Of a DNA stretch of 64,000 bases, positions 1 through 64,000 are shown one piece after another; positions within the stretch are counted from its first letter, which is position 1, and each line of letters opens with the position of its first letter. The notes under the pieces are model-generated. The model saw only the letters and a program-made list of their open reading frames with translations, did no database searches and was not told the origin of the DNA. Position numbers and translations under genes: made by a program. Source of the DNA: an uncultured Anaerolineaceae bacterium (GTDB lineage: Bacteria > Chloroflexota > Anaerolineae > Anaerolineales > Anaerolineaceae); the NCBI GenBank assembly GCA_964409045.1, contig CAYPBU010000002.1:3160-67159 (forward strand), read 5' to 3'.

Positions 1-472
1 ATGGGTTCTGGTGCGAAAAACATCCATCGGTTTGTTCATCGAAACGGTCGGAACCAATGCCAAGTCAGCTTATTACAGCGGCATCAACGAAAAGAATGTC
101 AAATTGTTTGCTTACATGTTCTGCGGTTTCTGCGGCGCGATTGCTGGTTTGATCCTCAGCTCCTACGTGCACAGCGCGGATGGAAACAATAACGGCTTGA
201 ACTACGAGCTGGATGCTATTCTGGCGGTCGTCATGGGTGGCACATTGATGACTGGTGGACGGTTCAGTTTGCTGGCCAGCACCATTGGTGCTGTGGTGAT
301 TTGGACTTTTACCGTTACAGTTTATCACCTGGGTGTGCCGGCAAATGCGCTGTTGGCAGCAAAAGCCATCCTGGTTCTCGTTGTCGTTCTGCTCTATTCC
401 GATTACATGCGCCGGTTTATCAATCGCATTACCCTGAGACGAAAAGGAGCCGAGCATGAAGCATCGAATTAG
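1..472 (+). CDS. Sugar ABC transporter permease (ribose/CUT2-type), 5'-truncated by window edge
   Basis: The frame is open from the window start. The sequence is TM-rich with 'ELDAILAVVMGGTLMTGGRFSL', typical of ribose-type permease C-termini. The stop TAG at 470-472 overlaps the next permease start. Confidence 0.8.
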   Translation, partial: WVLVRKTSIGLFIETVGTNAKSAYYSGINEKNVKLFAYMFCGFCGAIAGLILSSYVHSADGNNNGLNYELDAILAVVMGGTLMTGGRFSLLASTIGAVVIWTFTVTVYHLGVPANALLAAKAILVLVVVLLYSDYMRRFINRITLRRKGAEHEASN

Positions 473-1436
473 CCGCTTCTTGATACAGAATGGGAGTGTG
501 CTCTTACCATTGGCGGTTTTTCTTGCGGTATATATTATCGGTGGAAGATTGTATCCCACCATGCAGAAGCCGCAGGTCTTCTTCAATCTTTTCATTAATG
601 ATTCCAGCCTCTTGCTTGTCTCCATTGGCATGACACTTGTGATCCTGACGGGTGGGATCGACTTGTCGGTAGGTGGGGTTATTGCCCTTGTCACCTCGGC
701 TTCGGCGGTGATGCTGAGGTCGGGTGTGAGTGCGTACATCGTCATGCCGCTGATGATTCTCATCGGTGTTTCTTTGGGCAGTTTTTTGGGCTGGATCATC
801 CAGGACCTGAAAGTTCAACCCTTCATTGCCACCCTGATGGGGCTTTTCTTCGCCCGTGGCTTGGCATATATCATTAGTTTGACCTCTGTCCCGATCAAGG
901 ACGAAGTCTATAAAGCTATCGCCTTGACCCCCATTTACCTTCCCTTCCTGCCCAAAACGTATATCTATGCCACCACACTGGTTGGTCCGATTATGCTTCT
1001 GGTGGCAATCTACCTGACCCATTTCACAAGGTTTGGCCGCACTATCTATGCCATCGGCAGTAATGAACAATCGGCGACATTGATGGGTTTGCCGGTACGA
1101 CGTGTCAAAATAATGGTCTACGCTTTCAGCGGTTTTTGCTCTGCTTTGGCTGGTATCGTTTTCAGCATCTCGCTCTTGGCGGGATATGGGCAATTCGCCA
1201 CTGGCATGGAGCTTGACGCCATCGCGGCGGTCGTAATCGGCGGAACGGCATTAACCGGTGGGGTTGGCAATGTAATTGGCACCTTGTTTGGCGTGCTGAT
1301 CCATGGCACGACCGTTTCCATCCTCCAGTTCAATGGGACTTTAAGCTCCTGGTGGACTCGTATCGTTGTTGGCGTATTGACCCTGCTGGCCATTGGCGTG
1401 CAAAGTTTCTTCTACGTCAGGAAAAAGCGCTCTTAA
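456..1436 (+). CDS. Sugar ABC transporter permease (ribose/CUT2-type, YjfF-like)
   Basis: 326 aa and multi-TM, with 'LVILTGGIDLSVGGVIAL' and 'ELDAIAAVVIGGTALTGGVG' motifs. It overlaps the upstream permease gene. Confidence 0.85.
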   Translation: MKHRISRFLIQNGSVLLPLAVFLAVYIIGGRLYPTMQKPQVFFNLFINDSSLLLVSIGMTLVILTGGIDLSVGGVIALVTSASAVMLRSGVSAYIVMPLMILIGVSLGSFLGWIIQDLKVQPFIATLMGLFFARGLAYIISLTSVPIKDEVYKAIALTPIYLPFLPKTYIYATTLVGPIMLLVAIYLTHFTRFGRTIYAIGSNEQSATLMGLPVRRVKIMVYAFSGFCSALAGIVFSISLLAGYGQFATGMELDAIAAVVIGGTALTGGVGNVIGTLFGVLIHGTTVSILQFNGTLSSWWTRIVVGVLTLLAIGVQSFFYVRKKRS

Positions 1437-1481
1437 GAAACAGGTACTGGCCGATAGAACTGGAATAAATTGAGGTAGGTT

Positions 1482-2993
1482 ATGACCGAGACAGACAACA
1501 AAATCGTAAATATGGAAGGTATTAGTAAATCCTTCTTGAGCGTACAAGCGCTGGATAATGTCGATTTCTCCCTGGTGAAGGGGGAGATACACGCGCTGGT
1601 AGGTGAGAACGGCGCGGGAAAATCCACCCTTATCAAGATTCTTACGGGTGTCGAGCAGCCTGATGCTGGCACCATCAAGATCAACGGCCAGAAGGAGATC
1701 ATCCGCTCCACTGAAGTCGCCCAGGCACTCGGCATCAGCACGGTATACCAAGAGATTAACCTCTGTCCGCATTTAAGCGTTGCAGAAAACATCCTCATTG
1801 GGCGTGAACCGCATAAATTTGGTTTTATTGATAGAAAAGCCATGAACGCCGCAGCCACAGAAATTCTGCGCGGACTGGGCGTGGATATGGATGTAACCCT
1901 CCAGTTGGGGAACTGCTCCGTGGCCATTCAGCAAATGGCAGCCATTGCGCGGGCTTTGGAAATCTCGAACGCCAAGATCCTCGTGCTCGATGAACCGACC
2001 TCAAGCCTGGATGCCAACGAGACAGCGCAGCTTTTCAGAGTGATGCGCAGGCTTAAAGGTGAAGGTGTTTCTATCATTTTTATTACGCATTTCTTGAACC
2101 AGATCTACGAGGTTGCGGATCGGATCACGGTCTTGCGCAACGGTAAGCTGGTTGGCACTTACGATGTCAAATCGCTGTCGCGTCTTGATTTGATCACCAA
2201 AATGATCGGTCGCGCCCTGGTGGAGTATGACGAGATGGTGAATATCAAGAAGGAAAGCCGAAAATTCATCAAGAGTGAACCCTGGATGGAGGCAGAGAAA
2301 TTAGCCCGCGTAGGGTCGGTGGAACCGTTCGACCTGGAACTGCGCGAGGGGGAAGTCCTCGGGTTGGCAGGTTTGTTGGGGTCAGGGCGTACAGAGATCG
2401 CCCAACTACTATTTGGAATAAACACGCCCACGAACGGAGCATTGAGTATCGATGGCAATAAACTCGAAGATTTTGCTCCACTAAAATCCATCGGGCGTGG
2501 GATTGCGCTCTGCCCGGAGGACAGGAAAGAGACTGGCATTATTGGCGACCTGACAGTTCGTGAGAACATCATCCTGGCTATGCAGGCTGGCTTGGGATGG
2601 TTCAAGTTCCTTAAAAAACAGGAGCAATACGAAATTGCTGACAAGTACATCAAGTTGTTGAATATTGCCACGCCCTCTGCTGACCAACAGGTTAAGAACC
2701 TGAGCGGTGGTAATCAGCAAAAGGTCATATTAGCCCGATGGTTGGCAACTAATCCCCGGTTACTCATCCTGGATGAACCCACCAGGGGCATAGATGTGGG
2801 CGCAAAAGCGGAAATCCAAAAACTGGTTCTCTCCCTGGCAGAGGAAGGCAAGTCGTGTGTGTTCATTTCTTCTGAACTGGAGGAAGTGTTGCGGACCAGC
2901 CACAGGGTGGCTGTTATGCGTGAACACAAGATGGTAGCTGAATTCACAGATGAATCCGGCGACCAGATCATGCAGGCAATTGCAGGAAGTTGA
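1482..2993 (+). CDS. Sugar ABC transporter ATP-binding protein (duplicated ATPase domains)
   Basis: Walker A 'GENGAGKST' is present, a second domain carries the signature 'LSGGNQQKV', and Walker B is '[11 protein letters not shown]'. At 503 aa it is typical of CUT2 ATPases. Confidence 0.9.
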
Positions 2994-3004
2994 TTGGGAA
3001 ATCG

Positions 3005-4609
3005 ATGGAAAGCATTCAGAAAATACAGCAGGGTCACGAGTGTGAGAAGTTGATTCTGGGGATCGAATTTGGATCCACCCGCATTAAAGCTGTACTGATT
3101 GATCAAAACCATCAACCTGTTGTTAGCGGCAGCCACGATTGGGAAAACCAGTACGTGAATGACTTCTGGACATATAGCCTGGAAGACATTTGGGGAGGTC
3201 TGCAGGATTGTTATTCAAAGCTGGCAGAAGCTTACCATCAGAAATTTCAACACCGACTGACGAATGTCTCCGCTATTGGTTTTAGCGCCATGATGCATGG
3301 ATATCTGCCATTTGGTAAGGACGGGGAGTTGCTGGTGCCTTTCCGTACCTGGCGCAACACCACGACAGGACAAGCCGCCGACCAACTGACGCATCGATTT
3401 CAATTCAATATTCCTCAAAGGTGGAGTATTGCCCACCTTTATCAGGCGATACTGAACGACGAACCCCACGTCAGCAAGATCAACCATTTGACAACACTGG
3501 CTGGTTATGTTCATTGGCAATTTACTGGAGAGAAAATCCTGGGCATTGGGGATGCTTCGGGTATGTTCCCTATCGATAGCGACAACCAAACCTATGACCG
3601 ACGAATGATTGACCTGTTCAATTCGAAAGTGGCGGAGAGAAACTACCCCTGGAAGCTCCAGGAGATTTTGCCCGAAGTTGCCATGGCAGGCACACCTGCC
3701 GGTTTTCTTTCGGATGAAGGCGCGAGATTGCTGGATCCCATTGGATTCTTACAAGCAGGTATCCCCCTCTGCCCGCCCGAAGGGGATGCCGGAACTGGCA
3801 TGGTTGCCACCAACAGCGTGGCTGAACTAACAGGCAACATTTCGGCTGGCACGTCGGTTTTTGCCATGATCGTCCTGGAAAAAGCAATTTCCAGAGTGTA
3901 CCCGGAGATTGATATCGTCTGCACACCTGCCGGTAAACCCGTGGCAATGGTTCACAGCAACAATTGCACTTCCGATATCAACGCCTGGGTGGAGTTGTTC
4001 CATGAATTCTCCCGCACCATTGGCCAGGAAGTCAGTCAATCCGAAATATTCGAGAGCCTATTCCAAAAAGCCCTGGAAGGTGATGCGGACTGCGGAAAAT
4101 TACTCTCATACAACTATTTTTCCGGTGAGCCAATCACGCGTCTGGAAGAAGGACGGCCTTTGTTTGTCCGCATGCCAGACAGCCGGTTTTCGTTAGCCAA
4201 CTTTATGCGGATGCACCTGTATTCAGCGATTGCCACACTACGGATTGGGATGGACATCCTCTTTGTTGATGAGCAGGTCAAAATCGGTCAACTGCTGGGT
4301 CACGGTGGCTTTTTCAAAACCAAAAATGTCGGTCAGAGCATCATGGCTGCGGCATTGAACGTTCCGATTTCTGTGATGGAGACGGCAGGTGAGGGCGGCG
4401 CATGGGGGATCGCTTTACTTGCATCCTACATGTCGCATAAGGACGGTGGCGAGTCGCTGCAGTCTTATCTCTCTACTAAAGTTTTTGCGGATGCACCCGG
4501 GTCGACGATCTATCCAGATCAGGAAAATGTTCTTGGGTTTGAAACCTTCATGGAACGCTACAAAGCAGGATTGATCATTGAAAAGACCGCAGTGAAATCC
4601 TTGGAGTGA
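3005..4609 (+). CDS. FGGY-family carbohydrate kinase, probable L-ribulokinase given the araA neighbour
   Basis: The N-terminal '[16 protein letters not shown]' is an ATPase phosphate-1 motif and the length (about 535 aa) fits. It lies directly upstream of araA. I prefer the ATG at 3005 over the TTG at 2990, which overlaps the upstream stop. Confidence 0.7.
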
Positions 4610-4695
4610 TGTACAAGGATGGTCGTTTTGTCCGCGCAAGAAGGAATTTTGCTCCAGGACAACTGATATTGAGTAAGTGAACAAAGACGGAGGTA

Positions 4696-6177
4696 ATGAT
4701 GAAGAAAATTGAAGGGAATGAGGTCTGGTTTGTTGTGGGTTCGCAGCTCTTATACGGCCCCAAGGTTCTTGAGACTGTGGCAACGCGCGGCCAGGAAATG
4801 GCATCATTTATTGATTCAAAAGAAGACATTCCCTGTAAATTTGTCTATAAAGGCACAATCAAGTCGAACGAAGAAGTCACCGCGATCGTCAAACAAGCAA
4901 ATTACGATGATAACTGCGTCGGAATCGTTGCCTGGTGCCACACCTTCTCTCCGTCAAAGATGTGGATCAACGGGTTGAACCTGTTACAAAAACCCTATTG
5001 CCATTTTGCTACCCAATACAACCTCCAAATTCCTAATGAAGAAATCGATATGGATTTCATGAACCTCAATCAGGCTGCCCATGGTGACCGCGAGCACGGC
5101 TTCATCGGGGCGCGAATGCGTCTGCACAGGAAGGTCATCGTCGGGTACTGGAAGGATGAAAACGTCCTGAAAGAGTTGGGGGGATGGATGCGGGCCGCGA
5201 TTGGGTACAAAGTTAGCCAGAACCTTTCCGTTGTCCGCTTCGGGGACAATATGCGCGAGGTGGCAGTCACCGAAGGCGATAAGGTCGAAGCGCAAATCAA
5301 ATTAGGCTGGCAGGTCAACACATGGCCGGTTGGCGAGCTTGTTGCTGAGATCAGCAAAGTGACTGATGATGAAGTGCAGGCGAAAGTCAATGAATATATG
5401 GCAGAATTCCAACTCGACACGGATGATCTTCACGCCGTGACTTATCAGGCCAAGCAAGAAATAGCCATGGAGCGCATCCTGCAAAGGCAGCACGCGGATG
5501 CATACACCAACACCTTCGAAGATTTATGGGGATTGGAAGAGCTTCCAGGTATTGCGTCGCAGCACTTAATGTCCCGGGGTTATGGCTACGGAGCGGAGGG
5601 CGACTGGAAGACCTCCGCCATGGTCCACATCATAAAAGCAATGGCGCAGGGGCTCAAAGGCGGCAGCTCCTTCATGGAGGATTACACCTATCATTTTGAA
5701 GAGGACGACGGTTACTCGCTTGGTGCCCATATGCTCGAAATTTGCCCATCCATTGCAGCGTCGAAACCGCGCATTGAAGTTCATCCGCTTGGAATTGGCG
5801 GTAAAGAATCCCCAGCCCGCCTTGTGTTCGAGGGGCACGAGGGCAAAGCGGTTGTCATTTCTCTGATTGATATGGGAGGAAGGCTGCGGCTCATCGTGCA
5901 GGATATCGAGTGCGTCAAGCCGATCATGGAGATGCCCAACCTGCCCGTTGCCCGGGTGATGTGGAAAATCAAGCCGAACCTGCGGGAAGGGATCAAACAG
6001 TGGATCACAGCCGGCGGTGCCCACCATACCGTGTTGACCTATGATGTGACCCCGGAGATGCTTGAAGCCTGGGCTGAAATTATGGATATCGAGTTTGTTC
6101 ACCTCACTGAAAATACAACCAGCGAGGAATTAATCAAGGAACTCCGTGTCAACGACTTGCTCTGGAAATTGAAATAA
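4696..6177 (+). CDS. araA: L-arabinose isomerase
   Basis: 493 aa, with 'EVWFVVGSQLLYGPKVLETV' at the N-terminus and 'AHGDREHGFI', 'GYGYGAEGDWKT' and 'GAHMLE', all characteristic of AraA. Confidence 0.9.
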   Translation: MMKKIEGNEVWFVVGSQLLYGPKVLETVATRGQEMASFIDSKEDIPCKFVYKGTIKSNEEVTAIVKQANYDDNCVGIVAWCHTFSPSKMWINGLNLLQKPYCHFATQYNLQIPNEEIDMDFMNLNQAAHGDREHGFIGARMRLHRKVIVGYWKDENVLKELGGWMRAAIGYKVSQNLSVVRFGDNMREVAVTEGDKVEAQIKLGWQVNTWPVGELVAEISKVTDDEVQAKVNEYMAEFQLDTDDLHAVTYQAKQEIAMERILQRQHADAYTNTFEDLWGLEELPGIASQHLMSRGYGYGAEGDWKTSAMVHIIKAMAQGLKGGSSFMEDYTYHFEEDDGYSLGAHMLEICPSIAASKPRIEVHPLGIGGKESPARLVFEGHEGKAVVISLIDMGGRLRLIVQDIECVKPIMEMPNLPVARVMWKIKPNLREGIKQWITAGGAHHTVLTYDVTPEMLEAWAEIMDIEFVHLTENTTSEELIKELRVNDLLWKLK

Positions 6178-6271
6178 AGTGCTCGAGAAAACAAGAAAGC
6201 AAGTGCTGAGAGTTAACTTACTTTAGCAAAAATCGAACTGCTAAAGTTCGCCTAGATAAACATCTCCGATA

Positions 6272-6302
6272 TTGATAGTGTATATTACTATACTGTTATA
6301 AT
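6272..6302 (+). promoter_or_regulatory. Putative sigma70-type promoter for the island operon
   Basis: TTGATA (6272-6277) is followed by an extended -10 TGtTATAAT (6294-6302). The 19-nt spacer is longer than optimal. It sits about 55 nt upstream of the 6358 start, which has the RBS AGGAAAGGGG. Confidence 0.3.
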
Positions 6303-6357
6303 TGGATAAACAATATCGATATTTTGTCAATAGACTCTTTAGGAAAGGGGTCCTTGC

Positions 6358-8187
6358 ATGCCAAATCAGCCAACTCTTCAAGGGTTTCGGATAGATGGAA
6401 CATGGAACTTTGATAGAACATTGATTTGGGTAGGTGCTGGGATTTCTTATCCAACGCCAACTTGTTTGCCTTTAGGATCAGACCTTACCGCTTTTACACT
6501 AGAAGAAACTTGTGGGGCGTTAATTTCAAAAAAGATCCTTCGAGTTTGGGATAAAGTGACTAAAACTGCCCTTATTCGACAAGGAGTTGAACTTGGCCAG
6601 ATCCCGAGGTTAGAGGCAATTTTAGATGTTATCAGAAAATCTGAGATAAGTTTTTTACCTTCGACATATTCGTTTTTCTCAGGATTTCATGCTTTTGCTT
6701 TAGCGCCACCAAACTTCATTCATTACCATCTGGCAACCTTAATCAATGAAGGTGCAACTGTCATTACACCCAACTTTGATCTTTGTATAGAAAAAGCATG
6801 GGAATACTTGTTTGAATCCGCAACAATTACATCTACGACGGAATTTGGCTTAATTAGGAATTATCTGGGCAATAAATCCATGAACGGCCAAGTTTGGCAC
6901 TACCACGGTATTGGCACTGATCCTGATACGTTAGGTGCAACTGTCATGTCCATTAAAGCGGGATTCTCACAAGACCTAAAGAATCACTTGATTGAAAAAA
7001 TAAATAGATGTGAGACAGTCATTTTTATTGGTTACAGTTTTTCTGACGGTTTTGATGTCAATCCGTTTTTCCTCTCCTTGCCTGATAGTTTTTTTGATCA
7101 CACTAAGGCGATTTTTATAAAGCATGTCAATGGAGAGCAGTTATCAAAACTTTCTACTCCTATCAACGCTTTCGAATCTCAGTGGCATGATTTAAAAAGG
7201 ATTAAAAGAGTGTTGGCATGCTTCACAATTGTTGAATTTTACCAAGGTGATACTCGCAACTTTTTTGATGAAGCAAAAGTGGAAGAAGTCACTACTTTTG
7301 ATTGGAAAAATACCTTTAAATTGCAATCAAAATTATCGGATTTGAAAATAGTAAAACCATTGATGATTTGCTCATTGACAAATTACCTTGGTTTTAATGT
7401 AAACCTCATTCAGCCAAACATCACTAGAAGGGTAAGAGAAAATAGCCAACATTATGATAAAGTTTTCTTCATAGATCAATTGACACAAGCATTACGACGA
7501 CAAGGTCTTTCCGTTTTTGAGAAGAAGTATCATCTTGAAAAGGCCGGTGAACTTGGAAAGACTGACTTGTTAGGTTATTACTACTCACGTAGTAATTACT
7601 CAAAGGCCCAAGAGTATGCAGTTCCGCTAGAACTAGTGGAAGCCTCCATAAACAATTCCGAGCAGGAACTAAGTTGGGTTCAATTCACATCTCTAGCTTC
7701 ATATTGCCGTCCAATAGTAATGCACTACGTACAGTATTTTTTTGAGAGACATGTGAGCATAAAACATAAATCTATGATACGAGACTTACAAGTCATTCTT
7801 GGCAAAATTAACTCAAAATCTTTACAAAGTATCCTTAATGTAAACCAGTTAGGCACTTCATTACGCTTCCAATTTCTCTTTCACACCCTTGATAATAATG
7901 GAGATATTAGCAATGCTTTATTGAGGAGGGCAATTGACATTTATTCTGAGAATACCAGCATTCCAGGCTATATCAGCGTATTTCGTGACATAGCTATTAA
8001 CTACTTTCTGGCTGCAAAACTATTTGGACGGAAGGATTGTTTTTCCGACTCTTTTAAATATGCAAAGACATCCTTACTCATCGCACATGATGTTTTGGAT
8101 ATTCCAGGATTCCTCAGAGCTTTATCAGTGTTAATTTATATCGGGGTCGAGAAATTCCTTTCATTTGTATTAAGGAATAACGAATGA
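6358..8187 (+). CDS. SIR2-like (SIR2_2-type, predicted NAD+-consuming) protein with an uncharacterised helical C-terminal half
   Basis: The ordered motifs are 'VGAGIS' (res 25-30), 'VITPNFDLCIE' (N139/D141), 'VWHYHG' (H183) and 'VIFIGYSFSD' (res 221-230). This is the same arrangement as the defence-type SIR2 domains of ThsA and DSR2. Residues from about 290 to 609 are helix-rich with no motif I recognise. Codon usage is AT-rich. Confidence 0.7.
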   Translation: MPNQPTLQGFRIDGTWNFDRTLIWVGAGISYPTPTCLPLGSDLTAFTLEETCGALISKKILRVWDKVTKTALIRQGVELGQIPRLEAILDVIRKSEISFLPSTYSFFSGFHAFALAPPNFIHYHLATLINEGATVITPNFDLCIEKAWEYLFESATITSTTEFGLIRNYLGNKSMNGQVWHYHGIGTDPDTLGATVMSIKAGFSQDLKNHLIEKINRCETVIFIGYSFSDGFDVNPFFLSLPDSFFDHTKAIFIKHVNGEQLSKLSTPINAFESQWHDLKRIKRVLACFTIVEFYQGDTRNFFDEAKVEEVTTFDWKNTFKLQSKLSDLKIVKPLMICSLTNYLGFNVNLIQPNITRRVRENSQHYDKVFFIDQLTQALRRQGLSVFEKKYHLEKAGELGKTDLLGYYYSRSNYSKAQEYAVPLELVEASINNSEQELSWVQFTSLASYCRPIVMHYVQYFFERHVSIKHKSMIRDLQVILGKINSKSLQSILNVNQLGTSLRFQFLFHTLDNNGDISNALLRRAIDIYSENTSIPGYISVFRDIAINYFLAAKLFGRKDCFSDSFKYAKTSLLIAHDVLDIPGFLRALSVLIYIGVEKFLSFVLRNNE

Positions 8188-8708
8188 TCTTATTCCATGG
8201 CACTACAGCTGAAAGAGCCAAACGCATTTTCAAGGAAGGTTGCGTTAACAAGGATAGCGGCAAATTTTATACCCGACAAGAAAATGGGGATGGATACACA
8301 ACGGACGGCTTTATCTATCTATCAACTGAGTTGACTTTAGCAATATATTTCGCTAATTGTCACACCTTGGTGGATAAATCCACCTCGATTTTTATTTTCA
8401 AGTTTGACATCCCACTTAACTTAATCGAGCCTGACTTTGATGAACTGCGTCATCAAGGCGCGACCCGAATCTTAACTGATTATTACGGTGGGGAATTGGA
8501 ATGCAGTCTGCAAGAACATAAATGTTGCCGTGTCGCATTGAATATATGCTTTGGCTCATTTCAAAGTAGTTACATTGAGATTGAACTGCCTAAATCGCGA
8601 ATAAATGAAATTGTTGGATCCGTTGGACTAAATCTTAGTGATACATTGCGGTCCTATTCTGATTATCAAAAAGAATGGATGCAAAAAATTTCCTGGAATC
8701 AGTTATAA
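8184..8708 (+). CDS. Small protein with a minimal ADP-ribosyltransferase-like (Arr/DUF3990-like, H-Y-[E/D]) motif pattern
   Basis: The start overlaps the upstream stop (ATGA at 8184-8187). The motifs are 'MILFHGT' (H5), 'GFIYLSTELTLAIYFA' (Y45, Y55) and 'IFIFKFDIPLNLIEPDFDE' (E82/D84/D86). Their order and spacing mirror Arr ('FYHGT', 'IYFSALMEPAVWGA', 'IYIVEPTGPFEDDPN'). The fold call is inference only. Confidence 0.45.
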   Translation: MILFHGTTAERAKRIFKEGCVNKDSGKFYTRQENGDGYTTDGFIYLSTELTLAIYFANCHTLVDKSTSIFIFKFDIPLNLIEPDFDELRHQGATRILTDYYGGELECSLQEHKCCRVALNICFGSFQSSYIEIELPKSRINEIVGSVGLNLSDTLRSYSDYQKEWMQKISWNQL

Positions 8709-8821
8709 GTGATTTTTGGATATTAAGCAAAAACCTAATTGAAACATACCATTTTATAAGTAGTAATAAATCTTATAATGTTGAGTAAGAAAACGGTCTA
8801 CATATTGAGATAAGGAGAAAT

Positions 8822-9406
8822 TTGAAAATATTTATTATGGGATTAACAGCTTGTGGGAAGACAAGGCAAGCGAAAAACATAGCAGAACATTTTGGCTTGA
8901 CTTATATAGGTGGATCCCAGGTCTTATTGTCTAAATTAGGTTTTGAAGATAACTCAATAGATCATTTTTGGTTAGATACTATTGGTAATCAAATGAACAC
9001 TATTAGAGACGATTCGGATAATGACATACTCGTTGATAATTATCTTCTAAATAAAGCCACTAGAGAAGAAGATCTCGTTTTTGATTCATGGACAATTCCT
9101 TGGCTATATTCTGGGGCAGACGTAATAAGAGTCTATCTTCAACCAACCTTAGAATTCCGTGCAAAATTAGCATATGTCTCGAAAACTAATAAGTGTTTTA
9201 GTGTTGATGAACTAATGAGATTAATTACGATAAAAGACGAGGAAAGTAGGAAAAGGTTCCTAAATCTATACGGTTTCGATATATATGATACTAGTATTTT
9301 TGACATAGTATTTGATAATACCTTGCTCGAAAAACAAGAGACATCATCCATCTTGATCAAACGAATTTCTGAATTATTGAGTACCAACAATGTACAACCT
9401 AAGTAG
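8822..9406 (+). CDS. P-loop nucleotide kinase, cytidylate-kinase-2-like family
   Basis: A TTG start follows the RBS AAGGAG (8812-8817). Walker A is 'GLTACGKT' (res 7-14). 'VYLQPTLEFRAKLA' and 'EESRKRFLNLYGFDIYDTSIFDIVFDNT' resemble archaeal-type CMP kinases. Confidence 0.6.
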   Translation: MKIFIMGLTACGKTRQAKNIAEHFGLTYIGGSQVLLSKLGFEDNSIDHFWLDTIGNQMNTIRDDSDNDILVDNYLLNKATREEDLVFDSWTIPWLYSGADVIRVYLQPTLEFRAKLAYVSKTNKCFSVDELMRLITIKDEESRKRFLNLYGFDIYDTSIFDIVFDNTLLEKQETSSILIKRISELLSTNNVQPK

Positions 9407-10255
9407 AGCTAGCAGATCAAAGTCATATCATAAGCCATCATAATTTCCCCTTCAGATCAAGATTGCTTTGATTCAATAGTTTGACTACGTTTGTTTAAAT
9501 TCCTCTGTTAATTACTTTGGCCTGATGAATTCAAAAAACGGACAACTGGAAGTTCAGGAGTTTGGTTTTTTTGGTTTCTCCCTTGCAACCTAAAGGTCGT
9601 CGTTGCATAGGCTCCCAGCTACTGATCTTTGAATTCCAGGTCGTCTTAGTTAAGTCGTTTACCCTGTTTCGCGAGGCATGGCAAATACCTCGGCGGGAGT
9701 AACTCCACTCTCTACTAATAATGTACCTTTCCAAAAAGTTTCAAACATTTTCAACCCATCTCCAATGAATCAGAAGAGCCTGGGAAGGGCTAATGCAAGC
9801 TACTCCCAGTTTCCAAAGGTTGAATTGGCTGAAGGGACTGATCATGTTGGCGGAGTGAGCATAGTAGAAATCTTCGCTCTTTGTGATGGCAATCCTCTTA
9901 TCCAGCTAGTCCAAATCCCTACCGTCAAGATCCTGAGTTTTGAGTGAACTGCGAGCACTGGCAAATACCCGCAAGGGGTACTGCGTCGGCTATCTGCCAC
10001 TATAAGGTGAATATTCTATCTACACATCGCGACGGATTTGCTAGCTGCGTTTTGCCATGATTACAAACCATTACTTTTGATAGTAGTAATAGACCTGTCA
10101 AATTAGTCAAATTGGCTATTGGAATTGTTTATGGGTTGACGATCAGAAGACTAACCGATATATTTCTCCTTTGCAGCAGGTTATCGACAAGGATACTTAC
10201 ATAACCGAGAATGAATGTGAATCAACGAATAAGTCATCAGCACCTAATTCTTCGG

Positions 10256-10278
10256 TATAATAGTTGCATAAGGCAACC
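10256..10278 (+). promoter_or_regulatory. -10 box plus candidate MarR operator
   Basis: TATAAT (10256-10261) is immediately followed by AGTTGCAtaagGCAAC (GTTGC-N5-GCAAC, 10262-10278). A near-identical site lies at 16405-16421. Confidence 0.4.
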
Positions 10279-10293
10279 GATTGGCAAAATTTT

Positions 10294-10743
10294 ATGAAGC
10301 AAAATCAACACGCACAAATCGATCACCTTCTTTTCCAGGTGTTACGTACCATCTTTCACTACGAGCGTAGTATTGCCATGGATTACGGGCTGGACTTTCA
10401 GCAGATCTATGCCCTCCAATTTCTGCGCCGGCATCCCAGCGCGCGCCTCACCGAGATTGCAGAAGAAATGGAGCTGCCCAAATTCACCGCCAGCCGCCTG
10501 CTAAACCGGTTGGTGGAAGTAGGGTATTTATCCAAAACCCAAGACCAAACCGACCGCAGGAATTATCACCTTCACCTTGAAGACAAGGGAGAAGGTATCC
10601 TTCAGGATATTGAAACCGCGAGTTATACCCGAATCTCAACCAACATCGAGGGTTTTTCTCCTGAAGAAATTAGTGAGCTCTATGAGGTTGCCGAGCATTT
10701 GCCCAAAGTCTTGGGTGTGACCGAAAAAGTTAAGGGTCACTGA
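10294..10743 (+). CDS. MarR-family transcriptional regulator
   Basis: The winged-helix region 'LTEIAEEMELPKFTASRLLNRLVEVGYLSKTQDQTDRRNYHLHLEDKG' is typical of MarR. I prefer the ATG at 10294 to the TTG at 10264, which lies inside the operator. Confidence 0.85.
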   Translation: MKQNQHAQIDHLLFQVLRTIFHYERSIAMDYGLDFQQIYALQFLRRHPSARLTEIAEEMELPKFTASRLLNRLVEVGYLSKTQDQTDRRNYHLHLEDKGEGILQDIETASYTRISTNIEGFSPEEISELYEVAEHLPKVLGVTEKVKGH

Positions 10744-10768
10744 TGCAAAGTAACTCAAGGAGTTTTCA

Positions 10769-12754
10769 TTGAAATCGTACACGGGAAAAGTATTATGGGT
10801 TGATCTGACTCAGAATTCATTTACAGAAGAACTGATTCCAGATTCGATATATCGGAAATATCTTGCAGGGATTGGTTTGGGTGCTGCGCTACTGTATCGG
10901 GAAATTCCTGCCGGTGCTGATCCTCTCGGACCAGACAATATCCTGGGATTTGTCTCTGGCTTGCTCACCGGAACAGGCAGTTTGTTCTCGGGGCGCTGGA
11001 TGGCAGTCGGAAAATCCCCTCTCACAGGCACCTGGGGTGACTCTAACTGCGGCGGCACGCTCTCTTATGCCATCAAGCAGAGCGGGTATGATGGCATTTT
11101 CTTTAAAGGCATCAGCGCAAAACCAGTTTACCTATTTATCGACCACCAAGGGCCATCTTTGCGTGACGCAACACACCTTTGGGGGAAAGACGCAGTCGAA
11201 ACTGAAGACCTGCTTCGAACCGAATACAGCGGGAAGCGAAAGCCCGCCATTGCAACGATCGGACAAGCTGGAGAGAATTGCTCGCTTATTTCGGGAATTG
11301 TCAACGATCGAGGTCGCCTGGCCGCTCGTTCCGGGCTTGGTGCGGTCATGGGATCGAAGAATCTAAAAGCCGTTGTTTTGATCGGTTCAAAGAGAGTGGC
11401 TGCACACAACCCGGTACAAATGAGATTATTGTCGGTGCGCTGCTCGAGAGATATCAAAGTACCCATGAAACCAATCCCTTCCGCATTCCTTTCAGCCTTC
11501 GGATGGATTCTGGGTAAACTCCCTGTTGGTTTCAAGATACCAGGTTTCATTATGGGAGGAATCCTGTCCAAATGGGGCACCATCGGCACTTTCCCTGCCT
11601 CGGTGATGATGGGTGATACACCGTTTAAGAATTGGGTTGGTACCAATCGCGACATGCCCAATATCAATAAAAAAATTGATCCAGATAAGATCATCACTGC
11701 GCAAAAACGCAAATACCACTGTCATGGCTGCCCAATTGGCTGCGGTGGAATCGTGGAGATGCCCGACAAGAAACAAGAGACGCATAAGCTCGAATATGAA
11801 ACCACGGCTTCGTTCTCCACTATGCTGCTTAACGAGGACTTGGATCTGGTCTACGAATTGAATGAAATGCTCAACCGCGCTGGTATGGATACAATTTCTG
11901 CTGGCGGGGCAGTAGCCTTTGCCATGGAATGCTTTGAAAAAGGGTGGATCACCAAAGAGGACACCGGCGGTATTGAGTTGACATGGGGGAACGCCGCTGC
12001 CATTCGCGCGGTGGTCGAACAGATGATCACCCGAGAAGGGTTTGGAGCAGTCCTCGCGGATGGCGTAAAAAAGGCGGCAGAAAAACTCGGATCTCATACG
12101 CTGGACTCAGCCATCCACGCAGGTGGACAGGAAATTGCCTACCACGACCCGCGCCTCGACCCTGGGATGGGATTGCATGCCAGCGTCGATCCAACCCCCG
12201 GACGCCATACGACTGGCGCCCAGCTGTATTACGGCATGTTCAAGCTCTGGACGCGTGTTCCCGGGCTGCCGCGGTCTGCCCAGTTCTATAATAAAGATAC
12301 CCGTTATCTGCCCGGAAATGGTAGAACCGAAGGTGCTATTGCCGTTTCAGAATTCACTCAATTCTACAACTCCATCGGAGCATGTTACATGGGCATGTTG
12401 ATTGGCGTGGATCGGGTGCCGGTCTTCGAATGGACCAACGCAGCCACCGGTTGGGATTTGGACCCTGCGGAATATATGCGTATCGGGCGGCGCATCCAGA
12501 CCCTGCGGCAGATGTTCAATATTCGCGAGGGGATTGACCCACGGAAGATTAAGATCAGCAAACGGCTGACTGGCGACCCGCCGCAAGACACCGGCCCCAA
12601 CAGTGGGGTGAAATATGATATCGACGTTTTAATCCAAGCCTATTGGAAAGCAATTGGTTGGGATCCTGAGACAGGTGTACCGACACAAGAGACGCTGGAT
12701 GCGCTCGAGATGAGCGATGTGCTATTACCAGAATCGCAAGGGGTAGGTCTATGA
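10769..12754 (+). CDS. Aldehyde:ferredoxin oxidoreductase family (tungstopterin enzyme)
   Basis: The N-terminus 'GKVLWVDLTQNSFTEELIP..YLAGIGLGAALLY' is AOR-like and the Cys cluster 'CHGCPIGCGG' is present. It is 661 aa and the next gene encodes a ferredoxin. Confidence 0.9.
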   Translation: MKSYTGKVLWVDLTQNSFTEELIPDSIYRKYLAGIGLGAALLYREIPAGADPLGPDNILGFVSGLLTGTGSLFSGRWMAVGKSPLTGTWGDSNCGGTLSYAIKQSGYDGIFFKGISAKPVYLFIDHQGPSLRDATHLWGKDAVETEDLLRTEYSGKRKPAIATIGQAGENCSLISGIVNDRGRLAARSGLGAVMGSKNLKAVVLIGSKRVAAHNPVQMRLLSVRCSRDIKVPMKPIPSAFLSAFGWILGKLPVGFKIPGFIMGGILSKWGTIGTFPASVMMGDTPFKNWVGTNRDMPNINKKIDPDKIITAQKRKYHCHGCPIGCGGIVEMPDKKQETHKLEYETTASFSTMLLNEDLDLVYELNEMLNRAGMDTISAGGAVAFAMECFEKGWITKEDTGGIELTWGNAAAIRAVVEQMITREGFGAVLADGVKKAAEKLGSHTLDSAIHAGGQEIAYHDPRLDPGMGLHASVDPTPGRHTTGAQLYYGMFKLWTRVPGLPRSAQFYNKDTRYLPGNGRTEGAIAVSEFTQFYNSIGACYMGMLIGVDRVPVFEWTNAATGWDLDPAEYMRIGRRIQTLRQMFNIREGIDPRKIKISKRLTGDPPQDTGPNSGVKYDIDVLIQAYWKAIGWDPETGVPTQETLDALEMSDVLLPESQGVGL

Positions 12755-13194
12755 GCTATTCCATCCAAAACATGTGCAAGGGATGCACTGCCTGTGCAAG
12801 GGTTTGCCCGGTGAATGCCATTAGCGGAGTACGCAACCAGGTGCACCATATCAACGCCAACATCTGTATCGAGTGTGGTACCTGCGGGAGAGTTTGTAAC
12901 TTCCAGTCCGTTTTCGATGCTGCAGGCAATCTACAGCAGCCGCTTAAGCGCTCTTTATGGCTGAAACCGTCCGTCGATGCTAAAAAATGCGTCTCATGCG
13001 GTCTTTGCGTGCAGGAATGCCCCACGGGGGCGATGGAATTTGAGCCGCTAACCAACCATTATGGCGACACGATTGCCTGCCTGGGGGATCCCAAGATTTG
13101 CATCGGGTGTTCTTTCTGTCAGACGATCTGCCCGGTGGGGGCAATCACTATGATTTCTTTTCTTCCCAGTTCGAAGGCCGAAAAAAGTAATTGA
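12751..13194 (+). CDS. 4Fe-4S ferredoxin (multi-cluster)
   Basis: It carries four CxxCxxCxxxCP-type motifs: 'CKGCTACARVCP', 'CIECGTCGRVC', 'CVSCGLCVQECP' and 'CIGCSFCQTICP'. It overlaps the AOR stop. Confidence 0.85.
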   Translation: MSYSIQNMCKGCTACARVCPVNAISGVRNQVHHINANICIECGTCGRVCNFQSVFDAAGNLQQPLKRSLWLKPSVDAKKCVSCGLCVQECPTGAMEFEPLTNHYGDTIACLGDPKICIGCSFCQTICPVGAITMISFLPSSKAEKSN

Positions 13195-14871
13195 ATGGAG
13201 AGTAAGATGGAACCAGGTGCACGAAGCGTTGTCGTCATAAGCCATGCTAAGGACATCGATTTTACTCGTGACTATGTATCACTCCCCCGTGAATATGGAT
13301 CACTTGCCTATGATGAACGGGAGGATGTGAAGGCAATCAAGGCAGTTGTGCGAGAAAATCTTGAGAATTTGGACGCTGAAATTCACTTCACAGAAAAACT
13401 CCGGGACCGCAAAGTTATCATTAAGCCGAACCTGGTCACCGTATTTCACGATTTGGGAATGCGAGAACGCGATTATCCCGAATCGACTGATCCACGGGTA
13501 ATTGATGCAGTGATCGAATTCCTGCAGCAGTTCACCAACCACATCACCATTGTTGAATCCTCCGGTCGTGGAATGCCAACACAGGCTTCCTTCCACGTGG
13601 CAGGTCTGGACCGACTGGCAAAACACCGCAAGGTCAATTTGATCGCGTTGGAGGAGGAGCCCACCGACCGCTACCTGCTGCCGCGAGCGCGAGTGATGCG
13701 AGAGATCGTCATCCCCCGCATTTTTTCGGAAGTGGTCAGAGGTGAAGCCTTTTACATTTCCATGCCCAAGATGAAAACCAACCTGTACACCGGTGTGACG
13801 CTAGGCTTTAAGAATGCCATGGGCACAATCGCCTACAACCTGCGCCAGCGTAATCATAATCACGCCATCAATCAAAAACTGGTGGATATGCTGCACTTGT
13901 TCAAGGCGGATCTCGTGATCATTGATGGGATTGTGGGTGGAGAGGGTAATTGCCCTGCTCCTGTAGACCCGGTGCAAAGCAAGGTCATCATTAGCGGCAA
14001 CCAAAGCGTGGAAACAGACCGGGTTGCCACGCGCATGATGGGTTTTGATCCTGAAACCATCCCCCTGATGCGTATTGCTGCTGCAGACGGATTCAACGAT
14101 CCCGATGTGAAGATCATTGGGGAACAAAAGGTGACACCCTACCGCCCGGCTGATCCATCATTGCTCGGTGGGTGGATGAAAGAGAACTTTCCAAATGTAA
14201 GGGTCCTGATCGGACACAGCAAACCCGGCGCGCCTATCCTGGATCAGTGTACTAGCTGTGATGAAAAACAGTTAGGCGAGCTTGAAAATGTCTGCCGTGG
14301 TGGCTGCCTGGCAACCACGCGGTATGCCTTCGATATGCTATTTTATGAGGGCAAGAAACGTGACTTTAAATTGACATTGATCCTGGGAGCTGGCGTAAAG
14401 AACAATGGCAGTGTGTTGTATTATGACGGGTATGGAAAGCCTTACTCCTTGGCTGATATTGCTGCATTAGAAGGGAAGAAGTTGGCTATCGGGACTTGCT
14501 CGCGTCCCCTAAAGGAAATTGTGGATAGTCATGTTGATGGTTGTATGCCCTTCCCCAATTCGCCTCACATGGTCATCCATCAGATGAGTGGGACGATGTG
14601 TTCTGTGATTTCCCCGCGCAACCGGTATCTTCTCCCCGCGCTGTTCGCCACTCTGCGGGCTTGTGAGCGGCGCAAAGCCTTGCTGCGTTCGGGTCAGCGC
14701 ATCGATATTCCCCTGCACCACGAAGACATGGTATATAAAACCCGTGAGTTAACAGAAGAGGAAATGAACCTGCCGTATATCTATGAACCATTCGATCCGC
14801 TCACATCCACCGAAATAAAAAGGTTGTGTGCCTCGGAAAATCGAAGTATTCTTGCGACATTCCTTCCGTAA
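13195..14871 (+). CDS. DUF362-domain protein with a Cys-rich C-terminal extension
   Basis: The DUF362 core contains 'KVIIKPNLV'. The extra Cys motif 'CTSCDEKQLGELENVCRGGC' follows. The ATG directly abuts the ferredoxin stop. Confidence 0.7.
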   Translation: MESKMEPGARSVVVISHAKDIDFTRDYVSLPREYGSLAYDEREDVKAIKAVVRENLENLDAEIHFTEKLRDRKVIIKPNLVTVFHDLGMRERDYPESTDPRVIDAVIEFLQQFTNHITIVESSGRGMPTQASFHVAGLDRLAKHRKVNLIALEEEPTDRYLLPRARVMREIVIPRIFSEVVRGEAFYISMPKMKTNLYTGVTLGFKNAMGTIAYNLRQRNHNHAINQKLVDMLHLFKADLVIIDGIVGGEGNCPAPVDPVQSKVIISGNQSVETDRVATRMMGFDPETIPLMRIAAADGFNDPDVKIIGEQKVTPYRPADPSLLGGWMKENFPNVRVLIGHSKPGAPILDQCTSCDEKQLGELENVCRGGCLATTRYAFDMLFYEGKKRDFKLTLILGAGVKNNGSVLYYDGYGKPYSLADIAALEGKKLAIGTCSRPLKEIVDSHVDGCMPFPNSPHMVIHQMSGTMCSVISPRNRYLLPALFATLRACERRKALLRSGQRIDIPLHHEDMVYKTRELTEEEMNLPYIYEPFDPLTSTEIKRLCASENRSILATFLP

Positions 14872-14884
14872 GAGGAGCTGATTG

Positions 14885-15154
14885 ATGCAGAACTCAAAAG
14901 TGTTTTGGATCATCCTGATGTCATTTGCCCTGGGCCTCTATCTTTTGGGATTGGGATTGTGGATCTTTTCTTCTGTACGCTGGCTGGGTGCGGGTCTTGT
15001 TCTCGGCATCCTGTTCCTGCATATCTGCGAACTCAAAACCGCATTGCAGATTGGGCGAGAAAAGAACCTTCCTGACGCTCGTATTTGGTTAATGGACTTG
15101 GTTTTCGGGTTTACCTGGTGGCTACCGCTTAAGAAGGGTGTATTTATTTCATAA
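14885..15154 (+). CDS. Small membrane protein (2-3 TM), unknown function
   Basis: 89-90 aa, hydrophobic ('VFWIILMSFALGLYLLGLGLWIF'), and the last gene before a strong terminator. Confidence 0.5.
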   Translation: MQNSKVFWIILMSFALGLYLLGLGLWIFSSVRWLGAGLVLGILFLHICELKTALQIGREKNLPDARIWLMDLVFGFTWWLPLKKGVFIS

Positions 15155-15173
15155 CAAAGTCCATAATTGGGTA

Positions 15174-15214
15174 GAAAAAAAGGTCTGGAGAAGTACTATC
15201 TCCAGACCTTTTTT
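15174..15214. terminator. Bidirectional rho-independent terminator
   Basis: An 11-bp perfect stem (AGGTCTGGAGA 15181-15191 / TCTCCAGACCT 15199-15209) is flanked by an A-run upstream and a T-run downstream. It lies between convergent genes. Confidence 0.75.
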
Positions 15215-15233
15215 GTTTATTCCCAATTATTTA

Positions 15234-16349
15234 CTAGTCGTATTCACCATACTCGCAACCGCCCAGCTCGCCGTCGAAATCACCAATCTTTTGATAATTT
15301 CCATTGATCTTGCGGTAAAGCGTGACGGAACCTTTTGCGTAACCACCGTTCCAAAGTTGGTTATGACGCTTAAGTCCGTCCGGGTTTTCATAATTGACAT
15401 TCAACATAGTATCCCGCGGGCAGGAGAAATGAATCTCAATCTTGCCCTTCTTGTTCCATGCTGTAATATTCCACTCAACTTTTTCATCGGTAACCGGGCA
15501 ATCGAAGACCTGGTGGGGTCCAGTCCAAACCTTTGAGAAGTTGAACTCGAATAACTCACCTTCATGGTAAAAGGCAATTAGAAGCCTTCTTGGAAGGGAA
15601 ACGCCGAATACCACCGGCTGAGCGCCGCCGACATCCAGGCTGGTTCGGGACAATGTCTTGCCAGTGGCGCGGTCGGTAAAATTATTGCAGTTCAGCCACA
15701 CCCATGGGCTGGTGTAATCGGATCCCCAGTTCTTATCCTGGTATCCAGCGCTGGTATCTGGTTCGACTCTGAATACCTCACCATTGAAAACTATTTTCCC
15801 TTCATAACGCGTACGCATACCGGCGGCGTGCCAGTACATCTGGAATGCGTTGATATTTCGGAAGAATGGCGACGTGCCAAATCCAACACTGTAAGGAAGA
15901 ATCTTGTCTGCTTTCAGATCCCAACTCATCTCACCAGCATCAGACATGTACTCAGGGTGTGCTCTTGCCTCATCGGCACTCAACTTAACCGATCCGACCA
16001 GGTGAGACTCTGTGGCGAGATGATCGCCGATGTGAACATCCATTTTCATTGGATTTGCTGAGAACTTTGAGATTGGATAGAGATTATGAATTTGCGTGGC
16101 TACTTCTTTTCCCCAACAACCTGCCTTGAGCATTGCATAAGAAGGCTTGATGCCTTTGGCGCGGTTTTCAGGAAGCTGTCCGGGGATGACTGTTTCACCA
16201 CCTAATGCGGGGTTGATGACATAATATTCAATAAAAAACGGGCGTTTCTCACCGGTTTTTTCGTTCACCCCTACCAGGGAATGCCACCACCAGTCGTAGC
16301 CTCGTTTTGCGCTAGCTCCTTTGAGCATATAGCCATTACGGTCGTCCAT
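15234..16349 (-). CDS. Hypothetical protein, possibly CrtC/AttH-like beta-barrel superfamily (weak)
   Basis: A 371-aa ORF with the RBS AGGAGG upstream. The 'GYDWWWHS' motif is reminiscent of the 'WWY' motif of the CrtC/AttH/tocopherol-cyclase-like families. The function is not supported beyond that. Confidence 0.6.
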   Translation of the reverse strand: MDDRNGYMLKGASAKRGYDWWWHSLVGVNEKTGEKRPFFIEYYVINPALGGETVIPGQLPENRAKGIKPSYAMLKAGCWGKEVATQIHNLYPISKFSANPMKMDVHIGDHLATESHLVGSVKLSADEARAHPEYMSDAGEMSWDLKADKILPYSVGFGTSPFFRNINAFQMYWHAAGMRTRYEGKIVFNGEVFRVEPDTSAGYQDKNWGSDYTSPWVWLNCNNFTDRATGKTLSRTSLDVGGAQPVVFGVSLPRRLLIAFYHEGELFEFNFSKVWTGPHQVFDCPVTDEKVEWNITAWNKKGKIEIHFSCPRDTMLNVNYENPDGLKRHNQLWNGGYAKGSVTLYRKINGNYQKIGDFDGELGGCEYGEYD

Positions 16350-16404
16350 AATCTTCCTCCTTTATATATGAATGTTTTTGCGGATAAGAAAATTGTATCA
16401 TATA

Positions 16405-16421
16405 AGTTGCAGTATGCAACT
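16405..16421. promoter_or_regulatory. Candidate MarR-type operator upstream of the 15234-16349 gene
   Basis: AGTTGCAgtaTGCAACT is a 7-bp inverted repeat with a 3-nt spacer. It matches the site at 10262-10278 at 13 of 17 positions. Confidence 0.35.
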
Positions 16422-16505
16422 AAAATTGAGACTAATTTGATCCTCTGCGATCACTACGCGGCATCCTTTGAAGGCCAGGAAAATTGAAAGCACACCCGGT
16501 AACAT

Positions 16506-16537
16506 AGAAAAAAACTGGGCAGCCATGGCTGCCCAGT
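16506..16537 (-). terminator. Rho-independent terminator after the SDR gene
   Basis: A perfect 10-bp stem (ACTGGGCAGC / GCTGCCCAGT, 16514-16537) has a CATG loop. The A-run on the plus strand gives a U-run on the minus-strand transcript. Confidence 0.7.
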
Positions 16538-17325
16538 TATGAAATTCTGATTCCTCTTTTGCTTAACATGCGGGTGCACATCATGCCACCATCCACGTGC
16601 AAAGTTTCGCCGTGGATATAGCAGGCTGCATCACTTGCGAGGAACAATATCGCAGCGGCAATGTTATCCGGTTCACCGATGCGCCTCAGCGGAATCTTTT
16701 CCAAGAAGTATTGCGCTTGATCTTCGTCGCCCAACATATTATGGGTCAACCCGGTCAGTACCATACCTGGTGCGACAGCATTGACATTGATGTTGTAGCC
16801 CGAGCAGTCCACCGCAATGCCCTGGGTCATCATCTTGGCTGCGCCCTTGCTGGTGTTGTAGATCGACTGTCCCTGGCCGGCTACTTCTCCCATGATGGAA
16901 GTGATGTTCACGATCTTCCCGTAATCATTGTCCATCATTGTTGGCAGCACTGCCCGGCTGAAGAAGAAAATGCCGCGCACGTTGATTTCCATCACCCGGT
17001 CATATTCATCATTTTCAATCATGGCAAATGGCAGGAATTGACCTGTGCCGGCATTATTGACCAGGATATCGATGGTCCCGTATCGCTCGAGTGTAGCATT
17101 GATACAGGCTTCCACTTCCTCCTGCGAGCGTACATTCACTTTCCTGATCAGGCATTCTCCCCCGGCATCTTTTATCAGACTCTCCGTCTGGGCAAGGCCT
17201 TCCATGTTCACATCACAGATCGTCAGTTTCGCGCCTTCGCGGGCAAATTGCACTGCCGCAGCCTGGCCAATCCCAGAGGCTGCTCCTGTCACGATGGCTA
17301 CCTTGTTTTCAAATCGCTTGCACAT
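16537..17325 (-). CDS. SDR-family oxidoreductase (FabG-like)
   Basis: 'VAIVTGAASGIGQA' is the TGxxxGxG motif and 'YNTSKGAAKMM' is the YxxxK motif. 262 aa. Confidence 0.9.
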   Translation of the reverse strand: MCKRFENKVAIVTGAASGIGQAAAVQFAREGAKLTICDVNMEGLAQTESLIKDAGGECLIRKVNVRSQEEVEACINATLERYGTIDILVNNAGTGQFLPFAMIENDEYDRVMEINVRGIFFFSRAVLPTMMDNDYGKIVNITSIMGEVAGQGQSIYNTSKGAAKMMTQGIAVDCSGYNINVNAVAPGMVLTGLTHNMLGDEDQAQYFLEKIPLRRIGEPDNIAAAILFLASDAACYIHGETLHVDGGMMCTRMLSKRGIRIS

Positions 17326-17340
17326 AAATCCTCCAAAGAA

Positions 17341-18678
17341 TTATTCTAGAACTGAGGCGATTGAGTTAACAACCGCTTGCACGATGTGTTTCCGGTAAGG
17401 GCCAACAGGGGTGCCGGCATAGATGCCGGTGGTCTTGTTTTCGTGGAAGGTGCGAACCAGAGGTTTTTCCCAATCCGGGTAAGGCACCGGCTGGTTCTTG
17501 TCGTATTCACGAAAGGCACAGAACTTTTTCATCGCGTGGAAGATCATCAGGTCGGTGTTTTCGGCTGGAAATTCCGTTGGGAGTTCGAGCGCATAATCAA
17601 ACTGTTCATCGATAGCCTTGCGGTAGGCGTTTTGCGTCTCGATTTTCAGACCCTTCTTATCCCAGTACTCGTCGGCATATTCATCCGATGTCCAGATTAG
17701 CTCCCACTTGCCCCCCCAGTCTGCCATGATCCTACGCACACCATCTTCCAACGGGTTGCAATACAAGTGTTTACGGGAGTCCTGGGTCTCTTTCTTGAAT
17801 GGATGCCCATGCCTTGAGAGGATCACCAACACACTTGCACCAGGTTTCAGCGTCTTCAATTGGTCGCGTAAGATCTGGAGGTAAGCCTCCCGGTATTCCT
17901 GCTGATTGCCTAATTGGTCAGCCATGATAACCTGCGCCCTGCCTGCAGTCAGCCTGTGGACCATGGGTAAAGAATATCCATAGTCCTCAAAATCCGTATA
18001 GAGTGGGCAATTCATACTCTGGTAAACAATGGTCTGGCATCCAGCAGCCAGCAGTTCTTCCACTGCCTGGCGCATGGTTTCGGGTTTCATGTAGTACGCT
18101 GAACGGAATTCAGCTTGCGGATAACGCGCCTTCAATTGCTCGCAAGCTTCCTCATAGACTTTATGAAGCTGGCTGGACCAGGAAACCCGCTTTTCCGGGA
18201 TAAGCTTGCCGTAATACCAGCCCGAAATTTTCGCACCAACCTTATCGCACACGTCCGGATAACCGTTGGGTCCATCTCCGGTGTACAAAAAGTAACCATG
18301 ATCCCAGGGGTTCTTCAGGTTGGCTGATTTCCAGGTGACCTCGCATTCCACGTAGGGCACTCCAGCCTTATTGGTAGCCGAGCCGAGAGAGTCCACCAGT
18401 TGTTTCGGCGTGAAAACCTCCCGTGCCAGTGGGTTATCTGGGTCGATCAGGCCAATGCCTTTGTCTGCCATTACCATTGGCTTGATAAAAGGTGGAAGCA
18501 CATAACCAAAAACGTGGGCCATGAAGTAACTGTAGAAAGGTAACTCATATTCCTCGGGCATGCCCATTTCAGCGATGATCACTCCGGGTTTGCCGCTCGC
18601 TTTTTCTGCCTGGCCTTTAAACAAGACTTCATAGCCGTATTGCTTTCCGAAACGTAGCCGATCTATAAACTCACTCAT
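17341..18678 (-). CDS. Hypothetical protein (445 aa), unknown function
   Basis: A long ORF with native composition, tightly packed between the SDR gene and a membrane-protein gene. 'VLVILSRHGHPF' is faintly chelatase-like, but I cannot support a family call. Confidence 0.7.
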   Translation of the reverse strand: MSEFIDRLRFGKQYGYEVLFKGQAEKASGKPGVIIAEMGMPEEYELPFYSYFMAHVFGYVLPPFIKPMVMADKGIGLIDPDNPLAREVFTPKQLVDSLGSATNKAGVPYVECEVTWKSANLKNPWDHGYFLYTGDGPNGYPDVCDKVGAKISGWYYGKLIPEKRVSWSSQLHKVYEEACEQLKARYPQAEFRSAYYMKPETMRQAVEELLAAGCQTIVYQSMNCPLYTDFEDYGYSLPMVHRLTAGRAQVIMADQLGNQQEYREAYLQILRDQLKTLKPGASVLVILSRHGHPFKKETQDSRKHLYCNPLEDGVRRIMADWGGKWELIWTSDEYADEYWDKKGLKIETQNAYRKAIDEQFDYALELPTEFPAENTDLMIFHAMKKFCAFREYDKNQPVPYPDWEKPLVRTFHENKTTGIYAGTPVGPYRKHIVQAVVNSIASVLE

Positions 18679-19311
18679 TTATCCTCCCACTTGTGGTTGG
18701 CATTCGCAACCGGCTGCTTTGAAATCCCGGTAAAGGAAGAGACAACCGATCATAAACCCTAATTGACCCAGGGCATTAATGCTCTCTTCGATCCATTGCA
18801 TGGTCAGGGTCTGTGGCGCGCTGGCCAGTGCGCCCATTGCCAGGAGCCCCAACACGCCTACCACGAAGCCAATTGCAGCCTTTGGACACTTGCGTTTGAA
18901 TGAAATATATGCCAGGATGCCTTCAGCTCCCAGGCTGGTGAGGGTCATCAAAAATAGGAATGGGATTTTCCAGGCAGCCATGGCGAATACTGGACCGCCT
19001 GCCTGCGCCTTCTGAGAGTTACGGATCATGGACAGCATGGCTATAAATATCGCGAGAAAGCCGATTGAGGAGAACACGAACTGACCCTGGTTCATCCATT
19101 GGATGTCAGCGATCTTTGCGGCGACGAGGAATTTCCAGATAGCCTTGAAAGTTCCGCCAAGAAAGATCAACAGTCCACCAGCCATCAACATTCGGCTGCA
19201 TGGCCTACCGCGGCAAATCAAACCGGCTTTCACTAAGAAGAACGCCCCAACCAGGAAAGCGGTTGTTGGAACAAAATCAAAAAGGGCGAGAGATATGGGG
19301 TATGTTTCCAC
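18679..19311 (-). CDS. Integral membrane protein, unknown function
   Basis: 210 aa with about six hydrophobic segments. It abuts the downstream gene (stop/start adjacent at 18678/18679). It probably uses a GTG start. Confidence 0.65.
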   Translation of the reverse strand: METYPISLALFDFVPTTAFLVGAFFLVKAGLICRGRPCSRMLMAGGLLIFLGGTFKAIWKFLVAAKIADIQWMNQGQFVFSSIGFLAIFIAMLSMIRNSQKAQAGGPVFAMAAWKIPFLFLMTLTSLGAEGILAYISFKRKCPKAAIGFVVGVLGLLAMGALASAPQTLTMQWIEESINALGQLGFMIGCLFLYRDFKAAGCECQPQVGG

Positions 19312-19314
19312 TTA

Positions 19315-19560
19315 TTATATTCCCTTCTGTATAATTTTCCTGTCCACAATCAATCCCCAAATAGCAACACCTGCCGATAGGATTGCTACCAGGATGAATG
19401 GTCCCTGGTACGACCAGTGGTCGAAAAGCCAACCACCTAGCAAGAAAGCCAGCATGATTCCCAGGGATCCACAGAAACCGTAAAAGCCCATCAAAGGTTG
19501 CAGGCGAATTGGCCCCCATTGTACAGATTGAATTTTCTCAAGGTTGGTCGGATCATTCAT
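19315..19560 (-). CDS. Small membrane protein resembling the last two TMs of an MFS transporter (possible gene remnant)
   Basis: 81 aa. 'GSLGIMLAFLLGGWLFDHWSYQGPFILVAILS' looks like an MFS C-terminus. No matching N-terminal part lies upstream; a terminator is there instead. Confidence 0.4.
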   Translation of the reverse strand: MNDPTNLEKIQSVQWGPIRLQPLMGFYGFCGSLGIMLAFLLGGWLFDHWSYQGPFILVAILSAGVAIWGLIVDRKIIQKGI

Positions 19561-19574
19561 AAGTTCAATCCTGT

Positions 19575-19610
19575 AAAAAAGGAGGAGGGTGGAACGTCAC
19601 CACCCTCCTC
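19575..19610 (-). terminator. Rho-independent terminator after the DUF35 gene
   Basis: An 11-bp GC-rich stem (19582-19592 / 19600-19610) has a 7-nt loop. AAAAAA on the plus strand (19575-19580) gives a U-tract on the minus-strand transcript. Confidence 0.75.
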
Positions 19611-19618
19611 ACGAAAGT

Positions 19619-20065
19619 TTACTTGTCCAGCACGAACCCAAAGCCATACACCCAGGCACCGGTATCCTCGCGCTTATGTTTGCGCAGGATCATCCTTACC
19701 CGATGCCCTGGTTGAACCTCGGCTGGATCGGTTACCTGCAGGATATCCACCATCACGTGAATGCCGTCATCCAATCGTACAATAGCTTGCACCCGGGGCA
19801 TAGCGTCGCCGTAGCCAATGGCTGGGAAGCCCACATCGTCCAGCGCTACGATGACAATCTCGCCTTGTTGAGCACATGGATAAGGTTCCATGGCACGTTC
19901 GTGACAGGTCGGACAGATCAAACCGGTGCGGGGAGGGAAAAACTTTTCACCGCAATGGCTGCAGCGGGTACCTTCGAGGCGGTAACGTCCGGACTTGGTA
20001 CGATACCACAGGGCTGAGGAAAAAGTGTCCCAACGGACAAATTGTTCAGGGAATTGGTCGCTCAT
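19619..20065 (-). CDS. DUF35 Zn-ribbon/OB-fold protein
   Basis: The Zn ribbon is 'RCSHCGEKFFPPRTGLICPTCH', followed by an OB-fold-like C-terminus. It sits directly downstream of a thiolase, as in the archaeal thiolase/HMGCS/DUF35 trio. Confidence 0.85.
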   Translation of the reverse strand: MSDQFPEQFVRWDTFSSALWYRTKSGRYRLEGTRCSHCGEKFFPPRTGLICPTCHERAMEPYPCAQQGEIVIVALDDVGFPAIGYGDAMPRVQAIVRLDDGIHVMVDILQVTDPAEVQPGHRVRMILRKHKREDTGAWVYGFGFVLDK

Positions 20066-20068
20066 GAG

Positions 20069-21262
20069 CTACCAGCCTTTCTGTACCACACCCACCGCGT
20101 CGAGCGAGTGGTGCGTGCCGTAAGAAGTATTAACACCCACACGGGCATCTTTAACCTGGCGTTCGCCAGCTTTGCCGGTGATCTGCCAGTAGTTTTCGAG
20201 CACACCAGCCTGGAAATCAGAACCAGCTGAACCATGCCCAAAGGCTGGTCCACCGCCATAAGTGTTGATGGGGCAGTGGCTGTTGAGTGTCATTCCACCG
20301 GAAAGGACATAGTCCTTACCCTGACCGATACCGCAAACCCCGATGGCTTCAATTGCCATCATACCCTCGTACGCAGTCAGGTCGTGCACCTGTACCAGGT
20401 CCACATCTTCCTTGCTGATACCCGCGATGTCGTATGCTTCCTTGGCTGCCGCAATCAAACCAGGTAATTCAGCCAAATCGTAGTCTTTCATGCTCTCGAC
20501 TGGATAATTAAAGAAATTACCAATATATGGTGGACGGAAGGCATATGCCACATCAAAGACCACAGGCTTACTTGTGAACTTGCTGGCCAGTTCTTCACCC
20601 ACAAATACCATCGCGCTAGCCACGCCGCCACGATTGGTAGCTTGCCGGTCGCGATCGGCTTCGGGCGTATCTGCACATAACTCCTCAAGCACGGGCATAG
20701 GTTTACTAAAGTTGGCGGCAAGTGGGTTTCGGCGGGCGTACCAGTTGCACTCGTAAGCCCATTGACCAGCCGCCGTAATAGGCACATCGTATTTGCGCCG
20801 GTAGTAAGCATCGCGCATCGAGCTGTAATTTATGTGCGTCATACCCAGCATATAATCAAAATCCACATAATTGCCTTGCGTGTTCATGGCTTCCATCGCG
20901 TCATAGTTATCTGAACGGGCAAAACCCATTGAGACCACTATATCGCAACGGCCGGAGGCAATAGCGTTCCATGCTACGTAAGAAGCAATCCCATTGCCAG
21001 CACAGGCATTAGCGATTGGCACAACTGGCTTGGGCAGGATTCCCAGGGCGTCAGCGATTTGTGGACCGGGAGACGAGTCAGCAATGGCGCGGTCGTTATA
21101 GTTGCATGCCACCAGGTCAACGTCTTTAATCGGTATTCCAGCGTCTTTAAGCGCATTCCAAAATGCTTCGGCTGCCATCTGCCGCCAAGTCCAATCCATA
21201 GGGATGCCTGGGGGTGTGATTGCACCGCCTACCATAATCACTTTGCGGTTAATTTTTCCCAT
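20069..21262 (-). CDS. Thiolase-fold protein (SCP-x / archaeal acetoacetyl-CoA thiolase type)
   Basis: 397 aa. 'IANACAGNGIASY' holds the nucleophile Cys region, and 'GGGPAFGHGSAGSD' is in the C-terminus. Confidence 0.85.
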   Translation of the reverse strand: MGKINRKVIMVGGAITPPGIPMDWTWRQMAAEAFWNALKDAGIPIKDVDLVACNYNDRAIADSSPGPQIADALGILPKPVVPIANACAGNGIASYVAWNAIASGRCDIVVSMGFARSDNYDAMEAMNTQGNYVDFDYMLGMTHINYSSMRDAYYRRKYDVPITAAGQWAYECNWYARRNPLAANFSKPMPVLEELCADTPEADRDRQATNRGGVASAMVFVGEELASKFTSKPVVFDVAYAFRPPYIGNFFNYPVESMKDYDLAELPGLIAAAKEAYDIAGISKEDVDLVQVHDLTAYEGMMAIEAIGVCGIGQGKDYVLSGGMTLNSHCPINTYGGGPAFGHGSAGSDFQAGVLENYWQITGKAGERQVKDARVGVNTSYGTHHSLDAVGVVQKGW

Positions 21263-21278
21263 AATATGTGCCTCTGGC

Positions 21279-22361
21279 TCAATAGTAGTTGGATAAACGG
21301 TGTGGCGATTGGATCAGTTTCTGCTCGTACTTGATCATGGTTGCATAATCCACCATGATTTTGTCTTCCAGTTGCTCAATCACCAAGCCGCTCTGTGGGC
21401 GACGTTCAGCCAGGGCTTCGGTGCAAACCAATGACCAGGCATCGCAACCTGCCCCAGCTCCGTAATCGATCACGCCGATTCGCTCGTTGGGCTCGGCAAA
21501 ATCAAGGATATGCGCCAGTGAGAGCGGCACGCCTGCCGCGCCACAATCACCAATTTGGGATGTCAGCACGTAAGGCAGCACCTGCATCATATCCAACTCC
21601 AGCTTTCCCATTGTCATCAAAGGCCGCACACCGGTTTTCTGTGGAACGGCAAACTTGGAGAAATCAGCTGGGGTTAAGCCGGTCTTTTTGAAAAGCGCTT
21701 GCCCGGCAGGCACAATGTGGTCAAGTAATCCCCAGTTGGAAACCCAACCATAGAAGCCAGCACCAGACTGGATGTAGCGTTCACCCTCGGTACGGAAGTA
21801 ATCGTTCTGATCATGCGTGTGAGAAGCCCTGGCTTCCAACAGTGCAATTACATTCTCTTTACCAAGAATGAAAGCCACCGCGGCAGCTGAAGCGACATAC
21901 TCAAGCACCATTCCAGGCTGTGTGTGGCGGTTAATTGTGTCAGCGCCGATGACCAGGGCATAGTCAATTTGCCCGGATTCGATCATACCGGCAGCAAGCC
22001 ACAGGGCAGTCGAACCGGATTTGTCAGCGCATTGAACATCAACCGCCATGATACTAGAAGGTAAACCCAACGCATCCACCAAGACGGTCGCGGCTGCTTT
22101 GGTGGCATACGGACTGGTGCCCGTGCCAAGCAGAACAGCGCCAATTTTGCCGGGTTCCACGCCGCCACGCTCCAGCGCCTGTCGGGCTGCGGCCGCAGCC
22201 AAGGTCAGGGTGTCTTCTTCCGGACCCAAGACGCCGCGTTCTCCGATGGAAAGCATATCGAAGAAACTGGTCGCGAGGTTTTTCCAAACCCGCCAAATCT
22301 CGCCGGCTTCGATACGATATATGGGTACTGCAACACCATACGAAACAATACCTGTATTCAA
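21279..22361 (-). CDS. HMG-CoA synthase-like / KAS-III-like condensing enzyme (archaeal HMGCS type)
   Basis: The N-terminus 'GIVSYGVAVPIYRIEAGEIW' is like archaeal HMGCS, and an active-site Cys context 'VDVQCADKSGSTAL' is present. 360 aa. Confidence 0.8.
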   Translation of the reverse strand: MNTGIVSYGVAVPIYRIEAGEIWRVWKNLATSFFDMLSIGERGVLGPEEDTLTLAAAAARQALERGGVEPGKIGAVLLGTGTSPYATKAAATVLVDALGLPSSIMAVDVQCADKSGSTALWLAAGMIESGQIDYALVIGADTINRHTQPGMVLEYVASAAAVAFILGKENVIALLEARASHTHDQNDYFRTEGERYIQSGAGFYGWVSNWGLLDHIVPAGQALFKKTGLTPADFSKFAVPQKTGVRPLMTMGKLELDMMQVLPYVLTSQIGDCGAAGVPLSLAHILDFAEPNERIGVIDYGAGAGCDAWSLVCTEALAERRPQSGLVIEQLEDKIMVDYATMIKYEQKLIQSPHRLSNYY

Positions 22362-22421
22362 TGGACCTCCTGAAAGGAACCTATATAAAGCGGTATTAGA
22401 ATTTTCCCTATTAAATTTGTC

Positions 22422-22754
22422 TTAGCTCTTTTTTGGCAGATTCCACAAGCCGGAGAAGGCAATGGCGTCCATCATCGGACCCTGCATCTTTAACAGCTTG
22501 GCATTGACCAATTTCATTGGTGGAGTTTCGCCAGTGAACATCTGCACGATATATTCGCTGTTGCCCAGGATAGTCAACTTTGCAGGTTTGGTGCTGCCTT
22601 CTTCCACGGAAGCCTTGCCATCCTGTATGGTTAGCGTCCATTTTGAAGGTTCTGCGCCGCCTAGATCGAACAGAATCACGCGGTTCCAACCCTTGGCTTT
22701 CTCTGGTCTAAAAAGGGCTGGCAGGCTTTGAATAACTTCATTGATTGTTGGCAT
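22422..22754 (-). CDS. SCP2 sterol/lipid-carrier domain protein
   Basis: 110 aa. 'ILFDLGGAEPSKWTLTIQDGKASVEEG' and 'NAKLLKMQGPMMDAIAFSGLW' fit the SCP2 fold pattern. Confidence 0.75.
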   Translation of the reverse strand: MPTINEVIQSLPALFRPEKAKGWNRVILFDLGGAEPSKWTLTIQDGKASVEEGSTKPAKLTILGNSEYIVQMFTGETPPMKLVNAKLLKMQGPMMDAIAFSGLWNLPKKS

Positions 22755-22784
22755 AACGTTTTCTCCTTTTTCTAAATATGTTTC

Positions 22785-23828
22785 TTAATCTACTGAACCA
22801 AATACCTTTTCCTGGACCATCATGATCCGTTCCATGTCATCGGCAGGGGTTGTGGTCAGTTCGAAGACACAGCTTTTTGCATCTGGGTGCATTGCGAGCG
22901 ATTTAAGCAGTTTATAACTCGGTGACACCATGGGGGGCATGGTGATCATCATGGTTGCCTGTCCGTGAACCTCATCGAAACGGCAAATACCGTAGCCGAG
23001 GACGAATCGTGGCAAATTATTCCACTCTTCCACCCGGCGATAGATGCCTGCCAGCTCGCAGTTTTTCAAGATACTGGTCCTTATCGTTTTCTCGCCTTCT
23101 TCGCGATCTTCACCCTTGACGTAGTACTGATCGGCAAACATGCCTCGCAATCCCAGTTCCATCAGATCGCCGATATCTTCAAAACCTGCAGCCGGCAAAA
23201 CCGTGGCAAAGAATTCACGCGAGATATCCCACATAAATGATTCCGACATCGTGTCTACCGCGTTGTGAAGTGCTTCCACGCCTTCACGCTTGACCAATGC
23301 TGCCGCATTGACGCCCCCGCGGATGAGGTACTTGTTGTAGTTGGAGACAGAGCGCAGGCAGGAGTTGAACCAACCTTCCACGAGGTCGGCATCCAGGGCG
23401 CCAACCTCCAGGCCGGCCAGGCTGGCTTGTTGCCGCTCGCGCATTACCTCTGCCCAGTTGGCAGGGGTCTCCCATCCAGTTGCCGCCAGAGCATCGATTC
23501 TCTCAACCGGCACAATCCCATCACGTACGACGAGTTCCTTCATATCCGCGACATAGCGATTATGGAATTCCTTTCCCTGTGCCACAAGTTCGGGATCGTC
23601 CATCCAATCGACGTGGTTAGCTCCTCGCAAGAGAGTTTTGCAACGCAATTTCATCTCATGTTCCACGGATGTCCAATAGGCTGCCATCACCCGCATGCCG
23701 GGAAAGACATCCTCATTTGGTAGATCCTCGCCGTTGTAGAATTCGTCTAACCGATTTTCCGACAGCAATTTGCGGGCGTGTTTGAGGTTGGCTGCCCATT
23801 TATGATTGTGATATTCATCGAAAAACAT
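22785..23828 (-). CDS. Hypothetical protein (347 aa), unknown function
   Basis: A long ORF and the first structural gene after the XRE-cupin regulator. I recognise no motif. Confidence 0.7.
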   Translation of the reverse strand: MFFDEYHNHKWAANLKHARKLLSENRLDEFYNGEDLPNEDVFPGMRVMAAYWTSVEHEMKLRCKTLLRGANHVDWMDDPELVAQGKEFHNRYVADMKELVVRDGIVPVERIDALAATGWETPANWAEVMRERQQASLAGLEVGALDADLVEGWFNSCLRSVSNYNKYLIRGGVNAAALVKREGVEALHNAVDTMSESFMWDISREFFATVLPAAGFEDIGDLMELGLRGMFADQYYVKGEDREEGEKTIRTSILKNCELAGIYRRVEEWNNLPRFVLGYGICRFDEVHGQATMMITMPPMVSPSYKLLKSLAMHPDAKSCVFELTTTPADDMERIMMVQEKVFGSVD

Positions 23829-23852
23829 GCTTGCTCCTCTTCTTTGTGATCG

Positions 23853-24464
23853 TTATTTCCGCTCTCCCATTACCCAGGATCCCTGGCGAGCTTGGATCAG
23901 ATCGTCCAGTGAACTGGTGGGGGGAGCTGTGATGACGATAAGTAACAGGGGTTGCTCAGAACTTGTGTTTCCAAACCGACGATGGGGAACGTTTACGTAG
24001 TACGCCAGATCGCCTTCACCAAGAAGAAGTTCATCCCCGGTTTCTGAAATAAGGCGGGCTTGTCCCTGTAAGACATAGACAAGAGTGTCTGCCTCATGCT
24101 TGCGGAAGTGAGGTTCTTCCTCTCCAGCTGAAATGTGTACAAGTAAAGGTTCAATTCGGGCATTTGGGCTATTTGTGAGCAGGGTGACTGCAGCAGGACC
24201 AACGCCGATTCCGTCCATACTTTTTAGGATTTCATCCCTTCGTATGACCCGAACAGGCATCTCCTCAGGTCCACTGAAGAAATGCACCATGTGTATCTGG
24301 TAATATCGGGCAAGTTTCTCTAAATTATCAACACTGATGGATACTTTATCGCGTTCCAACATGCTCAGGAAGGATACCGATAAGCCTGTATCGTTCGCCA
24401 CTTTTTCGAGCGTGAGGTTGCGAGATTGCCGTAGGTCACGTATGCGAGAGCCGATATTTGGCAT
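23853..24464 (-). CDS. XRE-family HTH regulator with a C-terminal cupin domain
   Basis: The HTH is 'IRDLRQSRNLTLEKVANDTGLSVSFLSMLERDK'. The cupin-like C-terminus contains 'HFRKHEADTLVYVLQGQARL'. Confidence 0.85.
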   Translation of the reverse strand: MPNIGSRIRDLRQSRNLTLEKVANDTGLSVSFLSMLERDKVSISVDNLEKLARYYQIHMVHFFSGPEEMPVRVIRRDEILKSMDGIGVGPAAVTLLTNSPNARIEPLLVHISAGEEEPHFRKHEADTLVYVLQGQARLISETGDELLLGEGDLAYYVNVPHRRFGNTSSEQPLLLIVITAPPTSSLDDLIQARQGSWVMGERK

Positions 24465-24575
24465 GTGTCACCTCTTTTCAAAATATGGAAAAATTTCAAT
24501 ATCATGCTATCAACAGTCATGAGTTTTGTTAATAGAGAAAAATTTAGTGAATATTGAAATTGTACTTTTCTTGGG

Positions 24576-24617
24576 ATAAAAAGAGCCAGCAATCCGCAAA
24601 TAGGCGAACCACTGGCT
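24576..24617 (-). terminator. Probable terminator after the alpha/beta-hydrolase gene
   Basis: The stem AGCCAG (24584-24589) / CTGGCT (24612-24617) has extra wobble pairs. It is followed on the minus strand by CTTTTTAT. Confidence 0.4.
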
Positions 24618-24644
24618 GTTGTCTATTGATTATCGAATTGTGCC

Positions 24645-25382
24645 CTATTTCAGGTTGCCCAACAACTCCACCGTACTGGCAATAACCAGTTCCTGCTGCT
24701 CCTGGCGCGAGATAACGGCCGGGTTATCACCAGCCTGGTCACCGTACCAGCCAAATTGTGCGTGATTACCGCCGGAAATTCGGACCCATTGTGTATCTGC
24801 GGGTAATAGTAACCGCGAGGCATCGATATCTTCACCCGTGGTTAGGCCATCGTACTCGCTGTAAACTGATAAAACCCGCAGCCCTGACGCAGACAGGTTG
24901 TCACTTGAAGCTGGGTAAGAAGCCCATAGCACCAGTCCATCCACTGCATTGGGATTTTTCATGGCAAAGTTGGCCGCCATGGCCCCTCCCAGCGAGTGAC
25001 CTCCCACCGCCCAGTGGGTAATTTGTGGGAAAGCTGCCAGAACCCGGGCGGCCGCTTCGGCATCAAAAACAGCAAAATTGAGCGGCATGTCTACCAGAAC
25101 CACAAGGTATCCCTGGGCAGCGATCTGATGAGCAGCCGGAGCATACGCCCGGTAATCGACCCTCCCACCGGGGTAAAGCACCAAGCCGGTATCGGGTTGG
25201 GCTGCAACTGGGCTGAAAGTTAGCCAGCGGTCGCTCGAAACCGTCACCTGGGCATCCGACTGCAAGGCACTCAACGCTTCGGGCATGGGACGTGCGGCTG
25301 CCTCACCCCAAACCACAAAAGCGGCTGCGCTAGCCAGCAGCACCCCCAAAATAATCAAAACAATGCGGACACTCTTTCGCAT
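24645..25382 (-). CDS. Membrane-anchored alpha/beta hydrolase
   Basis: The nucleophile elbow is 'GGHSLGG' and the N-terminal TM is 'VRIVLIILGVLLASAAAFVV'. I prefer the ATG at 25382 (MRKSV...). Confidence 0.8.
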   Translation of the reverse strand: MRKSVRIVLIILGVLLASAAAFVVWGEAAARPMPEALSALQSDAQVTVSSDRWLTFSPVAAQPDTGLVLYPGGRVDYRAYAPAAHQIAAQGYLVVLVDMPLNFAVFDAEAAARVLAAFPQITHWAVGGHSLGGAMAANFAMKNPNAVDGLVLWASYPASSDNLSASGLRVLSVYSEYDGLTTGEDIDASRLLLPADTQWVRISGGNHAQFGWYGDQAGDNPAVISRQEQQELVIASTVELLGNLK

Positions 25383-25641
25383 GGATCTGTCCTCCGTCGA
25401 TAGTATTATAGTGGAATCCCCCCGACGCAACAATTTTCCAACCCCGACGATTTACGCAGATTTTATTAGTTGCAAAACAAAATCCATATTATGAACAATT
25501 AGTGTGAGCTTAGGTTGGACACCAGCTATAAACCGCAAGGGGGTTACGGTTATAATGCCAACCTAGCCTGCCTTTGACACAGAACCCCTGGGCTTTCTGT
25601 GCCGGGTCGATAGAGCGAATAATGTTTGTAGAGGATTTGAA

Positions 25642-26547
25642 ATGGAACAACCACCTGTGATTGAAATTATCGAATTTACCGACCCGGTCTGCACTTGGTG
25701 TTGGGGCAGCGAGCCTGTTTTGCGAAAGCTGGAGACGCATTATGGCGATCAGCTGCGAATTGGGTTTGTCATGGGTGGCTTGGTCAAAGATATCCGCGAT
25801 TTTTACGACAGTCACGCTGGTATCGGAGGAGATGCCGAGCAATCAAACGCCCAGATAGTCAAGCACTGGCTGGAGGCTTCTGAGCGGCATGGTATGCCCG
25901 TTAAAAGTGAGGGATTCCGCTTGTTTTCGAACGAATACCTCTCCACCTGCCCACAAAATATTGCTTACAAAGCCGCACAAATGGAAGATCAAGCCCTGGC
26001 GGATCGCTTTTTGCGCCGCATACGCGAAGCCAGCGCGGCTGAAGCCCGGCAGACGAGCCGGCTGGAAATACTGATCGAGCTGGCTGCCGAGGTGGGTCTG
26101 GATGTAGCTGCTTTTATCGAACGAATGAACGACGGCTCAGCCGTAGCGGCCTTTGAGGATGATTTACGCCTCACTGCGGACTATGGCGCGCAAGGTTTTC
26201 CAACCTTCCTGGTGAAGTACGGCGAAAAAGGCATTCTCCTAAGAGGCTATCAGCGCTACGCGTCCTTCCAGGCGGTCATCAAAACGCTTGCGGGAGAGGT
26301 AATCCGTGAGCAAGCTCCAGAAAAGAGTGAAGAAAATGTGCTCGCCTTCGTCCAAAAGCATGGCAGGGTTGCGCCTGTCGAAATCCAAACAGCTTTTAAC
26401 CTTTCAGCCGCTGAACAGCAACAATTGGTAGACTCTCTCCTCTCCAAGCAATTGATCAGCATCACACCGGCAGGGAATGGTTGGTTTATCCAGCGTACTG
26501 CCAACCCGCTGGTGTGTGATCCGGTGACAGGTCTTTGCGTGAATTAA
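25642..26547 (+). CDS. DsbA-family thioredoxin-fold protein
   Basis: The 'FTDPVCTWCW' CxxC motif is near the N-terminus, and 'GFPTFLV' is typical of DsbA-like proteins. 301 aa. Confidence 0.8.
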   Translation: MEQPPVIEIIEFTDPVCTWCWGSEPVLRKLETHYGDQLRIGFVMGGLVKDIRDFYDSHAGIGGDAEQSNAQIVKHWLEASERHGMPVKSEGFRLFSNEYLSTCPQNIAYKAAQMEDQALADRFLRRIREASAAEARQTSRLEILIELAAEVGLDVAAFIERMNDGSAVAAFEDDLRLTADYGAQGFPTFLVKYGEKGILLRGYQRYASFQAVIKTLAGEVIREQAPEKSEENVLAFVQKHGRVAPVEIQTAFNLSAAEQQQLVDSLLSKQLISITPAGNGWFIQRTANPLVCDPVTGLCVN

Positions 26548-26704
26548 CTAATACCGATCGATGTCGGCTTATCCACAGGTTGCGATGGCAACAGTTGAAA
26601 AACTAACACTCAAAAATTGTACGTAAACAGTATAGTTACATATTTTTAACGAGCTTATGTTATAGTAATATCTGAACATTTACCTAAGAATGTGTTCTTA
26701 TTAG

Positions 26705-26724
26705 TAATTTCTTGCAAGAAATTA
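26705..26724. promoter_or_regulatory. Perfect 20-bp palindrome, candidate operator of the downstream sugar ABC operon
   Basis: TAATTTCTTGCAAGAAATTA lies in the AT-rich leader about 110 nt upstream of the solute-binding protein start. Confidence 0.4.
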
Positions 26725-26833
26725 TTGCATGACGAGACGTTTCAAATTTCTAAATTAGGTATTGCAGTTCTTTTCGTAGTGGAAAATATTCTTTGGTAGT
26801 TGATTGCTTACTTCAAAATGGAGGACATTCAAA

Positions 26834-28129
26834 ATGAAAATGATCTATCGCTTTTCACTTGTTGCCATAATACTGAGCCTGGCGCTATCGGCTTGCGTCA
26901 CAACCACTCCACCCACGCCGGAAGCCGCTGACAGCACGATTGTTATCCGCGCTGGCACTGGAGACGGTGGCGATGGGCTTACTCCTCATCAGCAGATCAT
27001 CCAAAACTTTGAGGATCAGAACCCAAATGTGATTGTCCAACTTGAGCCTGTTTCCGGACGGGATTATTATGCCCGCTTACTTACTCAGCTGGCAGCCAAG
27101 GCTGCACCGGATATTATCCAAATTGGGGATGACGCTGTGCCTTCTTTTGTATCCAAGAACGCCTTTGTCCCTCTGGATACTTATCTACAAAACATCAACT
27201 TTGATGCCAGTATCTATCTGCCCGGGCTGTTGGATCCGGGGAAGATCGACGGCAAACAGTATCTCCTCCCCAAAGACTACTCACCACTGGCTGTGTATTA
27301 CAACAAAAATCTGTTTGATGCAGCCTCGGTCCCTTACCCGACAGATGGTTGGACCTGGGAAGATCTGCTCGCTACCGCCCAGGCACTGACCCTGAAGGAC
27401 GCCTCCGGCAACGTAACCCAATGGGGTATCCAGTTGCCGGCTGCCTGGACGACGGGTTTTGAATACTGGGTGGCTGCAGCAGGCGGTTCGCTGATCAGTG
27501 CGGATGGCAAGAGCTACGTCGGTGCCATGGATTCCCCCGAAGTGGCTCGGGCTGTGCAGTTTTATGCCGATCTGTACAACAAGTACCAGGTCGCGCCTCT
27601 GCCAGCGGATATGAATGCCTTTGGTGGGGGAAACAGCGAGTTTGCCAACGGCAAAGCGGCAATGATGCTTTTTGGGCGCTGGCCTCAAGGTGGCTTCAAG
27701 ACCAACCCCAATATTTCCCTTGGTGTGGTCGCACCGCCGCAGGACAAGGTGCGTGCCAACATTCTGTTCTGGGGTGGGTTTGGCATTGCCACTTCTTCCT
27801 CACAAGCAGATACTGCCTTCAAATACCTGAGCTTCGTTTCTGGTGAGCCTGGCGCCCAAGTTTGGAAGGACTGGGCGTTACCTGCTGTGAAGAGTGTCGC
27901 TGAGTCCTCCGGTCTTTCCACGGACCCGATTGAAGGCGTTTGGATTGGGGAGCTGAACCATCTGGTTGCCCGCGCATACACCTTCACCCCCTACTGGAAT
28001 GAAACCGCGGACCCTGCGCTGCGAAGAGTGCTCGAATCGGTCATCCTTGATCCAAATGCTGACGTGCAAACACTGCTAACCCAGGCTGCGATCGATGCCC
28101 AAACTGCGCTGGATAAATTAGGAAAGTAA
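26834..28129 (+). CDS. Extracellular solute-binding lipoprotein (CUT1 sugar ABC system)
   Basis: The lipobox is 'LSLALSAC'. 'LLPKDYSPLAVYYNKNLF' is typical of SBP_bac_1. The RBS GGAGGA precedes the ATG at 26834. Confidence 0.85.
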   Translation: MKMIYRFSLVAIILSLALSACVTTTPPTPEAADSTIVIRAGTGDGGDGLTPHQQIIQNFEDQNPNVIVQLEPVSGRDYYARLLTQLAAKAAPDIIQIGDDAVPSFVSKNAFVPLDTYLQNINFDASIYLPGLLDPGKIDGKQYLLPKDYSPLAVYYNKNLFDAASVPYPTDGWTWEDLLATAQALTLKDASGNVTQWGIQLPAAWTTGFEYWVAAAGGSLISADGKSYVGAMDSPEVARAVQFYADLYNKYQVAPLPADMNAFGGGNSEFANGKAAMMLFGRWPQGGFKTNPNISLGVVAPPQDKVRANILFWGGFGIATSSSQADTAFKYLSFVSGEPGAQVWKDWALPAVKSVAESSGLSTDPIEGVWIGELNHLVARAYTFTPYWNETADPALRRVLESVILDPNADVQTLLTQAAIDAQTALDKLGK

Positions 28130-28149
28130 CACCTTTACAATTGATTGGG

Positions 28150-28196
28150 ATGGAGTGATAGGCGTGCGCTTGCAACGCGCATGCTAATCACTCCAT
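28150..28196 (+). other. Intercistronic compound stem-loop after the solute-binding gene
   Basis: The outer stem ATGGAGTGAT (28150-28159) / ATCACTCCAT (28187-28196) encloses an inner stem GCGTGCGC/GCGCATGC. There is no U-tract. Confidence 0.5.
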
Positions 28197-28226
28197 ATCC
28201 CTTCAAGAAAATAATACGGGCATACA

Positions 28227-29123
28227 TTGTCGACTCGATCTGCAAACCGGAAAGAAGCCCTTCAGTTTTACATTGCCATCGCTCCCTGGCTGGTGGGTTT
28301 TATCCTGTTTACTGCCGGACCAATGTTGATTTCCCTTTGGACCAGTTTCACCGACTGGGATCTGTTGACCGATGCGAAATGGGTGGGGCTGGAGAATTAT
28401 CGCAATCTGACAACCGACCCCACCTTCATCCAATCAATCAAGGTAACGCTTGCATACACTGCAGCGTATGTCCCCTTGGACCTGATGGGGGGTCTGCTTC
28501 TGGCGCTCCTGGTACGCCAGCGCTTAAGGGGGATTGGAATCTACCGTACCATTTTCTACCTGCCAACAGTCTTTTCGGGCGTGGCTTTTGTAGTGGTGTG
28601 GCTGTGGATGCTCAATCCAAACGGAGGATTGATCAACCTTGTCCTTGGTTGGTTTGGAATTGAAGGTCCACGTTGGCTGCTCGATCCAAAATTTGCCTTG
28701 TGGTCTCTGGTGATGATGAGCTTCTGGGGGTGGGGTCGTTCCATGGCTCTCTATCTGGGAGGTATGCAGAGTATCCCTGGTGAGCTTTATGAGGCTGCAG
28801 CCATGGATGGCGCCAGCAGTATTCGCCAGTTTTTCAAGATAACTCTCCCTTTGCTCTCCCCCATCATCTTTTTCAACCTGTTGCTGAGCATCATTGCCAC
28901 CTTCCAATCCTTCACGAGTGCTTTTGTGGCAACCAATGGGGGGCCGCTTGATTCAACCCTTTTCCTGGTCTTGTACATCTACCGCCAGGCTTTTGAGTAT
29001 TTCCACATGGGATACGCGGCTGCCCTCGCCTGGGTGTTGTTTATCATCATCCTTATCCTAACCCTGCTGCTCTTGCGCAGCCAGAAGTTTTGGGTGTTCT
29101 ATCTCGGAGAGCGAAATGATTGA
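28227..29123 (+). CDS. Sugar ABC permease (MalF/CUT1 type)
   Basis: 298 aa and multi-TM, with an EAA-like loop 'YEAAAMDGASSIRQFFKITLPLL'. TTG start. Confidence 0.85.
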   Translation: MSTRSANRKEALQFYIAIAPWLVGFILFTAGPMLISLWTSFTDWDLLTDAKWVGLENYRNLTTDPTFIQSIKVTLAYTAAYVPLDLMGGLLLALLVRQRLRGIGIYRTIFYLPTVFSGVAFVVVWLWMLNPNGGLINLVLGWFGIEGPRWLLDPKFALWSLVMMSFWGWGRSMALYLGGMQSIPGELYEAAAMDGASSIRQFFKITLPLLSPIIFFNLLLSIIATFQSFTSAFVATNGGPLDSTLFLVLYIYRQAFEYFHMGYAAALAWVLFIIILILTLLLLRSQKFWVFYLGERND

Positions 29124-29165
29124 AAGAGTTAATGTTCCCATTCTTCAATCAGGACAGTCACTGAT

Positions 29166-30017
29166 ATGAAAGATTACATCACCCCCATTCTGCAACCCCG
29201 TGGCTGGCGCAAAAGCTTGCGCATCGGATTGCTCATATTAGTGGCAGGACTATTCCTCGCGCCGGTTTTGTGGATGATTTCTTCCTCACTCAAGCCGGAT
29301 TACGAGATTTTTGCCACGCCCCCAACCCTCTGGCCAGTTAGCCCCCGCTGGCAGAATTATGCTGAGGCGCTGACTTCGCTGCCGTTCGGACGTTTCGCCA
29401 TCAACACATTGATCATCGCGCTCAGTACAATTGTTGGGCATCTGCTTTCCTGCTCGATTGTGGCTTACGGTTTTGCCCGATTAAAGGGTCCGGGCAAAGG
29501 CTTCTTCTTTGTCTTAATGCTTTCCACGCTCATGCTGCCTTACCCGGTCACCATGGTGCCGCTATTCATCATCTTTTCAAAACTAGGGATGATCAATAGT
29601 TTTGTCCCACTGATCTTGCCAGCATTTTTTGGTAATGCTTTCTATATCTTCTTGCTGCGCCAATCGTTCAAGCAAATCCCTGTCGACCTTGAAGATGCTG
29701 CCCGATTGGATGGGGCTGGAACTTTACAGGTGCTGATGAACGTAATCTTGCCGCTCTCGCGACCCGCACTGGCAACCGTGGCGATTTTCACCTTCCAGGC
29801 TGCCTGGAATGATTTTCTGGGTCCGCTGATTTTCCTGCATGACCAGTCACTCTACACGCTGCAACTTGGATTAAGTCTTTTCCGCGGTGCTTACAATGTG
29901 CAATGGTCCTACCTGATGGCGGCTTCACTGGTGGTCACCCTGCCCGTGATCGTCACATTCTTTATCGCGCAGAAATCCTTCATTGAGGGAGTTGGTTTTA
30001 CAGGTACTAAATTGTGA
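29166..30017 (+). CDS. Sugar ABC permease (MalG/CUT1 type)
   Basis: 283 aa, with the EAA loop 'EDAARLDGAGTLQVLMNVILPLSRPAL'. Confidence 0.85.
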   Translation: MKDYITPILQPRGWRKSLRIGLLILVAGLFLAPVLWMISSSLKPDYEIFATPPTLWPVSPRWQNYAEALTSLPFGRFAINTLIIALSTIVGHLLSCSIVAYGFARLKGPGKGFFFVLMLSTLMLPYPVTMVPLFIIFSKLGMINSFVPLILPAFFGNAFYIFLLRQSFKQIPVDLEDAARLDGAGTLQVLMNVILPLSRPALATVAIFTFQAAWNDFLGPLIFLHDQSLYTLQLGLSLFRGAYNVQWSYLMAASLVVTLPVIVTFFIAQKSFIEGVGFTGTKL

Positions 30018-30185
30018 GTCACTGATCATCACACAGGTGAACTCCTCTAAGTAGTACGGGAAAAGAATCCTAAATCGGAACGAGATGCCACTTTAATTGC
30101 AGCATTCTCTATACAAGTGCTGGTAGTAAACACGATATTTATTGTACGATTTGCAACATAGTCTTTCTAGATTAGGAGATGACTT

Positions 30186-31016
30186 ATGGGCAAATCACTG
30201 TTAATGATCTCGATCTGTATGATCCTGCTCTCAACTGGCTGCGGAGCGCCTGCCCCGGCAGCTGTACTACAAACGCCAACCCCGGCGGCCATTCCCACCA
30301 CGCCGACACCTCCAGCCAGTTCCCCTACGCCTTCCCCCACCACGGAACCCACCCATGAGGCTACCTCCATGATCACACCCAACCCAAACCTGCAAACCAA
30401 GGATCTCTCATCCTTCGTGGATGCCTGGAACAGCCGTGATGTCCAATCCATTAGTGCGCTCTATTCAGAGCAAGCCAGGATCATGTCCGAAATCGAATTA
30501 GACAAGTTAGAGAGGCAAACGCCAGTCGAAATCAACATAAGTGATGAATTGATTGCTGGATACTTGCAGTCCATCCCGCAATCCATGAAACTGCGTGTCA
30601 TAGGCGAGCCTTTGATGGTCTTCGATAAGCTGGTGGCTTACACCTACCGGATTGAAGGCGAAACGGATGGCTATAACGCTGCTGGTTTGCTGCGATATGA
30701 GGGTGACAAGATCTACCAGCACGTGTTCCTGGTATCGGATAAGCTCACAAGCAACGCCGCAACCAACAAAGATCCATTACTGGAAGCCCCCATTGGTCAG
30801 ATGTTGCAAGCCTGGCTGGAAAGCGACCTGCAAACCGCCTCGACTGTCTATTCCGACGACGCTATCATCCTCAGCGACGAAGACATCGCCCAGGCAAAGT
30901 GGCGTGATTTCCAAACCCCACCCTCGCTCGACCAACTATTTAAGCAATTCTCCGGGTGGAAACCCGAATTGGACAGTCCTCTGGTTCAGTTGGGAGACAT
31001 GGTAATTTTTGCCTAG
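30186..31016 (+). CDS. Lipoprotein with a Pro/Thr linker and two SnoaL/NTF2-like repeats; the second repeat is cut by an in-frame TAG
   Basis: The lipobox is 'LLSTGC', followed by a PT-rich linker and the repeats 'DAWNSRDVQSISALYSEQARI' and 'LQAWLESDLQTASTVYSDDAII'. The frame stays open for 44 more codons after the TAG at 31014-31016, up to the TGA at 31149-31151. Confidence 0.7.
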   Translation: MGKSLLMISICMILLSTGCGAPAPAAVLQTPTPAAIPTTPTPPASSPTPSPTTEPTHEATSMITPNPNLQTKDLSSFVDAWNSRDVQSISALYSEQARIMSEIELDKLERQTPVEINISDELIAGYLQSIPQSMKLRVIGEPLMVFDKLVAYTYRIEGETDGYNAAGLLRYEGDKIYQHVFLVSDKLTSNAATNKDPLLEAPIGQMLQAWLESDLQTASTVYSDDAIILSDEDIAQAKWRDFQTPPSLDQLFKQFSGWKPELDSPLVQLGDMVIFA

Positions 31017-31366
31017 GGATGGAGCATCAGGAGTTTTCCGGCGGGTCATGGCGTGCGTTTGGTGAAAATCCAGGACGGGATAATCTCGGCAGATATTCGC
31101 TACGCGATCCGCCCCTGGGAGGTTGAAGGAAGAGAATTTTCTTCTGATTGATCCAGGTGTGAAGAACCACCTCAGTCAGTTTTGTATTCTCTGCGAAATT
31201 AGTTACCTACTGTTTTTCTCTCCTATGGTATCCAAAAACGCGGGGAAGCCAGGGAAAATTGACCTTACGGTCCAGATCCCAAAAGCGGGGGTTGGTAGTT
31301 TACCCAGCGTCGCAAACACAGGCAAAGCCCATCGGGGGTACCCCCTCCGTTCCCGGCAATTAAAGC

Positions 31367-31398
31367 AAAACCAGAGTCACTCAGGCTCTGGTTTTCTA
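31367..31398. terminator. Bidirectional rho-independent terminator
   Basis: The stem AAAACCAGAG (31367-31376) / CTCTGGTTTT (31386-31395) has a 9-nt loop. A and T runs flank both sides. It lies between convergent genes. Confidence 0.7.
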
Positions 31399-31417
31399 TA
31401 AACTACTGGTAAAAACG

Positions 31418-32029
31418 TTACGGCGCGTTTGGTTCAGGAGCTTGATAACGATTCCGTTCAACAAACTGAGTCATTTGCACGGCATCTGGTTGGGTGAAAT
31501 TGAGAATTCTCCCCCATGACGTCATTGCCAGGGGAACATCCATATCCGCCCATGGAAAAGCGATCAGTTTAGTTTTCCCGGTTTTATCCATCACCGTCTG
31601 AATAGTCTGCTTTAGTTCAGTACAATCAGTACCCGTGACTTGGCAGTTGTACCAAAAAATTACATAACCATGTTCAAGGCTGTGTACCAGATATCCTTCA
31701 GGATGGGCGGGCAGGGTTGGGAGATCGCTTTCTTGAAAGAAATTTTCTGAAAAATCTGTGTCAAAATGGGTGCCACCAGCTGGAGGGTTTGAGTTGTACG
31801 GCCCTGGTATGCTGTCATTCGGAACATGATTCGCCGATGCTATGGCTACTTCATCACCCATTAGTTCAACGGAATTTGCCGGTTTACGTGTAAATATGAT
31901 GAGGATTGCAACCAAAGCAATAACTGCCAAGGGTAATCCAATAAACAAGGTTAGTTTTTGACGTGCCGCTTTTTTTCGATTGGCTTCATGTATTATTTGT
32001 CTGTCAGTTTTTTTCATACAACCTCTCAA
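31418..32029 (-). CDS. DUF3105-domain membrane-anchored protein
   Basis: An N-terminal TM is present, and 'HSLEHGYVIFWYNC' is the characteristic DUF3105 motif. Confidence 0.8.
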   Translation of the reverse strand: MRGCMKKTDRQIIHEANRKKAARQKLTLFIGLPLAVIALVAILIIFTRKPANSVELMGDEVAIASANHVPNDSIPGPYNSNPPAGGTHFDTDFSENFFQESDLPTLPAHPEGYLVHSLEHGYVIFWYNCQVTGTDCTELKQTIQTVMDKTGKTKLIAFPWADMDVPLAMTSWGRILNFTQPDAVQMTQFVERNRYQAPEPNAP

Positions 32030-32178
32030 TGTAATATGAAGAATACATTCAAATTTAGAATATTAAGTGCATCAGCTTATTAATTAGAAAATATAATCCT
32101 CGCAGGTCTGAATATCCAGTTGTTATACAGCCCTTCATTGGTCAAGCGCTCCCTCATTGAGTAGAATGTAAGGGAATT

Positions 32179-32709
32179 ATGATGCCCTCCGATAAGATCA
32201 TCCTCGAATCAGACAGACTCATCCTTAGACGCTTCGTAAATGAAGACTTGGATGAATTATGGGCACTGTATTGCGATTCCGAAATCACCAGGTTCATTCC
32301 TGATGCACCCAAAACCATGGGTGAAGCCAGAGTAGAATTGGAATGGCATATGTCCGGTCACCCCAATCATCCTGATCTGGGGTTGTGGGCGACCATCCAC
32401 AAAGCAACACACAAGTTCATTGGTCGTTGCGGTCTACTTCCCTGGACCATTGACGGACACGAGGAAGTCGAAGTTGCCTATACCATCGCCAGAGGTTTTT
32501 GGGGCCAGTGCCTGGGCACCGAGGCAGCGCAAGCCATCGAAAACTATGCCTTTGAACACTTAAAGTTGACTCGTTTGGTTTGCTTGATCGACCCAGCTAA
32601 TAGCGCTTCTGCGAAAGTGGCTCAAAATATCGGCATGACTTTTGAAAAAGTAAGCGAAGACGAGTTCGGACCATTTCATCTATACTCCATAAACAAATTC
32701 CCAAATTGA
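32179..32709 (+). CDS. GNAT-family N-acetyltransferase (RimJ/RimL-like)
   Basis: 'SDRLILRRFVNEDLDELWALY' and 'GFWGQCLGTEAAQAIENYAFEHLKLTRL' fit this family. 176 aa. Confidence 0.85.
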   Translation: MMPSDKIILESDRLILRRFVNEDLDELWALYCDSEITRFIPDAPKTMGEARVELEWHMSGHPNHPDLGLWATIHKATHKFIGRCGLLPWTIDGHEEVEVAYTIARGFWGQCLGTEAAQAIENYAFEHLKLTRLVCLIDPANSASAKVAQNIGMTFEKVSEDEFGPFHLYSINKFPN

Positions 32710-32851
32710 TTCTTACCGCGTTATTGCTCTTGGTGGACCTGTAAAGTCAGCCTATTTGATCCAACGCTTTACAAAAGATAACAAAACCGGTTGTACTTAC
32801 CTTACAATTTCCAATTATGAAGCATGTCTTATCGCCAAATATGAGGCTTAA

Positions 32852-33979
32852 TTGAAGAAACTTACACTAATCACTTTCCTGGTGGTTTTTGCTTGCCTGA
32901 TCGCAGCGTGTAATCCCACCGTTAGCGTGAACCCAGCGCCTGCAACGCAGCCTGTCTCTACCCCGGGCATTGCATCCAACACGGTTACGCCAGACGTGCT
33001 GGATGAAACCTACACAAAAAGAGACGGTATCGGAGTAATCTACTTTGCCGGCGGTTGTTTCTGGGGTGTGGAAAAACTGATGCAATCCATTCCGGGCGTG
33101 GTCAACGCGACCAGTGGCTATGCCAATGGGCAGTCAATTATCAAACCGACGTACTCGATAGTAATCTCTGGAACAACCGGCTACCGGGAAACGGTGCGCG
33201 TCGAATACAAGACTGACCAGCTTAGCCTTGACGCTCTTGTCTTTGCCTATTTCCGCGTGATTGACCCCACAGTCGAAAACGCTCAGGGATTCGATGTTGG
33301 TACCCAATATCAAACCGGTATCTACTACCTCGACGAGGCTGCAAAGGACACCGTCGAACGCATCGTGACCATCGTGAAGGAACGGTATCAGAAATTTGTC
33401 GTCGAAATTGAACCCCTGGAACGATTTTTCGACGCGGAAGACTACCACCAAAATTACCTGGATAAAGTCCCTGGGGGGTATTGTCACGTCCCCAAAGCTG
33501 AGATTTCCTCTATCAGCAATATGATTGTCGACCCAGGCAAGTACCCCCGCCCTGCGAATGAGTTGATCAAAAGTATGCTCAACGACAGACAATTCAACGT
33601 AACCCAACTGGCTGGCACGGAACCTCCCTTTGATAACGAGTATTGGGATAGCTACGAACGCGGAATCTATGTTGATATCGTCACAGGTGAGCCTTTGTTC
33701 TCATCCAGTGACAAATTTGTCAGCGAGACTGGGTGGCCAAGTTTCACGAAGGGGATTGACGAAAACACCTTTGTCCTTGTTCCTGACAATTCCCTTGGCA
33801 TGGTACGTACCGAAGTCCGCAGCCGGGCAGGCAACTCACACCTGGGGCATCTATTTGAAAACGATCCCAACTCTCCAAATGGCATCAGATACTGCATCAA
33901 CAGCGCCGCGCTCAGATTCGTGCCGTACGAAAAGATGGAAGCCGAAGGATATGGCTACCTTTTGGAGTTTGTCGATTAG
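32852..33979 (+). CDS. msrAB: Bifunctional peptide-methionine sulfoxide reductase MsrA/MsrB, lipoprotein form
   Basis: '[10 protein letters not shown]' is the MsrA motif. 'GWPSF' and 'RYCINSAAL' are MsrB motifs. The lipobox is 'LIAAC'. TTG start. Confidence 0.9.
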
Positions 33980-34021
33980 TCAGTCTGACACAAGGAAGAA
34001 TCTCCTGGCAGACTGCCAAAG

Positions 34022-36589
34022 TCATTTACCTGCCTGATCCAAAAAGCTGGCAACCCAAACCAGTGGCGCGTTCCAGTTGATGGCGACTTCGTTGGTTGTG
34101 TACGATTGCAGCTCGTCCAAATAGCGCTTTGAAGGCGGCTGGCTTTTGAGGTCTGCCGCATCGGAGGGCGGATCGGCTGGGTTGAAGTTGGGTCCGCCAG
34201 AGAGCGCACCGGGAGGCGGTGCGGGGAAACCGCGCGCTGGGTCATTTGCCCAGAAGCGGTGGTGCGGATGTTGCATCGGATACGAGCCATATCCCGCGAC
34301 AAAGCTCTTGTTCAACGCGTTTCGCCCCAGGATGTAATCCATACTCAGCCGAACGCTGTCCAGATAGCGCGCATCGCCTGTGAGTTTGTGCGCCATGCTT
34401 GTCAGCAGCATGTTGTTCATGATGAGACCGTTCGAGCCCCAGGGGTAATCTTCATCAATCAACACCCGGTAGCCATCTTTTTCCTGTACCTTGATCAGCT
34501 CATCAGCGTAAGCGATGACCGCCTGTTGCAGGGCGGCTTTTTGTTCAGCGGAAAGCGAGGTTTCTTGCGTCAGCAGGGAGATGGTGCCCAGGGGCGCCAC
34601 ATGCCCCCAATCAAAGGCGTCTGCCGCGGCAAACTCCGGTGAACTGAGTAGGAATTCCTTAAACTCATCTTTACCGGTGGTGATGAACAGCTCTGAAGCT
34701 GCCCAATAGAATTCATCACTGAGGTTTTCATCCGGATAATTTCCACCTCCCACGCCAGGGGTGTTCCCAGCGTAGATATTGGGGTTCTCCAGCGCGGCTT
34801 TCCAGGCGGTTTCGGCTGCTGCCAGGCATCTGTCAGCAAAGGGTTGATCGAGACCGATCCAGATGCGCGAGCACTGCGCCGCGGTGGCGGCAAGGTTGAG
34901 CGTTGCAGCCGTACTTGGCGGGAACAGGTAGCGCCCCTGGCCGGGCAGCGCGTGGTCGTTATCGTTATTCACTTCGGTGGGGGGCACCACGGGCATCCCA
35001 GCCCATGATTCGTCGTGGAGTTTGTGATGCGCCATGCCGGCTTTTGGCTGCCCCTCGGGCACCTGCATCGCCAGCAAAAACTCCATTTCCCAGCGGGCTT
35101 CATCCAGCAGGTCAGAGATGCCGTTGCCCTGCTCAGGGATCATTTGTGAGCCGTCAGGGAAGCCTTCCCAGCCCTGTTCGTAAAGATTCAGCAGGGTCCA
35201 GACGGTGATTCCGCCATTGACCACGTACTTGCCAAAATCACCAGCGTCGTACCAACCGCCGAGGGCATTGAGCGTGTAGTCGCAACCAGGCCAATCGACA
35301 CCATCTGCATCTGTACCCTTGTAACAGGTCACATTGGCGTCGGTCACGTGCCCCGCGGGGCGCGCCAAATCCTTACCGGCATATTTTTCTTCGATTGCGA
35401 CGCCGCTGCGGTTCAGGTAAAAATAGGTCAGGGCGTCATGTTTGAGGCGGGTGAAGAGGTCATCAGCTATCTTAAAAGGAACGCTTGTCAATCCCGCGGC
35501 TTCCAGGGTGTAAGCTTCGCCGGGCTCTGTGTAGACCGAAAAGTCGATCTCGTGCAGATTGTCGCCGGAGTTGGCATCCTTTCCTTTATAAGTGGTGAGA
35601 CCGCTGAGCACTTCTTCACCAGCAGCGGTTTTCAGTACCCAGTTTAGTGGTTCAGTGGCATCGGATGCGACCAAAGCGATCTTGATGGCGTTCGCGGAAT
35701 ACCCCACCTGGTTGACGCTCACCAACGGCGGAATCACTTCCGGACCCGGGGTGGGGGTAGGCTCAGCCGCGGCGGCAACCACGCTCGGTTGCGGGATGTC
35801 CGTCCTGCCGAGTTCGAAGAAGAGCGCTCGGCCGAACAACCTGGGGTTCTGCCACGAGGTGTCATTGGTGTCAGCGTTTGACCAGATCAGCTTGATGTCC
35901 CGGTCCTGGGTGGAAGCGCCATTAATTTGCGCCTGAAAGCCGAATTCCTTACCGTGGGTTACTTCGAGAAGATCTTTTAGCGACAGCGCAGCTTCAAAGC
36001 CCCAGCCGTCGTTGGTTTTAAAGACGAATCCGCTTACTTTCGCATCCGAGCTGAAGACCCCTGTGATCGTCAGCTCGTTTGGATCAGTGTTTCCGATATC
36101 GGACGCATTGAGATTCACCTGCATCATTTTCAAGGAGTAAGAGGTGGCGCTTAGGTCGCCGGAAGCGTTGATATAAAATTCCATCGAGTCCTCATTCCAG
36201 AACTCCGTACCGTGCTTGCCCGTTATGATGGTCTTATCCGGCATTTGCATGGTAATGTAGAGGTTCTCCAGGTCAGCTGCGAGTGAGAACGTGAAAGTCC
36301 CGTTTTCGGCAGGATCTGCTGAGGGCGTGGGACCCCGATCGACTAAAATCACGGGTAGGTCTGCCCAATCTGAAAGGTCACCATCTATGGTAATTTTCAC
36401 AGGGAAGGGCACGTAAACCACTTCACCGCTGATCTCAGCGGGAACAGACAGGGTTTGTTCTGGAGCAGCAGGTTTGGTCACTTGATCCTCCTGGGGTATT
36501 TCGGCAGTGGGAGACCCACCACAAGCTGATAAAGCCAGTGTAAAAGCTATAAAGACCATGAGTAGAACTTTCAGGGATATTTTCATCAC
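34022..36589 (-). CDS. Glycoside hydrolase family 9 endoglucanase with an N-terminal CBM9-like module and an Ig-like module
   Basis: The GH9 motifs are 'GGWYDAGDFGKYV', 'HHRFW' and 'YTTNEVAINWNAPLV'. The N-terminus has 'FWNEDSMEFYINASGD' (CBM9-like). The lipobox is 'LALSAC'. Confidence 0.9.
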   Translation of the reverse strand: MMKISLKVLLMVFIAFTLALSACGGSPTAEIPQEDQVTKPAAPEQTLSVPAEISGEVVYVPFPVKITIDGDLSDWADLPVILVDRGPTPSADPAENGTFTFSLAADLENLYITMQMPDKTIITGKHGTEFWNEDSMEFYINASGDLSATSYSLKMMQVNLNASDIGNTDPNELTITGVFSSDAKVSGFVFKTNDGWGFEAALSLKDLLEVTHGKEFGFQAQINGASTQDRDIKLIWSNADTNDTSWQNPRLFGRALFFELGRTDIPQPSVVAAAAEPTPTPGPEVIPPLVSVNQVGYSANAIKIALVASDATEPLNWVLKTAAGEEVLSGLTTYKGKDANSGDNLHEIDFSVYTEPGEAYTLEAAGLTSVPFKIADDLFTRLKHDALTYFYLNRSGVAIEEKYAGKDLARPAGHVTDANVTCYKGTDADGVDWPGCDYTLNALGGWYDAGDFGKYVVNGGITVWTLLNLYEQGWEGFPDGSQMIPEQGNGISDLLDEARWEMEFLLAMQVPEGQPKAGMAHHKLHDESWAGMPVVPPTEVNNDNDHALPGQGRYLFPPSTAATLNLAATAAQCSRIWIGLDQPFADRCLAAAETAWKAALENPNIYAGNTPGVGGGNYPDENLSDEFYWAASELFITTGKDEFKEFLLSSPEFAAADAFDWGHVAPLGTISLLTQETSLSAEQKAALQQAVIAYADELIKVQEKDGYRVLIDEDYPWGSNGLIMNNMLLTSMAHKLTGDARYLDSVRLSMDYILGRNALNKSFVAGYGSYPMQHPHHRFWANDPARGFPAPPPGALSGGPNFNPADPPSDAADLKSQPPSKRYLDELQSYTTNEVAINWNAPLVWVASFLDQAGK

Positions 36590-36760
36590 GCTTCCTCCTG
36601 ACTGTCCGCTCTGATGCAGGGCAGGTCAGATACTGATTATATCCGATGGACGCAAAACGCCAAATGAATCTATCCAATTGTCACCTTGTTTCGTGATTGT
36701 ATTAAAGTGAATGTGGACAAAAATTGCCACTTGATTTTTTCCGTAAATCCCCTCTAATAA

Positions 36761-36789
36761 GGTTAGTTTATTGCCGCAATAAACTAACC
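36761..36789. promoter_or_regulatory. 13-bp perfect inverted repeat, candidate operator for the ROK regulator
   Basis: GGTTAGTTTATTG-ccg-CAATAAACTAACC lies 29 nt upstream of the ROK gene start, in the divergent region shared with the GH9 gene. Confidence 0.45.
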
Positions 36790-36817
36790 CGTTCTCTGTT
36801 CATCACTCAAAGGTCCT

Positions 36818-38044
36818 ATGGCCCCTTTACGGCTTAATACAGCAGATCAAGCATGGGTTCGAAAGATGAATCGTAGTCTTATCCTTGCTGTTTTCCGCAC
36901 ACAAAAAACACTCTCGAGGGCTCAGCTTGCCGCTCAGACGGGTTTAAACCCAAGCACGGTTTCAAAAATCATCTATGAGTTGATTCAAGAGAAACTGATT
37001 CACGAAACAACGCTAAGTCAGAATGGAACTGGTCGTCCCGGGCTTATGCTTGAGTTAAACCCCAAGGGAGGGTGCGCTTTGGGGATTGAAATCAATGTTG
37101 ATTACATTGAGCTTCTACTTACCGATTTTTCCGCAAATGCATTGTGGCGAAAAAAACAGGATACCAAACCAGGCGCCGCGCAAGACGTAATCATGAATCA
37201 AGTGATTGAACTTGTGAAAGAAGCATCTTCATTTATTCAATCCCATAAACTTCCTCTTCTGGGAGTCGGCGTTGGAGTTCCAGGTTTAGTTGATGTTGCT
37301 AGTGGTTTACTGCGAGTAGCCCCAAACCTAAACTGGGTGGAAATTCCTGTTAGAGACATTTTAGCTAACTATTTTACTTGTCCAATATATGTAGAAAATG
37401 AAGCTAACGCTGCCGCGCTTGGTGAGTATTACTTTGGTACTGTTCGAAATGTGAAAAACTTCATCTACTTAAGTTCTGGTATCGGGCTTGGAAGCGGGAT
37501 CGTGATAGGTGGGCAGCTTTTCCGGGGTATGTTTGGCTTTGCTGGTGAAGCTGGGCATATGACATTGGACCCAAATGGAGAGATTTGCGGCTGCGGTCGA
37601 CGTGGATGTTGGGAAACCTTCGTCGGTCCACGTTCCGTCTTACAGCGGGTTCAACGTTCATTAATGCTCGGTGCAGAATCAAGCCTCAGTGAGATGGTAA
37701 AGGGGAAGCTTCAGGAATTAACCATTGATGATGTCGTAAAAGCCGCACAAAACGGAGATAAGATTGCGAATTTTGCTTTGAGCGAGGTTGCCTTTTACCT
37801 GGGAATTGGAATTGCCAACCTATTAAACCTATTCAATGTTGAGGTTATCGTCTTAGGTGGTGCGCTTAACAAAGCAAGCCCTGTTTTCCTTAGTGACGTT
37901 GAACGCGTTGTTCAAGAGAACACGTTGAATCCGGTCAGGGAGCATCTAAAGGTCATCCCTTCGGCACATGGGTCGGATGCCTGCATTATGGGAACCATTG
38001 CCCTGGTCCTCGACGAGATATTACGTGAGCCCGCGTTTATGTAG
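36818..38044 (+). CDS. ROK-family transcriptional regulator (XylR-like)
   Basis: An N-terminal HTH 'LSRAQLAAQTGLNPSTVSKII' is followed by the ROK Zn motif 'GHMTLDPNGEICGCGRRGCWE'. Confidence 0.85.
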   Translation: MAPLRLNTADQAWVRKMNRSLILAVFRTQKTLSRAQLAAQTGLNPSTVSKIIYELIQEKLIHETTLSQNGTGRPGLMLELNPKGGCALGIEINVDYIELLLTDFSANALWRKKQDTKPGAAQDVIMNQVIELVKEASSFIQSHKLPLLGVGVGVPGLVDVASGLLRVAPNLNWVEIPVRDILANYFTCPIYVENEANAAALGEYYFGTVRNVKNFIYLSSGIGLGSGIVIGGQLFRGMFGFAGEAGHMTLDPNGEICGCGRRGCWETFVGPRSVLQRVQRSLMLGAESSLSEMVKGKLQELTIDDVVKAAQNGDKIANFALSEVAFYLGIGIANLLNLFNVEVIVLGGALNKASPVFLSDVERVVQENTLNPVREHLKVIPSAHGSDACIMGTIALVLDEILREPAFM

Positions 38045-38186
38045 GAATACTTACACGAAACAATCAACACGTACCTTCACAATTATTTTTATTCCTCTGA
38101 GAAAGAAAGGAGGTCCTTATCCAAAAAAGGATGTTTGTGTATGCTCGTTTTTGTTTCCTTAACAATCAAATTAAAGGAGTATTGCA

Positions 38187-39299
38187 ATGAAAAGCAAGTC
38201 GTTACGAGTACTGATACTAATCATGATTGCTGCCATGGTGATTGGCAGTCTGGGAGCCTGTGGACCTGCTACAGCACCAGTAGAAAAAGTAAAAATTGGG
38301 CTTTCATTCTCTGACTTCGCAACCGAACGCTGGAAGCCCGAAGCTGAACTGCTCACAAAGTTGCTGAACGAAAAAGGTTATGATGTTTTGGTTCAGGAAG
38401 CCAATCACGATGTGAAACTTCAGAACGACCAGATCGACAACATGGTCGCCCAAGGTGTCAAGGGCTTGATCGTCATCGCTGAAGACGGGGAAGCTGTTGT
38501 CACCTCTGTGGACAAAGCTGCCGACGCAGGCGTGAAGGTAATCGCCTACGACCGCCTGATCAAAACCTCAAAAATTGCTGCTTACCTGTCATTTGATAAC
38601 ACTGAAGTTGGTCGGCAGGAAGCCCTCGGTGTGTTGACTGCGCTCGGTCTGCCCGGAAGCACCACATGGACAGCTGACAATCCTGCGAAAGTTGTGATGT
38701 CTGGCGGTTCCCCCACCGACAACAACGCTCACCTTGTCCGCGCTGGACAAGAAGAAGTTATGAAACCCTATGTCGATTCCGGTGTGATCAAGATCGTAGC
38801 CGACTTCTGGGTTGAGAACTGGGATCCTGCCAAGGCTTTGGCGAATATGGAAAACGTCCTCACCGCCCAGCAGAACATGATCGATGCAGTAGTTGCTTCA
38901 AATGATGGCACTGCTCTTGGCGAACTGACGGCCTTGAAAGCGCAAGGATTGGCTGGCAAGGTACCGATTTCCGGACAGGATGCCACAGCTGACGGCTGCA
39001 ACAGCATCGTCAAGGGTGAGCAAACCGTGACCGTGTATAAGGACTTCCGCCTGTTGGCCCCGAAAGTGGTTGACATGATGGACGCCCTGATCAAAGGCAA
39101 CCCCATCGAAGGTGCCGCACCATTCTCACTCGCACTCCTGACCGGCAGCGATCTTGCTGGTGACGTGCAATGCGTCTTCCTGCCTGTGGTCCAGGTGACC
39201 AAAGACAATGTTTATGAACAAATTGTTGTGAGTGGGTTCCAACCCTACGATGCGGTTTATCGTGATATTCCAGAAGACCAAAGGCCACCTAAGCCCTAG
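38187..39299 (+). CDS. Periplasmic-type sugar-binding lipoprotein (XylF/CUT2-like)
   Basis: The lipobox is 'GSLGAC'. 'KIGLSFSDFATERW' and 'VIAYDRLI' are typical of Peripla_BP_4. Confidence 0.85.
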   Translation: MKSKSLRVLILIMIAAMVIGSLGACGPATAPVEKVKIGLSFSDFATERWKPEAELLTKLLNEKGYDVLVQEANHDVKLQNDQIDNMVAQGVKGLIVIAEDGEAVVTSVDKAADAGVKVIAYDRLIKTSKIAAYLSFDNTEVGRQEALGVLTALGLPGSTTWTADNPAKVVMSGGSPTDNNAHLVRAGQEEVMKPYVDSGVIKIVADFWVENWDPAKALANMENVLTAQQNMIDAVVASNDGTALGELTALKAQGLAGKVPISGQDATADGCNSIVKGEQTVTVYKDFRLLAPKVVDMMDALIKGNPIEGAAPFSLALLTGSDLAGDVQCVFLPVVQVTKDNVYEQIVVSGFQPYDAVYRDIPEDQRPPKP

Positions 39300-39337
39300 A
39301 GCGTCTGCTTTATCGAGGTTGTCTCGATAGAATAATC

Positions 39338-39373
39338 CTTCCGCGCCTGGTTTTCTCGATCCGGGCGCGGAAG
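39338..39373 (+). other. Intercistronic 13-bp stem-loop after the binding-protein gene
   Basis: CTTCCGCGCCTGG (39338-39350) pairs with CCGGGCGCGGAAG (39361-39373), including one G-U pair. There is no U-tract. Confidence 0.55.
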
Positions 39374-39507
39374 AAAACAAATTTTGTAATATTCTCTGCG
39401 ATTCTGAGGATGAGTTCGGTATAAACAATTGAGAAGATGATCATAAATCAAGGCGCTTCTTTTATGCAAAATAACCAAATGACTCACCTTTAAATAGGAA
39501 AAAGCTG

Positions 39508-41049
39508 ATGGATGAAAACATAATTCTCGAATTTCAACACGTGACCAAGGAATTTCCTGGTGTTGTTGCTCTCAATGATGTAAGTTTTGCCATTCAACGT
39601 GGAGAGATTCATGGACTCTGCGGAGAAAATGGCGCGGGGAAATCAACATTAATGAAAATTCTTTCCGGCGTATATCCAAGTGGGACTTATGATGGTGAAA
39701 TTATTTATAACGGTCGTCCTTTGAGGCTGGAAGGAAGTTCCATTCAACAAGCAGCAGAAGAGGGTATCGCAATCGTGTATCAGGAGCTAACCCTGGTACC
39801 CGGGATGACCGTGGGGGAGAACATTTTCCTGGGCAAGGAACCTATTAAAGGGGGTGTGATAACCTGGGATCGTGTTTATTCGGATACGCAAAAGATTCTT
39901 GATGAGTATCACCTGGATATCCATCCACAGGATATCGTGAAGAATCTCGGCGTTGGGAAAATGCAAATGACTGAGATTGCAAAGGCATTATCAGAAAACG
40001 CAAAGGTGCTAATTCTGGATGAACCTACCAGCGCGCTCTCAGAGGCTGAGGTAACCCAATTGATGTTGATCCTTCAAACATTAAAAGAACACGGGGTTAC
40101 CTGCATCTACATTACCCATAAAATTGAAGAATTTTTCCGGATCGCAGACACCATAACTGTTCTCCGGGATGGAAAAGTGGTCACAACGCAAAGTGCTAAA
40201 GATTTGGATGCCCAGAAACTGGTCAAATATATGGTCGGACGGGAGATGAAGGAACGATTTCCTGCGAGAATTCATGCTCCAGGTGAAGTAATACTTGAAG
40301 TCAATGACTTAAGGGCGGAAGATCCCTTTAAAGACAAGGAGATAATTACAGGTGTTTCCTTTAACCTGCGAAAGGGCGAGATCCTTGGCATCGCGGGGTT
40401 GATGGGGTCGGGCCGAACTGAACTGGTGATGACCTTGTTTGGTGAATATGGGAAAATCACACAAGGCACTATCAAACTTGATGGGCAAGAAATAGTCGTG
40501 AAAAACGGGCATGATGCCATGCAAAAGGGTATCAGCCTTGTGCCTGAAGACCGAAAACGCCATGGACTTGTTCTGATCCAATCCATTTTAAAGAATATTT
40601 CATTACCAAATCTCGACCGATTCGCTTCTTTTTTGCATATAAATAATGACGCGGAACTAATTGAAAGCTTAAAAATCGCAAAAGAACTGGCAATTAAGAC
40701 CCCGAATCTTCAAATGCCGGCGGAATCATTGTCAGGTGGAAACCAGCAAAAAGTTGTCATAGCAAAATGGTTAATGTCTGGTCCCCGGATCTTAATTATG
40801 GACGATCCGACCCGAGGCGTAGATGTGGGTGCCAAGTTCGAAATTTACAAACTCATGAACGAACTGACGGAACATGGAATTTCGATCATTATGATCTCGA
40901 GTGACTTACAGGAAGTGTTGGGGATGAGTGATCGAGTCATGGTAATGTGCCATGGGCATTCCAATGGAACTCTTGGAATAGATGAAGCGACACAAGAACG
41001 AATAATGACACTAGCCACAGGATTGAACGAACAGGAACAAAAAAATTAG
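39508..41049 (+). CDS. Sugar ABC ATP-binding protein (XylG-like, duplicated ATPase)
   Basis: The motifs are '[14 protein letters not shown]', '[15 protein letters not shown]' and 'LIMDDPTRGVD'. 513 aa. Confidence 0.9.
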   Translation: MDENIILEFQHVTKEFPGVVALNDVSFAIQRGEIHGLCGENGAGKSTLMKILSGVYPSGTYDGEIIYNGRPLRLEGSSIQQAAEEGIAIVYQELTLVPGMTVGENIFLGKEPIKGGVITWDRVYSDTQKILDEYHLDIHPQDIVKNLGVGKMQMTEIAKALSENAKVLILDEPTSALSEAEVTQLMLILQTLKEHGVTCIYITHKIEEFFRIADTITVLRDGKVVTTQSAKDLDAQKLVKYMVGREMKERFPARIHAPGEVILEVNDLRAEDPFKDKEIITGVSFNLRKGEILGIAGLMGSGRTELVMTLFGEYGKITQGTIKLDGQEIVVKNGHDAMQKGISLVPEDRKRHGLVLIQSILKNISLPNLDRFASFLHINNDAELIESLKIAKELAIKTPNLQMPAESLSGGNQQKVVIAKWLMSGPRILIMDDPTRGVDVGAKFEIYKLMNELTEHGISIIMISSDLQEVLGMSDRVMVMCHGHSNGTLGIDEATQERIMTLATGLNEQEQKN

Positions 41050-41061
41050 AAGAGGTGAACG

Positions 41062-42234
41062 ATGAATTTATCTGCTTTTAGTGAAAAATTACGGAAGAAT
41101 ATCCAGACTTACATCATCATTATCGCGCTTGTCGTCATTTGGGGTGTGTTTGCCGTTGTCACAAAAGGTGGCTACATCGGTCCACAAAACATCTCCAACT
41201 TGTTCCGACAGATGACCGTCACGGGTTTCCTGGCAACTGGTATGGTCTTGGTGATGGTGACGGGTGGAATTGATTTGTCTGTAGGCAAGTTGGCTGGGTT
41301 TGTGTCTGTTGTAGTTGCGCTTTTCCAGCGCGATGTGTGGATTCAGGTAATTCCTGATCAACCTATTCTTGCTGCGGTCTTATCGGTAATTGTTGGGATT
41401 ATTATTGGCTTATTATTTGGAATGTACCAGGCATATATTATTTCCTATTTGCGCGTACCTGCCTTTATTGTGACACTTGGTGGACAGTTTGTTCTTAGTG
41501 GCGGCATTCTACTGGCAACTGGCGGGCAGACGATTGCGGCAAATCAGCCGGGTTTCAGCTTTATTGCTCAAGGATATCTACCGCGTCCTGTCGGGTGGCT
41601 CTTGGGAGTAGGAGTTGTAGTGATCTTGTTTGTGCTGATGTTCGCGAACCGGCGAACAAAAGTCAAATATGGGTTTGAACTAAAACCAATCTATCAAGAT
41701 ATGCTGCGAACAATCTTTTTCTCAATAATCGTTCTGGTTTATGTCTACATCGTCAATAGATATAATGGCGTCCAGGTGCCAGTCCTATTGCTGGCATTAA
41801 CTGCAATCGCGGTTTCTTATATTTCAACCAATACACGCTTCGGACGATATGCCTATGCGATTGGAGGCAACCGGGAAGCAGCCCGATTGTCTGGTATCAA
41901 TATCAAAAAGCAATTATTCCAGGTCTTTGCTCTCATGGGTTTGCTTTGCGGTGTGGCTGGCGTTGTATTGGCTTCTTATGTTGGCTACGGAACTATCGCT
42001 GCAGGGCAAGGGTACGAACTGGATGCCATCGCCAGTTGCGTCCTGGGTGGCACTTCAACCTTGGGCGGTTCCGGCACCATTTTTGGAGCCCTTGTGGGCG
42101 CGTTGATCATGGCAAGCTTAAACACAGGCCTTCAGATGATGAACGTCGCTCCTGCGTGGCAGTATGTACTTAGAGGCTTAGTCCTGGTCTTAGCAGTCAT
42201 CGCGGACGTGTACTTCAAGAAATCATCCAACTAA
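41062..42234 (+). CDS. Sugar ABC permease (XylH-like)
   Basis: 390 aa and multi-TM, with 'LVMVTGGIDLSVGKLAGF' and 'ELDAIASCVLGGTSTLGGSG'. Confidence 0.85.
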   Translation: MNLSAFSEKLRKNIQTYIIIIALVVIWGVFAVVTKGGYIGPQNISNLFRQMTVTGFLATGMVLVMVTGGIDLSVGKLAGFVSVVVALFQRDVWIQVIPDQPILAAVLSVIVGIIIGLLFGMYQAYIISYLRVPAFIVTLGGQFVLSGGILLATGGQTIAANQPGFSFIAQGYLPRPVGWLLGVGVVVILFVLMFANRRTKVKYGFELKPIYQDMLRTIFFSIIVLVYVYIVNRYNGVQVPVLLLALTAIAVSYISTNTRFGRYAYAIGGNREAARLSGINIKKQLFQVFALMGLLCGVAGVVLASYVGYGTIAAGQGYELDAIASCVLGGTSTLGGSGTIFGALVGALIMASLNTGLQMMNVAPAWQYVLRGLVLVLAVIADVYFKKSSN

Positions 42235-42264
42235 GATCGTTGAAGAAAACTTGCATCACACTTC

Positions 42265-42305
42265 GACCTGCCCTTCTGTTTTGATGAAGGGCAGGTCTGT
42301 CTTTA
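42265..42305 (+). terminator. Rho-independent terminator of the xylose-type ABC operon
   Basis: A 12-bp perfect stem (GACCTGCCCTTC 42265-42276 / GAAGGGCAGGTC 42286-42297) is followed by a T-rich tail. Confidence 0.6.
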
Positions 42306-42534
42306 AATGCTATTGAACAGCAGTCATTCTGATCAGGGTAGTGTAAAATATGGCATCGGACGAAGGCTGCTTCCAGGGAGCAAACTCGCCTGGTTGTGTT
42401 GAGTCTCTTCATGGTCCACAAAGATTGCAACGACACCGGGCCATTAGAATCATATAACCGAGGAAAGCGCCTAGTGTCGGTAGTTAAAACGAATATCTTG
42501 ATAAGATTTGGATAAGACTTAATTGGAAGGTCAC

Positions 42535-43758
42535 ATGGACAAACCTAAAAAGAAGCAGTTATTTCTAATTTTTGCCTTCGTTTTTTTGGATCTTTTGGGT
42601 TACAGCCTGATATTGCCGCTACTACCATATTATGCCAGTGGTTTTGGAGCAACAATCGCTGTAGTTGGTCTCTTAGGCACGGTCAACGGGTTAGGTCAGC
42701 TGATTGCAGCTCCGGTCATTGGACGGTTGTCAGACCGCTATGGAAGGCGTCCGCTTTTAATTGTGGCCCTTTTAGGCACGATCCTGGGTTTCATAATTTT
42801 AGGGTTTGCTAAAAGTCTTTGGATGATTTTCCTCAGCCGGGCAGTGGATGGACTACTTGGTGGCAATACTGCTCTTGCTAAGGCATATATCACCGATATT
42901 ACAGAACCAGGAGAACGCGCCAAAAGCTTGGGGTTGATTGGGGCAGCCTTTGGTTTAGGATTCATCATCGGACCTGTAATGGGAGGCTTTTTAAGTCTTG
43001 TTGGTCTCAATGTGCCCGCTTTGGTTGCGGCTGCTCTCTCAATATTTAATTTAATCGCGATAATAATCTGGCTGCCCGAGTCCTTACCACCCGAAGCTCG
43101 CCAGCAAATGCGCACCAACCCGCATACTGCGTTTAATCTTTCAAATCTTCTTGATGAATTTCGACGTCCTTGTGTTGGCTCTCTATTACTTATTTCCCTA
43201 TTTTATGGCTTTTCTTTTACACTATTCCAGTCGAATTTTTCATTGTACGCCTAGGAGGTATTAAAACTTAGCGTACAAAATACCGGTTTGGTTCTAACTT
43301 ATGTAGGTTTGCTCTCTGTAATTGTGCAGGGTTTTGCAATTGGAAAGTTGACCAAGCGGTTTAAGGAACGCAAGCTGATCTCGGCAAGCATCATCTCACT
43401 TGGTATAGCCCTGTTTATTTGGGGTTTCACCAAACAAATCTGGGTGTTATTGATTATTCTTGCACCTATAGCCCTGAGCGCTGGTATCCTAAACACCCTC
43501 CTAACCAGCCAAATTACGAAAGCAGTTTATAAAGAAGATGTAGGCGGTACGCTGGGATTGACCAGTTCCATCCAGACTGTAGCGCAAATTACAACGCCAG
43601 GAATGGGTGGTCTTATCCTCTCAGCCCTGGGACCCTGGGCATTAGGCGTAATATCCAGCGTCTTTATGATCTTTGCTTTCTTATCTGCGATTGGGAAAAG
43701 TGTAAGGCACTCCGATTTGGACGATCAAAGTCCATGTTATCAGCAAGCCGTAAATTAA
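42535..43758 (+). pseudogene. MFS transporter interrupted by a single in-frame TAG (43252-43254)
   Basis: ORFs 42523-43254 and 43288-43758 are in the same frame. Together they give a roughly 400-aa 12-TM-type MFS protein ('GRLSDRYGRRPLL' motif in the first half). The two halves are joined across 'SLYA*EVLKLSVQNTG'. Confidence 0.7.
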
Positions 43759-44014
43759 TCAGCGAATATTTCAGATAGTCCCAACAGAGTTGGGACTATG
43801 TTTGAATCTATCAACGCGTTGCTGTCGTCGTTTCCATAGGAATGATTATTTCATTTTCCTAATTTGCATCCAAAATCGTGGAACCAAAAATCACAATACC
43901 GTGCGCGCTGTCGATTTAAGTTATAGAGCACAACGAGTTTCGATAAAAACCCTTTGCAATTCAAATCGAGGGCTAAAAGTGTTGTATAATCATGGTTGTA
44001 CAAATAGGGATATT

Positions 44015-44965
44015 ATGACCACGATAAACGACCTACCTGACGAACCTAAATACTCTGTACAAAGAGTCAGCGACCTGACTGGCATTCTTCCAGTTACCTT
44101 GCGCGCCTGGGAAAGGCGTTATGGCATCCTGAATCCAGGTCGCGATGAGAATCACTATCGGCTGTACTCGGATAGGGATCTGGCAATTCTACGATGGCTC
44201 ATCAACAAGAAGAATAGCGGCGTTTCCATCAGTACTGCTGCCGCGGGTTTACGGGATTTGATTGCGCAGAATAATTGGCCGGATGTTATCCCGTTTGGTA
44301 TCGCCCAAACTAAGACAATCAGTTCAGCGCCACCAGAGCGCTACGCTGACGACCTTTTTGCCTTATTAAAGGCGCATAATGAGGTTGATGCAGCCAGACT
44401 TTTTGAGGACATAATTTCCAAATTTGATCTTGAATCACTGATCGATAGAATCCTCACACCCACCCTGATCTCTGTCGGGGAAGCCTGGGTTCGGGGAGAA
44501 ATGATGATCAGTACAGAGCACTTTGCAACAGCTTTTGTGTTGAGCAGGTTGAACAACCTCTACATTTCACTGCCGATTGTCAACAAAGGACCTGCCATAC
44601 TAATTGGTGGTGCGCCGACTGAGGAGCATGAAATGGGCGCTCTGATGATGGCTGTGCTGCTTAGGAACAGGGGCTATCGGGTGGAGTTCTTGGGGGCGAA
44701 CTTGCATCTGGATGATCTGGTGGACTACGCCCGGCAGACTAAGCCCTCCCTGGTGGTTCTCACCGCCAGCACAAACCGTGCCGCCATGGAGTTGCTGCGG
44801 GCACAGGCAAAACTCAACACAATTTCAACGGCTCCGATATTCTGCTATGCCGGCTTTGCTTTTGATTTTGACCCATTGCTGGTTCAAAAAATTTCGGGTA
44901 ACTATCTTGGGAATTCGATGGTCAAGGCCCTGGACCAGATAAGGCAGCTTTTGAGCGGGAAATAG
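44015..44965 (+). CDS. MerR-family regulator with a B12-binding domain (CarH/LitR-like photoreceptor type)
   Basis: The MerR HTH is 'YSVQRVSDLTGILPVTLRAWERRYG'. The Wx9EH motif is 'WVRGEMMISTEH'. The ExHxxG B12 motif is 'EEHEMG', within 'ILIGGAPTEEHEMGALMMAV'. I prefer the ATG at 44015. Confidence 0.75.
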   Translation: MTTINDLPDEPKYSVQRVSDLTGILPVTLRAWERRYGILNPGRDENHYRLYSDRDLAILRWLINKKNSGVSISTAAAGLRDLIAQNNWPDVIPFGIAQTKTISSAPPERYADDLFALLKAHNEVDAARLFEDIISKFDLESLIDRILTPTLISVGEAWVRGEMMISTEHFATAFVLSRLNNLYISLPIVNKGPAILIGGAPTEEHEMGALMMAVLLRNRGYRVEFLGANLHLDDLVDYARQTKPSLVVLTASTNRAAMELLRAQAKLNTISTAPIFCYAGFAFDFDPLLVQKISGNYLGNSMVKALDQIRQLLSGK

Positions 44966-45064
44966 TTCAGTACTATTACATGAAGATTTACAGCCACCCA
45001 TGATTAGGGTGGTTTTCTGTTTATGTTACCTGATGCATTCAACAGTGATTAGTCTTAAATAAAA

Positions 45065-45092
45065 AGAGTTGGCAAAATTTGCCAACTCTTTT
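45065..45092. terminator. Bidirectional rho-independent terminator
   Basis: AGAGTTGGCAAA/TTTGCCAACTCT is a near-perfect palindrome flanked by AAAAA and TTTTATT. It lies between convergent genes. Confidence 0.7.
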
Positions 45093-45110
45093 ATTACTCA
45101 ATGGTTGTGT

Positions 45111-45644
45111 TTACTGTGGAGGCAGCAGGACTGCATCGATCACGTGGATGACGCCATTGGAGGATTCGACGTCGGTGATGATAACCAGGACGGTATCATT
45201 CAGATAGACTTTACCATCTTCAACCTTGATAGTTACAGGCTGACGCAGGACGGTATCGGCACTGGTCAGGGTGACCACGTCAGAGGCCATGACTTTACCA
45301 GAAACAACATGGTAGAGTAGGATGGACTTGAGCTGTTCGAGGTTCTCGGGGAGCAGGAGGCTTGCGACGGTGGCTTCGGGGAGTTTCGCGAATGCGTCAT
45401 CGGTTGGGGCAAATACGGTGAAGGGACCTTCGCCTTTGAGCGTGTCGACCAGGTCGGCAGCTGTCAGAGCGGCAGCGAGGGTGGTGAAGCGACCGTCAGC
45501 AACGGCGGTGTCGACGATGTCGGACAACTCAGGTGCGGGCATAGCAGTAGGTTCAACGATTGGCATCTTTGTAGCCTGAGGCACACATGCCGCGAGGGCG
45601 AGAATCGCCACGAGTGAGATAGAAAGTAAGCTAAAGGGTTTCAT
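45111..45644 (-). CDS. Fasciclin (FAS1) domain lipoprotein
   Basis: The lipobox is 'LALAAC'. The FAS1 motifs are '[11 protein letters not shown]' and '[13 protein letters not shown]'. Confidence 0.85.
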
Positions 45645-45708
45645 TTTTTCTCCTATTGTTAGTGTATAAAGGTTTGTACAACTTATGAATGTATTTTAGC
45701 AACAGTTA

Positions 45709-45738
45709 ATACATTGTACAAATATTTGTACAATGTAT
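45709..45738. promoter_or_regulatory. Perfect 30-bp palindrome built on TGTACA cores
   Basis: ATACATTGTACAAATATTTGTACAATGTAT lies 65-95 nt upstream of the fasciclin gene start. A third TTGTACAA lies at 45674-45681. Confidence 0.5.
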
Positions 45739-45863
45739 CTTGACAAACAAATAAATCCTGTTTTCATCAGTCGATAGAAAGTGACAGATGGTGGTTTTTA
45801 TAGGCAATAGGAAACATTGATGGAAAATACACGGCGATTTATCTCCAGAACCAGGCATTGTAA

Positions 45864-46402
45864 GACAATATTGACAAGAAAATGTCTTTGAGTACGCGTT
45901 TAGAGAAAGCTCTGAAAGTGGCTGCCCTCGACGCAGGCGGGGACGATTACGTGACCATCCATTTGGCTCTGACGATCTGCTGGTGAGGGTGCGAACGTTC
46001 TTCCGAAGGTCTTATGTGCCAGAAAAGACAGATGATAAGAAGATCCATATTGGAGAACTCATTATAGATCTCGTTGTCCGAAGGGCATTTGTCACTGAAA
46101 ATGACCTGCACCTCAGCAGAACTGAATATGCAATAATCACCGTGCTGGCGCATCGCTTGGACGCCATTGTCACCCATGATGAACTCTTGGTCCAGGTGTT
46201 GGGTCAGGAATATCCGGGGGCTAACGACTATTTATATACCCACCTGGGTCGTCTGCACAAAAATCATGCTGAATTCAACGACCTGCTCGAGACTTTGCCC
46301 GGGATGGGATACAATTTGCAATCGAAGAAAATCTTCTTACAGTTGCGGTATATAACTAAAGCTGTGAAAAATCAAGCAACTTTAGTAGTTAGCCGCGAGT
46401 AA
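45864..46402 (+). pseudogene. Decayed OmpR/KdpE-type response regulator (receiver domain lost, 1-nt frameshift)
   Basis: 'LEKALKVAALDAGGDDYVT' (frame 0) is followed after about 45957 by 'PFGSDDLLVRVRTFFRR...LSRTEYAIITVL...LPGMGYNL' in frame 2. No receiver N-terminus or phospho-acceptor Asp region lies upstream, and a stop sits at 45861-45863. Confidence 0.65.
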
Positions 46403-48972
46403 AAAAACTTCTTGGTCACTTCAGTAGCCAATACATAAAAAGCCGTCAACCCTAACAATGCCAACATGAGCGGTGCTGGCAACGGAACAAAACCAAACAC
46501 CGAAATGAATGGCAGATAGGGCAGCACAAGGGTGATCCCAATGAAGATCAGGGTAATGACCAACAAAAGCGTACCTGGGCGGCTTCGGAAGAAGACATGG
46601 CGCGTGCGCACTACCAACGCAATGACCAACTCTGTAAGCAAGGACTCGATGAACCAGCCAGTACGGAACTCCTCCGGTGAGGCCCGAAACAGAATCAGCA
46701 GTGTTCCAAAGGTCAGGAAGTCAAAGATCGAACTGACAATCCCAAAAAGCACCATGTAGTTGCGGATAAACTTGGTGTTCCAGCGTTGCGGCTTCGCGAC
46801 CATTTCTGCATCCACGTTGTCGCTGGCAATCGTTATCCCCGGGATATCGGACAGAAAGTTATTTAGCAGAATTTGCGGAGCAAGCAGCGGTAGAAATGGC
46901 AGAAACAAAGATGCTCCAGCCATGCTAAACATGTTGCCAAAATTGGCACTAATGGTGGTGAGGATGTACTTGAGCGTATTGGCGAAGGTTTTGCGACCCT
47001 CATCAATACCCTGGCGCAAGATCCCCAAATCCTTTTTCAGCAGAACAAAACCAGCAGCATCTTTGGCTACATCCACCGCTGTATCCACTGATATCCCCAC
47101 GTCTGCCGAGTGCAAAGCTGGCGCGTCGTTAATGCCGTCCCCCATATAGCCAACTACATGATTTGTTTTTTGCAGAGCAAGGATGATGCGCTCCTTTTGG
47201 TTGGGGTCCACCTCCGCGAAGAGGGTTGTGCGTTCGGCAAGGTGCCAGAGTGCCTCATCGTTAAGGGAGTTCAAGTCACTTCCGGTCAGAACACCCTCAA
47301 TAGGCAGATTTACTGCATTCGCAACATGGCGCGCAACTTTCTGATTATCACCTGTGATGATCTTCAATTGGACGCCGCGTTGCGCCAAGTCGACAATTAC
47401 CTGTTGCACATCTGCTTTGGGTGGATCAAAAAAGAGTAGGAAACCGGCGAAAATGAGTTCACTTTCACTCTTGGAGGAATACGACTCAGGCTGGCTCTCA
47501 ATTGGTTTTGTAGCTACACCTAGCACGCGGAAGCCTTTATCACTCCATTCGCTATACTGATTTTCAATCTCTGCCATGGCTGTAGAGTCCAATAAATGGA
47601 CCTCCTCGCCGGTTTGTAGCCTTGTGCAGACACTTAGAATATTTACCAAGGCACCTTTTGTGATGAGGGTGCGCTGACCCTGCGCGTTAGCAACTACTAT
47701 GCTCAGACGCTTGCGAATGAAGTCGTAAGGAATTTCATCGACTTTTTCGTCAGTACTTATATCCAGTTTTGCTTCTTGGGCAGATAATTGAATCGCCTCA
47801 TCCAATGAATTGTTCAGCCCGGTTTGGTAGTGAGCATTAAGATAGGCATAACGCAAGACGTCTTCAGAGGGCTGCCCCTGTGTATTGAGTGCGCCATCCA
47901 GACGAACGACTCCTTCTGTCAGTGTTCCGGTTTTGTCGGTGCAGAGCACGTCCATACTGCCAAAGTTTTCAATAGATGTCAGGCGACGCACAATCACACC
48001 GCGTTTAGCCATTTTCTGTGCACCTTGGGCGAGCGTGATGCTGATAATGGCGGGTAGAAGTTCAGGAGTCAGGCCTACTGCCAGCGCAAGTGCAAAGAGC
48101 AGCGTGTCTATTACCGGTTTGGCGAGAAAAATGTTGATTGCTATAACGATGACAACCATTACCAGCATAACCTGGGTGAGCAGGTTGCCAAACCGGCGGA
48201 TGCCGCGTTCGAATTCTGTCTCTGGTGAACTTAATCTGAGACGTTCCGCCACCTGACCAAACAATGTTGATTTCCCTGTCTGTGCAACCAATACCTGTGC
48301 GGTTCCACTGCTGACACTGGTCCCTCTAAAAACGCAGTTGATACGTTCTGAAAGGCTTGCATTATCGGGGACACTTGTTGGTTTCTTCTCTACCGGGAAG
48401 GTTTCACCCGTCAGCACAGCCTGATTTACAAAAAAATCATTGGCTTCCAACACAACACCGTCAGCTGGAACCAAACTGCCCGCAGAAAGCGCCACAATAT
48501 CACCTGGCACCACTTGCTCTGAAGGCAGCATCGAAAACTGCCCGTCACGCAAAATGTCTGATTTTAGAAGAACTTGTTGCCGTAGTTTTTCAACCGCATT
48601 ACTGGCGCTGTACTCCTGAGCAAAACCCAAAACAGTGCTGCCAAGGATTATTACAAGCACAATACTGGCATCAACCCACTCTCCGACAATTCCAGAAATA
48701 ATAGCTGCGAAAATTAGGATGAGAACCAGGGGACTCTTAAACTGACTCAGCAACAGGCGAAAAGCGGTTGCTTGTTGCCGTGCGTCAATGTCATTTCCTC
48801 CGTATTGCTTCAGCCGTTGTTCAGCATCCGTTGTTGTTAGGCCGTTACTAGATGTGCTCAAGTTATAAAAAAGTTGTTCGGGAGTTTTGCTCCAATAAGA
48901 GAATTTATCCACGCCGGAGGTTTTTTCCTCCGCTTCGGGTACGCTTGCCGAAAGATTACGATCTATTGTCAT
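46372..48972 (-). CDS. mgtA: Mg2+-importing P-type ATPase
   Basis: The motifs are 'CTDKTGTLT', 'MGDGINDAPAL', 'TGDN' and 'NFGNMFSMAGASLFLPFLPLLAPQILLNNFLSD', the last typical of MgtA/MgtB. 866 aa. Confidence 0.9.
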   Translation of the reverse strand: MTIDRNLSASVPEAEEKTSGVDKFSYWSKTPEQLFYNLSTSSNGLTTTDAEQRLKQYGGNDIDARQQATAFRLLLSQFKSPLVLILIFAAIISGIVGEWVDASIVLVIILGSTVLGFAQEYSASNAVEKLRQQVLLKSDILRDGQFSMLPSEQVVPGDIVALSAGSLVPADGVVLEANDFFVNQAVLTGETFPVEKKPTSVPDNASLSERINCVFRGTSVSSGTAQVLVAQTGKSTLFGQVAERLRLSSPETEFERGIRRFGNLLTQVMLVMVVIVIAINIFLAKPVIDTLLFALALAVGLTPELLPAIISITLAQGAQKMAKRGVIVRRLTSIENFGSMDVLCTDKTGTLTEGVVRLDGALNTQGQPSEDVLRYAYLNAHYQTGLNNSLDEAIQLSAQEAKLDISTDEKVDEIPYDFIRKRLSIVVANAQGQRTLITKGALVNILSVCTRLQTGEEVHLLDSTAMAEIENQYSEWSDKGFRVLGVATKPIESQPESYSSKSESELIFAGFLLFFDPPKADVQQVIVDLAQRGVQLKIITGDNQKVARHVANAVNLPIEGVLTGSDLNSLNDEALWHLAERTTLFAEVDPNQKERIILALQKTNHVVGYMGDGINDAPALHSADVGISVDTAVDVAKDAAGFVLLKKDLGILRQGIDEGRKTFANTLKYILTTISANFGNMFSMAGASLFLPFLPLLAPQILLNNFLSDIPGITIASDNVDAEMVAKPQRWNTKFIRNYMVLFGIVSSIFDFLTFGTLLILFRASPEEFRTGWFIESLLTELVIALVVRTRHVFFRSRPGTLLLVITLIFIGITLVLPYLPFISVFGFVPLPAPLMLALLGLTAFYVLATEVTKKFFYSRLTTKVA

Positions 48973-49142
48973 ATCACATCTCCAGGCTCAATTCTTATCT
49001 ACTTATTCCCGGCATTAGGTGCTCACCGACAAAGAAAAGCTCTATGGCTTGGTTTGCAGCTGTCTGAGCATCAAGTACCATCAATGATTATTCAACTGGC
49101 TCTTGCTGATGATCATATGGCCATCAGTTTTGTCCAGATTTG

Positions 49143-49317
49143 AAATCGATTGTATTTGTCATCCGGTCGTAGAATTCCTAAATTAAAGCCCGGCGAATGA
49201 ACCTGTCGCTCGCTTATTCCGTCGCCTTAGGTATTAATTCCCACAGTCGGATTAATGAACGCAAATCCGACACCCTTACATCAGTAGGAGCCCTGCCAAC
49301 TGAACATATCGATTTTC
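49143..49317 (-). promoter_or_regulatory. Probable M-box (Mg2+) riboswitch in the mgtA leader
   Basis: The minus strand reads 'GUUGGCAGGGCUCCU', 'CCUAAGGCGAC' and 'UUUAGGAAUUCUACGA'. These resemble the conserved M-box blocks 'GUUAGGUGAGGCUCCU', 'AUAAGGUGA' and 'CUAAAGCUCUACGA'. The helix AAAUCGAU (49315-49308) / AUCGAUUU (49150-49143) could close the domain. Confidence 0.45.
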
Positions 49318-49359
49318 TGACTGGGTAAAAGGCGCATACTTCTTCCGCCCTGAGTTTTA

Positions 49360-49405
49360 ACAAAAAAACACCCCCTCGATGGGTCAGAGCCCATCGAGGA
49401 GGTGT
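49360..49405 (-). terminator. Rho-independent terminator after the NCS2 permease gene
   Basis: A 16-position stem with one mismatch (49368-49383 / 49390-49405) has a 6-nt loop. AAAAAAA on the plus strand (49362-49368) gives a U-tract on the minus-strand transcript. Confidence 0.8.
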
Positions 49406-49426
49406 AGTTTACTCAATGCAGTCTGT

Positions 49427-50809
49427 TTACAGTTCTGCAGCCAGATCTTTTTTACTGCCAATATTCAGCAGAGCGTTTAGAACGATACCGAAGAGCGCAG
49501 CTGTAGCAAGCGCAGGCAACTTCATTCCGAAGAATGGGATCATGCCGCCAAAAACTGACTGACCTCCTAGACCGATCACCATAATTGTTGCAATGACAGC
49601 GATATTCTTGGCACTGAACATGTCGACCTTCTTGTCGATCATGATGGCGATACCTTGGGCAGCAATGGCTCCGAACAAGTAGATTTCCAAACCGCCGATA
49701 ACACTCAAGGGAATCGCATAAATTCCGTTGACAAGTGGGGTGAAACACGCGATAATCATCGCGATAATCGCTGCGGCTATCAGCACTGGTACAGAGAACA
49801 CGCGTGTGATCGCCATGGCGCTGATGTTTTCACCATAGTTGGTTCCAGCAGGACCACCCATCGCGCCTGCGACAATGTCTCCAAGACCGTCACCGATCAA
49901 GTTGTCGCCAAGCCGATTTGCGAGGTCATATTGCTTCTTGCTGCCGAGTTTCTTCGCCAGATCATTTACGTACACATCCAGCTGGAAAATATGTGCGGTT
50001 GATTCTGGAATGGTGGCAAGCGCAACAGGCATAATCGCTAATGCAGCAAGCCAACTCACTTTAGGTAAGGTAAAGTGAGGTATAGCAAACAAGGTAGTTG
50101 TTGCTAACGGGCTTTCCCTAAAGAGGTTCTCACCGCCGAATAACAAAATCGCACCGGCGACAAGGACACCAACAAGCATACCAAGCATTAGCGGAAGTTG
50201 AGACAGGAAACCTTTCAGATATACGGAAAACAGAATTGTGGCAATTAGAGTAGCAATCGAGACGATCCATGCAAGATTGTTAACATTCTCCGCCACCTCA
50301 GGAAATCTGGGCCAAAAAGCAGCATCACCCATGGCGTTGCCAGCCAGGCTAAGTCCAATGATCATAGCAATTGGACCAGTAATTGTTGGAGGAAGAATTT
50401 TCTCAATTGCAGCTCGACCGACCTTCTTTACGATAATGCCTGCCAAAATTGAAACAAGACCAGACATCACGATACCGAAGGTCACAATTGCGATTTTGTC
50501 ATCTGGAAGGATGCTGACACTATTTAGGTAGTCAGTGGTGAGCAAGCCCATAATGGCACCAAGATACGAGAAACTGGAGCCATAATACAGGGGGATTTTG
50601 CCTTTGGTAACCAGGATGAAACAGAGTGTCGCGAAACCGCTGGCAAAGATGGTGGTCGAGATGTGGAATTTGGTGATTAGAGCTACTGTAATCGTAGCAG
50701 GGAACATAACAATGACCTGCTGGATGGCGTAGAGTAACAACTTCCAGAATGGGGGTGTCTCGTCGGGAAGGTAACCTACGGTACTATCTGATTTAGTGAA
50801 CCACTTCAT
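49427..50809 (-). CDS. NCS2-family nucleobase (uracil/xanthine-type) permease
   Basis: Multi-TM, with 'QQVIVMFPATITVALIT' and 'GENISAMAITRV' typical of Xan_ur_permease. I prefer the ATG at 50809, preceded by AAGGAGAAAG. Confidence 0.85.
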   Translation of the reverse strand: MKWFTKSDSTVGYLPDETPPFWKLLLYAIQQVIVMFPATITVALITKFHISTTIFASGFATLCFILVTKGKIPLYYGSSFSYLGAIMGLLTTDYLNSVSILPDDKIAIVTFGIVMSGLVSILAGIIVKKVGRAAIEKILPPTITGPIAMIIGLSLAGNAMGDAAFWPRFPEVAENVNNLAWIVSIATLIATILFSVYLKGFLSQLPLMLGMLVGVLVAGAILLFGGENLFRESPLATTTLFAIPHFTLPKVSWLAALAIMPVALATIPESTAHIFQLDVYVNDLAKKLGSKKQYDLANRLGDNLIGDGLGDIVAGAMGGPAGTNYGENISAMAITRVFSVPVLIAAAIIAMIIACFTPLVNGIYAIPLSVIGGLEIYLFGAIAAQGIAIMIDKKVDMFSAKNIAVIATIMVIGLGGQSVFGGMIPFFGMKLPALATAALFGIVLNALLNIGSKKDLAAEL

Positions 50810-50976
50810 ACTTTCTCCTTTATATCTATTAATAATATGAATATTCAACTGTCAATCGATCTACCTGAAACTATATTCTATGGTCACCTCTCCTTTCTTC
50901 CCAATGCCTTGCGCTTATTAAGCGCAAGGCATTACCATGGGCTTTCAGGTGTTATCTTATTTTTCGCATTTTTGAC

Positions 50977-53388
50977 TCAATGACGACCAGGAAGACAGTC
51001 GACATCAGTGCAAAGAATTGACTTCTTTCCGCTCTCGATGCCCAACACAATAGCTTCGGGTGAGAGGGGCAGAACGTGGAAGTTGATCCCAATAGCGTCA
51101 TAGACTGCGTTGCCTATTGCTGAGGGGATGGAGATCATCGGGTGCTCTCCTACACCACGAGCGCCATAAGGTCCATTTCGCTGGGGATTCTCGATGTAGA
51201 TGGGAACGATTTCCCCGGGCATGTCTTTCATGGTTGGGATCTTGTTATCTGTAAAGGAAGGATTCATCAGCTTGACATCATTGCTGAATTTATAGCCTTC
51301 CAAAATCGCAGAACCCAAACCTTGCATGACACCGCCGCAGATCTGACCATACACCAGTTTTTCGTTGATCACCTGACCAATATCAAAGGCAGATGCCACT
51401 TTGAGTACTTCGATGTTGCCCGTTTCTACATCCACTTCAATTTCCACAGCGTGTGCGCCGAAAGTCCAGACCAGTGCAGGGGCACCCTGACCAGTCTCGG
51501 GGTGCAGATTGGACAAGCCGTCGGCAATATAGGTGCCGGTCGCCATCAAGGGACCGCCGATGCTCGTTCCTCCAGGATACATGTAGCCAAGAGCGATCTG
51601 TTTGTAAGTTAATTTTCGCTCAGGATTATGGATGTGGTAAATCTCGCCGTTGGCATGAGCCAGGTATTCAGGCTCGGTTTTCAGCACCTGTGCGGCGACT
51701 TCTTTCATTTTCCGAAGCAACTCACGGCTGGCATTAATCACTGCGTTTCCACCCATGAAGGTCAGCTTGGATGCCACGGTGTTCCAGTCATACGGATTAG
51801 CCCGGGTGTCGATGTCCGTCATGATGTCGACGTGTTCGATCGGAAGATCCAATTCCTGGGCTGCGATTTGAGCCATAGCCGTGTTGGCGCCCTGACCGAT
51901 ATCCACGCCGCCGATCATCATTCGCACACGCCCATCGCCATTCATTTGAATGATGGCTGATGAGGCAGTGTTCGCGGGCATGGCTGGGGCTTTCTGCAAA
52001 ACGGCAAAACCTTTGCCGCGCACCTTACCGGTTTTCCACTCGCGCTGACGTTCTTCTTCGGATTTGCGACCTGTCCAGCCGATTTCTTTCACTACCGCGG
52101 TCAAACAATCCCTGACGCTACCGGTGCTTTCAGTCACCAACTCGCCACTAATGGTATGGCTGCCAGGCTCAAGCAAATTCATCATGCGGAATTCGTAAGG
52201 ATCGATCCCAAGTTGTTGCGAAAGAATGTCGATCTGGCGTTCGATAGACCAGTGTGTTTCCAGGTGACCAAAACCGCGGTAAGCCGTGCTGAACACCTTG
52301 TTGGTATAAATTGTTTTCGAGTCAATGCTGGCGTTGTCAACCGCGTAGGGTCCCAGACCCGAATAGACTGCGGTTTTTCCAACGTTGACACCATAGTCAG
52401 CATAAGCACCGCTGTCCCAGTCATAAACAGCCTGTACCGCGTTAATCTTGCCGTCCAGGTTTACACCGGTCTTGATCCGACCGCGCATGCCTGCGCGGGT
52501 TGGTAGTTGGTTAAATTCCTGTTCGCGCGTGGCACGCACCTTCACCGCACGCCCACCAGCTGCTTTTGAAAGCAACGCCGCGAGCGGCTCAAGGTGGATA
52601 CCAGCTTTGCCGCCAAACCCACCGCCAACGTAGGGGATGTGCACTTCAACATCCGATTCAGAGATGCGGAAGCTGTCTGCCATGATCTGGCGAATGGCAA
52701 AGGGAGATTGGGCGGATGACCAGATGCGGATCTTGTTTGAATAGGGATCAGCCTGTACGATTGCCACATGGGTTTCCATTGGAACGTGAGCAACGGCTGG
52801 CAGTGAGAATTCGTTTTCCACCACCATATCCGACTCAGTGAAAGCCTTATCCAGGTCGCCTTTCCGGCTCTTGTTCCAGCTGGCGATATTGGAGTCTTTT
52901 TGGGGGAAGAAGACGCCCACATAGTGCTTCAGTTCGTTGATGTCGTCATGCACCAAGACTTTGGCTTCGAGGGCTTCGTCCACGTCGTGCACGGGAGTCA
53001 ACGGCTCATAAACCACGTCCAGCAGCGCGATAGCGCGTTCGGCGGTTTCTTCGTCGTCAGCGGCAACAGCAGCAACCACATCACCGTGGTAGCGAGTTTC
53101 GCCCTTGGCAAGCACACGTTTGTCTTGCATGTAAAGACCGACCAGGATGTCTGAGTCCTCACCGGTCAACACAGCCCGGACGCCGGGAAGCGCTTTGGCC
53201 TTGCTGGTGTCGATCGAGACGATTTTCGCGCGAGCGTGCGGGGAGAGCAGGCACCTGGCGTGTAACATACCTGGAAACTCCATGTCATAGGCATAAATCG
53301 CTTGCCCGGTCACTTTTTCCTGGGCGTCTTTGCGGTCATAAGCCTGACCAACCCGCTTGTACTTTGATTGATACTTTTTCTCGTCCAT
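50977..53388 (-). CDS. Xanthine dehydrogenase family molybdopterin-binding large subunit
   Basis: 803 aa, with 'KVTGQAIYAYDMEFPGMLHA', 'GGGFGGK' and 'RGVGEHPM'. It overlaps the small-subunit stop (TAATG). Confidence 0.9.
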   Translation of the reverse strand: MDEKKYQSKYKRVGQAYDRKDAQEKVTGQAIYAYDMEFPGMLHARCLLSPHARAKIVSIDTSKAKALPGVRAVLTGEDSDILVGLYMQDKRVLAKGETRYHGDVVAAVAADDEETAERAIALLDVVYEPLTPVHDVDEALEAKVLVHDDINELKHYVGVFFPQKDSNIASWNKSRKGDLDKAFTESDMVVENEFSLPAVAHVPMETHVAIVQADPYSNKIRIWSSAQSPFAIRQIMADSFRISESDVEVHIPYVGGGFGGKAGIHLEPLAALLSKAAGGRAVKVRATREQEFNQLPTRAGMRGRIKTGVNLDGKINAVQAVYDWDSGAYADYGVNVGKTAVYSGLGPYAVDNASIDSKTIYTNKVFSTAYRGFGHLETHWSIERQIDILSQQLGIDPYEFRMMNLLEPGSHTISGELVTESTGSVRDCLTAVVKEIGWTGRKSEEERQREWKTGKVRGKGFAVLQKAPAMPANTASSAIIQMNGDGRVRMMIGGVDIGQGANTAMAQIAAQELDLPIEHVDIMTDIDTRANPYDWNTVASKLTFMGGNAVINASRELLRKMKEVAAQVLKTEPEYLAHANGEIYHIHNPERKLTYKQIALGYMYPGGTSIGGPLMATGTYIADGLSNLHPETGQGAPALVWTFGAHAVEIEVDVETGNIEVLKVASAFDIGQVINEKLVYGQICGGVMQGLGSAILEGYKFSNDVKLMNPSFTDNKIPTMKDMPGEIVPIYIENPQRNGPYGARGVGEHPMISIPSAIGNAVYDAIGINFHVLPLSPEAIVLGIESGKKSILCTDVDCLPGRH

Positions 53389-53924
53389 TAGCGGCCTGAC
53401 TCCTTTCGTTCACGTTCTGCAGTGCGTTTTACGGCTTGCATAATCGGAATGTACCCAGTACAGCGGCAAAGATTTCCGCTCAGAACTTCAACGATCTCTT
53501 CGTCTGTGGGATTCGGATTGTTATCCAGCAAAGCGCGGGTCGACATCAGGAACCCTGGAGTGCAAAAGCCGCACTGCAGCGCATCCTGGCTGATGAACTC
53601 TTCTTGTAGAATGGAGAGTTTTCCATCTTTTGCCAGACCTTCAACCGTGGTAATCTGAGCGCCTTCGGCTTCGAGTGCCAGAATGATGCATGAGGTCACG
53701 GCTTTGCCGTTCATGATAATGGTGCACGCGCCGCATTCTCCCTCGCCACAGGCTTCTTTCGTGCCAAATAGTTTCAGGTTGTCACGCAGGAAATGCAGCA
53801 GAGTCATGCTTGGGTCAATGTCGCGGACGACCAGTTGACCGTTCACTGTCAGGCTCAGGGTAACTTTACGCTTGCCTGATTCAACATGCTCGGTATACAT
53901 AGAACAATCTTTGTTGTTGTCCAT
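53388..53924 (-). CDS. Xanthine dehydrogenase family [2Fe-2S] small subunit
   Basis: The motifs are 'GTKEACGEGECGACTI' and 'QCGFCTPGF...CRCTGY'. Confidence 0.9.
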   Translation of the reverse strand: MDNNKDCSMYTEHVESGKRKVTLSLTVNGQLVVRDIDPSMTLLHFLRDNLKLFGTKEACGEGECGACTIIMNGKAVTSCIILALEAEGAQITTVEGLAKDGKLSILQEEFISQDALQCGFCTPGFLMSTRALLDNNPNPTDEEIVEVLSGNLCRCTGYIPIMQAVKRTAERERKESGR

Positions 53925-53926
53925 GT

Positions 53927-54778
53927 TTATGCCTCCTTGCCGATAAGAGTAAACAGACCGCGCTTCAGTAACACAGACGCCATTTGGAGGCGGTATTGTG
54001 CCGAAGAACGGACGTCGGTGATCGGGCGAATATGCTCACGGATGGCTTCTGCAGCCCATTCGATGGTTTCTGCGGAGAGCCCACGTGCATTGATCTGATC
54101 TTCGAGAGCAAAAAGCCGTTTGGGAGTGGGAGCAACCGCGCAGATACCGATTGCTACCTTGCCGTCCGGTTTGATGCGGCTGGCAACGCCAACTGTCGCG
54201 AGATCGTGACCGCGCAGCCTTGCCTGGCGGATGTAAATGCTCTTATCGCCCTCTCCGGGTTCGGGCAGTTGCACCGAAACCACTAATTCTCCGTGTTGGA
54301 GAACTGTGCGTTTTACGCCGGTGAAAAACTCGTGGATAGGAACCTGGCGCATGCCCTGGGGACCGGCAATGTTGACCAGCGCGTCGTAGACCAACAAAGC
54401 GGGGGGAAGATCTGCGCCTGGAGAGGCGTTACAGATGTTTCCGACCACTGTCGCGCGGTTGCGCAGTTGGAACGATGCCAGGGATGCTGCTGCCTGGTTC
54501 AGCGCAGGATATTTGGCTTTGACAACTTCGTCGTCGACCACACGGTTGACCACAACAGAAGCGCCGATTGTCAAACCGGAGCCTTCAATGAAACTAAATT
54601 CAGCAGTCTCGGGGAGTGCTTTAATGTCCACAATGTGTTCGGCATTGATCAGATTTCTGCGGAGCAGAATCATCAAATCAGTACCGCCAGCCAGGACAAA
54701 GGAATTCTCTTCCTTCTCGAGATATTGAACTGCTTCATTGAGGTTGTGGGGCTTAAAGTATGTAAACCTACTTATCAT
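53927..54778 (-). CDS. Xanthine dehydrogenase family FAD-binding medium subunit
   Basis: 283 aa, with 'VLAGGTDLMILLR' and 'RNRATVVGNICNASPGADL', typical of CO-DH/XDH FAD subunits. Confidence 0.85.
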   Translation of the reverse strand: MISRFTYFKPHNLNEAVQYLEKEENSFVLAGGTDLMILLRRNLINAEHIVDIKALPETAEFSFIEGSGLTIGASVVVNRVVDDEVVKAKYPALNQAAASLASFQLRNRATVVGNICNASPGADLPPALLVYDALVNIAGPQGMRQVPIHEFFTGVKRTVLQHGELVVSVQLPEPGEGDKSIYIRQARLRGHDLATVGVASRIKPDGKVAIGICAVAPTPKRLFALEDQINARGLSAETIEWAAEAIREHIRPITDVRSSAQYRLQMASVLLKRGLFTLIGKEA

Positions 54779-54976
54779 TAAAAGCCTCCTTTTGTTACCA
54801 TAAAGATATGTTCTTCGCTGCTTGTAGCGTTCTCATTTATGGTTTTTTGCATGAGATATCACTAAATGATATCCGATTTGGACCTAATTGCATCAATTCT
54901 AACATACAGCGATAAGACTCCTGCTTATTAATAGTTACAATTGTTGAGCCTGAATTTTGATTAATTTTGGAAAATA

Positions 54977-56368
54977 TCACAACCAATTACTCTCAATTGG
55001 TGCTTGCCGCTTGGGAAATTGCTGTTCGTAGCGGCTTGAAATCTCAATCAGAGCGCCCTCACTGCCGGGTAGACCAAACAGCTCAAATCCGATGGGCACC
55101 CCCAGGGGAGCGTGTGGCTTGGGGGCGGAGAAGCCGGCAGGCAGGCACACCGAGGGGAATCCAGTGATTGCGGCAAGCGCTCCGTTGCGCTGCACCTGGC
55201 TCTCGCCGACCTTGCAGACCAGTTGCTGCTGGTGGGGGAAGACCAACGCTTCCAACTGAAAACTGGAAAACAGAGACTCAATTTGCTTTTGCAGCAGGAT
55301 GCGCCGCTTTAAGCGTTTGCTGTACTCAGGCGCTGTTATTTCCAGCTGGTTGGCGCACACAAGATTGTCCTTGATGCCTGGATGAAACAAGCCGCTCTTC
55401 AAGATGGCATCGATGTTGGGATAGGGAGCATTTACAGATTTCAGATAGCCGTTGAGGTGGGCTTTGAGATCAAACAAGTGCACACTGATATTTGAAACGA
55501 GTTCGCCAATCAGGACCTGGTCGTCAATTTCAAGAGTCTGACAACCCACTTTTCCCAGTTCTTCAATCACGTTCGCCATTACCCGGTTGGTTTCTTTGTT
55601 CACCCGTTCCGTGCCAAAGAATGATCTGAGCACACCAATCTTTGGTTGGCTCGAGAGCCGAGCATCCTGCACCTCCCGAACCGCAATCACCTTCAAGACA
55701 GTCGCAGCATCTGCGACGCTCCGCGCCATCGGTCCTGCGGTATCCTGGGTAAGGGAATAGGGCACGATCCCATCACTGCTCACCAAGCCAACCGTCGGTC
55801 GGATCCCAACCAAGTTATTAGCGCTGGAGGGAGAGCGGATGGAATTGATTGTGTCGGTTCCAATTCCAACCAAACCAAAATTTGCTGCCAGGGCAGCCCC
55901 AGTGCCACCGCTTGACCCTCCCGGGGTTCGAGTCAGGTCGTAGGGGTTGTAGGTCTGACCTTTGATCGAGCTGATGGATTCGCCCCAGATGGCGAATTCA
56001 TGCAGGTTGGTTTTAGCGAGGATGATGGCGCCGGCGGCCTTCAAACGCCTCACCAGGTCCGCATCTTTACCGGTTGAAAAACCCTCAAGGCTCAAACTGC
56101 CGGCTGTTGTGGGCATTTCCGAGGTTTCGATGTTGTCCTTGACTAATACGGGCACGCCGTGCAGGCTCCCACTCAATTTCCCGGTGGCACGCAGAGCCGC
56201 GTCACATTCCCGCGCCAGCTCTAATGCGGTAGGGTTGACACATATGATGCTGGAAAGGATGCCATCAAAGCGCTGGATTCGATCGAGGTAAAAAGAAACG
56301 AGATCTTCGGTGGTAATCTCGTTTTCAAGCAGAGACTGGTGATATTTTGCGATGTCCAGTTCCAACAT
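54977..56368 (-). CDS. Amidase-signature family amidohydrolase
   Basis: The AS motif is 'GGSSGGTGAALAA', preceded by 'VKDNIETSEMPTTAGS'. 463 aa. Confidence 0.85.
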   Translation of the reverse strand: MLELDIAKYHQSLLENEITTEDLVSFYLDRIQRFDGILSSIICVNPTALELARECDAALRATGKLSGSLHGVPVLVKDNIETSEMPTTAGSLSLEGFSTGKDADLVRRLKAAGAIILAKTNLHEFAIWGESISSIKGQTYNPYDLTRTPGGSSGGTGAALAANFGLVGIGTDTINSIRSPSSANNLVGIRPTVGLVSSDGIVPYSLTQDTAGPMARSVADAATVLKVIAVREVQDARLSSQPKIGVLRSFFGTERVNKETNRVMANVIEELGKVGCQTLEIDDQVLIGELVSNISVHLFDLKAHLNGYLKSVNAPYPNIDAILKSGLFHPGIKDNLVCANQLEITAPEYSKRLKRRILLQKQIESLFSSFQLEALVFPHQQQLVCKVGESQVQRNGALAAITGFPSVCLPAGFSAPKPHAPLGVPIGFELFGLPGSEGALIEISSRYEQQFPKRQAPIESNWL

Positions 56369-56504
56369 GCCTTAATTGTATCCTGAACTACTCTCTCTTT
56401 GTCAAGATTTGCATCAATCATCCCATTGTTGCGTGTGTTGTGATAAATTAACATAACTGAGCCCAAAATAGCTTTTCTATTTGTCTTAATATTACAATGA
56501 AACT

Positions 56505-58232
56505 ATGAGGGTTTTTCGGTACAATACTTATCAGGATGAGAAACGATTTATGCTAAAAGCATTAAAAGTGCGTTTACGTGACATCCTCAACGTAGATTTG
56601 CTGGCGGGCGCGGAAGTAATCGCCGGCGAATCAGGGATGGGCAATGTAATTACCTCAGTCAACGTCATGGAGGTGCCAGATATTGTTGACTGGGTCCGAC
56701 CGGGGGAACTTTTACTAACGACAGCTTACTCACTTTCCAACAACATTGAAGCCTTCAACACCCTCCTTCCCATCTTTGCGAAGAAGGGCGTTTGCGGGAT
56801 GGGCATCAAAACCAAGCGCTATATCAATGAATTGCCAGAGAGTGTGATTGAAACAGCCAACAAGTTGGCATTTCCAATCATCAAAATCCCACCCGATGTG
56901 TCGTATGGCGATTTGATGAAGCAAATTTTCACCTACATAATCGGTGAGCAAACCCGCTTGCTTGAGAAGATAAACTCAGTCAACAACCAGATCCGGGATA
57001 TCATGCTGCGCCGCGGAGATATGGATGAATTTGCTGAGCTTATCAGCAAGGCACTAAACTCACCGACATTAATTTCTGACCAGGTGCACAAGAGCTTTGT
57101 ATTCCACGCAGGCGATAAAGACTGGGAAGCCATCCTTAATCGGGTCGTTCCGTCAACCATCAACAACCCGGCCATCCTGGCAGAGCCGGGATCAATGGAA
57201 ATTCAAACCAGTTTCGACCTGGTTGACGGCACAAAAGTCAAACGCTTTAGCATCCCGATCTTCTTTGAAGAAAACCTTTACGGCTATGTCTACATTTGGG
57301 ATGTAAACGACCAGATCAATCCAGGTGACTTGTTCGTTATTCAATCCGCAACCTCCCTGATTGCGCTGCACATCGTCACCAAGCTAACCGTCACTCAGCG
57401 GGAAAATGTGCACCGCACCAATTTCTTTGAGCAATTGTTAAGCAATAAGCCCGAAGCGCAAGCGGGAGCGATTTTGGATGCTGAGTATTACGGGTTCGAT
57501 CCCAATGCGCACCATCAATGCTTGATCTTCAGGCTGGATTTTGAAGACAGTGTGCACTCAGCGTCTTCCCGCAACCGCAGAATCCAGGAAACAAGCCTGA
57601 TCCTGACTGGAATTCTCAGTTACATTCAACAAAAGGCTTCGTCTCGCTTCATTTGGGTAACCAAGCCCAATGAGATTTACTTCCTGCTCGAGTTCGACTC
57701 GAACCTGAGCCCGGAAAACCGCGCTGACCAGACCAGGCATTTCGTCTATTTGCTGCTGGAGGCCGCCAGGGATCTGAAAGTTGCGGAGCATTGTTTCATC
57801 GGAATTGGACGGGCGTACCCCGGTTATGATACCCTCAGCGACAGTTTGCATGAGGCTCAGCAGGCTGTGCGCATCTTGCAGGGCAGCCAAAAGAAAGACA
57901 AAGATCACTACGGCTTCTTTGAAGAAATGGGAATCGCCCGATTGTTTGGCGCGCCTGAAAGCCGGGCAGATTTTTTGAGCCATTCCGATCAAGTGCTTCA
58001 ACCAATTTTGAAATACGACGCGGACCATGACGGCAAATTGCTCGAAACAGTCCGGGCATATTTTGAACATGGCGGCAACCTGCGGAAAATCTCCGAAGTG
58101 CAATTTACGCATTACAACACCGTTGTTTATCGGATCAACCGGATCCGTGATACCCTGAAGATTGATTTGAAAGATCCGGAGACGGCTTTTTCCATTCAAT
58201 TTGCCCTCAAGATTCGGGACTTAATTGGTTGA
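56505..58232 (+). CDS. PucR-family transcriptional regulator
   Basis: 575 aa. An N-terminal PucR-like domain ('VNVMEVPDIVDWVRPGELLLTT') is followed by a C-terminal HTH 'NLRKISEVQFTHYNTVVYRINRIRD'. Confidence 0.85.
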   Translation: MRVFRYNTYQDEKRFMLKALKVRLRDILNVDLLAGAEVIAGESGMGNVITSVNVMEVPDIVDWVRPGELLLTTAYSLSNNIEAFNTLLPIFAKKGVCGMGIKTKRYINELPESVIETANKLAFPIIKIPPDVSYGDLMKQIFTYIIGEQTRLLEKINSVNNQIRDIMLRRGDMDEFAELISKALNSPTLISDQVHKSFVFHAGDKDWEAILNRVVPSTINNPAILAEPGSMEIQTSFDLVDGTKVKRFSIPIFFEENLYGYVYIWDVNDQINPGDLFVIQSATSLIALHIVTKLTVTQRENVHRTNFFEQLLSNKPEAQAGAILDAEYYGFDPNAHHQCLIFRLDFEDSVHSASSRNRRIQETSLILTGILSYIQQKASSRFIWVTKPNEIYFLLEFDSNLSPENRADQTRHFVYLLLEAARDLKVAEHCFIGIGRAYPGYDTLSDSLHEAQQAVRILQGSQKKDKDHYGFFEEMGIARLFGAPESRADFLSHSDQVLQPILKYDADHDGKLLETVRAYFEHGGNLRKISEVQFTHYNTVVYRINRIRDTLKIDLKDPETAFSIQFALKIRDLIG

Positions 58233-58233
58233 A

Positions 58234-59229
58234 ATGGCGATAAGAGAGATGAAAGTTATTGCAATTGCGGATGACCTGGTCGAATTCCTTGGGACTCATC
58301 CAAGTCACGTTGCAGGTGTTCACTCAGTCTTTCCCCATGCCGTGAACTTGCTGATTGCAGAAAATGAATTGATCACACTCACTAACCAGGGCGACGTTAC
58401 CCCGATGGGGCTGAAGGTGAACGCCAGCCAAATTTTCCCCAATCTTCTGAAAGCCGGCGATCAGGTCGTCCTCAACCCGGACAGTTTCACGAGCGAAAAT
58501 GGGGTCTTTCAGATCCGCTTGCAAGGCGCGGATATTTGGGAAACCCGCTTGGTGACGAGTTTCTCTCCGCGTCCGGCTGAAGCGGTTGCCCAAATCAGGC
58601 TCAAACTGATTACATGGCTTGCCCAACAGCCAGCCCATGGGCTGCTGCCGCTCCTGCCGCGTTTGACGCGCCAATTAACGAACAACGACCCATCTCTTGG
58701 TAATATCTACAGCCGGTACATAGCTGATGATCTTGAAAGCTTTACAAATGCGGTCAACACCTCTGCTTGGGAGCAAGCCTTGCTCCTGGCGGATCGCCTC
58801 ATCGGGTTTGGAATGGGTTCCACGCCGGCTTGCGATGATTTCCTGGCGGCATACCTGGTCGTTTTCTCGTTTGCTGGCGAGAAATACCCGCATCGTTACC
58901 CTTGGATCAGAGAGTTCAATCGGACCATCGCCAGCAAGGGGAAAAGCCGCACCACCCTGATCAGTGCCAACATGCTCAGGCATGCCGCGAATGGCAAGAT
59001 TAGCCGGGGTCATCAACGACTCATCGAAACATGCCTGTTTGAAAATCAGGGTAACCTGTTAAAGTTAGCCGATGAAGTTTTCCACCACGGAGCGACTTCG
59101 GGCGGAGATTTTCTGCTCGGATTGGTTTGCGCTTTGGAATGGGTTCAAAACACACTCAAAGATATTAAAAAGGAAGGAGAGCAAGCATGGGTTGCATTAA
59201 ACCAACCCCAACCCGTGCCAGGCATATGA
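58234..59229 (+). CDS. DUF2877 (YlbF-like) protein
   Basis: 'VHSVFPHAVNLLIAENELITL' and 'GMGSTPACDDFLAAYL' fit this family. It sits immediately upstream of FdrA, as in fdrA-ylbE-ylbF clusters. Confidence 0.7.
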   Translation: MAIREMKVIAIADDLVEFLGTHPSHVAGVHSVFPHAVNLLIAENELITLTNQGDVTPMGLKVNASQIFPNLLKAGDQVVLNPDSFTSENGVFQIRLQGADIWETRLVTSFSPRPAEAVAQIRLKLITWLAQQPAHGLLPLLPRLTRQLTNNDPSLGNIYSRYIADDLESFTNAVNTSAWEQALLLADRLIGFGMGSTPACDDFLAAYLVVFSFAGEKYPHRYPWIREFNRTIASKGKSRTTLISANMLRHAANGKISRGHQRLIETCLFENQGNLLKLADEVFHHGATSGGDFLLGLVCALEWVQNTLKDIKKEGEQAWVALNQPQPVPGI

Positions 59230-60791
59230 CCCTACATACGAGTATTAAAAGAAATGCCTATTACGACTCCGTAACGCTCATGCTGTTATCGAGAGAATTA
59301 CTGAAGTTGGAGGGTGTTGAAGATGTTTTGGTGGGAATGGGCACCGACCTCAACCTCGACCTGGCGAAAGACCTCGGTCTTGCCACCAGCGAATTTGACA
59401 CATTAACTCCCAATGACCTCTTTATCGCCGCAAAAATTGATGAAAACCTGACTTCCATGAAGGTAGTCGAAGAGGCCTTCATTGCGCAGCTGAACAAAGG
59501 CGCGGAGTCCGAAGGCGATGATGATTACCAACCGCCCTCCTTGAGGTCCGCCATCCAGGCTTTGCCCGAGGCCAACATGGTCCTTATCTCCGTGCCGGGT
59601 CAGTTTGCGGCAGCGGAAGTTGAGGATGCTCTGGATGCTGGGCTGCACGTGATGCTGTTCTCGGACAATGTCTCGGTCGAAGATGAGCTGCGCCTCAAGC
59701 AAAAGGCGGTGGAAAAAGGGCTGCTAATGATGGGACCGGACTGTGGAACGGCGATCATCAATGGCAAACCCCTCTGTTTTGCTAATGCCGTTCGACGTGG
59801 AAAGATCGGCGTGGTCGGCGCATCAGGCACCGGAACCCAGGAAGTCACCGTTCAGATTCACAAGCTTGGTGAAGGTCTCTCCCAGGTCATTGGCACCGGT
59901 GGGCGCGACCTCAAGGAGCAAATTGGTGGGTTGATGATGATCCAGGGTTTTGAATCGCTGATTGCTGACCCTGAAACTGATTTGATCGTCCTGATCTCCA
60001 AACCGCCAGCCCCCTCCGTGGCGGAAAAGATTTACCAGATTGCCAAAACCTGCCCCAAACCCGTCGTGATCGACTTCATCGGTGGAGATCGTGCAGCTAT
60101 CGAAGCTGCAGGTGCCATCCCATGTATCAGCCTTGAAGATGCTGCTCAAAAAGCCGTCCAGGTGCTACACGGGCAAGCCTATGCTGACTTTGCAGGTTTC
60201 TCGCTGCCAGAAGAGCATGTTGAATGTATCGTTGACACCTCCATCTCTAAACTAAAAAGCGACCAGACAGAACTTCGTGCTCTCTTCACCGGCGGCACAT
60301 TGGCAGATGAAGCCATGAAACTTCTGGGCGTGCATTACGACATCTACTCCAATATTCCCCTCTCGCCAGAGATGGCGATCGAGAATCTGCCCGGAGGGCG
60401 CGGTCACATCTGCCTGGACCTCGGCGAAGACCAGTTCACCCGCGGCAGACCGCACCCGATGATCGACCCACAAACCCGGACAGAGTTTTTCCGGTCCCAT
60501 GTGGACGGGCAAACGGGTGTGATCCTGGTGGATGTGGTGCTTGGTTTTGGCTCCTACGATGACCCGGCAGGGGCAGTGGCTGCCTCCGTGCGCGAAATTA
60601 GACAGCGATTGTCCAGCCAGGGCAAGGATGTGGTCGTGATTGCCTCGGTTTGCGGTACGGATCTGGATAGCCAGGATTTGAACAAATCGATCGAGACCCT
60701 GGAAGCTGAAGGCATCCTGGTGATGCCATCCAACGCCCAGGCGGTCCGGCTTACTGATCGAGTCATGCAACGCATGCAGAAAGGAGCATGA
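59226..60791 (+). CDS. fdrA: FdrA-family (succinyl-CoA-synthetase-alpha-like) protein
   Basis: 'IKRNAYYDSVTLMLLS' is at the N-terminus and 'GIVGASGTGTQEV' follows. The ATG at 59226 overlaps the upstream stop (ATATGA). Confidence 0.85.
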   Translation: MTLHTSIKRNAYYDSVTLMLLSRELLKLEGVEDVLVGMGTDLNLDLAKDLGLATSEFDTLTPNDLFIAAKIDENLTSMKVVEEAFIAQLNKGAESEGDDDYQPPSLRSAIQALPEANMVLISVPGQFAAAEVEDALDAGLHVMLFSDNVSVEDELRLKQKAVEKGLLMMGPDCGTAIINGKPLCFANAVRRGKIGVVGASGTGTQEVTVQIHKLGEGLSQVIGTGGRDLKEQIGGLMMIQGFESLIADPETDLIVLISKPPAPSVAEKIYQIAKTCPKPVVIDFIGGDRAAIEAAGAIPCISLEDAAQKAVQVLHGQAYADFAGFSLPEEHVECIVDTSISKLKSDQTELRALFTGGTLADEAMKLLGVHYDIYSNIPLSPEMAIENLPGGRGHICLDLGEDQFTRGRPHPMIDPQTRTEFFRSHVDGQTGVILVDVVLGFGSYDDPAGAVAASVREIRQRLSSQGKDVVVIASVCGTDLDSQDLNKSIETLEAEGILVMPSNAQAVRLTDRVMQRMQKGA

Positions 60792-60792
60792 G

Positions 60793-60975
60793 ATGTCGGT
60801 TAACGATCTCTTCAAACAAGAACTCAAAGTCGTCAATCTTGGCTTGAAGTCTTTCCATAACGACTTAAAGAGCCAGGGTGTCACCGTGGTGCAGGTGAAC
60901 TGGAAACCCAAAGCAGGCGGCAAGAAGAACATGCTCAACCTGCTGAACAAACTTAATAAAGTCAAGCAATCATAA
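60793..60975 (+). CDS. Small cluster-associated ORF (60 aa), in the same frame as the downstream DUF1116 gene
   Basis: The ATG lies 1 nt after the fdrA stop. 'LKVVNLGLKSFHNDLKSQGVTVVQVNWKPKAGG' looks like a conserved module rather than noise. It is separated from the DUF1116 ORF by a TAA plus 18 nt that contain AAGGAG. Confidence 0.45.
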   Translation: MSVNDLFKQELKVVNLGLKSFHNDLKSQGVTVVQVNWKPKAGGKKNMLNLLNKLNKVKQS

Positions 60976-60993
60976 TTTGAAAGGAGTGAGACA

Positions 60994-62259
60994 TTGATAG
61001 ATATTATTGAAAACGCAAATAAGGAAGCTCTGGAGATAATCCAGAATGGACAACCAACACTGATCGGCTTGGGAGTGGCGGGAGATGTCATTCCGGGCAT
61101 GGCAAAAGACTTGTTTCTCCATGCGGGTCCGCCTATCACGTGGGAGAAGATGTCTGGTCCCCTGCGCGGCGGTGTGATGGCAGGACTGATGTATGAGGGC
61201 TTGGCTTCCACCCCTGAGGAAGCCGCTCAATACGCAGCCTCAGGAAAACTGAGGTTTGATTCCTGCCATCACCATGAGGCTGTGGGTCCCATGGCAGGTA
61301 TTGTGACCTCGAAGATGCCAGTCTGGATCATCGAAAACAAAGCCTATGGCAACCGGGCATACTGCACCTTGAACGAAGGTCTTGGCAAGGTTTTGCGCAT
61401 GGGAGCCTACGGACCGGAAGTGATCAAGCACCTGCAGTGGATGGAGACCGTCCTGTATCCCGTTTTGAAAGAAACGGTTGAAATCCATGGTCCTATCGAC
61501 CTCAAGACCATGATCGCGCAAGCCGTCCAGATGGGTGATGAGTGCCACAACCGCAACAAGGCTGCCACCTCATTGCTGATTCGAGAAATTGCTCCCAGCA
61601 TCTTGAAAACCTCGTTTAGCAACCAGGACAAAATCGCTGTACTGGAATTCCTCAACAGCAATGACCACACTTTCCTGAATCTTTCCATGCCGGCAGCCAA
61701 GGCCACCTTGGAACCTGCTGGTAAAGTGAAACACTCCACCATCGTCTACACCATGGCGCGCAACGGTACCGAGTTTGGAATTCGCGTAGCCGGTCTTGGG
61801 GGTCGCTGGTTCACCGCCCCGGCGGAGATTATCGATGGTCTGTACTTCCCTGGCTTTTCCATGGAAAATGCCAACCCGGATGTCGGCGACTCCTGCATCA
61901 CGGAAACGCTTGGCATCGGCGGCTTTTCGATGGCAACCGCGCCAGCAATTGTGCAATTTGTGGGCGGCACGCCCAAAGATGCGGTACGATATACCACCAG
62001 CATGTATGAGATCACCACGGAAGAAAGCCGTGCCTACAAGCTCCCCCCGATGAATTTCAGGGGCTCGCCAACCGGCATCGACATCCGCAAGGTGATTGAA
62101 ACCCAGGTGTTGCCTGTCATCAATACCGGCATTGCCCATAAAGAAGCCGGTGTGGGCCAGGTAGGCGCGGGCGTTGTGCACCCGCCGATGGCATGCTTTG
62201 AACAAGCTTTGGAAGCGTTCGTAAACCTCCTTGAAGGCGAAGGTCTTCTGGAGGACTAA
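60994..62259 (+). CDS. DUF1116 (YlbE-like) protein
   Basis: 'NRAYCTLNEGLGKVLRMGAYG', 'GDSCITETLGIGG' and 'INTGIAHKEAGVGQVGAG' closely resemble E. coli YlbE as I remember it. TTG start after AAGGAG. Confidence 0.85.
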   Translation: MIDIIENANKEALEIIQNGQPTLIGLGVAGDVIPGMAKDLFLHAGPPITWEKMSGPLRGGVMAGLMYEGLASTPEEAAQYAASGKLRFDSCHHHEAVGPMAGIVTSKMPVWIIENKAYGNRAYCTLNEGLGKVLRMGAYGPEVIKHLQWMETVLYPVLKETVEIHGPIDLKTMIAQAVQMGDECHNRNKAATSLLIREIAPSILKTSFSNQDKIAVLEFLNSNDHTFLNLSMPAAKATLEPAGKVKHSTIVYTMARNGTEFGIRVAGLGGRWFTAPAEIIDGLYFPGFSMENANPDVGDSCITETLGIGGFSMATAPAIVQFVGGTPKDAVRYTTSMYEITTEESRAYKLPPMNFRGSPTGIDIRKVIETQVLPVINTGIAHKEAGVGQVGAGVVHPPMACFEQALEAFVNLLEGEGLLED

Positions 62260-62274
62260 TCTATTGGAGGAACT

Positions 62275-63072
62275 ATGATTAAAAATTGGGACAAAATTAA
62301 GGTTTACGACTTAACACAGAACACCAGTATTCTCACACCACCCTGGCCGACCTACGAGCCGCTGCAAGTGAAATTCTTCAAGCGCCTCAGCCCAAATGGG
62401 GCGAACGGCATGCTCATTACCACCTCAAACCACGTGGGCACCCACCTGGATGGTCCGCTGCATTTTGACACCTCCGGTCGGGACATTGCCTCGCTCGAGA
62501 TGGACAAGTTGATGGGTCCCGGTGTGGTCGTGGATCTGTCCGACATTGCCGAAGACTGGTCCATCTACACACCCCAGGACATCATGGACCGCGTCGAAGT
62601 GAAAACCGGCGATATCCTCTACATCAACACCGGCTACCACCGCTATGGTTTTGATCAACCCGAAGCCAACGAACGCCGTTACATGCTGCGCCATCCCGGT
62701 CCTTCAATGGATTTCATTGATTGGATCAAGGACATGAAAATCAAGCACATCGCCGTGGACTGCGGCTCTGCCGACCATCCCATGAACACCAAGATCCGCG
62801 ATTGGGAACCTGGTGAGGCTCAGGCTTGCGACGCCTATATGAAACAGCGCTACGGCAAGGGCTTGAACGAGATCTATCCATGGCCAGAGCAGTACCAGGC
62901 TATGCACATCAAGGTCTTCCCAAAACCCTGGGAGATCATCCATGTCGAAAATATCGGCGGCGAGATCGACAAGGTGCTGAACAAGCGACTCATCCTGGGC
63001 ACCCTCCCCTGGAAGTTCCAATATGGCGAAAGCGCTTTCTGCCGCTGTATCGCTATTGACGAAGTCGAATAG
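62275..63072 (+). CDS. Cyclase-family (kynurenine-formamidase-like) metal hydrolase
   Basis: The 'HVGTHLDGPLHF' HxGTHxDxPxH motif is present. 265 aa. Confidence 0.85.
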   Translation: MIKNWDKIKVYDLTQNTSILTPPWPTYEPLQVKFFKRLSPNGANGMLITTSNHVGTHLDGPLHFDTSGRDIASLEMDKLMGPGVVVDLSDIAEDWSIYTPQDIMDRVEVKTGDILYINTGYHRYGFDQPEANERRYMLRHPGPSMDFIDWIKDMKIKHIAVDCGSADHPMNTKIRDWEPGEAQACDAYMKQRYGKGLNEIYPWPEQYQAMHIKVFPKPWEIIHVENIGGEIDKVLNKRLILGTLPWKFQYGESAFCRCIAIDEVE

Positions 63073-63160
63073 GTTTTCATAAAAAATCAAAGTTCAGAAT
63101 CCCTCTCCTAAAAGGGATTCTGAACTATTGCATGACAAGTATAGATCTGGAGGATTTGAA

Positions 63161-64000
63161 ATGGGCGCATTATCTGATATCAAAGTATTGGACCTGACTC
63201 GTGTTTTAGCCGGACCTTACGCAACGATGGTCCTGGCAGACCTTGGCGCGGAAATCATAAAAATTGAACAACCCGAAAAGGGCGATGATTCCAGGGCCTA
63301 TGGTCCATACAAAAATGGTGAGAGTGCTTATTTCATGAGTCTGAACCGCAATAAAGAGAGCATCACCCTCAATCTCAAGGCGCCTGAAGGCAAAGAGATT
63401 TTCAAAGCCCTGGTGAAACAGGTGGATGTTCTGGTTGAAAACTATCGCCCCGGCACCATGGAAAAGCTGGGTTTGGGATATGATGTGCTCAAAGAGATCA
63501 ATCCCCGCCTCATTTATGCCTCCTCCACGGGATATGGCCAAACCGGACCTTACAGCCAGCGACCTGCTTACGACGCCGTGGTGCAAGCCATGGGCGGCAT
63601 CATGAGCATCACCGGTCAGGCCGATGGCAAGCCAACCCGCGTGGGCTCATCTATCGGTGATATAACCGCTGGGCTTTTCTGCGCGATCGGAATTCTGGCC
63701 ACCTTGCATGAACGTGAGCGCTCCGGCGAAGGGCAAATGGTGGACGTTGCCATGCTCGACTGCCAGGTTGCCATCCTCGAAAACGCCATCTCGCGTTACG
63801 AATTCACCGGCGAGATTCCCCACCCAATCGGCAACCGTCATCCATCGATCGTACCTTTTGAGCCTTTCGACACCCTAACCAGCCCGATCATGGTGGCTGC
63901 AGGCAACGACCGCTTGTGGGCAACCTTGTGCGACCTGATGGGCCTCGAAGTTGCCTGTGATCCTCGCTTCAAGAACAACCCCCAGCGTAACGAACATTAT
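63161..64000 (+). CDS. Family III CoA-transferase (CaiB/BaiF/Frc type), 3'-truncated by window edge
   Basis: This ORF is not in the supplied track. The ATG at 63161 follows GGAGGA. I read 'IKVLDLTRVLAGPYATMVLADLGAEIIKIE...GDDSR...ENYRPGTMEKLGL', and the frame is open to position 64000. Confidence 0.85.
   Translation, partial: MGALSDIKVLDLTRVLAGPYATMVLADLGAEIIKIEQPEKGDDSRAYGPYKNGESAYFMSLNRNKESITLNLKAPEGKEIFKALVKQVDVLVENYRPGTMEKLGLGYDVLKEINPRLIYASSTGYGQTGPYSQRPAYDAVVQAMGGIMSITGQADGKPTRVGSSIGDITAGLFCAIGILATLHERERSGEGQMVDVAMLDCQVAILENAISRYEFTGEIPHPIGNRHPSIVPFEPFDTLTSPIMVAAGNDRLWATLCDLMGLEVACDPRFKNNPQRNEHY

Follow-up and report, generated by a model that had tools for sequence, protein, structure and literature searches.

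The 64-kb stretch of DNA from an uncultured Anaerolineaceae bacterium that was analyzed here (the window) contains a single low-GC region, an islet at positions 6178 to 10263 (GC of ∼0.33 to 0.42, compared to ∼0.50 in the flanks) that lies between araA and a cluster of MarR and aldehyde:ferredoxin oxidoreductase (AOR) genes. As recognized in the original prediction, this AT-rich islet carries three co-directional open reading frames on the plus strand: ORF1 (6358 to 8187; 609 aa), ORF2 (8184 to 8708; 174 aa), and ORF3 (8822 to 9406; 194 aa). Their GC content is 33 to 39% overall and 29 to 38% at the third codon position (GC3), compared to 51 to 52% and 54 to 62%, respectively, for the flanking araA and AOR genes; since the low GC content is common to all three ORFs, it fits a single acquisition event. 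The flanks consist of housekeeping genes, with araA and sugar-uptake genes upstream and the MarR and AOR genes downstream. The islet showed no tRNA, Rfam match, or integrase and no convincing repeats at its flanks; in agreement with the prediction, no TIR, SLOG, HerA, pAgo, STAND, or macro gene was found near the three ORFs, either in the islet or in its flanks. The 857-bp tail of the islet (9407 to 10263; GC of 0.417) contains no credible ORF. Upstream of ORF1 there is a promoter-like site, TAAACA-18-TATATT (6257 to 6286, plus strand), which is a consensus match only, of a kind whose count does not exceed the expectation from shuffled sequences, followed by a ribosome-binding site, AGGAAAGGGG, read from the sequence at 6341 to 6350 (plus strand).

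ORF1 starts with ATG and, judging from the Pfam comparison, the alignment of its relatives, and the AlphaFold and Foldseek results, encodes a protein that combines an SIR2_2-type NADase domain at the N terminus with a TPR-like helical domain. The SIR2 (Rossmann) domain, delineated by Pfam, the conserved residues, and Foldseek, spans approximately residues 20 to 300 (6415 to 7257, plus strand); its match to the Pfam SIR2_2 family (PF13289) covers residues 134 to 231 and scores 30.6 bits against a cutoff of 24.5 (E value of 4e-7). The GAGxS, TxNFD, HxHG, and GYSxxD motifs of this family are all present, including the previously predicted catalytic residues Asn139, Asp141, and His183 (plus-strand codons 6772 to 6774, 6778 to 6780, and 6904 to 6906), and all 28 relatives retain Gly26, Ala27, Gly28, Ser30, Thr137, Asn139, Asp141, His183, Gly225, Asp230, and Asp233. 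The C-terminal part, which had been described as helix-rich, is an all-alpha solenoid (residues 316 to 608; 7303 to 8181, plus strand), as seen from the AlphaFold and Foldseek results and 12 full-length relatives: in the AlphaFold model (pLDDT of 88.6), the last ∼300 residues form helices only, mostly with pLDDT of ∼84 to 98. The top Foldseek matches of the whole model were EcThsA, followed by DSR2, Avs5, and KomC, and its C-terminal half matched MalT domain III, 14-3-3 proteins, and the TPR subunits of APC/C. Full-length relatives number at least 12, and the C-terminal domain is conserved in 12 of these; in the more distant relatives, the similarity is confined to the SIR2 half. ORF1 is a defense-type SIR2_2 protein by both fold and family; its NADase activity is predicted, and its solenoid is presumed to be a sensor or regulatory domain.

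The relatives of ORF1 are mostly solo genes, often found beside other defense or mobility genes; they adjoin type I restriction-modification (R-M) genes, Cas6-RT-Cas1, GmrSD with an AAA_13 fragment, and an integrase, and one setting lies inside an ICE. Several others are placed among housekeeping or metabolic genes. A relative with 54% identity is accompanied by the kinase gene without ORF2, and another, with 52% identity, by neither of them. Both genes were also absent, in searches with tblastn and profile HMMs, beside at least 13 more distant relatives, and in profile searches none of the other ORF1 relatives had even a distant ART or kinase as a neighbor. One SIR2 lineage that lacks the kinase is 73% identical to its kinase-partnered sister, so the kinase is dispensable for the SIR2 protein.

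The ATG start codon of ORF2 overlaps the stop codon of ORF1 by 4 bp (ATGA, 8184 to 8187), just as had been noted, and is preceded by the ribosome-binding site AAGGAA (8172 to 8177, plus strand). ORF2 had been predicted to be a minimal ADP-ribosyltransferase (ART) with an H-Y-[E/D] signature. The fold, His5, and Tyr45 were upheld by the family alignment, the AlphaFold model, and Foldseek, but the conserved acidic residue proved to be Asp84 rather than Glu82, so that the signature reads H-Y-D (plus-strand codons 8196 to 8198, 8316 to 8318, and 8433 to 8435). In the alignment of 61 members of this family, which comprises at least 119 clusters, His5 and Tyr45 are at least 90% conserved, Asp84 is invariant, and Asp86 and Glu87 are nearly so; the modeled strands place the His on the first strand, the Tyr on the second, and the acidic residue after the third. 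ORF2 itself showed no match to any Pfam family, no ART model being significant, and members of its family gave subthreshold matches to PARP, Tox-ART-HYD1, DUF3990, ART-PolyVal, Arr-ms, and PTS_2-RNA. The model of ORF2 (pLDDT of 96.4) matched cholera toxin A1, LT, TreTu, DarT, and Scabin, and its best 24 PDB matches were all ARTs except for CC0527, a structural genomics protein without a functional name; probabilities for the PDB matches reached 1.0, with modest TM scores of 0.4 to 0.45. Comparison with viral models gave TM scores of 0.5 to 0.57 and ART-annotated matches with E values down to 6e-8, including paralogues from Bacillus phage G, in which at least 10 ARTs have been reported (PMC9503650). 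The viral protein family phrog_13493 was matched by 38 of the 61 family members. The family has a PDxDE motif of its own and an extra C-terminal part of ∼90 aa. The model-based assignment of ORF2 to the H-Y-[D/E]-type ART fold holds, and ADP-ribosyl transfer can be predicted as its activity.

Members of the ORF2 family are mostly borne by phages and plasmids. In prophages they sit between the antiterminator Q and the lysis or packaging genes, i.e., in moron slots, and they were also found on 74 conjugative plasmids, with conjugative plasmids of E. coli among the contexts. One relative has both an integrase gene and a type I R-M system as neighbors; another, P0033, which is 40% identical to ORF2, separates hsdS from hsdR in a type I restriction operon, with 3 and 31 bp to the adjoining genes, a single case. 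No ORF2 relative was found in an operon with an SIR2 or a kinase gene, and the sole SIR2_2-type ORF in the vicinity of one (L074) lies 3.2 kb away, with opposite-strand genes in between. The plasmid- and phage-borne relatives could serve anti-defense rather than defense. In one alternative reading, ORF2 is not a second effector but an anti-defense or regulatory protein of mobile-element origin that restrains ORF1, either through ADP-ribosylation or through antitoxin-like binding. Such a role would suit the phage- and plasmid-borne distribution of the family, the translational coupling of ORF1 and ORF2, which resembles that in toxin-antitoxin pairs, and the fact that no separate immunity gene was seen to accompany the ORF2 relatives. 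However, most relatives of ORF1 have no partner of this kind, which implies that ORF1 needs no antitoxin, and the conserved catalytic H-Y-D residues argue for an enzyme over a binder; we therefore consider this role very unlikely.

ORF3, which starts with TTG, encodes a Cytidylate_kin2-type P-loop kinase, as had been predicted and as indicated by Pfam, NCBIfam, PADLOC, and the alignment; it matches the Cytidylate_kin2 family (PF13189) with 39.9 bits against a cutoff of 28. Its P-loop and conserved arginines are intact, with Gly7, Gly12, and Lys13 invariant (Walker A, GLTACGKT; codon of Lys13 at 8858 to 8860, plus strand). It scores 60.7 bits against the archaeal (d)CMP kinase equivalog TIGR02173, below the 102.1-bit cutoff, and in a weak alignment its SWT residues pair with the GRD of the DGRDIG stretch of a solved CMP kinase, which we take to bind CMP. 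A PADLOC viperin-kinase fusion model spans the full length of one ORF3 relative (E value of 7e-7). Could the islet simply carry housekeeping genes, i.e., a sirtuin-type deacylase, a CMP kinase, and an unrelated small protein? The Pfam names alone would suggest this, and some ORF1 relatives do reside among metabolic genes. Yet SIR2_2 is a defense-type branch, and the deacylase CobB ranks far below ThsA, DSR2, Avs5, and KomC in the structural comparison; ORF3 falls well short of the (d)CMP kinase equivalog score and carries SWT at the GRD position, as far as the weak alignment shows; and the base composition of the islet is foreign, with a patchy distribution of the families. Taken together, these observations make a housekeeping role extremely improbable.

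In the whole protein collection, the ORF3 subfamily consists of just four clusters, which represent this locus, an SIR2 sister lineage (8 contigs, 70% identical), a TIR lineage, and a lineage that is cut by an IS fragment. In the TIR lineage, the kinase gene is located 37 bp upstream of the gene for a 326-aa TIR protein that matches the PADLOC models for CBASS TIR (3.5e-51) and PycTIR (1.5e-40). The subfamily is thus found beside genes for NADase effectors, SIR2-TPR twice and TIR once, an association that rests on two independent partner types only. The spacer that separates ORF3 from ORF2 (8709 to 8821, plus strand) is partly conserved upstream of the kinase genes in other lineages and includes the ribosome-binding site AAGGAG (8812 to 8817, plus strand); given its own partly conserved upstream region, ORF3 may be transcribed separately.

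In another alternative reading, the three ORFs are independent single-gene defense or cargo genes that lie side by side and are functionally uncoupled. Clustering of noninteracting defense genes is known; the relatives of ORF1 are mostly solo, those of ORF2 stand on their own in prophages, as morons, and on plasmids, as cargo, and the kinase gene comes with its own ribosome-binding site and with partial conservation of the sequence upstream. Nevertheless, we regard complete independence as fairly unlikely. The 4-bp overlap of ORF1 and ORF2 argues for their cotranslation; in each informative lineage, the kinase subfamily, with only four clusters, neighbors an NADase effector, and these effectors represent two unrelated folds, which is unlikely to be due to chance; and the close ORF2 relative wedged tightly into a type I R-M operon suggests that the ORF2 family depends on its partners.

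At the other extreme, the original prediction had proposed an integrated three-gene module, to be abandoned if the genes proved not to be syntenic in any other genome. Such a NAD+-centered system would place the SIR2 protein, the ART, and the kinase in one common pathway, which might synthesize or phosphorylate an ADPR-derived nucleotide or combine NAD+ depletion with ADP-ribosylation of a target. The ORFs are indeed co-directional and equally low in GC, the first two overlap by 4 bp, the catalytic residues are intact in all three, and the trio is intact at the same locus in three other sequencing runs. However, those are 100%-identical copies of this locus, and outside them the trio was not found; only pairwise links were seen, namely, SIR2 with the kinase in two lineages and the kinase with a TIR effector in one, and the overlap link between ORF1 and ORF2 is confined to this locus. 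The original interpretation is therefore upheld in part: all three fold assignments stand, but one integrated module is not supported, since the restriction of the trio to identical copies of one locus is an outcome that the prediction itself had named as refuting it. ORF2 is missing beside the nearest SIR2 relatives, one of them lacking the kinase as well, profile searches revealed no distant ART or kinase beside the other ORF1 relatives, and no ORF2 relative is operon-linked to an SIR2 or a kinase gene. Furthermore, ADPR lacks the terminal monophosphate that an NMP kinase fold requires in its substrate. A single three-component pathway therefore appears quite unlikely.

The explanation that we favor, with moderate confidence, is that the locus is a horizontally acquired mini defense islet whose parts have separate histories: an SIR2 NADase core with two accessory genes rather than a conserved three-gene system. 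The analogous proteins DSR1/DSR2, ThsA, Avs5, and KomC suggest that a phage cue would be sensed by the helical half of ORF1, upon which the SIR2 half would hydrolyze NAD+ and abort the infection. ORF3 would be a defense-type NMP kinase-like enzyme, the partner of a subclade of these SIR2 proteins; its most likely role would be in gating the NADase through the synthesis or removal of a phosphorylated nucleotide, since in the Kongming system NMP kinase activity controls an SIR2 effector. ORF2, which is inserted in the locus and coupled to ORF1, would be a lineage-specific add-on from a family of mobile-element cargo genes that can wedge into defense operons, most likely a second NAD+-using effector held in check by its defense partner, in a PrrC-like manner. 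An SIR2 NADase and an NAD+-consuming ART encoded in one operon would compete for their substrate, which is a counterpoint to this best reading. The new leads from this locus are the kinase-NADase pairing and the defense-embedded ART family.

These two leads could be generalized into a pair of new principles, a reading that we consider unlikely. According to the first, a dedicated NMP kinase-like enzyme would either recognize or generate a phosphorylated nucleotide cue, e.g., from phage-specific or depleted nucleotides, that switches on interchangeable NADase effectors, SIR2-TPR or TIR-X; if true, this two-gene immune module would have a host-encoded version of the kinase step for which Kongming relies on the phage. 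According to the second, the phrog_13493 family would comprise widespread, unnamed small H-Y-D ARTs that plug into front-line defense operons, such as those for type I R-M or SIR2, as latent backup effectors and fire once the partner is neutralized, as PrrC does.

As originally predicted, the locus does not match any named system, and PADLOC yields only weak, domain-level matches. Like DSR1 and DSR2, which usually occur solo in defense islands, ORF1 combines an N-terminal SIR2 NADase domain and a helical C-terminal half, presumably a sensor, in one polypeptide. However, the PADLOC Dsr1 model has 1,227 positions and the matched DSR2 chain 943 residues, and the C-terminal half of ORF1 resembles TPR, MalT domain III, and 14-3-3 folds. 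With 609 aa instead of ∼1,000 or more and no PADLOC Dsr match, ORF1 does not belong to this group and is similar to DSR2 at the fold level only; one of its relatives gave a weak Dsr match, limited to the SIR2 domain (E value of 3.5e-7). Thoeris ThsA resembles ORF1 in its SIR2 fold, EcThsA being the best structural match, and in NAD+ depletion as the expected output, but ORF1 has no SLOG (STALD) domain, and neither the islet nor the flanking DNA contains a ThsB TIR gene. SIR2-HerA does not apply, as the neighbors are araA, ORF2, ORF3, and MarR, with no HerA ATPase gene, and neither does SPARSA (SIR2-APAZ/short pAgo), with no short pAgo gene and no APAZ domain; one ORF1 relative weakly matched Aga_SIR2 on its SIR2 domain (E value of 7e-5). 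Avs5 (SIR2-STAND), a structural match to ORF1, likewise has an N-terminal SIR2 effector and a C-terminal repeat sensor, but ORF1 is too short and has no match to a STAND/NOD NTPase or a P-loop, the helical repeat following directly after the SIR2 domain in the model.

Kongming also employs an SIR2 NADase effector, and KomC matches ORF1 with a TM score of 0.51 on the KomC side. Activation of the Kongming SIR2 effector requires an NMP kinase activity that helps make the nucleotide signal (bioRxiv 10.1101/2024.12.20.629578), but that kinase comes from the phage, whereas here it is encoded beside the effector. The matched KomC chain is a 264-residue SIR2 protein without the long helical C-terminal half of ORF1, and the islet encodes neither the KomA adenosine deaminase nor the KomB HAM1-like pyrophosphatase, so that the locus is not a Kongming system.

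Among the minimal H-Y-[D/E] ARTs, such as Arr, DarT, Tox-ART-HYD1, DUF3990, and the phage G paralogues, ORF2 shares the order and spacing of the His, Tyr, and acidic residues but differs in lacking a significant Pfam ART model and in having its own PDxDE motif and ∼90-aa C-terminal addition. In its placement, ORF2 resembles PrrC, whose gene is part of a type IC R-M operon and which the enzyme complex keeps latent (PMC3874165): in both cases, a small effector gene lies inside a front-line defense operon, P0033 between hsdS and hsdR and ORF2 overlapping the SIR2 gene. PrrC is an anticodon nuclease, whereas ORF2 has the ART fold, and its latency and release are putative. The viperin-kinase fusions and CMPK2-viperin offer a parallel for ORF3, as they physically join a cytidylate kinase-type NMP kinase to an enzyme with an antiviral role. 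The pVip-kinase model of PADLOC covers the whole kinase of the ORF3 relatives, albeit with weak E values of 7e-7 to 5e-4, and the partner at these loci is an NADase, SIR2 or TIR, rather than the radical-SAM viperin.

The three genes occupy a low-GC islet (positions 6178 to 10263 of the window) between araA and a cluster of genes for MarR and aldehyde:ferredoxin oxidoreductase (AOR). The ORF list bore out the original prediction of three genes on the same (+) strand: ORF1 (6358-8187, 609 aa, ATG start), coding for a SIR2-type protein; ORF2 (8184-8708, 174 aa, ATG start), coding for an ADP-ribosyltransferase (ART)-like protein; and ORF3 (8822-9406, 194 aa, TTG start), coding for a predicted kinase. 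The proposed coupling of ORF1 to ORF2 is also present, with the ATGA at 8184-8187 providing both the TGA stop codon of the former and the ATG of the latter (4 bp). A ribosome-binding site, AAGGAA, is located 6 nt upstream of the ORF2 start, and AAGGAG precedes the TTG codon of ORF3, whose N-terminal MKIFIMGLT sequence recurs in a relative, there with an ATG start. The base composition of these genes is foreign, with 33 to 39% GC (29 to 38% at third codon positions) versus 51 to 52% (54 to 62%) in the flanking araA and AOR genes, and the islet is the sole dip, as every other 2-kb bin in the 64-kb window has at least 44% GC. Elsewhere in the window, a local GC peak (57.3% versus about 50%) is seen at 34001-36000. 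Both flanks of the islet are housekeeping, consisting of genes for a branched-chain-type permease, an ABC ATPase, an FGGY kinase, and araA upstream, and of those for MarR, AOR, a ferredoxin, and a DUF362 protein downstream. A search of the islet for mobility signatures turned up neither a tRNA, an Rfam family, nor an integrase, and no flanking direct repeat was convincing; promoter and terminator counts did not exceed the shuffled expectation. The 857-bp tail between ORF3 and the MarR gene (9407-10263), of intermediate GC content (41.7%), yielded no credible ORF and no Pfam or Rfam match and may be a decayed remnant of an inserted element.

ORF1 is a compact new variant within a known class, the SIR2 NADases fused to a sensor. 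The SIR2 fold proposed for it is supported by the Pfam SIR2_2 score (30.6 bits versus a gathering score of 24.5) and by structural comparisons, in which the top PDB matches were the defense sirtuins EcThsA, DSR2, Avs5, and KomC. Protein searches retrieved 27 other clusters, about 12 of them full length, with 30 to 54% identity. The residues G26, A27, G28, and S30, N119 and H122, T137, N139, and D141, H183, and G225, D230, and D233 are invariant in all 28 sequences, and these are exactly the positions of the four SIR2 motifs originally recognized in ORF1. In the AlphaFold model (pLDDT 88.6, pTM 0.87), a Rossmann domain extends to approximately residue 300 and is followed by helices only; among PDB structures, this helical half resembles MalT domain III, 14-3-3 proteins, and TPR subunits of the APC/C. 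More distant relatives resemble ORF1 in the SIR2 half only, their C-terminal halves being similar in length but different, and an effector with variable C-terminal halves is the usual picture for effector-sensor fusions. In line with the claim that the system is undescribed, the PADLOC models (2023) gave only weak, domain-level matches to SIR2 or LmuA for ORF1 and its relatives, so this family is not among the systems modeled there, and a literature search found no paper on a "SIR2-TPR" system. The family was not found in IMG/VR, and tblastn against plasmids returned only a distant SIR2-domain match in Ralstonia megaplasmids.

The neighbors of ORF1 relatives include type I restriction-modification (R-M) genes, Cas6-RT-Cas1, Schlafen/AlbA_2, DUF5131, an AAA_13 fragment, and an integrase, and one relative is located inside an ICE. 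Plain housekeeping genes also adjoin some of the relatives, which could be taken to mean that ORF1, ORF2, and ORF3 are housekeeping genes too; with the foreign composition of the islet set beside this, such a role appears highly improbable. In locus L032 (750-6716), the gene for a relative with 31% identity follows a Cas6-RT-Cas1 fusion gene at a distance of ∼1.5 kb. A 614-aa protein, P0017 (6001-7845 in L056 to L059), matches ORF1 in its SIR2 half only and is encoded within a conjugative element, together with a MobL relaxase, a Toprim primase, and a T4SS coupling protein; this element was found in several metagenomes, including at least one (a Hadza sample) from the human gut.

A search of 87 loci with tblastn and profile HMMs of all three proteins found the complete trio in just three other contigs, which represent the same organism, sequenced in separate runs; their proteins are 100% identical to those in the window, save for one residue of ORF3. 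Whole-trio synteny was thus found in no other genome, an outcome originally named as one that would refute the proposed module. In the SIR2 lineage closest to ORF1 (54% identity), represented by 8 contigs, a kinase gene (70% identity) lies ∼220 bp downstream, followed in one contig by a GmrSD-type restriction gene, and ORF2 is missing. The sister lineage (73% identity to the nearest one and 52% to ORF1) has neither ORF2 nor the kinase, and at least 13 more distant relatives likewise have neither gene and no recurring neighbor. A true three-part pathway, to which the common strand and the 4-bp coupling might point, is improbable in view of this distribution. The opposite possibility, that the three are simply unrelated neighbors, fits the distant relatives better, less so the coupling and the presence of the kinase beside NADase-type effectors of two folds, and seems rather unlikely. 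The undescribed NAD+-centered trio was too strong as a headline, and what stands are two real leads suggested by gene context, the kinase-NADase pairing and the defense-embedded ART family, each drawn from few independent cases.

The assignment of ORF3 to the cytidylate-kinase-2 type agrees with its Cytidylate_kin2 score, which exceeds the cut-off. The archaeal (d)CMP kinase equivalog aligned with ORF3 end to end, with 60.7 bits versus a cut-off of 102.1, and the PADLOC model of a viperin-kinase fusion matched the whole kinase weakly (E values: ORF3, 5e-4; a relative, 7e-7). In PDB sequence searches, ORF3 yielded nothing useful and the kinase profile gave one weak match, to a cytidylate kinase. 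Invariant positions in the family include the P-loop and several arginines. In a weak alignment, its SWT sequence corresponds to GRD of the DGRDIG stretch in a solved bacterial CMP kinase; since that stretch presumably binds CMP, the substrate of ORF3 need not be CMP. The family was found neither by tblastn against plasmids nor in IMG/VR.

The close family of ORF3 comprises four clusters in the whole protein collection. Two of them are linked to SIR2 genes (the ORF3 locus and the nearest SIR2 lineage). In another, with 54% identity to ORF3, the kinase gene lies 37 bp upstream of the gene for a 326-aa protein (L050, 1078-2668; also L051). The N-terminal domain of this protein matches Pfam CAP12-PCTIR_TIR (1.8e-27), the PADLOC TIR effector (3.5e-51), and PycTIR (1.5e-40) and is a CBASS/Pycsar-type TIR effector domain; its C-terminal ∼170 aa have no assigned domain, and the ORF1 profile detected no domain shared with the TIR protein. 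The pair is on a groundwater metagenome contig, and beside it, on the opposite strand, is a small PIN-domain gene. The fourth cluster, represented by short contigs bounded by what appears, by eye, to be a transposase fragment, is uninformative. Thus, every informative kinase lineage adjoins an NADase-type effector of one of two unrelated folds; the cases are few, and the two SIR2 pairs are of common ancestry. Even so, defense systems typically exchange their effectors while keeping a conserved partner. Some 80 bp preceding the kinase start codon (8709-8821 in the window, 2213-2428 in L006, and 500-637 in L052) are partly conserved across lineages with differing upstream genes, so the kinase may have its own promoter or regulatory site. 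No paper was found on a defense pair of a cytidylate-type kinase with SIR2 or TIR.

ORF2 had no Pfam, NCBIfam, PADLOC, or PDB sequence match, and its profile likewise retrieved nothing useful from PDB sequences. As a word-index search returned ORF2 alone, an exhaustive search was needed to find its family, which comprises 119 clusters at E ≤ 1e-3, mostly of 170 to 190 aa. In the 61 aligned members, D84 is invariant and conservation reaches 90% or more at L3, Y4, H5, T7, T39, G42, Y45, F72, D86, and E87, which defines the signature LYHGT/GYVYLT/PDxDE. The catalytic acid is more likely D84 than E82, the residue originally proposed. When the members were scanned one by one, Pfam matches were all below threshold and concentrated on ART families: PARP (5), Tox-ART-HYD1 (4), DUF3990 (2), and also ART-PolyVal, Arr-ms, and PTS_2-RNA. 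The AlphaFold model built with the family alignment (pLDDT 96.4, pTM 0.91) placed ARTs, including cholera toxin A1, heat-labile toxin, TreTu/TreX, DarT, and Scabin, in 23 of the 24 top positions of a Foldseek search against PDB, with probabilities of up to 1.0 and TM scores of just 0.4 to 0.45; the exception was CC0527, a structural-genomics protein without a functional name. Among viral models, paralogues from Bacillus phage G formed the best-matching set (E value of 6e-8), and other matches were phage proteins annotated as DarT, Arr, or RNA 2'-phosphotransferase. At least 10 ARTs have been reported for phage G, and most phage ARTs fall within the H-Y-[EDQ] clade (PMC9503650). Accordingly, the ART-like nature and H-Y-acid pattern ascribed to ORF2 hold, and it is accepted as a putative enzyme with a modeled ART fold and an H-Y-D signature. 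Inspection of the longer family proteins P0072, P0049, P0062, and P0094 revealed no informative domain fusion, and no paper describing the family was found.

For ORF2, the genome collection gave only two short MAG contigs, and GenBank phages gave no tblastn match. Its relatives occur on 27 IMG/VR contigs, and 38 of 61 family members match phrog_13493, which has no assigned function. Two lambdoid-type prophages encode a relative beside the antiterminator Q gene, on the opposite strand, which is the classic moron position, with a spanin gene next to one and antirepressor and terminase genes next to the other; these relatives (L018, 8001-8531; L019, 8001-8543) are distant, with 27 to 28% identity. 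In the L074 prophage, a SIR2_2-type ORF (8744-10339) was considered as an operon partner of the ORF2-family moron (4896-5525) and rejected: it lies 3.2 kb away, is unrelated (23% identity to the SIR2 domain of ORF1), and occupies a variable slot that holds a different gene in the sister phage L073, so the two are read as separate cargo genes. A relative with 44% identity is encoded directly downstream of hsdR-hsdM-hsdS and upstream of an integrase gene. In a type I R-M operon (L061, 178-4696; also L062 and L063), the gene for another, P0033 (40% identity), is inserted 3 bp after hsdS and 31 bp before hsdR, the latter confirmed by comparison with EcoR124I HsdR (5e-31). With P0033 as the query, tblastn matched 81 plasmid records, of which 74 are conjugative and 71 come from E. 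coli. One such homologue is UIV26846.1, a 181-aa hypothetical protein encoded on the opposite strand inside the tra region of the E. coli IncK2/Z plasmid pSTEC399_1 (CP061251.1; L087, 6974-7519), which retains LFHATT/GWIYLS/PDTDD and matches the family profile with 99.7% probability (hhalign). A close relative, P0031 (41% identity; L013, 1295-2926, and a GCA_016648615.1 contig), is followed by genes for a 543-aa protein without a Pfam match, a 366-aa AAA+ ATPase, and an unknown protein of 335 aa, and may be part of another uncharacterized operon. That ORF2 serves as a restraint on ORF1 would suit their translational coupling; with most ORF1 relatives encoded without such a partner and the H-Y-D signature of ORF2 conserved, this role is quite improbable.

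SIR2 NADases are a major class of antiphage effectors, and, to our knowledge, little is known about the control of the short, sensor-fused ones. From comparative genomics, we infer a compact SIR2 plus TPR-like subfamily (∼600 aa) missed by the 2023 PADLOC models, a very small kinase subfamily that pairs with SIR2 or TIR, and an ART family of at least 119 clusters that occurs in prophages and on conjugative plasmids of E. coli and can sit within restriction operons. UIV26846.1 offers a tractable entry to the last of these. If the kinase controls NADase firing, it would add a noncyclase route to nucleotide-based immune signaling.

On balance, the locus probably combines a SIR2 NADase core, a kinase that tunes it, and a partner-gated ART effector, a reading held with moderate confidence. 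The helical half of ORF1 would sense a phage cue, upon which NAD+ would be depleted, as by DSR2, ThsA, Avs5, and KomC. ORF3 could supply or remove a phosphorylated nucleotide that tunes the NADase; a precedent is the Kongming system, in which an NMP kinase step leads to dITP, the signal to which a SIR2 effector complex responds (bioRxiv 10.1101/2024.12.20.629578). ORF2 might be a second effector, drawn from the mobile-element pool and gated by a partner in the manner of PrrC. The hsdS-ART-hsdR order of the P0033 operon is that of prrC in EcoprrI, and PrrC is a latent anticodon nuclease, encoded within a type IC R-M operon, that is inactive while held by its enzyme complex (PMC3874165).

Follow-up and report, generated by a model that had tools for sequence, protein, structure and literature searches.

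The window analysed here, a stretch of 64,000 nucleotides from an uncultured Anaerolineaceae bacterium, carries a low-GC island at positions 6200..9500, flanked by araA (4696-6177) on one side and by a MarR-type regulator gene (10264-10743) on the other. The island was delimited from the composition profile (GC of 33-41%, against about 47-55% in the flanks), the ORF list and the Pfam labels of the same genes in locus L001; it holds three genes on one strand, ORF1, ORF2 and ORF3. A search of its boundaries for flanking direct repeats, a tRNA, an integrase or an Rfam element turned up nothing convincing, and promoter and terminator sites within it were no more numerous than in shuffled sequence.

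ORF1 (6358..8187, plus strand) encodes a 609-residue protein. Its N-terminal domain is a defence-type SIR2 NADase, matched by Pfam SIR2_2 (E = 4e-7), with G26-A-G-x-S30, T137-x-N139-x-D141 and H183-G184 as invariant columns across 28 homologs; its C-terminal domain (about residues 316-608) consists of TPR/14-3-3-like helical repeats. The AF2 model has a pLDDT of 88.6, and its best Foldseek matches are ThsA, DSR2 and AVAST5, followed by TPR, 14-3-3 and MalT. As modelled, ORF1 is already an effector plus a sensor in its architecture, resembling stand-alone proteins of the DSR2/ThsA type. A scan of GTDB genomes with an ORF1 pattern gave no match. ORF3 (8822..9406, plus strand) encodes a 194-residue P-loop protein resembling cytidylate kinases, with the motif GLTACGKT; it scores above the cut-off for Pfam Cytidylate_kin2 (E = 6e-10) and below it for TIGR02173 (E = 1.7e-16). 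It is 72% identical to the kinase encoded directly after a 54%-identical SIR2 gene in L004-L006, and is the conserved downstream partner of the closest members of the ORF1 family.

Between these two genes lies ORF2 (8184..8708, plus strand), whose 174 codons had been noted in an earlier sequence-only reading and are borne out by the ORF list. That reading was also right that the start codon is embedded in the ORF1 stop: ATG (8184-8186) overlaps TGA (8185-8187) as ATGA (8184-8187). The sequence further contains a Shine-Dalgarno-like AAGGAA (8172..8177, plus strand), which falls within the 3' end of ORF1 and precedes the start of ORF2 by 7 nt. M1 is the earliest possible start and also the very point from which the family alignments run. 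Such ATGA overlaps are frequent operon junctions and indicate co-transcription, not functional partnership.

Fold and conserved residues of ORF2

The AF2 model of ORF2 has a pLDDT of 96.5 and a pTM of 0.90, with six main strands (2-8, 44-47, 69-75, 114-117, 121-123 and 128-133) in agreement with the split beta-sheet core of ADP-ribosyltransferases (ARTs), which is built of two three-stranded units and the helices between them. Of the top 50 Foldseek matches in the PDB, nearly all are ARTs or ART-like folds, including cholera toxin/LT A1, Rhs TreX/TreTu, CC0527, Scabin, DarT (7omx, 7yk3), Arr-2 (9iba), Tpt1 and PARP2. These matches are remote (TM about 0.4; best E = 1.1e-3, none below 1e-3), with a probability of 0.98-1.0 for the best. 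In BFVD, the matches are eight paralogs of Bacillus phage G (best E = 2.7e-8), DarT (E = 9.7e-5), Tpt1 and Arr; phage G is reported to encode at least 10 ARTs (PMC9503650). The ART fold of ORF2 is well supported, and support also goes to the central idea of the sequence-only reading, a minimal protein of this fold whose signature is of the H-Y-[D/E] type.

An exhaustive HMMER search (E < 1e-3) gathered a family of stand-alone proteins, mostly of 170-190 residues, which form at least 119 clusters when grouped at 50% identity. Conservation was scored over 106 full-length members. H5 (codon 8196..8198, plus strand) is His in 101 of them (95%); it lies on the predicted beta1 strand (2-8) in the motif L-[YF]-H-G-T, and conservation, the model, hhalign and the register of the PARP profile all point to it as the predicted NAD+-binding His. 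Y45, on the predicted beta2 strand in the motif G-[YF]-[VI]-Y-L-[TS], is kept in 105/106 (99%), and 11 residues further on, at position 56, an aromatic residue (Y/F/W) occurs in 100/106 (94%); the codons from Y45 to F56 span 8316..8351 (plus strand). Diphtheria toxin and PARP1 have the same Tyr-Tyr spacing of 11 residues. The acidic motif P-D-x-D-E follows beta3, with D84-F85-D86-E87 encoded at 8433..8444 (plus strand): D84 is invariant (106/106, 100%), D86 occurs in 103/106 (97%) and E87 in 99/106 (93%).

The order of these residues, with His on beta1, Tyr on beta2 and an acidic residue after a later strand, is that of the H-Y-[E/D/Q] triad. Of the three motifs proposed by the sequence-only reading, the first two are thus among the best-conserved positions of the family; the third, E82, is Glu in only 50/106 members (47%) and Leu in 35/106, and the conserved acidic motif lies two to five residues later. 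E82 is not supported as the catalytic residue. From conservation, the P-D84-x-D86-E87 motif is the candidate catalytic acid, with D84 or E87 as the putative equivalent of the catalytic Glu. The strand positions in the model suggest that H5, Y45 and D84 would cluster in space.

The two halves of the protein evolve differently. Residues 1-90 are conserved (2.06 bits, 34% identity), while residues 91-174 are fast-evolving (1.19 bits, 15.5% identity), a contrast that suggests conflict-type evolution. The family is acidic (median pI 5.25), unlike typical nucleic-acid-targeting ARTs, a point that weighs against the favoured explanation. Taken together, ORF2 is very probably a small NAD+-using ADP-ribosyltransferase of an undescribed family, and the best reading of that family is a clade of minimal H-Y-[D/E] ARTs left unannotated in every database searched; for its target and its role in defence, we infer what is set out below. 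ORF2 as a single sequence had no match in Pfam, NCBIfam, PADLOC or PDB sequences, and PADLOC v2 gave one marginal match only, to PDC-S15 by one family member (E = 2e-4). A word-indexed homology search with ORF2 found only ORF2 itself, and one with the family profile returned 12 clusters. A second 176-residue ORF in L017 (2147-2677) was considered as a paralog and rejected as unrelated. Our literature search found no paper describing the family or a SIR2-ART pair, and no experimental data for any family member.

Relation to known ART families

Membership of Arr, DUF3990, PARP and Tpt1 fails at the level of sequence. In 60 members scanned against Pfam, every match stayed below the gathering score; the sub-threshold matches were enriched for the ART clan (PARP x5, Tox-ART-HYD1 x4, ART-PolyVal, DUF3990, Arr-ms and Tpt1). 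The family consensus did worse than individual members, with no ART match in Pfam, and the family profile found only chance matches among PDB sequences (TMED9 and C3, E about 0.4). That the sequence models of known ART families all remain below significance for ORF2 counts against the explanation we favour. The closest approach is to PARP (PF00644), where the best member reaches 16.6 bits (E = 0.0059) against a gathering threshold of 26.7, and four members align in one register, positions 50-118, spanning H-G-[ST] and the Tyr region.

The sequence-only reading had called the signature of ORF2 Arr/DUF3990-like and drawn motif parallels, the first of them to Arr. As membership of either family, this likeness is not supported: one of the 60 members matches DUF3990 (PF13151) at E = 0.085 and ORF2 none, and for Arr (PF12120) one of the 60 matches Arr-ms at E = 0.14, ORF2 itself having no Pfam match at E <= 1. 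The parallel to Arr is detectable at beta1 only. Aligned by hhalign, the family matches Arr-3 with P = 0.013 and a probability of 3% over 22 columns (ORF2 residues 2-23), covering only the beta1 'YHGT', and E. coli KptA with a probability of 25% over 21 columns, covering only the His motif; in both, H5 falls on the YHGT His, and both templates are single sequences, which makes the comparison weak. ORF2 might still act as Arr does, inactivating an antibiotic or other metabolite, which would account for the absent antitoxin. Its minimal stand-alone architecture, its acidic pI and its H-Y-D spacing of 5/45/84, close to that of Arr, would agree with such a role, as would the presence of Arr-2 and a phage 'Arr' among the fold matches and the one weak match to Arr-ms. 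The Arr fold match is weak, however (E = 0.31, probability 0.30), far behind the toxin-type ARTs; the genes occur in R-M operons, prophages and conjugation modules, whereas an antibiotic cluster or integron cassette would be the setting of such an enzyme; and rapid evolution of the C-terminal half fits a co-evolving macromolecular target better than a fixed small molecule. We therefore regard an Arr-like function as highly improbable.

The ART fold could also serve a reaction other than transfer, either NAD+ glycohydrolysis or phosphorolysis, as in RES/MbcT/Tne-like enzymes, or Tpt1-like removal of RNA 2'-phosphate. The best hhalign score is that of KptA, Tpt1 turns up in both searches by fold, and a distant relative, L057, is fused to a 2H phosphoesterase, a class that processes the Tpt1 product. 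L057 lacks P-D-x-D-E and was rejected as a clear family member. ART-fold NADases do exist, Tne5 being one (PMC13285283). Against this, the R-H-R-R tetrad of Tpt1/KptA (PF01885) is absent: only the His is kept, no Arg is invariant (R27 66%, R116 73%), and there is no N-terminal RNA-binding lobe, the ART beta1 strand being the first element of ORF2. A constitutive NADase would need an immunity gene so as not to be toxic, and no such gene is conserved. Such a reaction thus seems improbable.

ART toxins in defence, such as DarT and CmdT, require an antitoxin. Across 43 loci, neighbour clustering found no conserved adjacent antitoxin for ORF2 homologs, whether macrodomain, NADAR or other, as a DarTG or type II ART toxin-antitoxin pair would have; the genes downstream vary (DUF4238, DUF3800, DUF2971, HsdR, integrase, kinase). 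It follows that the protein either does not poison its host or is regulated in some other way.

Genomic contexts and the pairing with SIR2

A search for homolog loci, run with close family members, placed most of them in type I restriction-modification (R-M) operons: 12 of 19 independent loci at >=34% identity, and 10 of 13 at >=40%. There the homolog typically occupies the slot between hsdS and hsdR, on the same strand and mostly with gaps of 20-45 nt, next to DUF4238, DUF3800, a HEPN domain, DUF6602 or DUF2971. DUF4238 is a validated single-gene anti-T7 defence (PMC9122126), and the hsdS/hsdR slot is a documented site of embedded defences, including the ART toxin system DarTG2 (PMC12255303; PMC11411939). 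Both these R-M-embedded homologs and ORF2 itself lie co-oriented between genes of a known defence system. This is the situation for which Payne et al. 2024 reportedly speak of 'guilt by embedding'.

Distant members live elsewhere. Four (L016, L048, L049 and L056) sit between the relaxase and the coupling protein of conjugative elements; another (L034) adjoins a SNF2-methylase giant protein, a Toprim primase and YodL; prophage members (L050-54) adjoin antiterminator Q; and others occur in a phage-like Bacillus element and in viral contigs. For the members in conjugative regions and prophages, an anti-defence role is equally plausible. Extended to the whole family, this would make ORF2 an anti-defence or establishment factor of mobile elements, an AcrIF11-like stand-alone ART that would ADP-ribosylate a defence protein or some other protein of the host, with the copies in defence operons domesticated or hitch-hiking. 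Besides the contexts just listed, phrog_13493 matches 35 of 60 members, the best structural relatives are the phage G ARTs, no antitoxin would be required, and AcrIF11 offers the precedent of a small ART borne on a mobile element (PMC12421852). ORF2 itself had no PHROG match at E <= 0.01 and no tblastn match in 50,697 phage records, and a plasmid search with it gave only distant matches to the N-terminal half, annotated as hypothetical. We consider this extension quite unlikely, as the closest members are co-directional within complete type I R-M operons, beside validated or typical defence genes, and ORF2 lies in a SIR2 island on the chromosome, where integrase, relaxase and phage genes are absent over a distance of four genes.

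The sequence-only reading had regarded ORF2 as paired 1:1 with the SIR2 protein, and as possibly a second effector, a toxin that ORF1 holds in check or a modifier of ORF1. The pairing is real in this lineage, represented by three metagenome contigs with identical proteins, and is found in none of the other loci examined. No SIR2 neighbour occurs in the 26 independent (de-duplicated) ORF2-homolog loci, and ORF2 is absent from the contexts of the 28 ORF1 homologs. In the closest of these (L004-L006, 54% identity) the kinase follows the SIR2 gene directly, and more distant SIR2 homologs stand alone. Aligned to L004 by blastn, the window shows homology at 7916-8129 and 8820-8976 only. The intervening block (8130..8819, plus strand), presumably an inserted cassette, takes in ~19 codons at the end of ORF1, the whole of ORF2 and the spacer between ORF2 and ORF3; the C-terminal tails of ORF1 differ between the window and L004, and tblastn found no remnant of ORF2 in L004-L010. 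Since the relatives of ORF1 lack ORF2, and those of ORF2 are never with SIR2 and mostly in type I R-M operons, ORF2 is not supported as a dedicated partner, toxin or modifier of the SIR2 protein. Presumably, a gene whose family usually resides inside R-M operons landed here between a SIR2 gene and its kinase partner. The conserved unit in the window is then the SIR2-TPR protein with the kinase-like protein, the ART being an add-on.

An integrated SIR2-ART(-kinase) system would cast ORF2 as a second effector triggered by ORF1, a toxin checked by ORF1 or an enzyme regulating ORF1 by ADP-ribosylation. The ATGA coupling is compatible with a functional link, and to that extent counts against the explanation we favour; with the internal Shine-Dalgarno, the placement of three genes on one strand in one low-GC island and the predicted use of NAD+ by both proteins, it speaks for such a system. 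TgvAB, which protects better within its R-M cluster (PMC11411939), provides a precedent for an embedded system working together with its host. We judge it unlikely nonetheless: there is no co-occurrence beyond the lineage over the 28 ORF1 homologs and 26 ORF2-homolog loci, ORF1 has its own DSR2/ThsA-like effector-plus-sensor architecture, and a SIR2 NADase would use up the ART's own substrate.

Proposed role and closest known systems

We favour, at a probability of roughly 0.6, the explanation that ORF2 is a minimal ART acting as an independent NAD+-dependent conflict effector, which moves as a single-gene cassette into defence operons; it probably does not serve the SIR2 protein as an obligate subunit, a toxin or a regulator. 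From fold and conservation, the N-terminal half would bind NAD+ through H5 on beta1, Y45 on beta2 and the aromatic residue 56, and D84, with D86 and E87, would activate the transfer of ADP-ribose; the C-terminal half most likely selects the target. The cassette would insert co-directionally into defence operons, here between a self-contained SIR2-TPR NADase and its conserved kinase-like partner, and ORF2 would be co-translated from the ORF1 message through the ATGA overlap. Most likely, it would add to immunity a further layer, in which some macromolecule of the invader, phage or plasmid, is ADP-ribosylated.

More tentatively, the family may consist of antitoxin-less 'rider' ARTs, which enter defence systems (type I R-M, SIR2) and are translated together with them, as a back-up layer in the manner of PrrC. 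Their C-terminal half might sense or bind counter-defence proteins made by a phage, or the state that the host complex is in, upon which the H-Y-D core would ADP-ribosylate a phage or host target. If so, the SIR2-ART junction in the window would be a natural example of a cassette switching its host system.

ADP-ribosylation is emerging as a main currency of the conflict between phages and bacteria; DarT acts on DNA, CmdT on mRNA and AcrIF11 on Cas8f. The ORF2 family would add a widespread ART clade, absent from Pfam, NCBIfam, PADLOC and the annotated PHROGs, marked by its P-D-x-D-E motif and lacking an antitoxin. As it prefers the hsdS-to-hsdR slot, it is a concrete, easily cloned single-gene candidate for defence screens, and it also offers a case for how an ART stays harmless without a partner.

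Several known systems resemble ORF2 in part. Arr is likewise a minimal stand-alone ART (about 140-175 residues) without antitoxin, with an N-terminal 'YHGT' strand, a Tyr strand some 30-40 residues later and, beyond the next strand, a probable catalytic acid that is Asp and not Glu; it differs in its C-terminal half, in lacking the P-D-x-D-E motif and significant sequence or profile similarity, and in residing in resistance cassettes, whereas the ORF2 family is found in defence operons and mobile elements. DarT is an ART-fold enzyme of the H-Y-E class, found among the fold matches of ORF2 and in the same slot of type I R-M operons; ORF2 loci lack the adjacent macrodomain or NADAR antitoxin, ORF2 is shorter and acidic instead of basic, sequence similarity is undetectable, and DNA targeting is not indicated. 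The diphtheria-toxin/PARP class (ARTD, H-Y-E) shares the His on beta1 followed by G-[ST], and the beta2 Tyr, to which another aromatic is added at a distance of 11 residues; the acidic residue follows that aromatic by about 30 residues in ORF2, compared with about 80, and ORF2 has no regulatory or helical PARP subdomains. The best structural matches are the small phage-borne ART-fold paralogs of phage G (Gp336, Gp233, Gp568, Gp53, Gp532 and others; E = 2.7e-8 to 4e-4, TM 0.43-0.57), themselves uncharacterised and 12-24% identical to ORF2.

In organization, the 'restriction-linked' effectors of the PrrC/RloC type and TgvAB are similar, being one or a few small genes co-oriented in type I R-M operons as an accessory layer. 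Their folds are unrelated (anticodon nuclease, GmrSD), the operon hosting ORF2 is SIR2-kinase and not R-M, and there is no sign that an ART of this family is held latent by the R-M complex. Finally, AcrIF11 is a small stand-alone ART on mobile elements, without antitoxin and with a protein target (PMC12421852). It lies outside the top 50 fold matches of ORF2, and its role is anti-defence, while the closest relatives of ORF2 sit in defence operons.

A predicted minimal ADP-ribosyltransferase family

ORF2 (8184-8708, plus strand, 174 codons) belongs to a clade of minimal H-Y-[D/E] ADP-ribosyltransferases (ARTs) that lacks annotation and rides inside defence operons. It has relatives and is no orphan: single-sequence scans against Pfam, NCBIfam, PADLOC and PDB sequences gave no match and a word-indexed protein search returned only ORF2 itself, and an exhaustive phmmer search of 1.84 billion cluster representatives matched 119 clusters at E < 1e-3, 27 of them at E < 1e-10. 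These homologs are mostly stand-alone proteins of 170-190 aa, aligned from residue 1. The function-unknown family phrog_13493 matches 35/60 members, and PADLOC holds no model for the family, the sole exception being a marginal PDC-S15 match of one member.

Conservation was counted over 106 full-length members, in ORF2 numbering. The sequence-only reading had proposed H5, Y45 and E82 as the catalytic signature; its first two motifs are truly conserved (H5 in 101 members, Y45 in 105), but E82 does not hold as the catalytic residue, since position 82 is E in only 50 members and L in 35, and the conserved acids form the motif P-D84-x-D86-E87 (D84 in all 106, D86 in 103, E87 in 99). Further conserved positions are T7 (100/106), G42 (99), F72 (98), W171 (98) and an aromatic residue, Y, F or W, at position 56 (100), exactly 11 residues C-terminal of Y45; two tyrosines are spaced alike in diphtheria toxin (Y54/Y65) and in PARP1 (Y896/Y907). 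The N-terminal half is by far the more conserved (2.06 bits versus 1.19 bits for the C-terminal half), with median identities to ORF2 of 34% and 15.5%, respectively. The family is acidic (median pI 5.25).

The AlphaFold2 model of ORF2, built on a 60-sequence alignment (pLDDT 96.5, pTM 0.90), has six main strands with intervening helices; H5 lies on strand 2-8, Y45 on strand 44-47, and a short bridge after strand 69-75 leads to the D-x-D-E motif. The top 50 Foldseek matches in the PDB are almost exclusively ARTs. Cholera toxin and LT A1 are the best (E = 1.1e-3, probability 0.98-1.0), alongside Rhs TreX/TreTu, CC0527 (DUF952), Scabin, DarT, Arr-2, a guanine-specific ART, Tpt1 and PARP2; these matches are remote, with TM about 0.4 and E < 1e-3 in none. 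Among viral structures in BFVD, eight Bacillus phage G paralogs match best (E = 2.7e-8 to 4e-4), then phage DarT, Tpt1 and Arr; phage G encodes at least 10 ARTs (Iyer et al., PMC9503650). Thus, good evidence supports an ART fold that carries an H-Y-[D/E] signature, and the signature first read from the sequence is genuine.

Assignment to Arr or DUF3990, as originally suggested, did not survive. Member by member, Pfam gave weak matches on the ART clan, to PARP (5 members), Tox-ART-HYD1 (4), ART-PolyVal, DUF3990, Arr-ms and Tpt1; four members align to the PARP profile in a common register, with family positions 1-86 falling on profile positions 50-118. With hhalign, only the beta1 'YHGT' aligns onto the catalytic-His strands of Arr-3 (sequence verified by a 100% match on plasmids; probability 3%) and E. 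coli KptA (25%). The comparisons do not support placing ORF2 in the Arr, DUF3990, PARP, Tpt1 or DarT families. An Arr-like modifier of small molecules is highly improbable, as ORF2 resembles Arr only weakly and such an enzyme would be out of place in these genomic surroundings.

A SIR2-kinase unit apparently interrupted by ORF2

ORF2 shares a low-GC island (33-41% across about 6.2-9.5 kb; about 47-55% in the DNA on either side) with ORF1 (6358-8187, plus strand, 609 codons), directly upstream, and ORF3 (8822-9406, plus strand), the third gene; an arabinose-utilisation cluster lies on one side and a MarR/aldehyde-ferredoxin-oxidoreductase cluster on the other. At the right edge, 9407-10263 (about 860 nt) lacks a convincing gene, its only ORFs being one of 89 aa on the plus and one of 67 aa on the minus strand, and gave no Rfam or tRNA match; GC returns to host level there. 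As the sequence-only reading stated, the ORF2 ATG (8184-8186) overlaps the ORF1 TGA in a shared ATGA. A Shine-Dalgarno-like AAGGAA (8172-8177) lies 7 nt 5' of the start, M1 is the first start codon past the preceding in-frame stop, and the family alignments begin exactly there. Such an overlap is a frequent operon junction and indicates co-expression, not partnership.

ORF1 is a defence-type SIR2 with the effector-plus-sensor layout of single-protein defence. It matches Pfam SIR2_2 (E = 4e-7), G-A-G-x-S, T-x-N-x-D and H-G are invariant in 28 homologs, its AlphaFold2 model (pLDDT 88.6) is closest to Thoeris ThsA, DSR2, AVAST5 and KomC, and what its C-terminal half matches are helical repeats of the TPR, 14-3-3 and MalT types. 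ORF3 encodes a P-loop protein resembling cytidylate kinases. In the loci carrying the closest ORF1 homologs (L004, 383-3010; L005; L006), an ORF1 homolog (54% identity), a 216-nt spacer and a kinase 72% identical to ORF3 follow one another, without ORF2; the SIR2-TPR protein and the kinase-like protein form a conserved two-gene unit. No PADLOC system model covers the pair, and the only ORF3 matches there are weak ones to pVip-kinase and VakA; the two genes may constitute a SIR2+kinase defence system not yet described. In more distant relatives of ORF1 the SIR2 gene stands alone, in one case adjoining an R-M system. About 3 kb downstream of a stand-alone homolog, on the opposite strand, L009 carries a metallo-beta-lactamase-fold gene (9787-10536) with a precomputed Pfam match to the Anti-Pycsar Apyc1 family.

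ORF2 is not the SIR2 partner it was taken for, because the closest ORF1 homologs have the kinase directly, without ORF2 or a remnant of it; tblastn found no remnant in any ORF1-homolog locus, whether SIR2-kinase or stand-alone. Nor does any ORF2-homolog locus examined have a SIR2 neighbour. An integrated SIR2-ART system is therefore unlikely, as the two do not co-occur in the homolog loci examined. DNA homology between the window and L004 ends at about 8129 and restarts at about 8820, the non-homologous block comprising the last ~19 codons of ORF1 (8130-8187), ORF2 and the spacer. For those codons the 54%-identical homolog offers no equivalent, and the C-terminal tails differ (...IYIGVEKFLSFVLRNNE in ORF1 versus ...TLISIEALLSTLF). 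The block has the look of an inserted cassette, whose arrival with ORF2 seems to have overwritten the 3' end of ORF1 and given rise to the ATGA junction.

Neighbourhoods of the ORF2 family

We fetched 46 loci with ORF2 homologs, called genes and clustered neighbours in 42 of them plus the window, annotated representatives and removed redundancy. Among independent loci whose homolog shares >=34% identity with ORF2, type I R-M operons house 12 of 19; at >=40% they house 10 of 13. The embedded ART genes are co-oriented with their neighbours at gaps of mostly 20-45 nt, typically between hsdS and hsdR: hsdM-hsdS-ART-hsdR (L017), ART-DUF4238-hsdR (L018, L019, L020, L028), hsdS-ART-DUF2971-hsdR (L035), ART-DUF3800-HEPN-hsdR (L030, L031), ART-DUF3800-DUF6602-hsdR (L039, L043) and hsdS-ART-integrase (L023, L024, L032, L033, with hsdR at the upstream end in L033). 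In L017 (2126-2677) and L043 (2651-3202), a conserved ~180-aa protein is also encoded between hsdM and a methylase-specificity fusion gene; it has no Pfam match and no relation to the ART family.

In three independent settings (L030, 6001-8064; L036, 5953-8062; L039, 6001-8067; also L031, L037 and L043), the gene after the ART encodes a DUF3800 protein of ~500 aa. One setting is not part of any R-M operon: there the pair lies 3' of a prophage tail gene and the two genes overlap by 8 nt. ART and DUF3800 could be a two-gene module.

Mobile or conflict contexts account for the other close loci and the more distant members: conjugative transfer regions (L016, L034, L040, L048, L049, L056), the position directly 3' of a tyrosine recombinase (L011-15; likewise on an E. 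faecalis plasmid, near a type III R-M), a phage-like Bacillus element, prophages in which antiterminator Q is adjacent (L050-54) and, in L045, a place next to a YobI-type NTPase. In L050 (5893-7458; also L051, L052, L054), distant 209-aa homologs stand opposite in strand to the antitermination protein Q gene, a classic prophage 'moron' position. The YobI-like P-loop NTPase of L045 (6656-7973; also L046), directly downstream of the ART homolog, is split into two overlapping ORFs covering profile positions 1-157 and 164-319, probably a frameshift or pseudogene. A 611-aa ORF in L057 (747-2579) fuses a divergent N-terminal ART relative (26.7 bits), retaining YHGT and GYVYLT with EEDxWE in place of PDxDE, to a GNAT acetyltransferase and a 2H (LigT/Acb1-like) phosphoesterase, a polyvalent conflict-type architecture.

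Proposed role and known embedded defences

We propose that the N-terminal half of ORF2 binds NAD+, that D84 (or E87) would be the catalytic acid, that the variable C-terminal half may recognize the target, and that ORF2 would ADP-ribosylate an invader macromolecule as an extra immune layer, probably working independently of ORF1 despite co-translation. No conserved partner or antitoxin was found across the ORF2-homolog loci examined; this and the acidic pI speak mildly against indiscriminate modification of DNA or RNA. An NADase or Tpt1-like, non-transferase chemistry is very unlikely, given that the family lacks the R-H-R-R tetrad and has no conserved immunity gene. That these proteins are anti-defence ARTs of mobile elements, like AcrIF11, is plausible for distant members but less so for the R-M-embedded clade including ORF2, and for the family we consider it rather unlikely. 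As a putative immune layer, ORF2 is a clean, testable single-gene candidate, and it raises the question of self-protection without an antitoxin.

The ORF2 family is not a new principle. The hsdS/hsdR slot is known to take up embedded defences: in EPEC the ART toxin-antitoxin system DarTG2 occupies it (PMC12255303), and in V. cholerae TgvAB does (PMC11411939). Such 'guilt by embedding' was formalised by Payne et al. (10.1101/2024.01.29.577857), according to whom over half of all genes embedded within type I R-M systems are still unexplained; that preprint makes no mention of ARTs or SIR2. DUF4238, which often adjoins the ART homologs, is a validated single-gene anti-T7 defence (PMC9122126).
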